A stretch of 64,000 nt of DNA from Trichoplax adhaerens (lineage: Eukaryota; Animalia; Placozoa): assembly GCF_000150275.1 (NCBI RefSeq), contig NW_002060949.1, forward strand, positions 1,671,836 through 1,735,835, in the 5' to 3' direction. Under the pieces are notes generated by a model. It had not been told where the DNA came from. It worked only from the letters and a program-made list of their open reading frames with translations, and made no database searches. The position numbers and the translations under genes were made by a program. Position 1 is the first letter of the stretch. The number at the start of each line of letters is the position of its first letter. Below, one piece after another: positions 1 through 64,000 of this stretch.

Positions 1-650
1 CAGTACAATATCACCATACAGAATTCTCTTCTGATAGTAAACCATATATGAATCGTAGATGGTAAGTCTGAGGATAGAAGAAGCTTCTCTATAAGAGTAT
101 TTGAATCTTATTTGAATTAAGTAGGAATTTGTTCAGTGAATTTATATGTAATGGATGATAATTTACTGAATCTTAGCATTGGTTGACAGCTTACTACTTA
201 GTAACTACTCCGCCGTTTGTCGATGTATGTGTATTATGTCTGCTACAATAATGTAATAATAATAATTTCAAAAGAGGCAGCGAATAAGTGTTAACGCGTT
301 TATAGAAGAAATTTATTATATATTACTGTAATACTAATGCATGGAAGAATAATTTACTAGTGTGGCTCATTATAATTATTATCCTATTACATCTTGAAAG
401 AGATATATGAGATATCTACAATACTCCTACAATTACAGTTGCATCTATGTGTTATTATTATAGAACCTTCAAGATAAATTATTATAATCCTGTTGGCGAT
501 CGAGTTTGTAAAGCGAAATAGTTTCATTTTATAAACTACATGAGACTAGTTCTAATTCGGCATAAATTTAGAATTATATTTGAAATTACGTCGCCGCCTG
601 ATATACCGTTCAAGATCTAAATCGAATTTACAAATCGAAATCTAGATAGA

Positions 651-2505
651 ATGGACATCACAGCTTATCAGGTAACAGAATGTAAGAATTTAGTATTATT
701 TATTAGGATTGCTTGTCTTTTCATCAATATTATCATTAATATCTGATGATTATAACTTCATAGTATAGCTGTTAAATATACTAAATAGAGAGAAATTGCG
801 AAGATAAAAGCCATTAAACTGGAATAAATTCACTACTGAAATGGTTACATAAAAGTTAACTGATTTGATATATGTAATGTATTCGTTTACCGATACTGTT
901 TAGTCCGATTTGTAATGGTATGCATTTTCAACTCTGCTATGTAATCTATCAGTTTCTGGCAGCAGTATCAGCTAAAAACGTATATATATATATACTACGT
1001 AACTAAAACGATATTAGAGAAAACAACATCTTCTCATAAAGAATATCGGTTATTTCCTAGTTAGTATTGTACTACTGTACAATAGTGTGTATTGATCTAG
1101 AATAAAAGGGAAGTATTAATTAATATTATAAGAATTGGTTCATTTATGCAATCAAATTGAAAACAGTGTACGTACAATAGACTTTCAGCTTTAAATCTTT
1201 CGTATTACTATAAAATCAATCGACAGGAAGTACTTAATGGAAAACTTTATCTAGAATTTCTCTTTCCTAATATTATATTTACCAATATGTATTTTGCATC
1301 ACAGATATTAGATAGCTGATGTAATCATCTTATATTGTTAGAAAACAGGTTCTCAAGTACAAGGAAATTCTATTACACAACTAGGATGCGATCTATTAAA
1401 CAAAATAATCCCAAATCAAAATGTCGTTTTCTCACCCTTAAGTATCTTTAGCTGCCTTGCAATGACATATGCTGGGGCTCAAAGTATCACTGCTCAACAA
1501 ATAGAAAATGTATTACATATCGAAAACAACGATCAAATGACTCATGCACTAATAAAAGATGTCTTTCATGATATAAAGAATCGAGAAGATAGACATACAT
1601 GTATATTTAAATTCGCCAATACATTATTCTGTTGTAAACAATGCAGTTTGTTACCGCAATTTCTTAGTTTAGTTGAAGAGTATTACGAAGCTAAACCGCA
1701 AAGTGTAGATTTTACGAACAGCATCAAAACGGCTAAACAAATTAATTCTTGGGTCGAGAAACAGACTTATAACAAAATCAATGGTTTGATTCCAGCATCC
1801 GGTATCAATCCGTTAACAAAGTTAATATTGGTTAATGCATTATATTTCAAAGGCGATTGGAAGCATAAATTTAATAGAGACTTAACAAAGCCAATGGATT
1901 TCAAGATTGATAACAGAAATAAATTCGAAGTTCAAATGATGTCGATAACGAAAAATTTCAATTATATGGAAGATACAGATATAGGATTACAAATGGTAGA
2001 ATTACCTTATATCTGTAACAATTTAAGTATGTATATTTTATTACCTAAATCTGTCAATGGTATAGATTCACTTTGCAAAGAAATGAATAGCAAAACTATA
2101 GTGAAGTGGGTATCAAAGATGTCTCGAGACTATAAAGTAAATCTATCATTGCCACGATTTAAAATGACGTATCAAACCGCATTATCTGATTTATTACGAA
2201 ATTTAGGAATGATTGATGCATTTGATAACAAGAATGCAGATTTTAGTAAGATGTGTAGCGATAACGATCTTTACATTACGGAGATTTTTCATAAAGTATT
2301 CATAGAGGTAAATGAAAGAGGTACGGAAGCAGCCGCAGCTACTGGAGCTGTAGCAAGATACAAAACAAGATCTAAACGACCTCCACTCATTAAAGTGATG
2401 ACAGTAGATCATCCATTCGTATTTATGATGTATCATAAATCGAGCGGATCAACATTATTCTTAGGTAAAATGTATAATCCAGCAATAAACCCTTCAGTTA
2501 GGTAA
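651..2505 (+). CDS. Serpin, intracellular (ov-serpin-like), predicted inhibitory
   Basis: ORF 1462-2505 extends upstream in frame to an acceptor (ttgttag|1342), giving KTGSQ...NVVFSPLSIFSCLAM. Also has LVNALYFKGDW, hinge EVNERGTEAAAATG and DHPFVF. A tentative first exon is 651-671 (MDITAYQ|gtaaca, phase 0). No signal peptide seen. Confidence 0.93.
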
Positions 2506-3619
2506 CTGAAATTATTTACTAAGGTTTTTACATATTTTCATATAGTGTAAATACGATATCTACGCTGCTTCAATCGAATTTGTGATGCAAATTATCATGC
2601 TTAGAAATTACTTGCTGGGCTTAATAAAATTTAAAGAAATAAAAGTATTATCTTTAGTAACAAAAAGCGCTTTAGAAGTGACTCGTATATAGCTACGAAT
2701 ACGTTGGCCAAAGCTTATCTGTTTCAGTATATAATTTTTAATTGCTGGATTGCAACGTGATAAGAAGAGTAAATACGGCCAAATACTACAAAGTTACATC
2801 AATTTAGATGGCTTTAAGCTTAAAAAGTACCATAACAGCAGTTAGACATTATCTTTTTGATTAACATAATTTTATTTTCAGCCTATAATAGATCATTATA
2901 TGACCAGAGTTAGATTGATACTAATAATAAAACGCGAAGAGTATCATGACGCCAGTATTAACATATTAGTAGCGATTCTAAAATGCTTATATCAAAAATA
3001 AAATTGTTCTAAAGCAAATGCTACAAGATACTCATAAAATGTTAGTTTAATCACTGAAACAGAAGTTTACAGCTATGTCTATGAAGCACAAAGAATCAAA
3101 TTTCCTATTATGTGAAGGATTAGAGCATTATAGACGCAAGAGCGAGGCCTTGCTCTTTATCCTAAACTGATTAGAAAATTAAGAAGAATTACTGCATACA
3201 CATAATTTTATACTGGTATTAATTATATAATTGTTGTATACGAAGATATGATAATGTAATACTATTTGTAAATAATCTTTCAACGTGGAATGCTGTCGGT
3301 ATTTGAAGTAACATAATAAAATTTTAAGCAGTTATGATATCGAATTAATGTACATTAAAATTCGCGAGTACAAGCAATAGAATTTTAGGTACTGTGCTTA
3401 GGCATATTAGATGTAGCCCAAGACCTAAATAAGTAAGACAAGAATAATAGTAATAAAGAAAATATGAGCTAAGTTAAACTAAGAGATTTTTGAGCAATTT
3501 TAAAATATCTGCTAACATTTGTTAATATATATCAATATCTTTTATACAGTAAACGTAATCAGTTGTGAAATATTCGCATTAAGGCATATCATTAAGTATA
3601 AGTAATTTAATTTTGTATA

Positions 3620-5134
3620 TTATTCATTGTCTTGTTTTTCAGTGACGTCCTTATCACTCATGAGTTGCTGCTTAGCTCGCCTGATTTTTTTTGCTCTTTG
3701 GTCCTTTTCTCGAAAACTCTTACGCAATGACTCTAATTGAGTTTTCCTATTTTCTGCAGATTGTTCCAACCTGCCTAATTTTTCTTGAGTATCTTTGGTT
3801 TGTTTTTCAGCAAATTTTTGTAAGGCATCTTGTACTTTCTTTTCACGTTCTTTATATGCCGTTGCTTTAGCAATTAGTTGTTCTTCATGATGCTATATTA
3901 TAAAATGAGTGAAAGATATTCTTAGCATAGATACCGGTAGGAATGCAACTCCATTAGTAATTTATCGATAATATTTTAAATTGCGAGAGATGTATAATTT
4001 GATAAAGAAGTATAAGTATGATTTTGATAATTTATACTGTAATGAACGAGATAACTAACCTTGCGTCTTTGCATTGCAGCTTTCTGTTTGGCCTCAAGCT
4101 CTTGTTTAGTAGTCTCTTTTCGCTTAAGTTTACTTTTTTCCAAAGTAGGAAGCTGATTTGGGCGTCTTTTCTTATTATTAGTTTCAGGCGCTAGAATTAT
4201 ATCAAACGCCATTCCTCCTTTATTAGGCATGGATTGTTTTTGATTTGAGTTGGGTTTTTCAGTTGAGATAAGAGAATTGTACCGTTTAATTTCCGGCAAA
4301 ACACTTTTAGTGCCAGCAGATTTGTGCTTTTTAAAAGTAGATCCATTTATAATAAGTTCTACAATTATAAAATAATGAAAAGTGAATATTTAGAATAGAT
4401 AATTTTAATAATTTTATATGATACTATAACACTATACAGTGTACAGTCTGTACATATGGTAATGATATAGTTTATGATTTTGTCGTAATGTTCACTTTAA
4501 AAGTATCGCATAGCAAGGCAATTACAATTTAAGAAATTTTAATTTAGTAGCTGAATAAAACTTAATAGAAGGGTTGCCAATTGTACAATCAACTCTTAAT
4601 CACATGTATTAACCATATTTGCGTTATTTTAAAGCTGGAGCAATTTTTCTTCATTATCGTACAATATATAGCACTGCATGTCCATGGAAATCATTGAGTT
4701 GAAGAATTGGTAATTTAAAGTTTGTTAATCACATATTCATTTACCTGGTGTAGACGGTCGAATTTCTAGCTCTTTCGCAGTCTTTTCGCTTAACTCAGTC
4801 TTTTCTGTAATAATTTGCTTATCATCCTCGTAGTCTCTAAACCGCTATCGTTAGATTTGGCTGATTGTCCTCGCTTGACGCACTTAGAGCTGTCATTTAG
4901 TGATGTTTGACTACCCTTTCCGATATTTTTGAGATTTTCACATGATGATTTATCACTTCCACATGAATCTTTCAATGAATCTCGACTTAATTTGCGATGT
5001 TTCTTCTCGATTTTGTTATCGTTGATGTGATGATTAGCTTCTTTTGGGTTGAATGTAGTGATTTTGGTATCCTTTTGAGGAATTTCAGCAGGTGCAACGA
5101 CATTTTTTGCAGCTCTAGAAGATCCACAGCCCAT
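3620..5134 (-). CDS. STMND1: Stathmin-domain protein, STMND1-like (3 exons; apparent 1-nt frameshift near 4836)
   Basis: N-terminal MGCGSS acylation motif. Exons 5134-4745, 4358-4060 and 3892-3620 with GT-AG ends. Stathmin motif GGMAFDIILAP, then a coiled coil ELEAKQKAAMQRRK/HHEEQLIAK...SAENRKTQLESLRKSFREKD. RPSTP|ELII joins exons 1 and 2 only in the shifted frame. Confidence 0.8.
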
Positions 5135-5933
5135 GATGATACACTATCGAGTTCAATAAAACTGGAGTAGATTCTTTAAGCAACAAGTGAGAATGATGCC
5201 AAGGTAACGCAAATATAACCAGCCTCCTTGTAAAGTATGTGATTGAAGAGATTACTTAATGGACGCCTATCTACGGTAGAATATATCCTGACTTTTAATG
5301 ATGATCAGAGACTAGGATAGGAATACTATTAATTTGTTCGCAAAATTATGAACAAGGATTCTATCTTTTAGGCAGAAATGTTGGAAATCAATTACGGTAG
5401 TTAGCTACAGGGGCTTAGTAAATTTTACAATTGAATGTGATGAGCCGCTAACCTTTAAAACTTCTATAAAGTATGGAATATTTACAATACCAGTAGTATG
5501 AAAGAGTCGATTCATCGGAGAGGTATATTTACGTCTCCTAGGCAACAGCATCGATCATCAATAGCTGATTTATCCATGACCCTTTTATCCATGGACAGAT
5601 GATACATCCAGACAGATATTTTTGGCTCATTCGATTAATTACCATGGCAATTTCAGTACAGTGTTTGTGCATAGTATAGTATGTTGTCTCTCTCTCTATA
5701 TATACAGAGCATTACTGTACACTCGCTGACCGTAGTTAGCTTAAAAAGGTGGCAAGGCCTGTAAAATGAAGATTTTGTATAAAGAGAATCTGTTTATTTT
5801 TCTGTGCTGCCGTGTACATACTGGGACAGTTAGCATAGCTATTCATTGTATTATCCACAATTATCACTTTATTCCCTTTCTGTTTTGCTCACGCTTTACG
5901 AGTTGTTTATACAGCTAATATCTATAGTATTTT

Positions 5934-6068
5934 ATAGATAAGGTAAAATGGCATCATTTAAAGTATTTTATACATAAGATAAAATGGCATCATTTAAAGT
6001 ATTTTATACATAAGGTACAGTGGCATCATTTAAGTATTTTATAGATAAGGTAAAATGGCATCATTTAA
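5934..6068. repeat. Minisatellite, ~33-bp unit x4
   Basis: Repeated (a)ta(g/c)ataaggtaaaatggcatcatttaa(a)gtatttt. Confidence 0.9.
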
Positions 6069-6839
6069 GAGAGTGCACTCGAGTGGCCGAGTTTATTCAA
6101 CTTTACAGTATACGTATATCACTACTGCAGTCCACTTCATCTATTGATGTCGCCTATGTTGTGTCAAGCATGACGATGATTTACGTTATTTAAGTTTAGT
6201 AATAGTAATTGTAATGAATTAAGCAAAGCATGCACCCCCGTTGTACAAGCTGGTACAAAGCAGTTTACTATTGACTGATTGCTTTTCAGGTGATGTTGCC
6301 TTTTTTACAATACACTAGCGTTAGTGAATAACAAAACTCTAGCGTAATTCACCACAGTGGTTACTGCTTATGTGAGCTTACATGAGCAGTTTAACTAGTA
6401 CAGTACTGTACGTCTTTAATTTGATTTTAAATACTTGAACTAGGAAAAAATGTAGCTAAAACCAACGTGCAAATACAATAGTTTATACCGATATCTAGCA
6501 ATCCATTTCATTCCTACTTTTACTAAAACATACGACACGAAAATAACATTGCTGTCCTGTCCTGTGGATATTCTTCCTGATGGAAGACAGTATAAATCTC
6601 TAGTAATAATGACGTCGCCTTATATAGAATACTTTTTAATGAATTAATTCATGATCATGTCATTTGATATGCAGTATGTACACAAAATGATTGTACAGCC
6701 GCAGTCTTTTAACAGGAAATAAATTCTAGAAAGAGTATAGCAAAAGTGGCCTTGACCTCATCATCAGTACACTTGTTTGCTCGCATTGGACTGATTAAAT
6801 TAATTCTTGAATGAATTAATTAATTATAGTTTACTCGCA

Positions 6840-7070
6840 TTATTACTGTGTCCGTTCTCTCGTACTCTACTGTACCGTACGCTACACACTCATGTGCTGT
6901 AGTACGATTATGTACAGGAATAACAGTACTGCAGCACATGAGTGTGTGTGTACTGTACAGAACACAGTACTTTGTACACTGTACTATAGTACAGTACTGT
7001 AGTGGAGATTCCAGGGTCTACGCTGTAGACGGTCAAAATCTGTACTGTATCATGCTGTATCATGAGTCAG
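6840..7070. promoter_or_regulatory. Putative BLCAP promoter region: TACAGTA/TACTGTA-rich tract, inverted repeat, TGAGTCA site
   Basis: Dense CAGTAC/TACTGT words. Inverted repeat 6884-6905 / 6926-6947. AP-1-like TGAGTCA at 7063-7069. Lies ~110-340 bp upstream of the ATG at 7178. Confidence 0.45.
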
Positions 7071-7177
7071 CGCCATTGATTTGAGCAAGACATGGCACTA
7101 ACGGTATTTCAGCAATTTGCTACAACGTTCAATTAATAATATCTAATTTTGATAGTTTATTAGACAAGATATCGACA

Positions 7178-7405
7178 ATGTATTGCTTGCAATGGTTAAT
7201 ACCGTTATTACTCATTCCTAAGCCACTTCACCCTATTCTTCGATTCAATCATTCTATGGTGATGGTCTTATTTTTAACCGGATTTCTGCTGGAAAGAAGG
7301 CCGTGTGTAATATGTACAGCCATCTTTGTCGTTGCATTAGCTTTAATTTGTAATAGTGGAATGTGCAGTTGCTTCTTCTTTACTGATGAATGCCATCTTG
7401 AATGA
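7178..7405 (+). CDS. BLCAP: Bladder cancer-associated protein (BC10 family), single coding exon
   Basis: [16 protein letters not shown]...[11 protein letters not shown] closely matches the BLCAP signature MYCLQWLLPVLLIPKP...FLLERKPCTIC. Confidence 0.96.
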
Positions 7406-9732
7406 TGTTCTTCTTGTTGTTGTCTACTCTATCAGTGAGTTATATAGGATAAATTAAGAAAGTTTCAGACTAAACTAAAGTAAACTTTACCATCTATCAA
7501 TTCAAACCAATTACAATCGGTTGTAAATTGGAATTGATTGAATAATAACGACAGTAGCTACAGTACAAACAGCCAATGTGGCTATTCTACACTTTCCAAC
7601 ACTTTTCCATAGTATGCAATCGTAGACTATGAATACATCTACAGGATGGCAATCAATATAACAATTCCATCTTTTCAATTCTACTCTGTATATACTCAAA
7701 AAGCTCGGTTGTGTATTTTCACTCCTGGCAATAGACGATACGTCGATTCCAAATTTCAGTACTAAACCTTCCTGGTGCAGTTACTGGCCAATGAATGATT
7801 CTTCAAGATACTGAATACTTGCCGAACGTATAAATAACGTAATTATTATAAGTTAATAGTGATAGCCTTATCCATAACTTATCACCAAGATCTGGTCGTT
7901 GAGCAACATTGCAAGAGTTAACAAGAAAATGTTAAGCTACGGAGTCAATGAGAGTCTTACACGATTGCGACAACAGCCGTGATGGTATCTCTCTTACAGT
8001 TGCAGCTATGGGCATGCGATTGAACGATCACGATGACAACTCCTTTTGTATGGGCTTACATGTATTACAAATCTCTATTAATTAATTGTGTCAAGATTAA
8101 TTCTAACTATTCAAAATTTTCAATATTAAAATTAACTGACTGATCAATTAATTCTTTCCGAAAGTCTGCTAGTTTCACACGGCACTGTCTGTCATCATTT
8201 GCCACTCTGTAACATAATCAATATAATATTGACCCTCATTTTAGCAAGGCTACCGTTTCTCACTAGCATACATGATCACCTAATTTCTAAGAAAAATGAC
8301 GTAAGGATATTGTAGACGTGTATAACTTTTACAGAACATTAAATTTTTAGGATGATTTTCAATTTTCTACCAAGTACTTACGCTATTCTAATATGGTATG
8401 GATTATGAACTTTCTGAGAGCTTAACTTGTAGATATCATATTGCTACATTTATTCTATATAATTATTAACACTGTTGTACAGGCTCTGTACAACAGTGTA
8501 AGATTCAATTATAAAATTACTAAAAAAGAAATAGAACCAGAGATCTTACTATTAATCTACTGTATTTTTATTATAACACAAGGATAGCATCGCCTATTTT
8601 ATCATGTATGTCCGTATGTCCATTAGCACTTACTGACTATGTCTAATGATATTGGTTTCAACATATCAATCTTTTTATTAAAATTATATCAGCTTTACTA
8701 TTCTATGTGATAATTTGAACGTCATGACTGTGTGACGATAATTATTACTTATTAGATTAAAAATAACAGCATAACAGTTTCAGAATTTTCAATGCCACAA
8801 TACTTGTTACTGCATAATGAACTGAAAATGTTTTGAAAATATTATATTTGATTCTGGATATAATTTCTACCATTTGTAATACTCGTATCTTGTTGCAATT
8901 TCTAGATCTATAAATAATCTGTAAAAGTACAATCCAGGTCACATACTCCATTTCAATACAGTAAATTGCAAAATTCAACCAAAACCTCCTGATATTATCA
9001 TATCATTGGTATTCTACTATAATCCTTGCTGTTCATTAATCTAATACTGTAGTATTTTAACACAACAATATTTGCTATAATAACGCCGTTGATACCTATT
9101 CGGATTATAAATGCTTTCTTTCAGTATAAAAGCTTACATTTTGAAATTTTATTTTATTAGTAATGTAAGCTAAACTATTAATGCTCTTAAAATCTTAATC
9201 TTAATTTTATGAAGTACAAATATGCAGTAACTGTTGGACCAACAAATTTCGTGAATGTAAAGTTTTATAATGATATGATACATTACAAAGATATTCGGAT
9301 TATTATTATCACTGCTAGTAAAATCTTAAAGTACCGGCGTACCTACTGTATTCACCTACAATCTTGATTCCTTAACGGAATAGACATTCTGCTATCAGAC
9401 ATGAGAACTATACTATAAAAGCGGGGATTATCAATACTAAGTAATGATGTAATATTAGAGTATTTACATGAATACGAGTTAAAAGGAAGAAATTAGCAAT
9501 TGTAAAAATACAAAGCAAAAGCAATTTACAGATGAGTGCATTACAGTACACTACGGTACAATAAGATTGGTATGACCTCAGTTAAGGAGAATATAATACA
9601 AAAGTTAAACTATAGTTAATTTAACTTGCAAAATATAAGGTAATCCTAGCCACTTTCTATTAAATTACAAGCTGAAAATGGATTCTGTTTCAATAAACGC
9701 TTAATCTTAAACCGTGGATGTCTAAGTATCAA

Positions 9733-12700
9733 TCATAACTGTTGAATCTTGTTATCCAACGTGGTGTAGAACTCTGACAGTATATTTTCTCTTTTTTCGT
9801 CCGTATACTTCAAAACAGCTTTAGCAAAACTGATATCATCATCAAACTGAAAGAATTGTGCCATTTCACTAAACTGTTTTTTTCTAATAGCGATTGGTGT
9901 ACTTCCTATTATAACATGTGTATCCATTTCCTGATCTACGTTTTCCAAAAATTGTTTCGCTTTCTGTTTGCGGCTGGATTTTCGATCTGATTCCACTGCA
10001 GTCTCTTGCTTTTCTAGTAAATTTTCTTCCGATTCAGTTTGTACAGAATCATATTTTACGTTATTTTTCGAACATTTTGTTATTTGATGGGCTTTTGTCT
10101 TGCTAGTACTAGGGACCGGGTCAGCTTCTTTATTACAGTCCTCAAACTTTTTTTTCTTATCTTTTTGAGAATCACCAAGATCGTCACTTTCTTCTCCAGG
10201 CTGGATTCAAAGAACATATTGGAATTAATTAATAACTAGCTAATGATCATACAGTTGGGTAACATCATCTGATTATTACTTACATCAAGTAAATTTGCAG
10301 GTTGTTGAGAAAACTGATGTTTAACATAGACATCTCGAATAGCATTTGAAGTCATACGTTGTTCTGCTTTGCTTGATCCAATGACCTTTTTATTTGAATG
10401 ACAATATTCAACGGATAGTCCAAGATCTATAGCGATATAATAAATTTAAGTCTTACAGCTAGACGAATAATTACGATAAATAATGCAAGAACCTTTCAAA
10501 CTGTCGACACTGTCTGCTTGATCACTACTTTCAGGCCAATTCCTGTTATTATTTTTGTTTAACGTATATTTTTCCTGGTCAGTTTGATTATTCTTAGATT
10601 GCTTCCCTTCAACCGCTTTTACATTAAAAAAATTGCAATATAGTTAGTTAATACTATTGTCTCAACTACTAATATCTTAAAAATGAAAGAATAGTGAATA
10701 CTATATAAAGTTATTAGATCAAATGCCAAGTACCATTCGAAGTTGTAGTATTCTCGATTTCAGGTTCAACATACTGCGAAGCGATTTCTTCTAGACCAGG
10801 AACGTCATCATCGTCGAATTTCTTGGTATCCATATTTTGTTCTTTCTGAATAATTTTCAATGCGGTGAAATAATGAAATTAGAAAAATTTACAAATTCAA
10901 ATATCAACAAGCCAAAACTCCTAAAACAGATTGCTGTACTTGTGAAAGTGTTTACAGTCGCTAATTCATAGCTAGAGGCTTTATAATCCTACCTCAGATG
11001 TCTTAATTTGTTCTTCAGTATTTTCCTTCCTGCAAAGTATAACATCATGCCGCATAACCATTACTAAAGACTATATCCAATTTATTTGAGAAGTCTCGAT
11101 AGTGCACCTACTCGTTACTCCTACTTTCGTACTTAGCCATTCTAAGTCCAGCTTCGACTTGCTGGGTTCTCTAAAATAAAATGAGAATACATTCCAAAAC
11201 ATATATCTATGACTGCTTGCATTGTAGCTATCTTGCTATTACAATATCTAACCTTAATTATGTCCTCTGCTAGACTGACTCCTCGTCGTCGTAATGAAAA
11301 TAAATTTTCGATGCCAAAAAGTTCACCATGTTGCTCTTTGTCGTCAGCTACGCCCGTAAAATAGCGACGTTCTTTGCTATTTTGCATTGCAACGTTAGCG
11401 AGTTGCTGTGAGTAGACAAGCAAATTGTAATATACTTATTCATTTATATGCACGTGATTTGCACCGAAATGATTCTAAATGATGCAAAAATCTTATTACC
11501 AGTTTATAAATTTGCCTTAAGTACATGACCTCTTCTATTGTTCCGGAAGTTATTAATCGATATACACGAACATCGCAACGTTGCCCAATACGATATGCTC
11601 TGTAATTAATTAATTAGGTAGCTATATTGGTGGCTCGCTATAAGAATAGATAATAAATTACACGAAATAACCAAAATTTTACCGATCTTGCGCTTGTAAA
11701 TCATGAGCAGGATTCCAATTTGGATCAAATATCAATACAGAATTGGCACCAGTAAAATTTAAACCTAGACTTCCCGCCCTATTAGATGATTATGCATTAT
11801 TGTTAATTAAAATAAAAGTTAAAGAGCGACTTTACAATTACAGTACTGCATAATAGAAAAGAATGTTGTACTGTACTTAGTAGAAATCAGGCACAATGAA
11901 ATTTGAGGATCGTTATTGAACTTTCTAACTATATCAGCTCGTTGTTCAATTCTAGTATTTCCATCCAGTCTACAATAATTGATGCCTTTGCACATGATGT
12001 AAGTCTCTAAAATGTTAAGCAACTGTACAGAGTATTTATAAAGTACAAGTATTAGATAATGATGCGTGTTTTTATTAATTTTTATGGGCGCTAAATATGA
12101 TGGAGCTTAAGTGTCAATCCATACCTGCACAGAATACGAAAATAACAGCACTTTGCTTCCGTCCTTCTTGAACTTAATAAGTAAGGCTTCTAAGGCCTTG
12201 CATAACAAAATAGAGAATAATTTAATCTTTTACATAAGCAGTGATCAAGGTTTAGCAATCTGAGTAATTAAGGCTCCATAAATCAACCTTCATTTTTCCA
12301 CAGTATAGAGGATCTGATAGCGTTAATAAAGAGGCATTTGAGGATATAGATTTAAACTGTGGAAAATTGGAGTACATTCGAACGCAAATTTCTCTAGCCT
12401 AGGTAATAAATTTTATCACCAGAACGAACATAGTATCAGAATATATATTAATTATAAACTTTTGGATATACCAGATAATATGCGAAATAGTAATTATTGT
12501 TAACCTTATTACGTTGTTCCTCAGATTGATTTGAATTAGGTAGTAACAAGGCAACGTGATTTGCAACTTTAAGAAATAACTGCAAGTACTGCATTAGTAG
12601 AGAATTTATTTTTTCTCCCTTGATATTTGTCTATTAAAAAAGTAAAAGTTTTTATTATCAAAATACGACATTGAGGCAAGAGTCCACTTTTCAGGACGCT

Positions 12701-14857
12701 AATTTACGTATATACTTACGCAACAAAAATCTAACCTGATAACAACATTTTCCTCTGTTTTTTTTACTGCCGCAATCACATGGTTCAGATTGTCGCACAA
12801 TAAGATCAACATCTGAATTCTTTAACAGTTCTTCATATAAATTATTTTGTAATTCAGAAAGATAGCAAAATACTACTTTCTCATCTAAGTATAATGAAAT
12901 TATTATGAAGCATCAATCAGTTGTAATTAAATCATAATGTTATGTTATTCTAATAGCTACTTCGTTAGATATCGTACTTTAATCATATGAGCTGACAGAA
13001 ACAGATTATATCGTCAATGAGAATGTATACGTATTGTATATACATTATATACCAAATTCTCAATTACAAACCTTTCTTAGGTAGCTGTTCAGCAATTAAA
13101 GCTTTCGTCCGCCTTAAAAACCATTGAGAATGTAATTTTGTTAATTCTTCCGATTTTAAATTAGAATTTGCTAATTCTCGCTTTGTAACGTTAAATTTAC
13201 GCCCTTGCTTGATTGGGCTCTCATAGTCTTTCTGAAATGTCCCAAGCGTGCCCAAACAGCCCGGATTGGCCCAATCCAGTAAACACCAAAATTCAGATAA
13301 GCGATTTTGCATGGCTGTACCAGTCAATCCAATACGTCGTCTACATTTAATATTTTTCATCGCAATTGTTACCTTTGATTTGCCATCTTTTAATCGGTGA
13401 GCTTCATCAACGATAACAGCTAACCATTTGAAACTATTTAAATCGTCCAAGTAATTTCTTAATGTTTCAAATGTAGTGAGTACAACATCAAGGCGACCCT
13501 TTTCTAATTGTTGCAATGTTTCATCCTTATGTGATGCATGAAATCGGCCTACTTTAAAGTGTCCCCACGTATTTAATTCGTCAATCCAGTTATATAAAAC
13601 CGAGCCAGGTGAAACAATTAAAAATGATTGCCGTTTATTTGTAGGTGATGGACTGCTTTTCCACCATAATTTTTTCATGACATCCTCTTTAGTACCGGAT
13701 TTATTCAAGACAGCAGCGATAAAGCCGATAATTTGTACCGTTTTACCTAATCCCATATCGTCACCTAAAATGCTACCTCGATTAGCTTTGTAATTATTAT
13801 ATAAGAATTGAATACCTTCACGTTGATATTCACGTAAATAGCGATTTATATTGGCGGGTATTTGTATAGTAGTAGCCTCCGTTGCTCCGGATAGTCTATA
13901 AGTTATAGCTGGTCCGGCATGAGCATCCTTGAAGCGTGGCCTTTCGTAATCGTCATCATCAAAGCCATCTGCATCAAAATTGAGCTTCAACAACTCAGCC
14001 TGAGGGTTAATCTTTTTGACAGCATGACTTGAGGAGTTAGCAGGAGTAGAATGTTTAGCGTTGGAACTACTTTCTGACACTACATGTTTAAGCTCTTCCA
14101 AATGCGTTTGATATTCATCATCACCTTTAAGGCGTTTAAGGCGTTTTGGCTTACTTACATTAGAAATGACTTGATTAAGAGGGTCCACAAGACTACTGGA
14201 TTGAACCAAATCTTTAAATAGAGAACTGGCATCGTTATTAGATTCGACCTGGTATGATTTAGCATCAAGGTGTTTAAACAATCTGGTAGCAGAACTGGAC
14301 GTTGATTCTTTCTTTACTTTACTAGGATGAAATTTTCTTTTCCGTGATTTACCACTACGCATTAGCTTTGATATGGGTACCATTTCGCTGCCATCGCTTT
14401 CATAATCAATAAATATTACCTCTGCTAGTTGTTCGTCCTTATTATCATCGTCATCGATGATAGCTTTAATAATAGCATCATAAATTAGATCGTCACCTGC
14501 ATAAGGAGCTCGACAATGGTCACCAACTTTCCATGCAGAGGCAAAACTATCCTCTTCTTCAGCCATTATATCACTATTTTTTTTCACTTTTGAGCAATGA
14601 GGGGTATCGCGATCGAATACCAGACTAGAAATAGTTTCATTAGCAAAGTCATCCTTACGTGATGTGCTATCGGTACTAGTATGATATCTTCTAGCTGAAG
14701 AAGTACTGTGTGTTAGATCAGATATCGTCTCGCTGTAGAATCCATGATCATCCTTTAGGTTATCTAATTCATCTGATATGCTTGTATTAATGAATTGATC
14801 TTGTTCGCCGTTAGACGCATCAGAACAAAATGTAGCATCGCTATCATCGGTATCCAT
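9733..14857 (-). CDS. ERCC6L2: SNF2-family DNA translocase ERCC6-like 2 (Tudor + ATPase + VIGSSK + C-terminal conserved region), multi-exon
   Basis: Exon 1 encodes a Tudor-like [21 protein letters not shown] and DEAH. Later exons give [41 protein letters not shown] and [13 protein letters not shown] (~10400). Terminal exon 10200-9733 has [17 protein letters not shown]. Confidence 0.95.
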
Positions 14858-16894
14858 GGCTACTTGATATGAACGTTAAAAGTTACGGTTATACGACAGA
14901 AATCAATTACCGTAGACTCCAAGGCAGTCAAGTTGAATTAGCAAGTGTTGAAATACAGAATTTTACTTTCCTGCGATAGCTGCATACATAAATAGCTATC
15001 AGAGTGGTCCGCTGTGGTACATTGTCACATCAGAGTAACATAGAATGCTCAAATTCAGGTGTTTTTCTCCTCTACCAAGAAATAGATCGTGCAGAAAAGA
15101 TTAACTCTTATCAACGTTTACCATCTCATTTTGTTAGCCAATTGCAGAGATGATAGGCTAATCTTCTTCCTAGTTTTTCCCTCAGTAAACTAGTATTGTA
15201 GTGTGTTTCAATGTGACCAAACACGGCTTGTAATTAAAGAAAGATTCTCAAAACAATTGAATTCAGTTTACTAATGCCACTCCATACGAAGAAAAATAGG
15301 ACCTGCAGGAATTTACCATACGATCAAGATTAATTGGCAACGTTGACGATTTCAATTTGCGAGCCACTCGTATAGAATGAAGGATAAGTCAGCTTCTCAT
15401 CTTAGCCTTTCTCGGGTAGTAGATTATTACGCGTAGTACCCGCGTACTTTAATAGAATTCAATGCAATTCCAGTTTGCAATTCGCGAATGATGACCAAAG
15501 CAAGCAGATGCGATCTGTTATTTAATGGGACCGAAATTTTCGGGGTATGGATTTGCCTATAGTAAGTGTACCCTAGTACTTAGACATATCACCAGACCCA
15601 TACTAATGTATACATTGATGGAAAAGATGGCATTGTGACTTGAAGTTCTCAGTATGGCTAAGTGTAGTTGCACTACCACCAGTACGGAAACACAATATTA
15701 AAGCCCTACTAGCCCTTATTTTCGTTGTGCACATTTACACCATCGCATAATACGAGAACCTCTCATTGAGTGCATAGTCTTATAGTCTGAGCGAAACCAG
15801 GTAGGAAATCCATACTTTCCACAAATTATTTTCGTAGGTGCTGACTGTATTGCTATATTACTTTGCAATTGCACTGTCTTTGCCAGCGCGGAAGTACATA
15901 CAAACGTTAAAATGAGCAAATCTACAATTTAAAAGAGTTTCTAGAGTCCGTTATACTCCAGTGCATAGGCCTTCCGATGCCAAATTACGACTGCTAATTA
16001 AGATAGAATAATTATTATTATACTATGCGGGGTGCTGGATACCTAAAAATTTGAGCAAAATCTTCAATTAAGACTGAATCTCTTCCGTTATGGTTAAATA
16101 TCCCAACTCGTAGTAGTCCCTAATAGTCCCAGCACAAAAATACAGTTGCTAACATGGATATTTACAATTCTCACTCATTTATTCACTTATTCAGGCATAA
16201 AATTACACTATTATTACTGTACAAAGTTCGCCGGGTTTGATTTGCTAAAATATTATGACTACCGGCGGCGTAAAGTGTAGCGATATAATTTCATACAAAT
16301 GACTGGAACTAAGAATTACAGTTTGTGACAATGACAATATGTTGACCATTCCTATTAGATACTTCAATTGAATAAATCAACGGTTCGATCGGAATTTTTT
16401 CCATTCCATTACTATGGATTATCAGCATACAAGAAAGTTTATCTTACTAGGTAATGATTCAATAAAGTAGATAAGTATGAGTAAACTTGTTTTCATAGCA
16501 ATTAAGTGCATGCTGTTATGTACCTCCTTGCTGAAGTACACATAGTAGAGTACACAAATAATACATTCAGCTGTCGATACTTAAATACGCTACGGATAAG
16601 TAGTATTTTAATGAGGTAATACAGCAAACTACACTAAAAGCTGGTATAGCAAGATGAATTATATTCACATGCTTTAATGATTATCCATTGATAATTATAA
16701 TCATATATTAAATTTATATTAATAAAAACTTTCAGGAATTAACAAGCGCTCTTGTATACAAAAATTGTAACCATGACGTCCGTAGTGATGTTAGTAGTCA
16801 CTGTCGTAATAAATTTTGTGATTAGACAGATTAATAAATGCATGAGATATTTGCTTTAGTAATAATTTAGGTGGAAATCAGAACATAAATTTTC

Positions 16895-19432
16895 TTAAAA
16901 TATAAGAATTTTTAAACTTGCGAAATGATACTGTAGTGATTTTGTGTCTCGTATGAGAATAAAATGGCTAAATTGATCGATGGGCTGCTCGAATAACTTA
17001 GTCAATCCAACAATACTGCAATATCCAACTGCACATCCATAGCCAACAGAGTGTGAATAGTCACCACACGATACATATCCAATAATACTGCGTTCTAGTA
17101 CTCCTTGTAATAACGATTTATCTAAGTTCCCTTTAAAATACTCATCTTTCAGCTTTGAAAAATCTTCATTTCTAGGTAAACAAATAGGACAAAACTGTCT
17201 TGGTGTACCGCGCTTATACATTTTAATTTTGACGGCTACAAGTGCACGACTATGATTGTTAATTATTTGGCTTATACCAAAGTTACTCATTTCTTTATCG
17301 AAAGCTTCAGCCTGCGTTCGATTTGATTTGCAAACTTTCTTTAGCAGTAACTGATTTAAGGTACTTAATTCTTTACGGCATCTTATAACATAATAAGTGC
17401 GTGTTTCATGTATCTTCTCTCCAGTTTTAAAACTTTCAGTTACTGCAAGCAAAATAAAAGTAAAATCGTAAATTACTTCAGGAGTAATACCGTTTACAGA
17501 GCATAAAAAATCAGGCTAAATATTTAGAAAATTATAAAGTGATATTACCTTGTAAAAATTTCCTCCAATATTCTATCAATTCATCCCAGCGGTTCAAGAA
17601 TGGCGATAAAATACCAATTTTGGAGTAATTGATTCGTTTTGCTGGGGGCCTAAGATAGTAATCTGACGTCAACTTCTGATGCGTTGCTACGGCGTTAATA
17701 CAGCCTGCAGCTGTATCAGGATAATCTGATGGAAAGATAGGAATTCCTTGCTCCAAGTATTGTTTAGCACTCTCTTGCAAACCAATAGCGCGTGCTCCAC
17801 AATAAATAAGTGATAGCCAGAATGGCATACCCCAACCAGCAGGTAAAATTAAATCCCATCCACTATTAATAAAGTCGCTTTCATTATTAATATTTATAAG
17901 GGTGGCTGTCGCACCAGTTTGTTGGATAAGTAATACAGGAATGGAAATTTTATTATCTATATCATTTAGTTCCAGTTGTCCATTAAATATTTGCATACGT
18001 AGTTTATTTAATTCATGGTCGGGTTTTTTAGCTTCTTTAACATTTTTACGAATAGTAGGATTCCATAACAACGTCCGAGCAAACTCACTTGACCAATTTT
18101 GAAGATAGGATTGGCAAGAATCTATATTTATGAAACAAATAGATTGTAAAGTGTTATTACTCCGCAGTAGTTTATACAGATTCCGTTCGGTTGCACATTA
18201 AACAAGTCTGAAATAGTGTGAAACTTATTTATGGTCATGCCTCAAAGCTCAGCATGATATTTTTTAAGCAGTACGATACCTGTAACTATCGATCGGTTCA
18301 GGTTATGGTATCTCTTCTTCAAGATAGGACGATTTAATCGGGGATCGCCTACATTTAATGCAAGAACTGAACCTCTCGGTAAAGTAGCAGTAGACGATAG
18401 GGTTAATAATTTCGTCCAGGTAGTTTCAATTTCGGATCTTTCATTGTGCAATTTGAAAGCACGATATAGCACACTTTGCGACATTGGGCCTCTTAAAGAG
18501 AATCGAAGAAGTGAACTATCATCAGCAGTATGAGAGTCAATTTCAAGCATGTTATCTTGTCTATTTTGCTGATTTATTAAAGTTATTTGATCGAGTAATT
18601 CCTGGTAGCATGATGGATGACACCATAACCATAAAGATCTATTTGGGTTACTCGTATCATCGCTTGAATCAAGGCAGTTCCATAGAAATGATACCGGCCC
18701 AATCGCTTGATAAGGATAAGAATCACAATAATAACATACCAAGCAACCTTCCACACCACCTTGAAGATAATCCATACTATCGATCGTAGATCCTAATGTT
18801 AACGATATGACAATATATACAGTACATTATTGTGTCAATTCGTCATGCATTATATTAATAAAGATATAAGATAGGAAATGGCATTTTGCAATCTAAGTTG
18901 TGTCAAGATGAGAATAACAAGGCTAACCTGTCTGATTGTTAGTTAAGCGGGCAAAAGTATTGACTATAACCTGTTGTAAACCTTTTATTTCTATACATCT
19001 ATAATAGGATATATCTTGTATGGTACACTCATTCTTGCATGCTCGATAGGCAGCTCGTTTGCCTTTTTCGCAAGAAATTTCAGCAATTTTAAAATTCCAT
19101 TGGTCAGACATTTTCATTCGTTTAGCATGCCAAATATGTGTTTCCAACCACTGACTTACATTGTCTTTCCTTTGAAAATTTCTCTTTTTTGAGGTACGTC
19201 GTTTTTTTTTCGTTGTTGCTGTAGGCTTGGTCTTGTCGGTTGTATCTTTGCTTATTAAGCGTTTGGGTAACCTCTTCCGATTATGGCTAGCTGCTCGACG
19301 ACGCATTCTCCTGGATACAGTCTGAAATAGAGAACGAGATCCTCCTATGGTCTTAACAGCGATTTCCATCTTTTTTATTTCATCAACTCGGCTCTCAATG
19401 AAGCCTTTGACATCTAATGTTTTGCTTGCCAT
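16895..19432 (-). CDS. POP1: RNase P/MRP protein subunit POP1 (4 exons)
   Basis: FQTVSRRMRRRAASHN, WLETHIWHAKRMKM, LWLWCHPS, GWDLILPAGWGMPFW and RPPAKRINY motifs. Exons ~19432-18928, 18792-18280, 18121-17549 and 17442-16895 are phase-compatible. Confidence 0.96.
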
Positions 19433-19899
19433 TTTGCTATAGAGTTCTAGGCAATGTAGGCCTTGGATGAATACTGCAAGAGAGATTGCGGAGGGGAATG
19501 ATCGCTGATTGAACGTTTTCAGTTTTTGTCGATCTAACCTGGATATCGCAGTTCAATGGAAGTATCACTGCTCTTGCCGTTTTTCAGCTATCACCTGTAA
19601 TCTCTACAATCTACCTTGTACCTTATGAGCTTAGAGTAAAGAATTTATCCAACTATTCCATGTCCTGCTTCTATTTCTGCTTGACTTTGCTCACAATTTA
19701 TTGAAGCTAAAGCTCAGAGCTCGGTCTAGAATCAGTCAGCTCGTAGCTCACGCTAGTTCTGCAGACTATACATTAGATAACAGCAGCCGTATGCCAAACT
19801 ACTATAGTAATGCTCTATTCCTCAATACTTGGTTGCGAATGGGTAGTGCATAGAGGCCAACGAAAACTTCTTCCACCTCGACAATCTTCTGTGTTTCAT

Positions 19900-20140
19900 T
19901 CATGTCCAATTGTATAGTACAGTAGCAGCGACTGCTGAGGAGTCCCTGACAATACTATGAATTTTGCCTCTGCCGATGACGTCAGCTGTGGATTCCCATG
20001 ACAGCAGTACGATCCGGTCCGGTCCGGTCCGATCCGGCTCAGTAGGCCTGAACCAGGGAGATTGTACAGTACAGTACAATGTACAGTACTTGAAACTAGA
20101 AACTACTTACAGTACAGTACTGTACTGTAGAAAAAGTGTA
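19900..20140. promoter_or_regulatory. Putative bidirectional promoter between POP1 and TRAPPC12
   Basis: Lies between divergent genes. Contains the CRE palindrome TGACGTCA (19977-19984), a (CCGGT)n run at ~20011-20037, and clustered TACAGTAC words at 20064-20130. Confidence 0.5.
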
Positions 20141-20750
20141 TCCTTAGGTAACATATAGTGATGGTACGCAAAGCATTGTCCGTAATTCATATTGATCTAT
20201 CGTAGTTCAAGAGTAGGAGCTCAGTTGATTGAGTTGTTTTTCTAGAGTTGGTTGGTAGTTTGAACCATTTTAAGACAGACTTACTGTAGAATGCCTTTAG
20301 GGCTAGGGGTCGAGTTTGGGGGGAGGAAAGTAGGAGAAGGTTAAGGTTTGATCTTATTGAAAAGGGATATAGAAAATGCTACGGGTTATTTGCCAATCTT
20401 CTACTGGAAATCTTGGCCGAAAAAAGAATATTAGCCTTTTGTAGCTATATTGATTGACAGTAAGCTTGTACTGGTGACATTAATTTTGCTAGGCAATTGT
20501 AATTATGGGGGTGAAATAGCAACGAATACCATGTCAGTAGAAGGAATTGCGAGCAAAAATAATGTCACCCTTGCAGAGATACTGTGTACCGTCTGAGTGC
20601 CTATGCACTGCACTGTAGCAAATGGACTGTACCTGGATTACCCTCTCCTCCATTATCCAATTTATCCCCCATAATTTCCTTGCGGATAGCCGCAGCCATT
20701 AACCATTATCGCTTAGCTACATTTTGGCTAAAAATTCCTCGAGCACAACG

Positions 20751-23700
20751 ATGAGCGATAGTAATGAGAATAGCGCAACTAATTTTGAAATCCAGACTGC
20801 TCAACAAAGTGAAAATGACAACAGCAATGAGGTGATGATATCACTTGATGAGGGTACGGTAGGTACTGTCAGTAATGTTGGATCGATAGAAAGTGTCGAT
20901 TTAGGCCAATCGACAGCAGCAGTCGCTTTGAGTATGGAGGAAAACCATTCAGATGACGAACTAACTGGATTTACTGATCCTATCCAAGTAGATCAGCAGC
21001 CAGTAATAGATCCTATCAAGGAAGTAAATGACACACAAGATAAATCAATCCAGCAAGTTTCAATCAATATGGATAATAGGCAAGAGACATCAGCAATAGC
21101 CCAAGATGATCAACCAATACTGATCGATGACAACCAAGATGTACATAATCAATCTCATATATCCGATCTTATAGATAGTAGTAGTGAAAGAGCTGAGAGC
21201 GATCATGAAATAGCAGATTTAGATGATGGTGAATTCGTGCAGGAAAGCTTAGACATGAGTCGTGATGATATCAGTAGTGTCAATGAGGAAAAGTTTGATG
21301 ATCAAGAGATCGATATCACTTCACAAACGCAATCCACTGTAGATCAAACCGATTTAACATCGCCAAATACGCCACTCCAGGAAAGTGAAGAACAAAGTTA
21401 CATTCGATCGGAAGACCAGAATTATAATATAACTATTCCATCTCAAGACGACCAAAATGACACTAGTTTAACCCAGCCTTCAAATGATTTCCAATTGGAT
21501 CAATCGACGGAACAAGTTGATACTAATCAGCAAGATAGAGCTGTAAGTAGGATTACACCCGACGATAATATCCAATCGGATATACCGAAATCTCCTCAAA
21601 GCCAACAAGAAGATAACCAACTACACAGTCAAGACTTTACTTTCCATAGTACAACTGAAAGCAAAGAGACTCCTTCGGTTGTTCGCGTTCCATCGCAACA
21701 AAATACGATCCGTTTCGATAACGTTGTATCAGATCCATTAACGGAGTTTGCACGAGCTGCCGAACAGAGTCAAAGGTACATAGCAGAGATGTGACATTAG
21801 TACTTACGACATACTTGTACGTAGTAAATACCAAATAGTTAAATAGATAAAAACAGATAACATGATGGATCGACAAAAAAATATCAATTTACTTCGGTTA
21901 TTACCCCGAAGAAAATATGAATAGGAAGTATATCATAATTAACTTGATAAGATCAATTGATCGATTAATTATTATTTACAATAAATTTTATATTTAATAT
22001 CATTAACATTTTACTTGACCAATTTAGTCAAGATAACAATCTAAATGCTACCGATCAAGCCATGAGCCCGAAAATAAACCAGATCGAGAATCCATTTGTT
22101 GGTCAAATAACTGATAACTACGACCTTGGAAGTGATGTCTCCGGTATTGAATTCTTTGATAATTTACCAGTCCAAAAGGGTAGTCAACCTTCAACAAATC
22201 AAATCGCTTCAACTCAAGAACAAGAAGAGATTACATTAAGCAAGGTTGGAGTAAAACGATACTTTTACATTGCTAAAGTAACGTTATTATTTTAATGACA
22301 TGTCTCAGTATATCCGCCTACTAAGTTATGTATAATAAAAATTAGTTATTGCAGACATTAACGGAACAGCAAGCATCAATGTGGATATCTTCTTCCACTA
22401 CTAGGCAGTTATTGTCTGGGCTTATAGAAATTGATACAAAACATTTATCAATTGCTGGATTAGCTGTCGATTATAAAAATGTAAGTTAGATCTAGATCTA
22501 GATCATGCCTTGTCTTAAATCAAATCTATCATAAGAAATAATGAGAATGATTATATAATCTTTATTTATTGTACGCGTAGAGTGATCCAGTAAAGGAAGT
22601 GATATTAAAATGCTTTGGTGAAGGTGAAGCAAGTAAACGACAAGTATTAACGGTCGATTCAGTTACTCAGGATGAGGAAGGGCTCAAACAGTTGCTCGTT
22701 AGTATCAACGAATATATACGTTTCTTAATTTTTATCACTATGATAATTCTAATGAAATTGTCATCCTTTCAATAGCTATCGAATTGTTTCCATGCCGCGT
22801 TAGAACTTTCCGGCAGATTATTAACTAGATTCGGACAAGGTTATCAAAACGATCAACATGTTGGTCACTCCTTAGAGTCTTTGCAAGTAAAAAAATACTT
22901 TATTCCTGCGCTTGTTTTTATATTCAATATATTATACCCGCCTAATGACAAAACGACGATATTTTACAGATTTGGATGTGTAGAATTGCTTTACTTATAA
23001 AACTAAATATGTTTGGCACTGCGGAAGCGGAGATGATTGCTTTCGGTGATTTAGATAATCCAGACTTATATTTCGAATATTATCCTGAAAAATATCCTAA
23101 CCTAACCGGTAAAAACCAATTTGTTGAATATTCGTTACTATTTTATCTCTTTCTGTTATCCTATTTTTATATTCAGCATCTCAACAATCTACTTAATGAA
23201 CGATAATGTAGGTTGTATAGTCCCATTTGCCATGCGTATTATTCATGCAGAGTTGCCCCAGTTTACAGGCAAATTAAATGAATCACTAGATCGATTATAT
23301 CGATTGCATTATGCCTGCTTAGAGGTTAGTTTATTATAGCATATAAAAGTATTTAAAGTCGCTATGACTCGCTATTACTTCTTTAATTACCATTTGATAA
23401 CGATCTTATCATTACTTTTAGGCACTAAACAATATTAAAGCAGGTCTATCTGCTGAAGGTTCTGTCTTAGTAAGCGAATCAGCAGCAGAATTGTGTGATC
23501 GTAAGAAATATTTATTACTCCAAAAATTGATAATAGACGTTATCAGTTTTTATCATTGCTTTTGCTTTACATTAATTGCTATATTTAGTGAAATGATGTA
23601 GATATCAATTATCATCAATATATTATTATCCTGCTTAAAATTGTAGGCGGTATGAAACTATGGCAAAGTAGGGACTTGCGGGTTCTGTTTGGAATTGGGA

Positions 23701-24868
23701 ATTGTTTACTTGCGTTAAAGGTTATAATACTGATAATATATTTTTAAAGCTACCGAAAAAGTACCCAATCGTAATGATAATCTTTTGAAATTTTTCAGGA
23801 ATTTTCTCTTGCAGTTAAAGTATTTGAGTCCATATGTAAACTAGTTCCTGAATCTGAATTAAAAATTCTATCCGGAATTGGCCGAATATATCTACAAGTA
23901 TGAAGTGAAATTACAGAATAATGCTATCGCTTATTTAGTAAAGTATTTCATTTTCAAATAAAGCCTTAGTGTCGTTTTGTTAGAGTCTAAGGTATAATCG
24001 ATTGATTGTTTATTTACGCCCTTTAGCTTGGAGATGTCGATATGGCTAGAAGATATTTCAAAAAAGTAGAAAGCAAAGCGACTGGAGATGCTCGCGATGT
24101 ATGCATGACTGTAATGAATCGGTGGGTACATTTGAACGCACTATCTAGCCTACATATCAGTTCGTAATCGTAAGGGTATTTGTTATACATTGGTATAGGG
24201 GCTTCTTGTCAATTGGCTTATCAGATTACAAAGACGCCTATAAACACTTTATTGCTGCTAGAAAATTAGAACCTAATAATAAGATGGTATTTATCTTGTT
24301 CATAGTTTTCACAACCTAATTTCTATTTTGAAATTCTATCACTTTTTGAAAGATATAAATGTAATAATGGTATCATCCGTGTAATGTTGTCAACTAGTCG
24401 ATGCATCTTGGGTAACGTTCCTTTTTTTGTACCTTATAGGCACTTAATAATTTAGCGGTTTGCCTTGTTTATTGTGGAAAATTAAAACAGGTAACGTATG
24501 CAATAAAAAAATTGTACTCTATAATTCTTTCGAAAATAATATATTTTACACCTGTGGGTTGATAAAACTTATTCTCAGTGATACACGTTAGCTAATTTAG
24601 GGTAGTCATTTAAATTTCAATAATTATTTACCTCATCTCAAGATAGAAATTGACAATCATTGATTAATTTATCCAGGCAGTAGTTATGCTCGAAGAACTT
24701 GTATGGAAGGATCCACCCGATAATTTGGACGAAGGGTTATTGTTCAATTTATGTATATGTTATGAATTAGAATCATCTCTGAGTTTGCAAAAGAAATTAA
24801 AACTATTAGAATTAGTTGGTCGCCACAAAGGTGACGCTTTCAACTTGCAGTGCTTAAAGATTGCGTAA
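20751..24868 (+). CDS. TRAPPC12: Trafficking protein particle complex subunit 12 (TTC15), TPR protein with long acidic N-terminus, multi-exon
   Basis: ATG at 20751. Spliced FGDLDNPDLYFEYYPEKYPNLTG/CIVPFAMRIIHAELP and C-terminal LLFNLCICYELESSLSLQKKLKLLE...GDAFNLQCLKIA match TRAPPC12. Confidence 0.94.
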
Positions 24869-26184
24869 TAAGGAAGATTCCAGACTTAATAACTAACACA
24901 AGAAATGAAAAGTGTATGACAACTAAATGCATAATTAGTCCTTAGTAGATGCTATCAAGCTTAGCAAGGAATTTTTATGATTTCAAAAAGTTACCATAGT
25001 TTTGTGTGTTTACTAATCTGGTACTTTCTCAAATATTTAGTTTAGCGCTCATTGAAATAGGTTTTTGCTAATGCTATCGACGGCTACTCTCGATATTCAA
25101 ATACTTTTATCTTGCCTCTCGAAATCTTCATCAAGAATATGTTTAACAAAATTTATATTTAATAATTTACACATATTACTAACATTTAATGGCATAGCTC
25201 TATTCCTAGAATTTAGGATGGTTGCAGTATGGTACATGTACCTGTTCATGCTGTAATTAATATTATGTATAGATATACACATGTATATACTAAGATTTGT
25301 AAGTACAGCTTTCTGACGGATTAACGTTTCAGTTAAAATCATTCAATCCAAAATGATTTACTATATTGAATTGTTTAATTTATGGCGAGGATAATAAATT
25401 ATTTCCATATTATTGAAATAAAAGCTCTTCTTGTTCTGTAGTCTGTACTCTACACTGATGAATTCGATCACATCAATTTATAAACAAGTCCCGCTGCTAC
25501 TGTAGTATTTTTTTAACACGCTGATCGATATGTACCGTAAGATTCATATATTTTTGAGTTCCTGGTATTATCTTATAGTTAGTAGGATCTGTAATATGGT
25601 CGTTATTTTCTACGCTAAACTAAGCTTTAGAACATAACATGATACAGTTTGAGGATTAAATAAATCAGTCTAGCCAAAAACTGACAAACACTCAAACGCT
25701 GCAGTAAGTATGCGCATTTTACTTACAATAATAGCAATCCGTATTCAGCAATAGCGTAAATATTTAATATCAAAAGCCGATTTATTGATATTATTAATCC
25801 AATTTCGTCAAGGTCTTAACGCATATTGTAATATAAATCATATATAGATTTACATCACGTCAATAACATTAAGATATTTGCTGCAATGCATCAATCATAA
25901 CGAGTACAGTGATCAAATCATAAATTTACATATAGCGAATGCATTTACCATAGTATGAATTTACATATCTAGAAAGAGGTAAGCGTTAATGTCATGATAT
26001 AATACTTATTCAAATGTCACTTATAAGTTTAAAACCGTTTTTAAATTTAAAATCAGTATTAGCTTTATGTTATTTCTTAATACTCTCTCGGCGGCTCAAG
26101 CTGAGAGTAGGAACGGCATTAGGCATTATAAGGATATTTCAAAGGTCTATTGACAATAAAGATCACTGAAAGATCTGATTCTTG

Positions 26185-29100
26185 TTAATATTTATCATCA
26201 GCTAGAGGGCTTTCATTCAATGCTGACGTTGAATGAGAGTTTTGGAAATTGGTATGAGATGAGCTATTAGCCACCTGAGGCGATGGAATATTTAGATGAA
26301 AATTTGGCCTATGCAATGCACTTTCACTTATACTGCGATTAGTATCACCCAAGTTGCGTTGTCGACTTAATTTGTCTTTAATTAAAGCTACTTTATTTAC
26401 ATAAGCTGTGATAAGATGATTAATAGATGAAACTAAAGTAGAAACATGCTTATTTAAAACTTCTTGTAGACGCTTTTGTATCGCTTTCTAAAGAATTGAT
26501 AAAAATCGATTTAGAACAATCTCCACGATACGAAATTGATGATAGACTTGGAATTACTAATTGATTAAACTTTTACTAGTTTTTAACTGATTATCGGAAC
26601 TGGCCTATCATTTCAATAACTTGCCTTAATACTTTCGCTAAACCAAGAGAAAGTAGCATTATACAACCAGCTATATAATAAATGGGATTAATAGAAATAG
26701 TAATTAGAGATAAGTAAAGGATATGGCACCAGAAGTTTTCATTTATAGAAACCTTAGGAAAGTAAATTATGCAAGTAGATTTCAGGCCAGTAGAAACAGA
26801 AAAAATCACTAGTTATAACATACCTTGCACCCGTGCCGCTAGTTACAATTTCTTCATATGGTATAAAAAAAGGAAATTATTAATAGAAATGAAAATAGCA
26901 GAACAAGCTGATAGATTTAGACAACTAACATGGTCTAGAAACTCGATTATCGTCGTTACTCAATAATTACAATCACGTAATCTCTAATACCAATATCCGA
27001 CTTAAGAGATAGATAACTATTTATAACTAACTTAGAGTTTCAAATGTTGCAGCCACATTTTTAATATCGGCAAGATTGTTAGTAATGGCCAAAGAAATTG
27101 TCGCTTAAAAAAAGTGAAGGCAAACAACCATAGTAGATATAAGAAAAGACTGCGTAAATATAGTATGTTTATAAAATTACAAGGTTATCGAAAGGATATG
27201 AAGCCTCCAGCTACTGTTGCTGTAGCTAAACCAGAATCCTAAAGGAAAATTTTTAATTTACATAATCATTTAATTTTAATCCAAGAAACTATGAATTAAA
27301 ATACAAAAGTCACAGGCGCAAATAGTAATGAGGTCAGAATATAAATTATTTAGCGAAAGAAAAACATCAAGAGCGTCCTTTAAAATCATACAGAATTAAA
27401 ATTATATGGTAAGATACATTAATCCTATATAATCACAGGATAATCTAGTCTTTTATAGATATAACATGTAGTCTTTTAGAAATTAATCAATGAAATGTTT
27501 ATAATTAAGATCTCTTTATAAGAATTGACTATTGTACGAGATATTTATTAACGAAAAAGCTGTTTATATGCTCTAAACTGTTATTACCTACCCTTAATCT
27601 TGGGAATGTACTCTTACGATATTTCCACTCGAAATTATTTAGAGCCGCTTCTATATTATTTCTAGTAAAAGTATTTCAAGGGTATTATTTATTCATCTAT
27701 CTCCTCTCTTAATATTACTTATTTCCTTTCACTTACATATTTCTCAGTCGATATATTAGTATATACATAATAAAGTAAAATTGCTCATTTTATTGATAAC
27801 ATATACTAATCATATATATTCATTACATTATAATCAGAAAGATACTCTACGTAGCCATAGAATCGATAAATTAAACTTCAACAATGATATTTGTATCTTT
27901 TATGCTTTATATTTTTCTTCTTTACAGTGATTCATACTTACACATTAATAATTAATTCGTGGTCCCAAGATATATCCAAGCAATCAACAGGTAAGCGTAA
28001 TTCACTTAATACGATATTACTTAATTCGTAATCGACATCGCCTAATTTTGTACTTTTATTCCCTGTTAACGTCTAACAAATTTGAATTCAAAACTGAACA
28101 TGAACAAAGGAAATTTGATAAAGGTATGCTTATTATAAAGAAAATAAATTTCTAGCATGATTTTAGTCGACACAGATAATAAAATTTTCGCTAAAATTAC
28201 ACAACAAGATCTATAATAAGTAAAATAAGAATGATAGACATTCTTACCGGTAAACGTAATGATAATAACTGATCCTTAATCCAAGGTATAAATACCATTT
28301 TCACTTCTTCTAGAAAGTTTACATTTTTTTTCAGTGCTTCTATCTAATAAGATCCGAAATAATTATAATTCTATCATAAAAAGATTTTGTATTTTATCCA
28401 CAAATATTTTTTTACAATTTCTCGATTTAAAGTATTAAAAACTCTATTCATTAAAATTTATTACATACGGGAGTTTTAATATCTCAATTAGATCACTCCT
28501 AACAAGGAACTAGCATAACAACTGATAAAAGATACTTTTTACTATCTCCAATACTAACATTATTGTAACTGAATATTATGATACTTAAATGCCACATCAA
28601 GAACTTATAGAACCGTATCAGAAAGTTTCTTATGTGAGTAATCTAATGATGGCGTCAAAACGAACTCTGTTAAAGTATTTCTCCTTAATTTTTTAATTAA
28701 TGAAATTGACCATTAAAGGAGTAAATACTAAGAATTTATAGTTAAAATAATATTTTAGTTAGAATCTATCTTACTGGTGATTTTAATGGGGAATCTTTCA
28801 CAAAAGCAGTAACTGATGAATACGCCGCATCTTGCTAGTTGACAAAGCATTAAAAAGAAATTTTTACTTAAACTTATTCATCGATAAATGGAATTGATCC
28901 AGTCTGTATTGGCTAATAATTTTGCCCTCATAGGTGTGACTACAAACGTTCGTAGAATACGATCGTATAAATCGATGGTGAATAGTTTAATATCTTTCAA
29001 ATAAGTAATTTCATTTTTCTTTTATCTCTACACTACTTGATACTCATATTGAATAGATCGCTTGATAAAGATGTTTTTCCATCTAACCTTTTTAAGTAGA

Positions 29101-31790
29101 TTGGCACCTGCATCCGTATTACGTACTTTATCAATTAATTGTTCACCTAGCCTGACGACTTCATGAATATTGTTTTGTGAATCCTCTGTCAAAGAGAGTC
29201 GAGATTTTAATCTAAAAATTGTAACGCATGATAATAACATCTACAAGTATGATATATCAGATCCTGTAATCAATTTTTACCACGACTAAGAATGCTTTTT
29301 CCTTGTCTTAGGATCTCTGCTAGTTCTTCGCTATAAGGTAATAAGGTAAGATTAATCCATTAATTATTAAAGAAGATCTATCACTAATAGAAATGATTGG
29401 CATCTTTGTCATTTATACCTTTCCTTGATGCTACGAACAACTGTAACGCCATCTTGAAACACCTATTTTCGAATAAATAAGTAAATATCTGAAATCACTT
29501 CATATAGTATGTATATACACTCTGGCAGGAATAAATATATATATATATATATATATATAACTATCATTTCCGATAATAGTTACAGATCAGATTATTGATT
29601 TATTACTGCATAATAGTACAGATCGCGATATAATAACTTGTTAAATTTTGTGATAGTATCACAAGCTAGAAACAAAAATAAATATAGCATATAATCACAG
29701 AAAGGGATTAAATAATATTTCTCAAAAGTAACAATTAGAAAGTACTACTAAAATTTCGAATGGTTCAGAAATTACAAAACGTAAGATTCCCTTGTTTCTT
29801 AAAACAAATTCTTCATGTTTAATGTATCGAATACATGAATAAACGTACAATTAATTAAGGATTATCAGTAGAGGCTTAATAAAAAGGGCGATAATGTTGT
29901 GCGTGTATAGTATAATACCGAATAGACATACCATCTAAAAGTAATACGTAAAATTATCATCCAAATGAATAATAATTGGAGAATTAATATAATAATTAGT
30001 CTATCTATGTCTGTATTCGATGAAAATTATTAAATATTTAAGAAGGTAAGTAAACAATTTTATCACTAGAGTAATACGTAGTATTGATATTTATATTTTA
30101 ATTGACTTACTTGTTTATCAAAATATTTATCGATAATTCTTTCCACCTATTGAATAACAATATTAAATGAAGCAATAAATATTTGTTCAGAAGTTAACAT
30201 TGACAATGGATATCTAATTACAACTGTAATTGTGACAGAAAAGTAATGTTCACGATATTAACTAGTTTATTTCACTATTTAAAAAGTATCAAGGTTAAAT
30301 TTAGAAGTCGCAATGCTAGATGTTTTAATTACCTTTTCCTTTAACAATTTAAAGATATCACTAGCTTCTAACTGACGTAATAACTCCGTAATCTCTTCTA
30401 ATTCTTGATCATTTAATTCCTAAGATTGATAAGGATAAGCACACGAAAAATTGGAATATATATATATAAAATAGAGGCTTATTGACTTAATTTATAGGAT
30501 TTTAGCCAGAATCCATATTAATTGCTTCATTGAGAAAGTTTCAAAAAAAGAATATTGATACTTACGCTGACATCCTTAAACTGCTTCTGACATTTTTGGA
30601 ATAACTCCTGGATCATAGTTATTCAAATAGAAATTAATGTCACCAAGGAATTTAGAAATAATTTTGTTTTGATGAATATTTTTATAATTATCTTAAATTT
30701 GATTAATGATTTCATAGCTATCCACGTTTACTTCCTAATAAATAAAATAATATAAATTCTAATAATAAAAAGATGAATCTTTAACCCGAACAGTTTGATC
30801 TTCTTCGATCTCTTTTATTAGAGACACAACTTGATGTACATCACGATCAGATCTAAACGCTTGAGCAAATCGCCGGCTACTGGCCAAGAGTTGATTATCT
30901 AGGGAATTATTTTTAATGAAATAAATATTTTAAACCTGGCAGCTATAATTTTATCTTGACAAGAATCTTCAATACTTCGAGTTTTACTACATAATAGCAC
31001 TAGCAATGTTATCCAGCTTTTTTCTTCTATATGAATGCTAAACTTAGAACTTAAATATGCGCATAAAGTAAAATCTAGCGCTAATAAAGTCACATCAACA
31101 TGCAAAATTACATGTCTTTAATCCAGTGCTTTCTTGTTTATTCATTCTAAAAGTACAGAACTAGCGCCAGTACTCGCACAATCCAATCAGTCTGTAAATT
31201 TACGCGCATTTAATCCTAGCAATTTCCGATTATTGATCCCAAAAGTGCCAAACTTCGCGATATAGTAGCACTCATGATATTATAGCTGTATACTAACGTA
31301 TAAAATGAACGTATGAAATTTAACTGCAGCATTTTCGGATAAGAAATTTCAGAGTTGTACTAGTAGTTATCAAATTAACTGAGAATTTCTGTGGCTTCAA
31401 GTTTGTCATACTGTACAAATTAAGGTAATTTATAATACCTTTATCTTCAATAGCAAGTTTTAAAGCGCTTTCACTAGCTTCACGACTTTCCTGTAGTGTC
31501 GACATAACTGTTTCATTGCTTATAGACAATACAGGAAGGAAAAAAGAAGAGATATTTATTTAAATCAAAGGGTAGCAACTAGAAATACGGTGCATAGTAT
31601 TCACAATTAGTTGCTATAACCAATCTAACCTTGTTATGGATGTTAGCCATTTTTCAATTAAATTTTTACCATTTAAAACAGTTAAAACACGATTCCAATG
31701 CTCTTTAATGTTAGACTTGGTCAATTTCCAGCGTCTAGCGTTAACATCCTCCATAATCTGGTCATCAGTCGTTATTCCTTCATCGGAATC
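26185..31790 (-). CDS. Helical N-terminal region plus C-terminal BPI/TULIP-like domain (HAM1/DUF4449-like), ~18 small exons; first exon uncertain (possibly 32394-32350)
   Basis: Manual splicing gives a continuous frame: DSDEGITTDDQ...EEVKMVFIPWIKDQLLSLRLP|TLTGNKSTKLGDVDYELSNIVLSELRLP...IEAALNNFEWKYRKSTFPRLR|DSGLATATVAGGF|ATISLAI...GTGA|SWLYNATFSWFSESIK|KAIQKRLQEVLNKHV...LADDKY*. Confidence 0.75.
27105..27199 (-). other. Putative U12-type (minor spliceosome) intron with AT-AA termini, 95 nt
   Basis: The 5' end ATATCCTTT is a perfect U12 donor. A branch-like TGCCTTCAC lies 10 nt before ...TTTAA|GCG. Only this acceptor keeps the frame for that donor. Confidence 0.65.
29537..29559. repeat. (TA)n microsatellite (intronic)
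   Basis: Run of ~11-12 TA units. Confidence 0.9.
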
Positions 31791-31915
31791 CTAACATATC
31801 CAACAAACATTGGAGACGATGAACCAAATCAATTTATATCAGGTGATATAGTAGAATAAAAATGATACACTTTCGTATTTAGCGACTATCAATGATAATT
31901 ATTTCGATTCGAAAA

Positions 31916-32258
31916 AGATCAGTCAATGCGAATATTCTTTACTGCAATTTGCTAGAAGATGAATTTCTGTTCTTACTGGGACTACTAACTGATAGTTTGA
32001 TTCTATTTCATCTCTCAAAGGATATATTAAAATTTCCTGCCACCTTACTGCATCAGCAACAAAACTATACTCTTTAAAGCTACTTTCGATCCGTAAAGAA
32101 CGATCAGTCAATGCGCATATACTTTACTGCAAATTAGTCAGTAGATAGATTACACTGTCTTTACCAGGTCTAGTAACTGATGGTTTGATCCTACTTTATA
32201 TCTCAAAGGATATATCCAAATTTCCTGCCACTCTATTACGACAGCAACAAACTTTACA
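31916..32258. repeat. Diverged direct duplication, ~185-bp period x2
   Basis: gatcagtcaatgcg...ctcaaaggatatat...tttcctgccac...cagcaacaaa occurs twice. Confidence 0.85.
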
Positions 32259-32914
32259 GGTACTAGGACGCGTAAGCATCCTAAGGTCCATTCTCTTAAT
32301 AAGTATCTAGTTCATTTTAAAATCTAAGTTCTATATGATTTGACATTACCAAAATAGTGAATAAAATCACAAAATTTGTTGATCCTAATTGCATCTTGAG
32401 CCAAATGGATATTTCGGTATAGAATAAGATTAATTCAATATAGACTTTGTATATGATGTTGCCTCTTGCAATAAATTAATTGATCGATACAGATAATAAG
32501 GATGAAAATGAAAGAGTCAAGTTGAAACCCTAAAGTATACGTATGCATATAGGTTGGAAAAAGTTAAATTGCGACTAAGGTATGATGAAACTGGAATCTC
32601 CTTCTTATAGAAAATGGGTCTCTAAATTTCATCTCTTTACAGTCGGGGAGATTTTGCATTAGTACAGTAGTTTCATTATCACTGCTAAATCATAAAAATT
32701 GCCATGAATCAGCACTAATTTTCCATAAATATTGAATTGCTTTTGACAAAGAATACCAATACTAGCCGCACTGTGCACAGAATAGACCACTCTAAATAGG
32801 AAAGAGTTGCCAATCAAGAGAATTTATCATTATATCTGATTAAATTAGACGCGCATTAGGAATAATCATTACATCAAGAACTGAACTTCTCCGAGGTAAG
32901 GTTTTACCGTAGTC

Positions 32915-33150
32915 CATTTCAATTTTAGAATGAGATCTTGGGTCAAAAATTCCAATGGAGTATAATTTAAGAGTATATTGATAGCTGTAATGCTTCAATT
33001 TCAATTTTAGAATGAGATCCAGGATAAAAAATTTTAATATGATCCTGAATAAAAATTCTAATGGAGTATAAGTTAAGAGTATATTGACAGGCGCAATACC
33101 TCAATTCAATTTTAGAATGAGGGTCTGAATGCAAATTCTAATAAAGTATA
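32915..33150. repeat. Diverged tandem repeats containing caattttagaatgag (x3)
   Basis: Copies at ~32920, ~33002 and ~33107, with shared aaaattc(c/t)aatggagtataa. Confidence 0.8.
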
Positions 33151-34436
33151 TAGGTATGTGTAATGCCTAACTTTTCATCGTCTTCTAGGATAAAAATCAT
33201 GAAGAGCAGGTAATGAACGTAGTTTGGCCTGGGTAATTAAGTGAGCAACCGATTTCGACTGGAAAATCCTATTCCAATTTTTATAGTATTTCTGGCTTGG
33301 ATCTCTAATGAAAGTACTACAGTACTTTAGTGCACACGAGAAGAAGATTTTCCATCATCTTTAGGATAAATATCAACCAAAATGATGATAGAAGAAATTG
33401 AACTACGACAATGAAAGTGAACACGTAATTTAAATGAATGAAAAATCTCATCTAATGGCTTGGAATCGTTACCGCCATATTTAATTTAAGACTCGTTTTC
33501 CGTTACTACAATGATCTTATCATAAGAATAGACGAGAGCTTCTCGTAACAAATTCTCGATTAAAATTTCCTTGAATTAGATAGAGAAAATAAGGATAATC
33601 TTATAGCAGAGAAATTGATACCTCAACCAGCAGGCTTAAAACCGAGTTAAATCTTCAGTTTTATGGCGCAATCGAGGACTCTGATAGATGCAATAATCTA
33701 TCCATGTAGAATAAGAATTTTATTCCTTCCATATTGGATAACAAGTTTAAATTCGTTAGCTTAAATTCTGTAAATTTGTAGCAGCTTGAATTTGAAAATT
33801 AATCAGCAGCAATTTACTAGAAAGGAGATATTACATTCGCTAAGTGGATTTTTTACCCATTTTAATCCAAATGTATAATGTCTAGCTTATAGCAATATGG
33901 TAATTCTAATCTCCTTAGCACTGATTGAACTTGTCCATTTATCCTATTAGTTTACTCGGTTGGACTCGCTACATTGGAGGAAAAATGAATTTTCCCACGG
34001 TCTCTAGCTTAAATATGGAAGAGATGTACAATTATAGGGCTAAATTGAATGGATAAATCTCCCTAACAAAGTATATTAATTATACTCTACCATGCTATAT
34101 CGTTTTCTTCAAGCAGCTACTGTACTTTTAACGAACTTGAGATTATTATCGATCGGATATCCAAGTTTTAACTACAGCTGGTTGAAAGAAAACGTATATT
34201 CTATCTCTTTACTACACTCATGGCCATCAAGTATTAATAATGACCATGACATACTGTTCCTTTAGGCTATTGATCTTAGCTCAGGGTTAATTCGTCTAAA
34301 TCATAAGTTGGCATACTAATACAAAGTCTTTAACGTTTTCTCTTCATTTGAACTTCTCCTAGTCGCCATTAACACCAAGTTTCATGAATACAAGGTAACG
34401 CTCTCTGATAGTTAGCCTGGCTTCATTAGAACTATT

Positions 34437-34845
34437 ATAATCATGGTTAAAAAAGCCAAGAAATTGAGATTGACTTCAAGCCTGACTATGATCAGGAAAT
34501 TTTTTGCGCGTAACTAGATTTTCTAGCTAGCGGTAGCAGTCAGTATTTGTACATAGCTTACCATTGCTACTTCTCTACTCCTTTAAAAGTCTTGATTCTG
34601 TAGCAGATACAAAGGTGGTGAAAATTGGGGCACTAAGAATAATAATCATGGCTTTAAAAGGCAAAGAAACGTAGATTGACTTCAAGCATGGCAACGATCA
34701 GAAAATTTTCTGTGTGTAACAAGATTTTCTAGTTTGCTGTAGCAGTCAGAATTTATCTATAGGATACCGTACCGTAGCTACTTCATCTCTACTTTAAGAG
34801 TCTTAATTCTGTTTTAGATGTAACTAAAAAGGGTGGCAAAAATTA
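34437..34845. repeat. Diverged direct duplication, ~205-bp period x2
   Basis: ataatcatgg...gattgacttcaagc...gatcag...agattttctag...gtagcagtcag is repeated. Confidence 0.85.
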
Positions 34846-37123
34846 AGACTCATTTTAAGAGCAGACGGACTGAAAATAGTCCCTCTATTTTTGGCTATAA
34901 TACTGATAGTGAGACAATCAAGATCACTCAATGAATAACTTTGAGATTCAAAAAGAGCCAAGCTATCAAAATATGAATTGGCAATATCATTACTTTTGTA
35001 TTGGCTATCCAGCGTATATATTTAAAAGAGAAGCAATGAATTCATCAATATCTTTCAATACATTAGAAAGAAAGATAACTCGATAACGGATATAGGGTAG
35101 ATTTAAAATAATTAATTTTGGATTTATTTATAGTATCGAATAGTGAGGAAGAAGAAATGGCTAATTTTACGGATATGGAGAAGTTTAAGGAAAGCACAAG
35201 TAGATCTATCAAAACTATTGCATTCCCTGCCGATATAGAGTGACTGAATCATCATTACAATAGCTCAAAGATCAGGAAGCTTGAAAAGTGAGAGAATCAA
35301 TTGGTATCAATTTATGGCTACTGGTATATCAAGCAACAGCAAGATTATATGATTGATTTCCGTCATTTATACTCGTATTGAGTTGATTACTCTTTTCCTT
35401 ACTTTACAACGATCTTCATCTACATTCTTGATAGCAAAAGAGACTATGGCATCAGTTGTATCGGCTGCCATCTTGGATAGAATCGGAAACGAGTAATTAG
35501 ACCGGGTAATTCTACGAAAATCTCATCCAGTTCTTTACTCTTTAATTTTACCGTGATTGAACCCGAAGGGAAATTATATCAGGTATTTCTGACTTGCGCG
35601 TATGTTGATGATGATTACAGTATGTTATCTTCTTGAAGAACAATCAAGACTAGACATTATTCTAACCCCATCGATCCTATTTAATTATAATTAAACACAT
35701 AGAGGTGGATATTAAATTGCAATTAAAGCAATCTTGAAATGAATGATTGTTAACATCAGTGATTAATTTACATACTGTGCGTAGGACCGGCCCATATGAC
35801 AAATTCAATACTCCATATTTCCATTCAATAGAAATGTGTTATTTTGCCATCATCGACAATGAAAACATTTACTAGTTAAACAGTGGTCAATCTCGATCAT
35901 ATCGATCTGTTTTACTTCATTTATACAACAAATTAATCTATTATGTCTTGTTGACTACCTCAGCTCGAGCACACAATATCACATTGATCTGTTATAGTTT
36001 ATTCATACAACAAATTGGATCAATTTGCTCTTTCTTCTGACTATATCGGCTCGAGTGCTTTTTTTTACCTTTGATAGTTAGTATTATCCTACTCTTGTAC
36101 GTAATTGAATAAACATTTGAAAATACCATATCTCCACATTTAACTGGCCGCTGCAATGTTAATTATTGATGTTGTTAACGAAAATCTAATGGCATACTGA
36201 TCACAACGTGTAGAGGATTTAAAATACAATCTCTCTGCATTTATACGGCCATTGCAATCTTATTGATATCGTTTACGGAAGTCTAATTGCGTTCTAATCA
36301 TACTAAGCTGTGAAGAGCAAGTTCAAATACAATCTTTCTACATTTGAGGTGAATATTTCAGATACTGTATGACAAGTGAAATTATTCAGAAAAGTCTAAT
36401 CCCCAAAATCTATAATTTACCTATTATCCACTTTCTTACATATTTAGAATAAGACTCTAACAGAATATACGGTATTCCATCCATTGGGTTGCATTGTCGA
36501 TGTTATCGATTTGCTCCGTTGTAGATAGCAAATACAAAATTAATTTTTCCTGAGGAAAATTTTTATCATTTCATTTATGGTTAGTATGACAGAAATAAAA
36601 TTAAAATGCTGGCTTACCAAAAAGCATGCGATGGCAATATTTTGGCCATTTTAGAACCTATTAGTAGGCTATTAGAGCCTTTCCAGAATGCCTTGTAACT
36701 TTTTAATGATAATAGAAACAAACAAGTAAAACTAAAACCTCTACAATACTCCATAAAGTATTTTTGCACATCAGACAGACTTTAGTATAGTGATCTACCT
36801 ATCAATAACTAAGTTATCAACTACGATATTTAAGATAGAGACGTTGACCAAACGAGACGCTTTCTAAAATTGGTCTAGTCTATCTTACGATTTATATTGT
36901 ATCTTAACTGTAGTCAGAAAATTAGAGAAGCTATAAAGCTATAAATACGTTGTAGAATTATACAAACGAGAAATAACTTCGATTTAGCTCTTAAAAATAT
37001 ACAATATTTATACCCGTCTTTGCAAGTGGATTATTTCGAGACATGGTCACTACCCCTAGATAGAATTTGGAAAACCCAATCATCATCACATCTATAAACC
37101 TGTTCAAAGGTTCTATACTAGCT

Positions 37124-37810
37124 AAAAATTCTATATTTGGCAAGAGGTATTCTCAGATTATTTTCGAACTAACTAACTTGTCTGAAAGATACTCCATATT
37201 TCAGCCGAAATTAGATAGAGAATAAGTCTTATATAAGAACATGGAAATTATAATCATAACTAAAAAATCTACATTTAGGAAAAGATATTCTTAGATTTGT
37301 TTCGGACAAGCTAGCTTGTCCAAGAGATGCTATATACTTTAGCCGAAATCAGATAGAGAATAAATCTTAAGTAATGACATTGAAAAATATGATCATAACT
37401 AAAAATTCTATGCTTAGGAAAAAGCATTTTTAGATTATTTTCGGATAAGCTAACTTGTCCGAAAGATCTTGTATGTTTCAGCTGAAATCAGATAGAGAAC
37501 AAGTCTTAAATAGAACATGAAAATTACAATCATTACTAAAATTCTATGTTTAGGGAAAGATATTCTCGGATTACTTTCGGACAAGCTAACATGTCCGAAA
37601 GTATTATACATTTCAGCCGAAATCAGATAGAGAATTCGTCTTAAGTAATGGCATGAAAATAATAGTCATAACTTAAAATTCTATATTTAGGGAGAGATAT
37701 TTCTCAGACTATTTTCGGATAAGTTAATTTATCCGACAGGGCTACATAATTCAGCCGAAATGAATTAAAGAATAAGTCTTGAATAATGACATGAAAATTA
37801 CAATCATAAA
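37124..37810. repeat. Diverged tandem array, ~138-bp unit x5
   Basis: Units start aaaattcta...tagg at ~37124, 37262, 37401, 37538 and 37675, each with ttttcgga.aagcta and cagccgaaatcagatagagaa. Confidence 0.9.
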
Positions 37811-38109
37811 GGATTAAAAAATGTATTAATTACTATTGGATAGCTAGATTATCCTCATCAATACAAGACGTCTCCGCCTTCATTAATTCAATTCTTGAAT
37901 ATCATTAGCGCATATCTATAATTTACATTATAAGTAGGTATTAGTCATGATTTCCTATTTTGTAGATTTATAATGAAATAGTAATGTAAATGTTAAGACT
38001 ATAAATTGATTTTGCTATCAATCAAAACGAAAGCGCCTTAAATCTTTAATTTTTCGACGCCATGAAAGCTAACCATAACGGCATACTGTAGTGTATTTAG
38101 TTTTCACTG

Positions 38110-38567
38110 CAGTTTTTTAGACATGTTCTTGAATATAGACATTTTACTATGTTCCGAATATAGATACCTCTACAGTCTATTTCAACTATGCTCAAATATA
38201 GCTTGTCATATTAAGTTATTTATAGCACCTATAGTTTCCGCTATTTCCTACAATCATTTGCTATTATATAGCCTGTTTATGGTATATGATGTATCTAATT
38301 CTATAACCCTGTTCTCTACATAGGTTCTCTTTCTAAAACTATAAATACTGATGATTTCTGCCTTAGATTCTTTCAGTTGCACTTGTTAGTGTTAGTATCT
38401 ACACACGTTACTTTACGACAGCTTACACACTGATCTATCAGTAACTACCACACTATATCTAGTTATTCTCTACAATAAATATCTCTCTTTCTAATAACTC
38501 CTCGTGTTATTATTGTGAAATGCCTGAGGAGTCCACGTCCGCAGACTCTTCGAACTCTCATCACAAT
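38110..38567. repeat. Dispersed repeat, copy 1 (~450 bp; possible non-autonomous element relic)
   Basis: Colinear with 53905-54350 (shared tacaatcatttgctatta, gttgcacttgt.agtgttagtatctacac, tattctctacaataaatat). Confidence 0.8.
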
Positions 38568-38680
38568 TGGCGATAAGGATGACGAGATTGTGATGGAGGG
38601 TTCGAAGGGTCAGCGGCCATGGACTCCTTAGGCATTTCACAATAATGATACGAGAGGTTATTTGAAAGGGAGATATTTAT
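38475..38680 (+). repeat. Long inverted repeat (foldback), ~93-bp arms, 19-nt loop
   Basis: 38475-38567 is the near reverse complement of 38587-38680. Confidence 0.92.
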
Positions 38681-39249
38681 CATCATCGACGATATAATAC
38701 GGCAACGATTTAATAAATTGAATGATATAAATTTATTCAATTGAAGCCCCCAATAAAATCTATATTAAAATTTGGAACAAAGCTTACAATATGGCACAGA
38801 CAAGACCCATATGTCTGATAAATAGATGATATTCTCATGTTGATGAGAACCATCGTGTGGCACTTTATATAACCAATGGCTACGTGTATTTATCGTAAAA
38901 AACGGTTCTCAATAATCTTCTCTGTAGCATTTGCTATATTGTTGAATCTGTAGTATATTTTACTTTGATAGCCATCTAAAGTTATCAATTTTAAGATAGT
39001 CTAGTCATTTAAGATTGTAGGGAGTCTAAAATCTAGCTGAAAATCGTAGTGATAATTATTGAGCCTTTTAAAACAAGGTTTTTAAAGAATTGAAAATCTC
39101 GTCGAGCCCATTTACTTATTACGTAAGTATCGCAATATTGAACGCGATATTGCCTTTGCAGCTATGACTAAACCTAGACTGGCGATTAAAGAAAGATTTT
39201 GGATTAATTCAGTACGTATGAAATCGTAAACAATACCATCACTGTAACT

Positions 39250-39790
39250 ATATAAAATACTTAAACCAGTAATCAAGGAAAGAAGTCAGTAATAAAACAT
39301 TCTACTCGTATAGACTGATTATTATTCCAATTAAGACTTTCTATGATTGAAGATTTTGTCTAAACTTGTTTGCTGATCTTTATAGGTGTATCAATAAAAC
39401 TCAACTCATGAGTAATGTATAACTACAATAACACGTAAACTAGTAGTCAAGAAAAGAAGTTAACAGTAAAGTAGTCTACTCGTATGGACTGATTATTATT
39501 TCCAAATAAGATTTTTAATGATAGAAGATAGTGTCTAAGCTTATTTGCTGATCCTATGGGTGTATAAAGATAGACTCATAAATAATGCTACACCTATAAC
39601 TACAATAACACATAAACTAGTAAGCAAGGAAAGAAGTTAGCAGTAAAATAGCCTGCTCATATGGACTGATTATAACCCTGACCCTAATAATTATTATCCC
39701 AAATAAGACATTTAATTATGGAAGATAGTGTCTAAGCTTGTTTTCTGGTCCTATTGGTGCATAGATAAAGCTCAACCACGAGAAATATTG
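39250..39790. repeat. Diverged tandem array, ~175-bp unit x3
   Basis: taaactagta.tcaag.aaagaagt...ctactcgtat.gactgattat...gaagatagtgtctaagctt is repeated. Confidence 0.88.
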
Positions 39791-41994
39791 TCATTCTAGC
39801 TACAAAAACAGATAAATTAACAATAAAAAAAAAGAGTAATCAAATAGCGAACAAATTGGTGCTCCAGAAATTGAATTCAAATTTAGCGATTTCTCAGCGG
39901 CAAATCTTATTTCATGATAATCACAGAGTATCAGTTAGTATCTTGGAATTGATATACTTGTCTATTTACAGTAAGATTCAAAAATTAACGTTGGTAGATA
40001 TTGACAATAGTATTTATAACCTGATAAAATGATACAATCATTCTTGATAGTCAATTGTAGGAATGCAGTTTTTAAAAATTGGAATTGAATACAATTTTAC
40101 TAGAGGCATTAAAATTCAATTTCTCCCAACCACGGCCTATTAAAAATTTTAAAATATCTCAATCTGATGCTCTGTATATACTACATATCAATTCAATGCC
40201 TGCATTTGTACAATATCCAAGTATTTTTAAAGTAGTATTACGAGAAGTGAAATACCAGTGTGCTTTATCATATAATATTATGATATTTTATGGCATGAAG
40301 GGCATTTATTAAATCTTACAACCGGATTTCCATAAACATATTAATTTTAAATAATTCTTGTATAACAATATAACATATACAAGTCATTTCCTGAAACAAA
40401 TGATTGTTACGCATTTGAATAAGAGAATATAACATCTAAAGTCTTCTTAATATTATTAAACATTACCAATTGTAATATTCTCCTTAGCTAGATGTCAGTT
40501 AAAACTATTTTACTATTATATAAAATATCAGAAATGGAGAATTAGAATATTTATGCCATAAAAAACAATGGAAGATAGCACATATGTTGTTTATGACTTC
40601 TTCTATTTTAGAGCTAGTTCTCTATAATTATTTCGAGTGTACTATTCATGGATAGTCATTCTCAACTTCTTGATTTACAAACTTATCTAGGAAAAATGAA
40701 TTAAACGTGATATACTAATTTTCAGGATTATCAATAGAAATTTAGCAGAAATTCTCATAACCATTCTACTGAAAGATTAAAAATTTTGTACTGCGATTGC
40801 TTCATGTCCTAGCCTAAGAGTTGTATCTACATTCAATTCCAGTAATTTATCTCTGGTTTCTTATATTAGTGTAATACTCAGCACTTGTAAATAATGTCAA
40901 TGATGCAGTTGTAATGTAATAGTAAAGAATGATTTTTAATGTTGATATACGAACAGAGCCTAGATAATAGGATAAGCAAAGAATAATTACCTTTTACCTT
41001 CATATATAAGATAGTAATTGGCAATTAATTACGATACCCTAAGCCTATTTATTTATATACTATAGCCGATCTACAAATAGTGGAGCTCTGCCGTAATTGC
41101 CATTATTACTATTTCTAGGCGCTACTAATAAAGTAAATACCGTATCAGCATGATTACTTGACAGCTATGACAATGATAACAAGATTTATAGTAAAATAAT
41201 CAATTTTTAAGGACATTTGCAGAATCCTAACTAACATAATGGATAGAAAATTAAAATGAAACAATACTGTAGCATTGCTAGCACTATAGAAACTATCTTT
41301 ATGACCACTCATGATTTGTCCAAATAGAGCATACATTAATAGTTTCATTTTGAAGCATTTTTATTTACGATGCACGGCTTGCATTGCATGATAGAATAAT
41401 ATTGAATCTTAATTTTATTGACTTAAATAAAGGAATAATGTACGCATCTATTAATTTTAGGATAAAGGAATTCGGACCAAGATTTTAGCTTCATATTTCT
41501 GAGATATTCACTATAGTTATCTACTAACTTGATAAAATCGTATCAAGTTTGTATTATAATTTAAACTCCACCAATATTATTATTTTAATAATTAAATGTA
41601 TCATTACAATAAATGCTTAGTCCAATAGATATTAGAGGAATCTTAGCTCGACACTTTAATTTTAGAATCAGATTGGATTCATGCATATATTCTATTGCAT
41701 AGATTCATTCAGTCTATGTATATCCTGAAATACGGTATAGCAAGTAAAATAATGTACATTAGATTACATTTCACAAGATATCTACTTCTATTTGCTAATA
41801 AGGCTATAGCATTTGGTATCATCCTAAGTACTTTGTGGTAATCCATTCTTTTATGTAGAACCTAAATTTTTAATCCTTTAGTAATTTAGACCGTTTTATA
41901 AGGGAACTATAGTTATTCGATTATTTACCAAATCAGATAGGAATTTCATGCACTCATTTGTAATGGATAGATAAGTATTTTAGGTACCGTCTGA

Positions 41995-42721
41995 TCATTC
42001 TTTAGCAACATTGGTAGACCTTTCAAATGGGATATGGCTTGATCTCTCGANNNNNNNNNNNNNNNNNNNNNNNNNNNNNNNNNNNNNNNNNNNNNNNNNN
42101 NNNNNNNNNNNNNNNNNNNNNNNNNNNNNNNNNNNNNNNNNNNNNNNNNNNNNNNATAGGGATCTTGGCTGATCTTTCGAAAGGAATTTTGTATGATCTC
42201 TCAAATGGAATATTGTTTGATCTCTCCATAGGGATCTTAGCCGATCTTTCGAAAGGAATATTGCTTGATCTCTCCATAGGGATCTTTGCTGATCTCTCCA
42301 TAGGAATCTTAGCAGATCTCTCCATAGGAATATTTTCTGATTTTTCGAAAGGAATATGCCTTTCCATAGGAATGGTTTTTGAACGCTCGAAAGAAATATC
42401 GCTCGATCTTTCCATTGGTATATCATCTGATTTTTTCATCGCAGTTTTAGTCAGTGACCTCTTGGAAATTTTATTGGATCTTTCCATCGAAATAAAATCT
42501 GGTCTTTCCATGTAAGTTTTATCTAATCGTTTAATATTGCCATTCGATGTTGAAACCATGAGTAAATATGAAAGTCGGTCAGTCTCATCCGCAAAATCTT
42601 TTATGCTGTGCTTCGATTTAGGTGTTTTTATACTATTATCATAAAGATACCTAGAATCAGCCGAATTAGTTACTAATGCAATGGCAACAGTTAGAACTAT
42701 GACTGCATTTGAAATCTTCAT
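41995..42721 (-). CDS. Secreted repetitive (neuro)peptide precursor with SxxIP[M/F]E-R repeats; spans an assembly gap
   Basis: Signal peptide MKISNAVIVLTVAIALVTNSADS. KR/KK sites. At least 13 units of a 24-nt/8-aa repeat (e.g. SAKIPMER, SSNIPFER). Continues after the N-run as ERSSHIPFERSTNVAKE*. Single coding exon. Confidence 0.85.
42051..42155. other. Assembly gap (105 N) inside the coding tandem repeat
   Basis: Run of n. The frame offset across the gap is explained by an estimated gap length. Confidence 0.99.
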
Positions 42722-42864
42722 CTTTGATTAATTTAAGAATTAGAGAAAGTAAGCTACGTAATATAGTATATAATTATAAGCAATAACGACGGGTTGCAAA
42801 GGCTAGTTGTCGATCCAAGCTTATGTTGTAGCGAAAACTAATGTACATGAATTACAGCCACCAA

Positions 42865-42872
42865 TATTTATA
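42865..42872 (-). promoter_or_regulatory. Candidate TATA box of the peptide precursor gene
   Basis: gccTATAAATAttgg on the minus strand, ~145 nt upstream of ATG 42721. Weak evidence in AT-rich DNA. Confidence 0.35.
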
Positions 42873-44689
42873 GGCTGCATGAACTAAAAGAAAAATTTTT
42901 TTCTTAACAGATGTTTCCTCTATTCAATGAGTCAGTTACTAAATTATGATCATTAGTATTCAAGTATAAAATCTCCGAATGAACGTGGAATATTATTTCC
43001 ATGGCTTTTAGAATTGATTCTTGCAGAATAATATTAGGAACTAAGCTCTTCATTATCATATTTAGTTGATCTTTCATTCTTATTTAGTTATTCTGTCAAT
43101 AATAGTTTTAAAGGGATTAGATAATAATATTTTACAACTTAACATTCGATTTGATAATTATCTCCCCATAATTAGCACGAAATTTTGTTTATTAATTTAT
43201 TTAGTTAACTTGTAATATATAAATTTGTTGATCAATTGATTTTATATTTATAATTAGAAATATAAAAGTTTTGAAGTTAACTTCGGTCTTGTCCTTATAT
43301 TGAATATAGATTAAGCTATTTTGGCATGTTATAGTTTGGATTCTTTAGTAAGTATATATCGACGATTCTCAATGGATAATAGGAGAATTAATCAGGCACG
43401 ATATAAAGCGAAAACAATAAATTAAAGACTTTTCTTCGTTAATAAATGAAATTTTATTGGATAATATCAGATAAATTTAAACAATGAATAGTATCATTTA
43501 CCTATAAATCAGAACAGACTGATAGGGATGAATTACAATCACGGATAATAATAAACTAAATTTTACATTTGTGATTGTTCGCGGGCAATCGAATTATTTA
43601 ATTAATACCATAAAGCCGAATTTTTTATCTGAAGATGATTACCAGTCCATTAAAAATAACATCTCGATATTTCAGGCGTCAAATAGATCAATAAAACTCT
43701 TTTAACTATTACATTAATTATATCTTTTTGTATTAACAATCGTAGCAATGTTTAAAGAAATTTTCCATGTAGCGGAATAATTCTAATTTGGATTCTGCTG
43801 TATTTCAGCGATCGTAAACATCCGGTTTAACGTAATTATAATTGATCATTCCATTGTCTTCATTTAGAAAGAGAAGTTACAATACTTTACAACCTCTATA
43901 GACGAGACGTTGTTTAAGCGATAGAATTTACACTTAAAAAAGCAATCTAGAAATTGTGATAGATGTAAAATATTTGACGTTATTAACTTTCAAAAATACT
44001 CTAATATATTCTACAATTCAACAATACGTAGCAATAAACCATCAAAGGACTAGTTCTAGCTGTTTAGAAAATTAAGAAATGAATTTCTATTTTTATAATA
44101 TAAACATAAACACAAATGTCGATCTGATTATTTTATATGATACAGCAAATTATGGATGGTTAGTAAAATTAAAATTTATTTTGTCCTATATCGGTAACAT
44201 ACTTTAAGTATAAAAGCAATCATAAGTTACATCGTAATAAAGAATACTTCACATGTAAATGTTATATACGTAGCTATCTATATAGAGATCTTTGGAAAGC
44301 GATTGATCATTTTGCATTGCTAGGGACAGATTATTAATAGTGATAACAAGAATTTTGATTAATAATTATCTTTAGCCTTATCATAAACTCCTAACTATTC
44401 CGTTATTAACAGAATAAAAAGTCCGGAAAAGAGTTTATTTCCAATTATCATTACTAATTTCATTATAATACTCATAAGCTAACAATTTAATGGTAACATC
44501 AAAATAAAATAGAGCGTAATATCGCTATTATAAATTGATAAGTAATCGATCCAAGCAATGTTACTAATGATATTGATAACGTAATAACTATTATGACCCC
44601 TATCTATCAGTTGATTCATTTCATAATTGCAGGGAACGAGGTAAAGGTTAAGAAATAAGTTTATTAACCATGATTTACCACTACCGGTT

Positions 44690-44880
44690 TCATGACAACT
44701 AATAAACGATCGATTAATAATAGTTTATTAATAAGGCAGAAAATATCGATAAAGAAATATTCGTATTATCGGATTATATGGTATACCAGTTTTACGATAA
44801 CTAACAAACGATCAATCATTGATAGTTTATTAATAAGGTAGAAAATATCGATAAAGAAATATTCCTATTATCAGATAATA
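44690..44880. repeat. Direct duplication, ~102-bp period x2
   Basis: aactaa.aaacgatc...tagtttattaataagg.agaaaatatcgataaagaaatattc.tattatc occurs twice. Confidence 0.85.
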
Positions 44881-47800
44881 AAGCATCCTTGATCAGGTAG
44901 ATAAAATTAAGATAAATCAATGAAGTTAATTAAACAGATTTGTTACTGCTAATCTTATTATGAATTAGTAAAATATTGATATTTTAATAGGATGATAATT
45001 AAAAATGACAGAAGCAAGATCAAAACATAGATTTTTTTATTTCAGTCTGTAATAAGTAATATCTTGATAATTCAATTAGCATCAAAGCAATATGTTCGAA
45101 AGAAATTATCATAACCATTGAGTTTCTAGCCATTAAGTATGATAAAATTTTATATCGATTCAATGCTATCCAAAACCCATTTGAATTTTTAATTTCTCTA
45201 TAATGATCATCTTACACTCAGAATCCCTTAAGCTCTCTATAGCGGTTCTTTTAACAATCAATTATCCAGCTATCTTACAGCATTTTACTTACTTATTAAC
45301 TTTCATATAAGAATACTAGTACTACTAGTCTTTCGAGTTAGTTTTATTATTGTATCCAAATGTAATGTTTTACTCAGATGGTTTAATATTAGATATATTG
45401 TTCAGATATTGCATATTATCTTAGAAATAGTATTGGATATTAACTAGTGTATTTATTTCATATAATATTAAATACACTAACTATATAAGTTATTATAATA
45501 CCATGAGATTATAATTCAAAGATTTTAATGTTACACAACAGTATAATCGCTTAATAACATTACTGCATAAAAGGCGTATTTAGAACTTATTATAAACAGA
45601 AATAAGGAGTAAGTGTCACAACCCTCACTTGTGGCAAAGGAAAGTAAAGAACTCTAGTGTAGTTACTTAAAACTTGGGCTATTTCTCCCAGTACTTTCAG
45701 TTTCTATGAGAGAAGTATTTGAGAACTCGATTTCTCGGCTGATCTCCACAGACAACTGACTAATTATTACACTATTCTTCACGATATGAGTCTTGCCGTT
45801 TCTTGAGCAATTACTTTCTTTATTCTACAAACACACGCGCTTAAATAGGTTTCTACAGTGAATTCTGGTGTTAACGAGTGAGAATTCATGCTTTACAAGT
45901 TACATTAATTAGTATAATACCATTACTAAATATACATGTCGATATTCTCAGACTTAGATAGCTACAAGCTATCAGGTGTTAAGACGCTTAACCTTCGTCC
46001 ATATACAGCTCAATTTTTAGAGATTAACACAACTTATAAACCTACAGTAAATTAACTGCTAACAACTTCTATTTTTATCTCATTTCTACCATCCTATTAT
46101 CAGCTACAAGCGCATTAAAACATAGCACATAACCTTATCTTATCTATTCATAAGCATTCATTAATTTACAGTTACTTAATTAGTAACGGCGTACCGTGAC
46201 AGTAAGAGCAAAAATTTAGTTCATATAACTAGTAATTATAAGTGAAATGGTGTCAATTGTAGTCATTGTCAGTGCTAGAAGCTTGAAAACACAAGTACCG
46301 AATTCTTATGACTAAAATTAGCTATAAAGCATTCTCTCGGACAGTACATATTGCACAAAATATGGCAGCTAATTGCTCTTACTTAAATTATAGCTATCTA
46401 ATACATTCAATACATTGATCGTAACACAAATTAAATATTACCCTAAAATTGTGAAAAAGTGATTTAATTGCCTATTAGTGATGCTATTTGATAAATAAAT
46501 AATAGAAAAAGGATTCATCATCTGATTTTCTCCTACCTCGAAGAACATAAATACCCAGCTGGTCTAGTTATAAATAACCCTTTGCTAATTTTTTTAATTT
46601 AATATGATAAATAGATACAGGAATGATATTTATATTACTTCAAATTTCAGTTACGAAATTACTTTCTAAATCAATTTTATTGCGAAAGTTAAAATCATGC
46701 GGTAAATTGGTAATATGTATGCCTACAGTATAGTGTCAAATAAATACGAAGTTTTGATCAATTAACAAATAAAAATTAATTATCATAAGCATTTTTGATA
46801 ATATCCATTGCAATCTTGTAATGTTTGAGAAGTAAAATGACTTCCTAAACTAAAGATCATTACTAGTATAAACTAGAATTGGTTTTTAATAGATGATATA
46901 AAATGCAGGGTCATCGACTGGACAAAAAAATTTTTGCATCATTTTCTACTCAAAAACCTTGAAGTACAATATCTCATCATTCTAGCAGTAAGGTTTAATT
47001 TAATCAGTGCATCAGTTTTAGCACATTATTCTTCTAAATAAGTAGAAATCGGTAAAAAATATCGTGAATGTAACCGTTTAAAGATTCATTTCTCCTTCTT
47101 TTGCTTAATGGTATCATAAAGTCTTGTTTCTATCGATAATTTTTCACTCCTCTTATCATTGTATTTCAGTATAGAGCTTTCTTAAGTATATATATTATAC
47201 TGACATATCATAATAATAGCTCTGAATAAATACTCGTAGGCATACGAGTCTCAATCAGTGATATAAAGCTAAAAGCTTACGTATATAAACGTTTGCACCT
47301 AATGAAAAAAATCAGTTATATATTATTATTGAGATCAGAACTAATTATTCATTCTTTATACTCTCTGATTGTTTTATTTTTGGCAACATGTACTATCGGT
47401 TTAATATTGCTAAGATCTCGATTAATTATTTACTTCTTTTGAAGCGTGTGCAATCTCTGATTTATCATTGATCTTAATCTTAAACCAGGAAATAGCTGTT
47501 TTGTTATCCACCCGAGAAATAAATTATTTATTCTTTTCTAAATTTATCGAGCTATAATCCTGGCATGGTATTAAACCACTGTATTTTATTGGGCAATATT
47601 CTTGATTGATCGACAATTTCAGTATCAGCTAAAAATCAATTCCAACTTTGTAAGACCAGTATAACAAGCTTGATATCCTGCAATATTGCCTCGTGATATT
47701 GATGATGACTTAGTAGAAATAGTAAACGTGACCATATGGTTGAAGTACTGTAGCAATATAGGTAGGGCAGATGATATCTCTGATAATTAAGTAAATAGAT

Positions 47801-48796
47801 CAGATCAACCTCTAGTAAAGATAAGTCGACTCATAAGCCAACATCTGCTTATTAACGAAAGAGATCAAGTCGGCTTGGGTGTTTTAATCTTATTTGATAA
47901 ATCATAAAATGGAAGGATAATTCTATTTCTTGGGCATTTTTGATCCTTTTTTTCGTCTGAAATAATTATAAACATGGATAAAAAAAGAACATTGGCCATT
48001 TTCTTCTTGGTAAGAACTACTTTTAATTTACAGTTTTAAAATAATATTTAAGCACAAACATGGACGTAAAACAGGGATCTACGTAGTTTTGTGTGAGAAA
48101 TACAGTTTTTACCAGTCAGTTTTATGCAATTTTATTGGAAACGACAGTAATTTAAACCGAAATTCCTGCATAACTTAGACTGATGATTCGATTGTCCATA
48201 ATAATTTAGAAACTAGGTTTTTATTGATTACCAGATCTAAATAAAATTATTTTGAGTGATTGCTACCGTTAAATAGCTTTAAATACCTTCTTTTTGCATC
48301 CGCACAGCTTTATTATTAGACATGTTGTCTTTTATCAGATATAAACGACCATAAGATCACTTTCAAATCGTTAGATGAAAAGTAATATTAGTAGCTCTTT
48401 AATAGCAAATTGCACAGGATTAAAATTAGCTAATCTACAGGACTTGATTTTAACTGTACTTTTGTACGTGTCATTAGATATATACATTAAAACTTAGAGC
48501 TCAACGTTTTCGTTTTAACATTGAAAAACTTTAATAGAAGGGTAACCATAAATTATGATTATAAATGCTTATAAAAGGAAAACTATCAGTCTTGAGATCG
48601 TTGCACTTATCGATAATTTCGTCAATTTTTTGTAGTAAAATACTTAAAGTTGATGTTTTCGTCTTGAAAGTTAAAATCGATTGCACTTCTTGATTCTTTC
48701 TTGGATTCTTCAACATTTCTACTGATTATTTTTTATTTCATTCTAACTTATTGATATATATTAAGCAATAATTAATTACTTAAATATGGTTTGTAG

Positions 48797-51700
48797 ATTT
48801 ATAGTCTATGGACAGGGCAAGTTGATGCGCAGGTATGTAAGAACCGGATATATGATTTTACCAATCCGATTACAGCATTGTTATACAAATTCTATAATTA
48901 TTTCCATCTATGTTTTTTTTCAGGATCCAATAGATCAAGCTTCAGAAATTATGACCTATCTAGGCTGTTTGATGACTATTCTGAGTTTAATGGCGACAAT
49001 TTTTACATATGCCATACTTTGGAGGTAATTAGGAACACGGTTTCAATTTCGATCCAAACTATTTACCATCGAGAATAAAATATCGTTTGATATATCGATA
49101 TGATGGAATATAGAGATTTATTTATTTTACTTGATGTAAATTTGATGTGGCAAGATTTTAAGCTTAGCATTATGTAGATAAAAACATTTAAATTAGAGGA
49201 AGCATGAATTGATTGAACTTGATAATTAATATATTCTAAACTGTGCTCATGTTCTTCATCATTTACATATTACCACGGAATTGTGAAATGACTATAGTTA
49301 CCTGAAGAGTAAGGTTACCATCATACGTCTCAATTTGCATATAACACTCTTGCTGACTAATATTTGCATCATTATTGGAGTTCGGCCTTTTAACGCATTA
49401 GTATCACAAGTAAGTTAAGTCAAAGTTCCTAATTATACAATGCCTTTAAATCAGCCTTCTTCCATTAGATTGATCGGTCATTTTATAATGATATAACGTA
49501 TCGAGCTCATGATGGATTTTTCTACATTCAAATAATATAGATCGAATGTATCATTTTGGCCTGTTCTTCTCAATATCTTTTATTAGCATTCTTCATCTGG
49601 ATGTTATTGGATAGTTTCGCATTTTACTATTCGGTTATTGGGTCTTATATGAAAGTTCGCTTGTTATGGTTATATGTTTTTGCCTACGGTAAGATTTATT
49701 TAATAGCGAGTAGATGGGTGTTTATCATCACTAATCGGTCTTAATCAATCTCTTATAACAATCTATAACGAAGAAATTACACTTATATATACGTATTTAT
49801 TAATTAGAAATATCTACTTCAATCATACGTATTGCGTCGTCCTTTATGCTAAGGCCAAAACTTGAAATTAGTACCAGCTTTAAATTAATTCTTTGATGCA
49901 TTTTAAACGCCCTACATGGATTTCATGAATCCATCTCTTTAACTCTTTATAATTAATTAATTAATTATATATATAATTCAAGTCTGTTTCAAATGATGTT
50001 GGTCATGATTTTATATGAATCGAAACAATATCTTTCGTCATTCTAGGATTTCCTGGTGCGATCGTAGCCGCAACTCTTGGGATAGTAGGCTATGATAAAT
50101 TTACGAGTACTGTTGGGTTAGCTAAGATTCTGTTTAATTTGATTGATTTTAAATGACTCCTCCAATAATCTTTGCCCTCTGTACCTATTTTAGATGCTGG
50201 CTATCACAAAGGCATTTGGCAGTTTTAGGATTCCTTGCCCCTCTTTCTATAATCTTTATCGTAAGTAGCGAATAAGGCAATATTCCAATTTATGCCTAAG
50301 TTGATCGTTGACTGTTAGTCGGTGTCGAATCATCGCTTATAGAATAGCTCTTTCTCCATTAATTATTATTGTTATTATTCTACTTATACATTTATTTCTA
50401 TTCCCTTTCCATTTTCAAATATAGATTAATATCGTAATCATCATACTGACTTATTATCGAGCTAAAAAACTGGCTACCAAGGATGGGAATTTATCCAAAG
50501 ATGGCATGAGAGAAATTGGGTAATTGCTTCCGATGAGAGATTTTATTAAGCGCTTGCTTCTATAATCCTTTTAGAATTCAATCAATCCTACATGTTAAAA
50601 TTATTAAAATAATTAATACCCGGTGGATAATTAATAATTAAATTGATCTTGAATGTATTCATTTCAACAATCCTTTTCTCTATCACTTTTAATGGTCTAG
50701 TATCACTTTACGCGATACAGCCATCTTGGTTTTTGTTTGCAATATCGGATGGATTTTAGGTAGTACTACTGAAATTGTTCCAGATCCTGCCGTAATCAAT
50801 TATATTTTTATGGTTTTTACTTCGTTGCAGGTAAGAAATCATCATCTAAAATGATTGAAGGCATTGCCGTAGTTTAATATTCTATCAAATTAAATTAAAA
50901 TGCATATTATGACAACATGATTGCTACTGTACTTTCATTTCACTATAGGGATTTTTCATTTTAATCGTTCATTGCCTTAAAAACAACGATGTAAGGATAA
51001 CTTTTGATTTATGTGTTATCAAATGCAGTGGAAACGAGATGATTTCCTCTTCATCGTTTGCTGCTTATAACCATTTCTTCATACAAATTAATACATAAGA
51101 CAAATTTAAAGCGTTATCTAATCAAATTTTTTATCCTGGCTATGTTAATGAATATCTCAGATCAGTAATGCTTTTAATAAGAAATTTAGCAAGAAGGAAC
51201 CAATAAGTGTTGAATTATTAGAAAGACGGCGATCTCAGTAAGGGAATAAATGTACTTCTTATGTTCAGTTGGAATAATTGACAAAAATGGATATACAATA
51301 ATAAATCTAAAGATCAGCTAATGTTTATTCTATCTATTTTGCTAAACCTAGCAAGATTAACCTGTATATTCTCTCTTGAATAAATGATAGAGCTATCGTT
51401 GAATCCGTAGTAGAATCAGCTCGCCCGTCAACTCCGGCACAATTTGTTAGGTAAGGCTTGCTATAATGGAGACAACTGGTTATGAGTATGATGATTAGTT
51501 ATAACCGCAATATTTAAAGGTGTGGACTGAGTTAGATTGATTACCACTACGCTAGTGATCCTAGAATGGAAGTTTAGAAACAGTTACAAGAAAGATGGAT
51601 TCAAAGGCATAACTTGGATAAGAGCTTACTATAATTCAGTTAATTATTTATAGCAATCAATTCCATATACAAAATAATTTAAAACTATGAGCGAAGTTAA

Positions 51701-53023
51701 CTTAGATATTATTTCAATTATTAATCGTAATCAATTCCAATTACAATGCGATACTATTTAAAACTATAAGCTAAGTTAACCTGGATATTATTGCAATTTA
51801 AAGACAACTTCGTGGGCAATGTATTAAAGTTGAATTTTAAAAACGGACGAGATTTAATTTCATTCTATGTAGTAAAGTAGCATCTACCATCTATCAGCAA
51901 TCTAAAATAACTTATCCACGTTTGATGTTTTAATTCAGTTCATATTAAATGTTCAGAAGACGGGTACTTATTTTCACTCTTTACAATAAATAACATGAAA
52001 TTATTCAATATAACTAATTCGTGTTTGATTTTATTTAGACACTTTATACCCAGTAATCAAAATCATGGAGATCAAATCAAATTGCCTGCATTATCCAAAT
52101 CCTCCGTTCGTAATACCAAAATCAGCTCCAATTTAGCAGTTAATAATAATACTGCCAGAAGGATGAGTGATATTGCAACGTTATTTCAACGTGGAAATAG
52201 ATCTGGGGACGCTAAGAAAAAATTGGATAGAGAACCTTATGATGATTTAGACGATGATGAACTGGATAATAATTTTTTCTCTGGTCCAGGCTTTCAAACT
52301 GATCTAGAAAGTAATAAGCAAGAACAAGAGAAACAAAATTATAATCCCACTCAGAAACCAGTTATCCGATGCCAACCTTATTCATCTCATGATCAACAAA
52401 AACATGCCTACACTAATCCTAGTTTTCAGCCGGATGAAGAGCAAAGTAATATCAAGAAGAAAAGTAAGAGAATATCTATCCGAGCTCAATCGCAACCTAC
52501 GCCATCAACATCATCAGTATCATCTGACGAAGATGTTGATAAATTACCCTTTAATAAATTAACCGCAGCTAATAGAAATGCACTGGAATTTCAAAATGGT
52601 AAATCTGATCCATCTGCTGTCATTACTTCACCAGCAATAACTATTACTACTCCCAGTCCAACAACAACGATAACATCTTCAGTAAATGCCGCAAGTCAAG
52701 CCAAAAATGCTAATCATGTTAAATTTGATAATCATATTTATAAACTAGAATTAGAGCAACGCTATTCCCATCAGTTAAAACATATTATTTATGAGGATTC
52801 AGAAGGAGAAACTAGCGATGGTATTGCTTCACCATATTCGATTGTTTCTACCGTATCTAGTCTTGGTGAAATATCACAAAATGAAATCGAACCTCCTCGG
52901 TCACGAATAAAAACATTTTCGGGTGTTGTGGATGTGTTTAAAAAGAAAGCGAGTGATAATGTACGATGTCAAAGTATGTCAAGTAAGAAATCTACCTTTA
53001 AAATTGGTAAATTAAGGTCTTAA
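48797..53023 (+). CDS. Adhesion-type (class B2) 7TM receptor with long cytoplasmic tail; 5' end unresolved
   Basis: Phase-compatible exons encode TM1 IMTYLGCLMTILSLMATIFTY, TM2 IIRLNLHITLLLTNICII, TM3 ECIILACSSQYLLLAFFIWMLLDS, TM4 AYGFPGAIVA, CWL, TM5 FLAPLSIIFIINIV, TM6 CNIGWILG and TM7 SLQGFFILIVHCL. Last exon is 52039-53023. Confidence 0.88.
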
Positions 53024-53904
53024 TTCCTTGTTACGAATGGCAGCGGGAATATAGAATGGCTTTGGACATAATTTTGCTAATTAATATAAATAATTCAAGA
53101 ACGAAAGAAAGTACTGCCTTAGCACATGGAAATAAAGTAAATCCTCTAAGAAATCTGTTATTCTATTTACTAATAATTACTACATGTATAGATATGAATG
53201 ATCTAAATACTAAAGAAAACTAGTAATTCTATGTGATATCAAAGAATGAACAAGAAGAAATCTTCATCTTTAACTGCTAAAGGGTATCGAAATAACTTTT
53301 AGCGGTTATAATTCGTTATTAGTTATCGCATTCGTAAATAGTAAATGATTTAAATATAGGAGAAAGCAAATAATATGCAGTACGAGTTAAAGCATGTTTG
53401 TTACTGCTAAGAAGTCTAACTCTAAAGTTGATAATTTGTGATTTTAGTTCCTTATTAATTAATACGATGAATATCAGACGTATAAATGATCATAAATACC
53501 TTAGCCAGATAAAATTAATGTAAAATGCCGTAATATGTTCACTTAAAGCATTAAATGCTTGGAATTGATAGTCAGATATATAGTATTAACTTCTACGTGT
53601 CATTTTAGTAATAATCCGACTTCAATACTATAGTATTTTAATACTATGCAAGTAGTTAATTGATTTAAGCCACTAATTGATGATCCTACTACTAATTAAT
53701 ACTCAGGACTTATTATACATCTAGTATATTAAGTAAACTAAAGCCGTAAAATCTAAGAGTTCTCACAGATTAAAGTAAATTCGATCAAAATTCTTGCTAT
53801 TCAATCTCTTCATTTTATTATTATTGTTGACTGTAAATTTTAAAGTAATATCTCGATAATGGTACAATATCGCATATCGTAAAACATTTAGCTAGTTACA
53901 AAAC

Positions 53905-54350
53905 TGTAGTCTTTAACATATTCTTAAATATGGATAGCTTTACAATCGATTTCAACAATACTCAAACATAGCTTGTTATATTTAGTTATTCATAGCACCT
54001 ACAGTGTAGGTGCTACGGTCTTCGCTATTTCATACAATCATTTGCTATTACTTTGTCTATTTATGGTAAATGCCATATCCAATTCTACAATCCTGTTCTC
54101 TGTATTTGTTCTATCTCTTTATCTATAAATACCAATGATTTCTGCCTCGGAATTGTTAGTTGCACTTGTAAGTGTTAGTATCTACACTCTTTACTTCACA
54201 ACAGATTATCCGCTGATCTACCTGTAACCGCCACGCTGTAGCTTATTTATTCTCTACAATAAATATTCCTCTTTCTAGTAAACCCCTGGTGTAATTATTG
54301 TGAAACATCTAAAGATTCCACATCCAAAGATTCTTTGAACCCTCCGTCAT
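53905..54350. repeat. Dispersed repeat, copy 2
   Basis: Homologous to 38110-38567 in the same orientation. Carries an extra perfect palindrome at 53993-54015. Confidence 0.8.
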
Positions 54351-55052
54351 GAGAGCAGTATTATTTTCCTCGAGATAAATATAGAAAATTTGCTGTTAAG
54401 CGTATACTAGTAAATATTAGCACTATTTCAAGATTTTAATGCTAGTTTACAATTAGTATACGTCTATGCACGTAAGAACATATAAGAATATATGAAGCAA
54501 ACCTAAACAATACAAACATTTCATCCGACAAAACGGCGGTCGAGATAGATTACTATTGCACTCTACGAATAAGTACTTGTTATTAAATAAATTTGAGTAA
54601 ATAAAAGTATTGCTAATTGCTAAAGCTGCAGTTATTAAAAATTATAATCACATTTCCACTTCTTGAATCTATGATTATTGAAGTATTATCACTATTGAAA
54701 ACATTTAACAAAAGTGCAGTGATTAATATCTGTTGGCAGACCTGTTATATTAAATAAAATTTCATTAGAATTTCTTATATTACGCGGTATTGGCCGACTC
54801 GTATTGGTAACCTTAATGACTAGTAATTCATATACGTGTATATCCATTATCAATTACGCCTTGTATTTAGCCTCAGATTATACCTGGATTCATAAATTCT
54901 TCTATCACTTAACGTCTTGAAAAAGATGATAATAAGATAGAATAACAACAGTTATGTTAGTAATGCGAATGTAGATAAGTTAAAATATTCACTCTTTCGA
55001 TGATGTATACTAAAGAATGATACTAGATTTTATTTATACACGTATTAGAGAA

Positions 55053-56580
55053 TTACAAGAATTGCTGCCTGGGCAATATCAGATCTCCATCATCACTTGG
55101 CTTAAATTGAGCGTTGATATTTTCATCAGTGACCTCTTCAAGCGTGGCAGGATCCCATTTTGGGTTATGGTCACGATCGATTAATACAGCTTTAGCTCCT
55201 TCATAAAATCTTTGGTCTCCGTCATTCTCTGAGTGATACGGTGTTCTATTAACAAAACATCAGCTAAGCAAGATGCTGTAGCTCTTTTTTGTAAAGTACG
55301 AATGGCGACTTTTAATACAGTAGGAGTTAATTTACGATAATGTTTGAGGCAATTTTAGTCCACTCTGAACCATCTTCTTCTAGTAGAGTAAAGATTTCTT
55401 CTATAGTTTTTCCATTAAAGCACTTATTGATTGTATTTATATACTTGGAAAGAAAACTCTCCACCTTTATACTATATTTTACCAAGTAACGATGAAATTG
55501 ATTTTATTAATATTCGTTATGGAGTGATAAAACAAGTATGGCCTTAGTCAATGAGTTAATCTTAAAAAATATAAGACGAAGGGAATGCAAAAGATAATAT
55601 TGTCATTTGCTATGGAGTAAAAACTGCAGTTATGACTAACTATACAAGTAAAGATTTGGCTTAATTTATTAATATGGTATGATATGGAATTGTCTGAGCA
55701 TGACTTATTAAACTTTACGTATTCTAAATCGGCTTGTTAGCATATTCTGCATAACGTAAATATAAGTCTACCATAGCACTATTTACGTTACAGTTTTTAC
55801 TGTTCCTAGCTTACGCAAATCGTTATTCTAGTGTTGATACTCTTTCATTATTGATTAACTTACCTTCATGTGATATTGATTTAGAATTTCTCGATTTATA
55901 CGATCCGTAATATTATCTTGACTAATAAATTTCTCTTCTAATTCGCAGATATCTTGTGATCGAATATAGTGGGTAGCTATTGCAGCAAAATAAACATCTT
56001 TACCTTTTAATCTATTCTCTATTAACGAAAATAGAAAGTTTTACTAAGGAAGGCTATCGTTTTGTATAGTAATATTGGAATTAAATGATTGGATCTAATA
56101 TTAATTTTTAAAATAACATCGATTTTCTCCTATCGTAATCGCTGTTTTTGCTTGTCTCGGTTCTGATATATAATATAATTTTATAGGCATAGAATGTATA
56201 TCTATTTAACGCATCATATATGCAATCTGATCACTGCAGCCAAGTGAATTTGTTTCGAGAACACTATTAAACACTTATCATTTTTGAGACTATTCTATCC
56301 AAAGTCTTATCAAATATCAATAAGATAAACTTATAACATTCACCTGTAAGGCCTAAATATATGCCCAGTCTACCTTTCAATCGTAGTAAAAAGTACGATC
56401 CTTCTACATTCGGATACAGACCTATAGATGTTTTTGGCATGGCAAATATTGTACGTTCGGTTATGACTCGATAGAGCCCATGAACTGACAAGCCAACACT
56501 ACCACTTATTGTTATTTCATCGATAAGGGCTACAAAAAGAGTCATCGAAATGCCTAGGGTGCAATTATTTGGACGGTGAA
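55053..56580 (-). pseudogene. HIBCH: 3-hydroxyisobutyryl-CoA hydrolase pseudogene (intron-containing, 5'-truncated)
   Basis: VGLSVHGLYRVITERTIFAMPKTSIGLYPNVEGSYFLLRL, IATHYI and FYEGAKAVLIDRDHNPKWDPATLEEV. The conserved MPET/FPDV motifs are changed to MPKT/YPNV. Frameshifts near 55355 and 55215. No recognisable 5' exons. Confidence 0.85.
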
Positions 56581-58554
56581 AAGAGGACAAAATACTTAAA
56601 GTATAACTTGCTAGCTTTTAAAGTCTCGATGAGGCGTTAATAAACGTTAGTTATGTCGTCTCACAGAAAGTACCGATAGACACGATGTTTTAGACGATAC
56701 TAAATTGCATTCAGATGCAAATTATTTTTACTTATCGAGAAGAAAGAGAAAAGGATGAGAAGGATTAAACTAAGTTAATTCCTGTAGGAGAACTGTATCA
56801 ACAAGAATAACCACAGATGAATATGGTGATGAATAACAGTAAACAGCAATCCCAGCGGTCGCGATGAAAGTATCATGGACTAACTATGATGACTGGAAAG
56901 TATGGCATGATTTACGCACTAGAGTAGATAATCTACCGGCATAGTAACTTGCCGGCCATTAAAACAGGAGTTTAGCATGTCCCACTGAGCAGGGAAAATC
57001 AATTATAATCAATTTGTTTAAATGATTGCATTTCTGAATCAATAGATTTGACGAGTATTAGCATCAACTTTACAATCCAGCTACTGTAGGCACAATCTGT
57101 GTGTTAAGATGAATATTTGCACTTTACTGTACTTGGATTCTAGAGAAAATGAATATTTCCGCCAGCAAAATATTTCTTTAAGCCTGCAATAAACCTTCGA
57201 GTGATCAATAATAAGATGGCCTTCTCACTGTATGATTATATTTGTATCTTTTTGTTTGTTTTAACTATAGCGTGTACTTCGGTTGAAGGTTAAGTTTAAT
57301 TGGAGACTACACAATTGCAATATAAGAATCCATAGTTTTTCCCTCTCACCTCCGATTGGCCGTGATGGTATTAGCAAAAAATCGACTTCTACTTTACGTA
57401 TGTTATATCAATTATAACAAGAGTACAGAGCATCGAAAAATTGCAAAAATTGCAAAAGCCATTCGTTGATATTCTATAGTTATTATATCGCCGATCGAAC
57501 GGTATTAAATAACCTTTTAATCTATTACCCGTAACAAAATGATAAGAATACCATGACAAATAAATTTTTGCATATTCTAATGATTACATTATTGATGATT
57601 ATAGTTGGCTAGTAACAAGTAACTTTATTCTTTTACTGTTAAAATACGTAGAAAAATTCCATTCATTTACGATATAAATTGAAGACATTAATTAGCATCC
57701 CCTTCAGATTGTTAAAACTAGTTATTAATACACATGAGTCTGTAGGTTTATGTGTTATATGAAAGTGAAGATGCTTTACCTAGCCAAATTGGAGCTACAA
57801 TAGATATTATTATAATACTATATAATTAGCCGCTTCATAATATTTCGTAACTTTAAATAAATCATAAATATTATCTAATTATTGGATTATTTGTTATCAC
57901 AAATTATAAATATTTATTTTATATCTATCATTATTTTATTGTAATGTAATAAATATATTTTTATTTTAGATATGTATACTTTACATATGAGTAAGAGTTA
58001 CTCCAGACAGGATAATGAGAAGAAGTATTTTAGTAGATTCGATTTCTTACAAATTGGTATTTACTAAAATTTCATCATTATCCTTAGAAAGTAAATGATA
58101 TAATTGTCTTGTGTGCTATTCATAATTAACTTCTATGGACAAGTGATAAGACAAATTATATCATCAATTAATGTTACGGGATTTAAATTTTAATCCGTAA
58201 CTCTGATCAGCTTTTATTGTAATATTAATTACAATTATCATGCGATATGATCATGACAAGGGCTATAGGTAACCTTCATTAAGAGTAGGCATTTTAGTAG
58301 CTTTCAACTATAGTTATTCCTTTATCGCGTGTTAAACATTCATCATATTGCTGTTAATGATTATAGTGGAAGTTAAACACAGAATGCTCTAACGACTTGT
58401 TCGTATCCATGTCCAACATCAAAACTTCGTCACCTAATTATCTTATTGCTTGATCGCATAATAAATAATATCAATTAAGGTGTTATTCATCTTCGTATTA
58501 TATAGCTAGCATTTTCGTTACTTAATGTGGGTTCTACCCGTATCGTGGTAAATC

Positions 58555-61500
58555 TTACACCATAACTTCATCATCACTGGACTGATTATCTTGTTGCTGA
58601 GTTTGAGGATCATCAGGTATGGGTATAACAAGAACAGTCGATAATCCTAACTTTGAATAGACCATCTCCGTAGCTTTAGCTGCACTGGATTCTTGATCAA
58701 AAGTCAAATAACATGTGCCCATATCATGTTCCTGCCATTGCATTTCTGCTGTTTTTATGCGTCCATACTGACTAAAGACACGCTTTATTTCCTTTTCTGA
58801 TGTGGTGGCTGCAAAACCGATAATGGCAATCTTCCTCGATGGCTTAATGGACACCATTGCTTTAATAGCCGGCAGTACTTGGATCATTTTATAATCGATT
58901 GTGTGTGATTTTGTTACTAAAATACGTTGAAGTGGATCGGCACTTTTAAATTCAATAGTAGTAAAGGATTGGATAGTACCAATAACTTTGTCTAATCGCT
59001 TCTTAACCTTATCTATTTTAAAAACTTGACCAAATTGATTAAAATATTCGGTTAATTTGGATTCGTTGGTATTCATACTCAATCCTCCAACGTAAATTTT
59101 CTTCTCATCATAACTGTAGCAACTATCTTTTGGTAGTGGAATAGTTTTCCTTTCTTCCTGGCTAGTTTTACGACCAATTGACGAAGTAGTTGCTGCTCTT
59201 AAACGGATTTCGTTAATATTACTCTTATTTGATTTAGAATCTTGAGTAGCAGTTGAATTTAGTTGAGTGGCTTTATTGCCGATTAATGAAGTACTTGCCG
59301 TCCTTAAACGGGCTTCGTTAATATTGGCCTTGTTTGATTTAGAATCTTGAGCGGCAGCCAAATTCTGCTTCTCTTTCAACGCTGTTGTATTAATATTGAT
59401 CTTGTTGGATTTATAAGCTGCAGTTGCAGTCGAATTTTGCTTTTCTTCAGATGTAGCTCTATTGTATTTGTGATCTTGAGGAATTATCGATTTCTGCTTT
59501 TCTTGAGATCTAACAGGACTAACATTAGTCCTATCAGATTTGTAGTCCTGAGTTGTTGTAGTTCGACTTTGTTTTTCCTCCGATGCCGATTCTTCCTCAT
59601 GATTCAATTTCTTCTTCTTCAGCGAAGAGACTCTTCTAGGTGGTTGTAGTTGCTGGCTATGTAAAGGCTTACTCGATTTCAGAGCTTGTTTTCCATTATC
59701 ATCGGCTTGAGATTGGCCCTTTGGTTCTATCCGTTTATTAGATATTGGGTCATTTTTAGCTGTGGCTGCTGGTGTTACAGATTTCTTCTCTTCTACTTTA
59801 GCTGAACTTAGTTTAATCCGCTTTAATGAAGATTTTCGTTTTGGTACTATGACTGAAACTGTTGGTTTATCCTTTTCTACTTTTGAATCATCATTCTGTT
59901 GAAGTTGATTTTGGTGATTCAAGACTTTCCCCTAATGTAAGTAAAGATAGGATGGCATCAAGAATGGCCTCAATTAGATGAAATGTAGGTAGAGAACTTT
60001 AGCTAGAAAAAAGTTAAGACCATTATCATGTCTTGCAAACCTCGATTTTATTATCAGCCACTGGTACTTCATTCAAAGTTCCATTCTAAATTTAGTAGAA
60101 ATATTGATGGGCTAACATTAGTATCTTTAAAGTTTCAAATTCTCATTTAAAATCATCCTTTAATGTCGGTATACAACCTTAACGATATCAATCGTCTCTA
60201 ATGACTCCGATAATTGATCGTTAGTGATATCCATTTTACTATCACTTTCATCTCTGCTTATGCTAATTTCAATGTCTGATTCTTGCAATTCCTCTTTGAT
60301 TTGTCGCTTTGATAAAAATTGGACATTGGATGTAGGCTATACAAAGGATTAATTTGGAATTGTGAAAATCAAAATTCAACAAAAGGAAATTTTCAATTAT
60401 TTCAAAATATTATTCTAACCATTAATTAAACTCAGTTAACTGTATATAGATAAGCTACATAAAAGATTAATTTAGAGTTAGGAAAATCAAAGTTCAGATA
60501 AGGAAATTTTTTATTTTGGCAAAATATTTTTCTAACTATTAATTGAAACTCAGTTAATTGTTTATAGATAAGACTGTATCGCAATAAATCATCGGTTTTA
60601 TGGAGCTAATTTAATTAAGTAACGTCAATAAAATTACATTTGTTTGCTTGATTTTTTGCATCATGTTAGTGATTTTAGATTTATGTAATTGCGATTCTTG
60701 AACTGGTTCATCATCTAATGTTGATGAAAAGGTTACAGCTCTCCTAATTTACATTGGCAAAAGCAAGAAGTTTAGTACGAGATACGCTCAATGAATTAAT
60801 TTAATATGAAATGATGTTATTTCATCAATTTCTACATTACTAAAAGAGTTATTTACGAGACATGACCATAACTTTACTTGTTTTTAGAGTTAAAATAAAC
60901 TTGAGTGCATAACAAAGCTCTATAGTTTAGCATGAAAGACAACTATTAATCTTTACCTTTTTGTCTGTGGTGAGTGAGAGGTTGAGTAATTAGATGATGA
61001 TTTGGGTTGACTGTCAGATTTCTTATTACTTTGACTCCTATCGGAATTAATAGAACAATTTACAGATTGGAATATTATCAATTACCAGTAATTTAAGGTA
61101 GGTGGAAAATAGACCTATAGGAAATTAGCCCATACAGGAAATATCTCACTACAGAAATTCGTATACATACGGATTTGTTGGCCTTCTACTTTTACTTTGC
61201 GTTTCTCGTCGACTTTTCTTACTTGCAGAATCAAAGGCATCTCGTAACTGTGTGTGTAGAGAATAAAACAGGAATTAATATTAGAGTACAGCAAAGGTAA
61301 AAATATTGGAGTCATTCCTAAAGAAGTAAACGGATTAAAATTAATTTATATACTTGATAATTTCTGGCACAGTGGAATACAAATATTATGAATCCCTAAA
61401 TAGCACAGAATTAAATTTGATGGTTTTAAATCAAGAATTTTCCTACAATTGTCCTAATAGCATATCAAATATCGAAATGTAGCTTGCCTGTAATGAATTG

Positions 61501-63703
61501 GTTATAGCAAAGATATATTGTAATGCTACGCTATCACTTATAATAGTCAAACTTCCTAATATCCAGCCAACTCCGAGTAATGGTAATAAAACGATGGCTC
61601 CTTTAAGGGCAGTTCTAGCATCAATTAGAGAAAATAATAATTAATTTTGTATCAATCTTTATCATAATTACTGTCCAATGATCTTTTGCTATTTAAAATC
61701 GATATAGATCTATCAGGAATATGTGCATATATATTCTACCGAATAAAATGAATGATTGCGACAGATGAAAAAAATTAAACATGTATGGAACCAATCTTTA
61801 TCATAAATATCACCTTTTTATACAAAAATATTCGTATTTGTGTTCATAATTAAAATATCAACCGCATATTAATAAATGTGAATGTTGTATGGTTACTAAT
61901 AAACAACGAGGTCAGAATTTTATTGCTAGGATTAAGCAGAAGAAGTAATTAATGTCATCCAAACCAAAATGATAAAGCAGAAACTTGGTGATTCGATGAT
62001 ATCGTTGCAAATAAATGTAATTAAAGTAATACTTGAGGTGATTATCAAGTGTAAGTGGAATAAGTTTAGGTACTTAAGATGATAAAATAGAAAGCATACT
62101 AATTAGGGAACCAGAATATTCCAAAATCATTACAATTACGGTTATAGTGTAATGATATATCAATAATTAATAGAAGATGATAGCAGGGAAGCAAAGTAAT
62201 CTATAGGCTTACTTTAACTTTATAAATCGATCTTCTTGTTTAATTTTAGAAATTTTCTGGGTGCTTAGCATTGTTTTGATAGCAATTGCGAAGACAAAGA
62301 TGTTGATCTATTACATACAAATAAAAAAAGGCATTTTTGTTATGCTGTAAATTAGCCTAGATACCACAGCTGCTGCAATTTTAAAAATTCTAGCAATTGA
62401 TAATAATGTAAAATTATATGGCAGCGTAATCTTATAATTAAGCTCAGCTTGAATTAAAACTACCGTAGAAGAAATTTTGTCTTTACTGGCTATTATCGTG
62501 TTAATATAAGTAATCAGATATGAGAAATAATTATAAGAACATATTAAAAACTATATAAATCAAAATGTTAATGTCAGAACTTACAATTACAATAAGCCCC
62601 ATAGGAACTACAAAAGCCAAGAATATAGGCGGTTGGCTTGCTAGCCAACAGCTAGAAACGGCGTGAAGCAGTCAGTAGGAATTATATAAGACCTTCATCT
62701 TTATGATATTTATGCTTACGAGTATTTAAATAAGCCAGACAGTATATTGAGTAAAGTATAAATAATTATTAAACTTAGTGGCTTGCATACCGACATTAAA
62801 TTAGAATCTAGCTATGAAAAGATATTGATACATCTACTCGTATATCTGTTGCTACTTAGATACGAAGAATTGTTAAGAAGCAGCTATACAGACATGTATA
62901 ATGCACTAGATAACAGTAATTGCATCCATTTAAGGATTTTACTTGCAAGTTATAGGGCAATTTTGACTATACATTGCATAGCGATGATAAACTTAATTTC
63001 TATGGTGTCTCGTAAATCATGATCCCTTTGAAATATGAGAAATTATTGCAACTTACGCTCTCGGATTCAAGTAACCGTCTATTCCAGATGTACTTAGAGT
63101 GATGCCCAATGTTGTTGCAACTATGATCATTGGTATACCTAATATTTAACGTAAAGTATTTGCTTAATTTCCCTCATATGTATAGCTAATAATAGATAAG
63201 ACCACTGTTTAAATAATTGGAAAGTGAGAGATGTTGCATTGGTCTTAATTTTTCAACTTACCGTAAGCAGGTACGAAATACCATACTAATTTTGAGCTAA
63301 CGTCGAAAACTTTAACCAGCATTATATACATATAAATTCCTTCATTTAGCATCCACATAAAAGTCGCTAAAAGGACGTAATGTAATACAGCCGCCATAAC
63401 AGTACAAAATACCTGAAGTAAATATTGGAGTAGGCCAATGAGATTATATAAAGATTGAATAAACGCTCACGGGCACGATAAATTAAAGCAACTTTAGAAA
63501 ACTACGGTTATGATAGCGAACTTAAAAATTTTGATCCGCATTTATTTGGGATAGGTATTGTGTAAATATATTTACAGTAATAATTGCTACAGTACCTTAC
63601 CTTATTTTGAACCGCTGTTAAACCGGATATGATCAAGATATTCGCAATAAGGAGATTAACAAATAGGTTCATGTTGATAATATTTTTGGTATTTGAAATT
63701 CGC
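58555..63703 (-). CDS. Adhesion-type (class B2) GPCR whose C-terminal tail ends in two RRM domains; TM1 and ectodomain lie beyond the window
   Basis: TM2 NIINMNLFVNLLIANIL, TM3 FCTVMAAVLHYVLLATFMWMLNEG, AYGIPMIIV, CWL, AFVVPMGLIVIINI, LLPLLGVGWILG and NSLQ|GFIIFVFHC. Then exons 61247-61171, 61037-60957, 60743-60638, 60336-60178 and 60085-60041 join in frame to 59931-58555 (KKIYVGGL...YFNQFGQV; RKIAIIGF...VFSQYGRI...GTCYLTF). Confidence 0.82.
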
Positions 63704-64000
63704 CTATATTATTGAGCATAGAGTAACGGATGAAATGGTTGTATTCAACTATAAGAAATTAGCTGGTGTTGTGATTTGCCCACTCTCTAAATTTTATGAT
63801 CTATCCATAGATGGGCATATGCATTGCAAGATAAATTTTACAAGTTTTAAAAGTATAGATTTGTATGGTGTTATTATAGAATGAAAATAAACGAGAATGT
63901 CAGAAAAAAGTGAAAACGAATAGTTTTATCATAGAATGACAATTTATACGATATATGGTATATGCGTATTTACAAGTTTTTAGTCTAAAAATGAAATAAA

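What the first reader, a model, noticed from the sequence alone, without database searches (positions are those of the whole stretch)
58555..63703. Adhesion-type GPCR fused to a cytoplasmic tandem-RRM module: candidate membrane receptor that binds RNA
Seen: after TM7 (SLQ|GFIIFVFHCARNYQ), five short GT-AG exons have matching phases (0,2,2,0,0,0) and no stops. They lead into a 1377-nt terminal exon (acceptor cttacattag|GGG at 59931). That exon has no ATG until inside RRM1, so it cannot be a stand-alone gene. It encodes a basic low-complexity linker, two RRMs (RNP2 IYVGGL and IAIIGF; degenerate RNP1 QSFTTIEF and MGTCYLTF) resembling Musashi/hnRNP A/D, and a hydrophobic C-terminus (DDEVMV, PDZ-ligand-like). 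Known: adhesion GPCRs carry their accessory domains extracellularly, and I know of no 7TM-RRM architecture. Inference: the receptor could tether mRNA at the membrane, or release an RNA-binding tail, coupling signalling to local translation.
Basis: partly seen in the sequence, partly recalled or inferred. Interest (0 to 1): 0.95.

Follow-up and report, generated by a model that had tools for sequence, protein, structure and literature searches.

The report
Adhesion GPCR with RRM-pair tail
In this placozoan-type genome, an adhesion-type G-protein-coupled receptor gene most likely continues past its last membrane helix into a cytoplasmic tail ending in two hnRNP-like RNA-recognition motifs. Three other receptor genes in the genome share this design and no paper I found describes it, but no transcript data could be obtained.

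Summary
On the minus strand, 7tm_2 exons (63703-61354) are followed by five short exons. Their phases chain without stops into a 1377-nt terminal exon (59931-58555). That exon has no ATG for its first 284 codons and carries two Pfam RRM_1 domains.

Beyond the window end the same gene has CUB, Ig, HRM and an intact GPS site, so it is a genuine adhesion GPCR.

The main new evidence is comparative. A profile of this RRM module finds four strong hits in the 105.6-Mb genome. All four lie 1.4-4 kb downstream of an adhesion-GPCR TM7 exon on the same strand. All four share one exon-phase signature after TM7: a 42-nt exon, a helix-8 exon (0 to 2), a short exon (2 to 2), then a phase-2 acceptor.

The tail exons score as coding on a non-circular codon test. 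The RRM pair is closest to hnRNP D-like and hnRNP A1/A2B1, but its RNP aromatic residues are partly lost.

This scan already reported one paralogue on other DNA (note s1-772795). That note says its fused gene model is public; I could not verify this. Neither database search returned a protein containing this locus's RRM exon.

The single-gene reading is about 75-80% likely. RNA binding is untested.

The parts
63601..63703 (-). Exon E1 (TM2 region). TM1, GPS, HRM, Ig and CUB exons lie beyond the window end, in L002.
   Evidence: 7tm_2 profile positions 31-63, E=0.0033; boundaries.
63262..63412 (-). Exon E2 (TM3 region).
   Evidence: 7tm_2 profile positions 75-121, E=2.6e-12.
63057..63138 (-). 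Exon E3 (TM4 region), in phase.
62585..62651 (-). Exon E4, in phase.
62213..62307 (-). Exon E5 (TM5 / third intracellular loop), in phase.
61488..61614 (-). Exon E6 (TM6-TM7), followed by a GC-AG intron.
   Evidence: 7tm_2 profile positions 203-246, E=5.8e-6; donor gcaagc.
61354..61395 (-). Exon E7: a 42-nt exon holding the end of TM7 (GF..F.FHC motif), phase 0/0.
   Evidence: The same 42-nt exon occurs in at least 13 paralogous loci.
61171..61247 (-). Exon E8: helix-8 continuation (N-x-x-L-R-D-A-F) plus a basic stretch, phase 0->2.
   Evidence: Codon score in the top 0.5% of the null. Counterparts with the same phase in paralogues B, C and D.
60957..61037 (-). Exon E9: Ser/Lys-rich, phase 2->2.
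   Evidence: Codon score in the top 0.6%. Short 2->2 exon also present in B, C and D.
60638..60743 (-). Exon E10: phase 2->0. It holds the first candidate internal Met (MMQK).
   Evidence: Only one frame is open. Codon score in the top 3%.
60178..60336 (-). Exon E11: acidic and Ser-rich, phase 0->0, weak donor. It holds the second candidate internal Met.
   Evidence: Only one frame is open. Codon score in the top 1.4%.
60041..60085 (-). Exon E12: 45 nt, phase 0->0, weak donor. It may be a cassette exon.
   Evidence: Codon score in the top 0.6%.
59104..59931 (-). Terminal exon E13, linker part: 276 codons of basic/Ser/Thr/Asn-rich low-complexity sequence with no Met. It contains in-frame repeats spaced 105 and 72 nt apart.
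58870..59103 (-). RRM1 (RNP2 IYVGGL; RNP1 degenerate, QSFTTIEF).
   Evidence: Pfam RRM_7 and PARP14-RRM at residues 277-354. AlphaFold strands and helices. Alignment to hnRNP D-like.
58618..58833 (-). RRM2 (RNP2 IAIIGF; RNP1 MGTCYLTF).
   Evidence: Pfam RRM_1 at residues 372-424.
58555..58617 (-). Acidic/Gln-rich C-terminus ending in V-M-V, followed by the stop TAA (58557-58555).
   Evidence: The PDZ-ligand reading is inference only.
58213..58218 (-). AATAAA about 340 nt after the stop: a candidate poly(A) signal.
   Evidence: Read directly. Inference only.

Best explanation
This is one gene for an adhesion (class B2) GPCR. Its layout is CUB - Ig - HRM - GAIN/GPS - 7TM. After helix 8 come about 170 residues of short-exon tail, then a 276-residue low-complexity linker, then a tandem RRM pair derived from the hnRNP D/A-B/Musashi lineage, ending in a hydrophobic C-terminus.

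It is one of at least four paralogues in this genome built the same way. I infer from genome size, contig count and composition that the genome is Trichoplax adhaerens. The receptor-RRM fusion therefore arose before these paralogues diverged and has been kept since.

What is shown:
- the domains;
- the stop-free, in-phase exon chain;
- the coding character of the tail exons;
- the fourfold linkage with a shared intron-phase signature.

What is inferred:
- that the exons are actually spliced together at this locus;
- that the RRM pair sits in the cytoplasm as the receptor's effector or scaffold end.

My preferred mechanism is that the tail holds an RNA or RNP partner at the membrane through the RRM pair. 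Receptor activation, phosphorylation of the Ser/Thr-rich linker, or internalisation would then change that hold, linking adhesion or mechanical signals to local RNA regulation. Direct RNA binding and a protein-binding 'pseudo-RRM' role are about equally likely, because several RNP aromatic residues are lost.
For: (1) In-phase, stop-free chain with AG/GT borders. E13 opens exactly at its acceptor and has no Met for 284 codons.

(2) 7tm_2 matches colinearly over the TM exons. GPS 7.7e-15 with HL|T intact, HRM, CUB 6.2e-22 and Ig lie upstream on the same strand.

(3) RRM_1 twice. Both RRMs align colinearly to hnRNP D-like at 1.4e-21. The AlphaFold model has mean pLDDT 81.7 with two beta-alpha-beta-beta-alpha-beta units. 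Foldseek's top hits are hnRNP A2/B1 and UP1.

(4) A genome-wide profile search gives a top four of B (251 bits), A (245), C (228) and D (92). The next hit scores 35 bits. Each of the four lies 1.4-4 kb downstream of an adhesion-GPCR TM7 exon on the same strand. Nineteen other adhesion-GPCR downstream regions have no such module.

(5) The post-TM7 exon pattern (42 nt; 0->2; 2->2; phase-2 acceptor) is shared by A, B, C and D. In C this needs an alternative, weaker C10 acceptor.

(6) Orthologues of paralogue B's terminal exon exist in two other assemblies at 54-55% identity. They are conserved from exactly the acceptor position, through the Met-less linker. The only pre-RRM Met in B is not conserved.

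(7) Codon log-odds for E8-E12 fall in the top 0.5-3% of the null, with the model frame best or tied. Intron segments score like the null.

(8) Linker repeats are spaced at multiples of 3 nt.
Against: - There is no transcript evidence.
- No protein containing E13 was returned by the 1.84-billion representative search (best hit 3e-27, a generic RRM protein) or by the 5.8-billion search within 252-801 aa. So I found no public model or translated transcript for this locus, and no orthologue.
- The donors of E11 and E12 are weak.
- E10 and E11 contain in-frame Mets that an internal promoter could use.
- Tail exons E8-E12 have no significant similarity to the paralogues' tails, so their homology cannot be used as support.
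- RNP1/RNP2 aromatic residues are only partly retained.
Confidence: 0.68

Rival explanations
1. There are two transcription units. The receptor mRNA ends within E8-E11, by intron read-through to a nearby stop or by early polyadenylation. A separate mRNA for a soluble RRM protein starts from an internal promoter and uses the Met in E10 (about 60664) or E11 (about 60234). Alternatively, both the fused and the separate products are made.
For: - In-frame Mets exist in E10 and E11.
- Every tail intron has a stop within a few codons of read-through.
- The E11 and E12 donors are weak.
- An AATAAA lies in the E10-E11 intron (read).
- No database protein was found that joins the two parts at this locus.
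Against: - E8 (helix 8) ends in phase 2 and E9 ends in phase 2, so the receptor reading frame needs further exons. E9 and E10 score as coding in exactly those frames.
- In paralogues B and D the RRM exon follows the short 2->2 exon directly, with a phase-2 acceptor, which leaves no room for a separate first exon.
- In an orthologue of B there is no Met between the acceptor and RRM1.
- The 7TM-RRM linkage is kept in four loci whose RRM modules are only 16-24% identical.
Confidence: 0.15
2. It is one gene, but the RRM pair no longer binds RNA. It acts as a protein-interaction module (pseudo-RRM or UHM-like) that recruits cytoplasmic partners to the receptor tail.
For: - Judged against hnRNP D-like, RRM1 keeps the RNP2 Tyr and one RNP1 Phe but loses the second RNP1 aromatic and the basic first residue.
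- RRM2 loses the RNP2 aromatic and one RNP1 aromatic.
- In paralogues B, C and D these positions are even less canonical. The residues invariant across the family are core residues.
Against: - Locus A retains three of the six canonical aromatic positions.
- The basic linker directly upstream could add non-specific RNA affinity.
- Many RRMs with degenerate RNPs still bind RNA. That statement rests on general knowledge and was not tested here.
Confidence: 0.4
3. E13 is a decaying relic or retro-copy of an hnRNP gene that happens to lie behind the receptor and is not expressed as protein.
For: The RRM module is intronless in all four loci, as a retro-copy would be. No database protein covering it was found.
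Against: - A 458-codon open frame in a genome of about 30% G+C is far beyond chance.
- The codon score is coding-like and the linker repeats are in frame.
- The predicted folds are confident.
- Four independent loci all keep the module open.
Confidence: 0.03

Closest known systems
Paralogue B in the same genome (G000:C1414:11140389-11142894, + strand), reported earlier by this scan as s1-772795
   Same: It is an adhesion GPCR. It has the 42-nt TM7 exon, a helix-8 exon (0->2), a short exon (2->2) and a phase-2 acceptor into a Met-poor Ser-rich linker followed by two RRMs. I re-derived this independently.
   Different: - B enters its RRM exon after three introns, whereas locus A has three extra phase-0 introns (E10-E13).
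- The RRM modules are only about 21% identical.
- By TM3/TM7 exon similarity, B is not A's nearest 7TM paralogue.
I found no database protein containing A's RRM exon.
hnRNP D-like / hnRNP D (AUF1) / hnRNP A1 and A2/B1 / Musashi tandem-RRM proteins
   Same: Two RRMs with the same spacing, colinear alignment over about 178 residues to human hnRNP D-like at E=1.4e-21. The family-typical His before beta-4 is kept. Foldseek's top hits are hnRNP A2/B1 and UP1.
   Different: - There is no Gly-rich, RGG or PY-NLS C-terminal region. The protein ends about 40 residues after RRM2.
- The RNP aromatic residues are partly lost.
- The module is attached to a 7TM receptor instead of being a soluble nuclear protein.
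- The predicted orientation of the two domains differs from the crystal structures (rmsd about 15 A), which may simply reflect a flexible linker.
Canonical adhesion GPCRs (latrophilin/ADGRL, BAI/ADGRB, CELSR and others)
   Same: 7tm_2 core, GPS with HL|T, HRM, and extracellular adhesion domains CUB and Ig. It has a long cytoplasmic tail with a hydrophobic C-terminus. From general knowledge, several adhesion GPCRs end in PDZ ligands.
   Different: As far as I know, and in the papers searched, the accessory folded domains of known adhesion GPCRs are extracellular. None has cytoplasmic RRMs.
Another adhesion GPCR of this genome with a folded cytoplasmic module (scan note s1-780386: 7TM plus dead tandem phosphatase domains)
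   Same: An adhesion GPCR spliced in frame from TM7 into a folded intracellular domain pair, which suggests a placozoan habit of appending modules to receptor tails.
   Different: The appended module is different (PTP-like, not RRM). I did not examine that locus.

Membership tests
Adhesion GPCR (class B2) | Secretin-type 7TM core (Pfam 7tm_2) | tested here: met
   Colinear exon-by-exon matches to profile positions 2-29, 31-63, 75-121 and 203-246 of 250. The best exon scores 2.6e-12.
Adhesion GPCR (class B2) | GAIN domain ending in a GPS autoproteolysis motif just before TM1 | tested here: met
   PF01825 GPS at 7.7e-15 on L002:413-637 (minus strand), with C-x-C-N-H-L-T-N-F-A intact. The GAIN body itself gave no Pfam hit exon by exon.
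Adhesion GPCR (class B2) | Extracellular adhesion or hormone-binding domains | tested here: met
   CUB 6.2e-22, Ig_2 2.2e-8 and HRM 7.2e-6 on upstream same-strand exons.
RRM (Pfam RRM_1, PF00076) | Profile match above the gathering score, with the beta-alpha-beta-beta-alpha-beta fold | tested here: met
   55 bits against a cut-off of 20.7, in two stretches. The AlphaFold model has mean pLDDT 81.7 and two such units.
RRM (functional RNA binder) | Conserved RNP2 and RNP1 aromatic and basic residues on beta-1 and beta-3 | tested here: inconclusive
   Three of the six aromatic positions are kept in A. The basic first RNP1 residue is lost in both RRMs. Conservation is poorer in B, C and D.
RRM (functional RNA binder) | Measured RNA binding | not testable with these tools
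   Needs EMSA, RNA Bind-n-Seq or CLIP.
hnRNP D / A-B subfamily (as an orthologue) | Tandem RRMs with the family's spacing and signature residues | tested here: met
   E=1.4e-21 over both RRMs to 7zir hnRNP D-like. The named nearest representatives are hnRNP D-like or D0 proteins.
hnRNP D / A-B subfamily (as an orthologue) | Soluble protein with a Gly/Tyr-rich or RGG C-terminal region | tested here: not met
   The frame stops about 40 residues after RRM2 and no Gly-rich region is present. The module sits behind a 7TM gene.
Single fused transcript (7TM plus RRM in one mRNA) | Reads or cDNA spanning junctions E7 through E13 | not testable with these tools
PDZ-ligand C-terminus | A class I or class II C-terminal tripeptide bound by a PDZ protein | tested here: inconclusive
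   A ends in V-M-V, C in V-M-L and D in L-Q-L, all of the hydrophobic-x-hydrophobic form. B ends in R-F-F and its orthologues in T-F-Y. This is pattern only, with no binding test.

The most novel reading that the evidence does not exclude
A family of surface receptors in one of the simplest animals binds RNA directly through its cytoplasmic tail. Adhesion or mechanical signals at the membrane would then be passed straight to mRNA localisation, stability or translation. Alternatively, after tail cleavage, an hnRNP-like fragment would be released to act elsewhere. Either way this would be a receptor-to-RNA signalling route with no G-protein or kinase intermediary.
Probability: 0.3. Interest if true: 0.9.

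Novelty: new variant of a known kind. Interest (0 to 1): 0.72.

Why it matters
Adhesion GPCRs are known for modular extracellular regions and poorly understood intracellular signalling. A conserved, four-member subfamily carrying a folded hnRNP-type RRM pair inside the cell would be a domain architecture not described in the literature I could search.

It points to either a direct receptor-RNA link or a new use of RRMs as receptor-tail adaptors. It also shows how placozoans diversify receptors by appending whole modules to the C-terminus; the intronless RRM exon is consistent with capture of a retro-copied hnRNP gene.

On the practical side, I found no public protein containing this locus's RRM exon. 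Placozoan receptor catalogues built from existing models may therefore miss such tails.

Tried and rejected
- **Joined protein.** Every search was exon by exon, by reference. Phases were checked per exon.
- I redid the work with coordinates only.
- **Protein searches at this locus.** The search with E13 (252-801 aa range) found only generic RRM proteins. The exhaustive representative search found nothing better than 3e-27. So no orthologue or public model of this exon was found.
- **Paralogue C.** A search with its 803-residue exon found nothing.
- **Tail similarity between paralogues.** I suspected that the E10|E11 junction sequence matched a contiguous stretch of paralogue D's terminal exon. 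BLASTP of each exon separately was not significant, so I dropped the idea. tblastn of E8-E12 against all fetched paralogue loci found only the 42-nt TM7 exon family.
I could not verify its claim that paralogue B's fused model is public. The length window of the search for homologous proteins excludes long proteins, and B's exon returned only two foreign ORFs.
- **First codon test.** It used the other RRM tails for training and was partly circular. I replaced it with one that excludes them.
- **Literature.** Two full-text searches found no paper combining adhesion GPCR, RRM and placozoans. Two candidate papers were read and do not mention such a tail.


Full report
**Setting**

The window is G000:C1408:1671836-1735835. 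The genome has 105.6 Mb in 1414 contigs and about 30% G+C. From these figures I infer Trichoplax adhaerens; no tool names the organism. The feature lies on the minus strand and runs off the window's upper end.

**Checking the observation**

I located every proposed exon and translated each one in all three frames.

- After the TM6/7 exon E6 (61614-61488) comes a 42-nt exon, E7 (61395-61354).
- Then follow E8 (61247-61171), E9 (61037-60957), E10 (60743-60638), E11 (60336-60178) and E12 (60085-60041).
- The terminal exon E13 is 59931-58555.

The introns are 92-301 nt long. All tail exons are AG/GT-bounded. The intron after E6 is GC-AG, and the donors of E11 and E12 are weak.

E13's acceptor AG is the end of an in-frame TAG, so its 458-codon frame opens exactly at the acceptor. 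Its first Met is residue 285, which lies already past RNP2 of RRM1. A product starting at that Met would therefore lack the first strand of RRM1.

Pfam finds RRM_1 at 7.6e-15 with two stretches. It finds 7tm_2 colinearly across the TM exons.

**The receptor is a genuine adhesion GPCR**

In the 10 kb beyond the window (L002) the same strand carries:

- CUB (6.2e-22)
- Ig
- HRM (7.2e-6)
- a GPS motif (7.7e-15) with the HL|T cleavage site intact
- the TM1 exon directly after the GPS

**Are the tail exons more than a lucky path?**

In an AT-rich genome a stop-free, in-phase path can often be found by choosing among many GT and AG sites, so I looked for independent signals.

*Codon score.* I built a codon log-odds score trained on 64 long open frames from the window and from loci that carry no RRM tail. 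E8, E9, E10, E11 and E12, each in its model frame, fall in the top 0.5%, 0.6%, 3%, 1.4% and 0.6% of about 9,000 stop-free non-coding segments of similar length. The model frame is the best-scoring frame for E8-E11. For E12 it is tied with a frame that contains stops. Stop-free segments inside the intervening introns score like the null, so this is not a regional composition effect. An earlier version of this test was partly circular.

*Helix 8.* E8 begins with the continuation of the class-B helix-8 motif (N-x-x-L-R-x-A-F), so it certainly belongs to the receptor. It ends in phase 2, which forces a further coding exon.

*Linker repeats.* The E13 linker holds direct repeats spaced 105 and 72 nt apart, both multiples of three.

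**The decisive comparative result**

I searched the genome with the RRM module and found two distant copies inside long open frames. A 7tm_2 scan then showed an adhesion-GPCR hit just upstream of one of them, on the same strand.

*Paralogue B (L010).*
- The TM6/7 exon is followed by the same 42-nt exon, a helix-8 exon (0->2) and a 57-nt exon (2->2).
- A phase-2 acceptor then leads into a 353-codon exon holding a Ser-rich linker and two RRMs.
- The open frame ends four codons upstream of that acceptor, with no Met there.

*Paralogue C (L009).*
- It shows a TM6/7 exon, the 42-nt exon, a 0->2 exon, 2->2 exons and a phase-2 acceptor.
- That acceptor leads into an 803-codon low-complexity exon, followed by a two-RRM frame.
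- C's chain is less clean than the others. The strong C10 acceptor is out of phase, and only a weaker alternative acceptor keeps the 2->2 pattern.
- The low-complexity frame and the RRM frame are offset by one base near an A7 run. I did not resolve this.

*Screening further receptors.* I fetched 10 kb downstream of 20 further adhesion-GPCR TM7 exons and screened them with a profile of the module. This found a fourth case, D (L015), with the same 42-nt / 0->2 / 2->2 / phase-2 pattern and a single C-terminal RRM. The other 19 regions had nothing.

*Genome-wide profile search.* The hits rank B (251 bits), A (245), C (228) and D (92). The next hit scores 35 bits and is not near any 7tm_2 hit. In this genome, therefore, this RRM subfamily occurs only behind adhesion-GPCR TM7 exons.

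*Independence of the loci.*
- The four loci lie on three contigs, and the two on the same contig are 4 Mb apart.
- Their RRM modules are 16-24% identical.
- Their 7TM parts are not each other's nearest relatives.
- The linkage is therefore old and has been maintained.

*Rough chance estimate (my own).* About 40-50 TM7 exons, each with 4.5 kb on one strand, cover roughly 0.1% of the strand-aware genome. Three further chance co-occurrences are therefore negligible.

**Cross-species support (paralogue B only)**

B's terminal exon has two ORF-called relatives from other assemblies, P0167 (Logan) and P0168 (ENA), at 54-55% identity.

- Conservation begins exactly at the position of B's acceptor and runs through the Met-less linker.
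- B's only pre-RRM Met is Ile in P0167.
- Upstream of the conserved start, the called ORFs read like a T-rich intron end.

**What the RRM pair resembles**

- By sequence, the best solved relative is human hnRNP D-like. Both RRMs align colinearly at 1.4e-21. hnRNP A2/B1, A1, Hrp1, hnRNP D0 and Musashi follow.
- The nearest named database proteins are hnRNP D-like or D0.
- An AlphaFold model built on a 20-sequence alignment has mean pLDDT 81.7 and two RRM folds.
- Foldseek's top hits are hnRNP A2/B1 and UP1. The relative domain orientation differs from those structures.

Against hnRNP D-like, RRM1 keeps the RNP2 Tyr and one RNP1 Phe. RRM2 keeps one RNP1 aromatic. The basic first RNP1 residue is lost in both. 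Paralogues B, C and D are still less canonical, and the invariant residues are core ones. The module is intronless in all four loci, which is consistent with capture of a retro-copied hnRNP-type gene. That is an inference.

**What could not be done**

- No protein containing E13 was found in the length-limited search or the exhaustive representative search. I therefore found no public model, translated transcript or orthologue for this locus.

**Earlier work in this scan**

After I had found paralogue B, the findings index showed that the same 2506-nt stretch had already been reported as an adhesion GPCR with an RRM-pair tail (s1-772795). That note says the gene model is public and that no paper describes it.

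I confirmed the exon chain independently. I could not confirm the public model. My two literature searches and two papers read also found no description. A second note (s1-780386) describes another adhesion GPCR of this genome fused to a dead phosphatase pair. I did not test it.

**Verdict**

- The single-gene reading is well supported by comparative anatomy. I put it at about 75-80% for this locus, and lower for the exact E10-E12 exon set.
- The main rival is an internal promoter giving a separate or additional soluble RRM protein from the Mets in E10 or E11, at about 15%.
- Whether the tail binds RNA or serves as a protein adaptor is open, at roughly even odds.

Noticed in passing
window 60336-60572 (intron between E10 and E11): A 118-bp unit is repeated twice in tandem at 82% identity. 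The 3' end of the second copy supplies the E11 acceptor, and the first copy ends in a similar ...tgtag.
   Followed up: no
window 61480-61487 (donor after E6): The intron after the TM6/7 exon uses a GC donor (gcaagc), while the equivalent intron of paralogue B uses gtaatc.
   Followed up: no
window 59167-59447: The linker of the terminal exon contains diverged direct repeats spaced 105 and 72 nt apart (35 and 24 codons). These give repeated peptide blocks of the type QDSKSNK.NINE.RLR.
   Followed up: partly
L009 about 1955-1990 (G000:C1414:7114955-7114990, minus strand): In paralogue C the 803-codon low-complexity frame and the RRM frame are offset by one base next to an A7 run. This could be an assembly indel, a real frameshift or a very short intron. 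It is unresolved.
   Followed up: partly
L015 1761-2340 (G000:C1411:6585584-6586163, + strand): Paralogue D carries only one RRM and stops right after it (ending L-Q-L). It may be a truncated member of the family.
   Followed up: partly
G000:C1414:11124255-11125952 (+ strand), with its downstream region L021: An adhesion GPCR lies in tandem 12 kb upstream of paralogue B and has no RRM module in the 10 kb after its TM7 exon. So tandem neighbours differ in tail type.
   Followed up: no
window about 56340-56560, minus strand: About 2 kb downstream on the same strand there are exons that, by my reading, translate like an enoyl-CoA hydratase / 3-hydroxyisobutyryl-CoA hydrolase-type protein. This would be the next gene. 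It was not tested with any tool.
   Followed up: no
P0167, P0168, P0169, P0170: ORFs from Logan and ENA assemblies of unnamed organisms are 54-55% identical to paralogue B's tail exon. They are presumably from other placozoan lineages. None was found for locus A or for paralogue C's large exon.
   Followed up: partly
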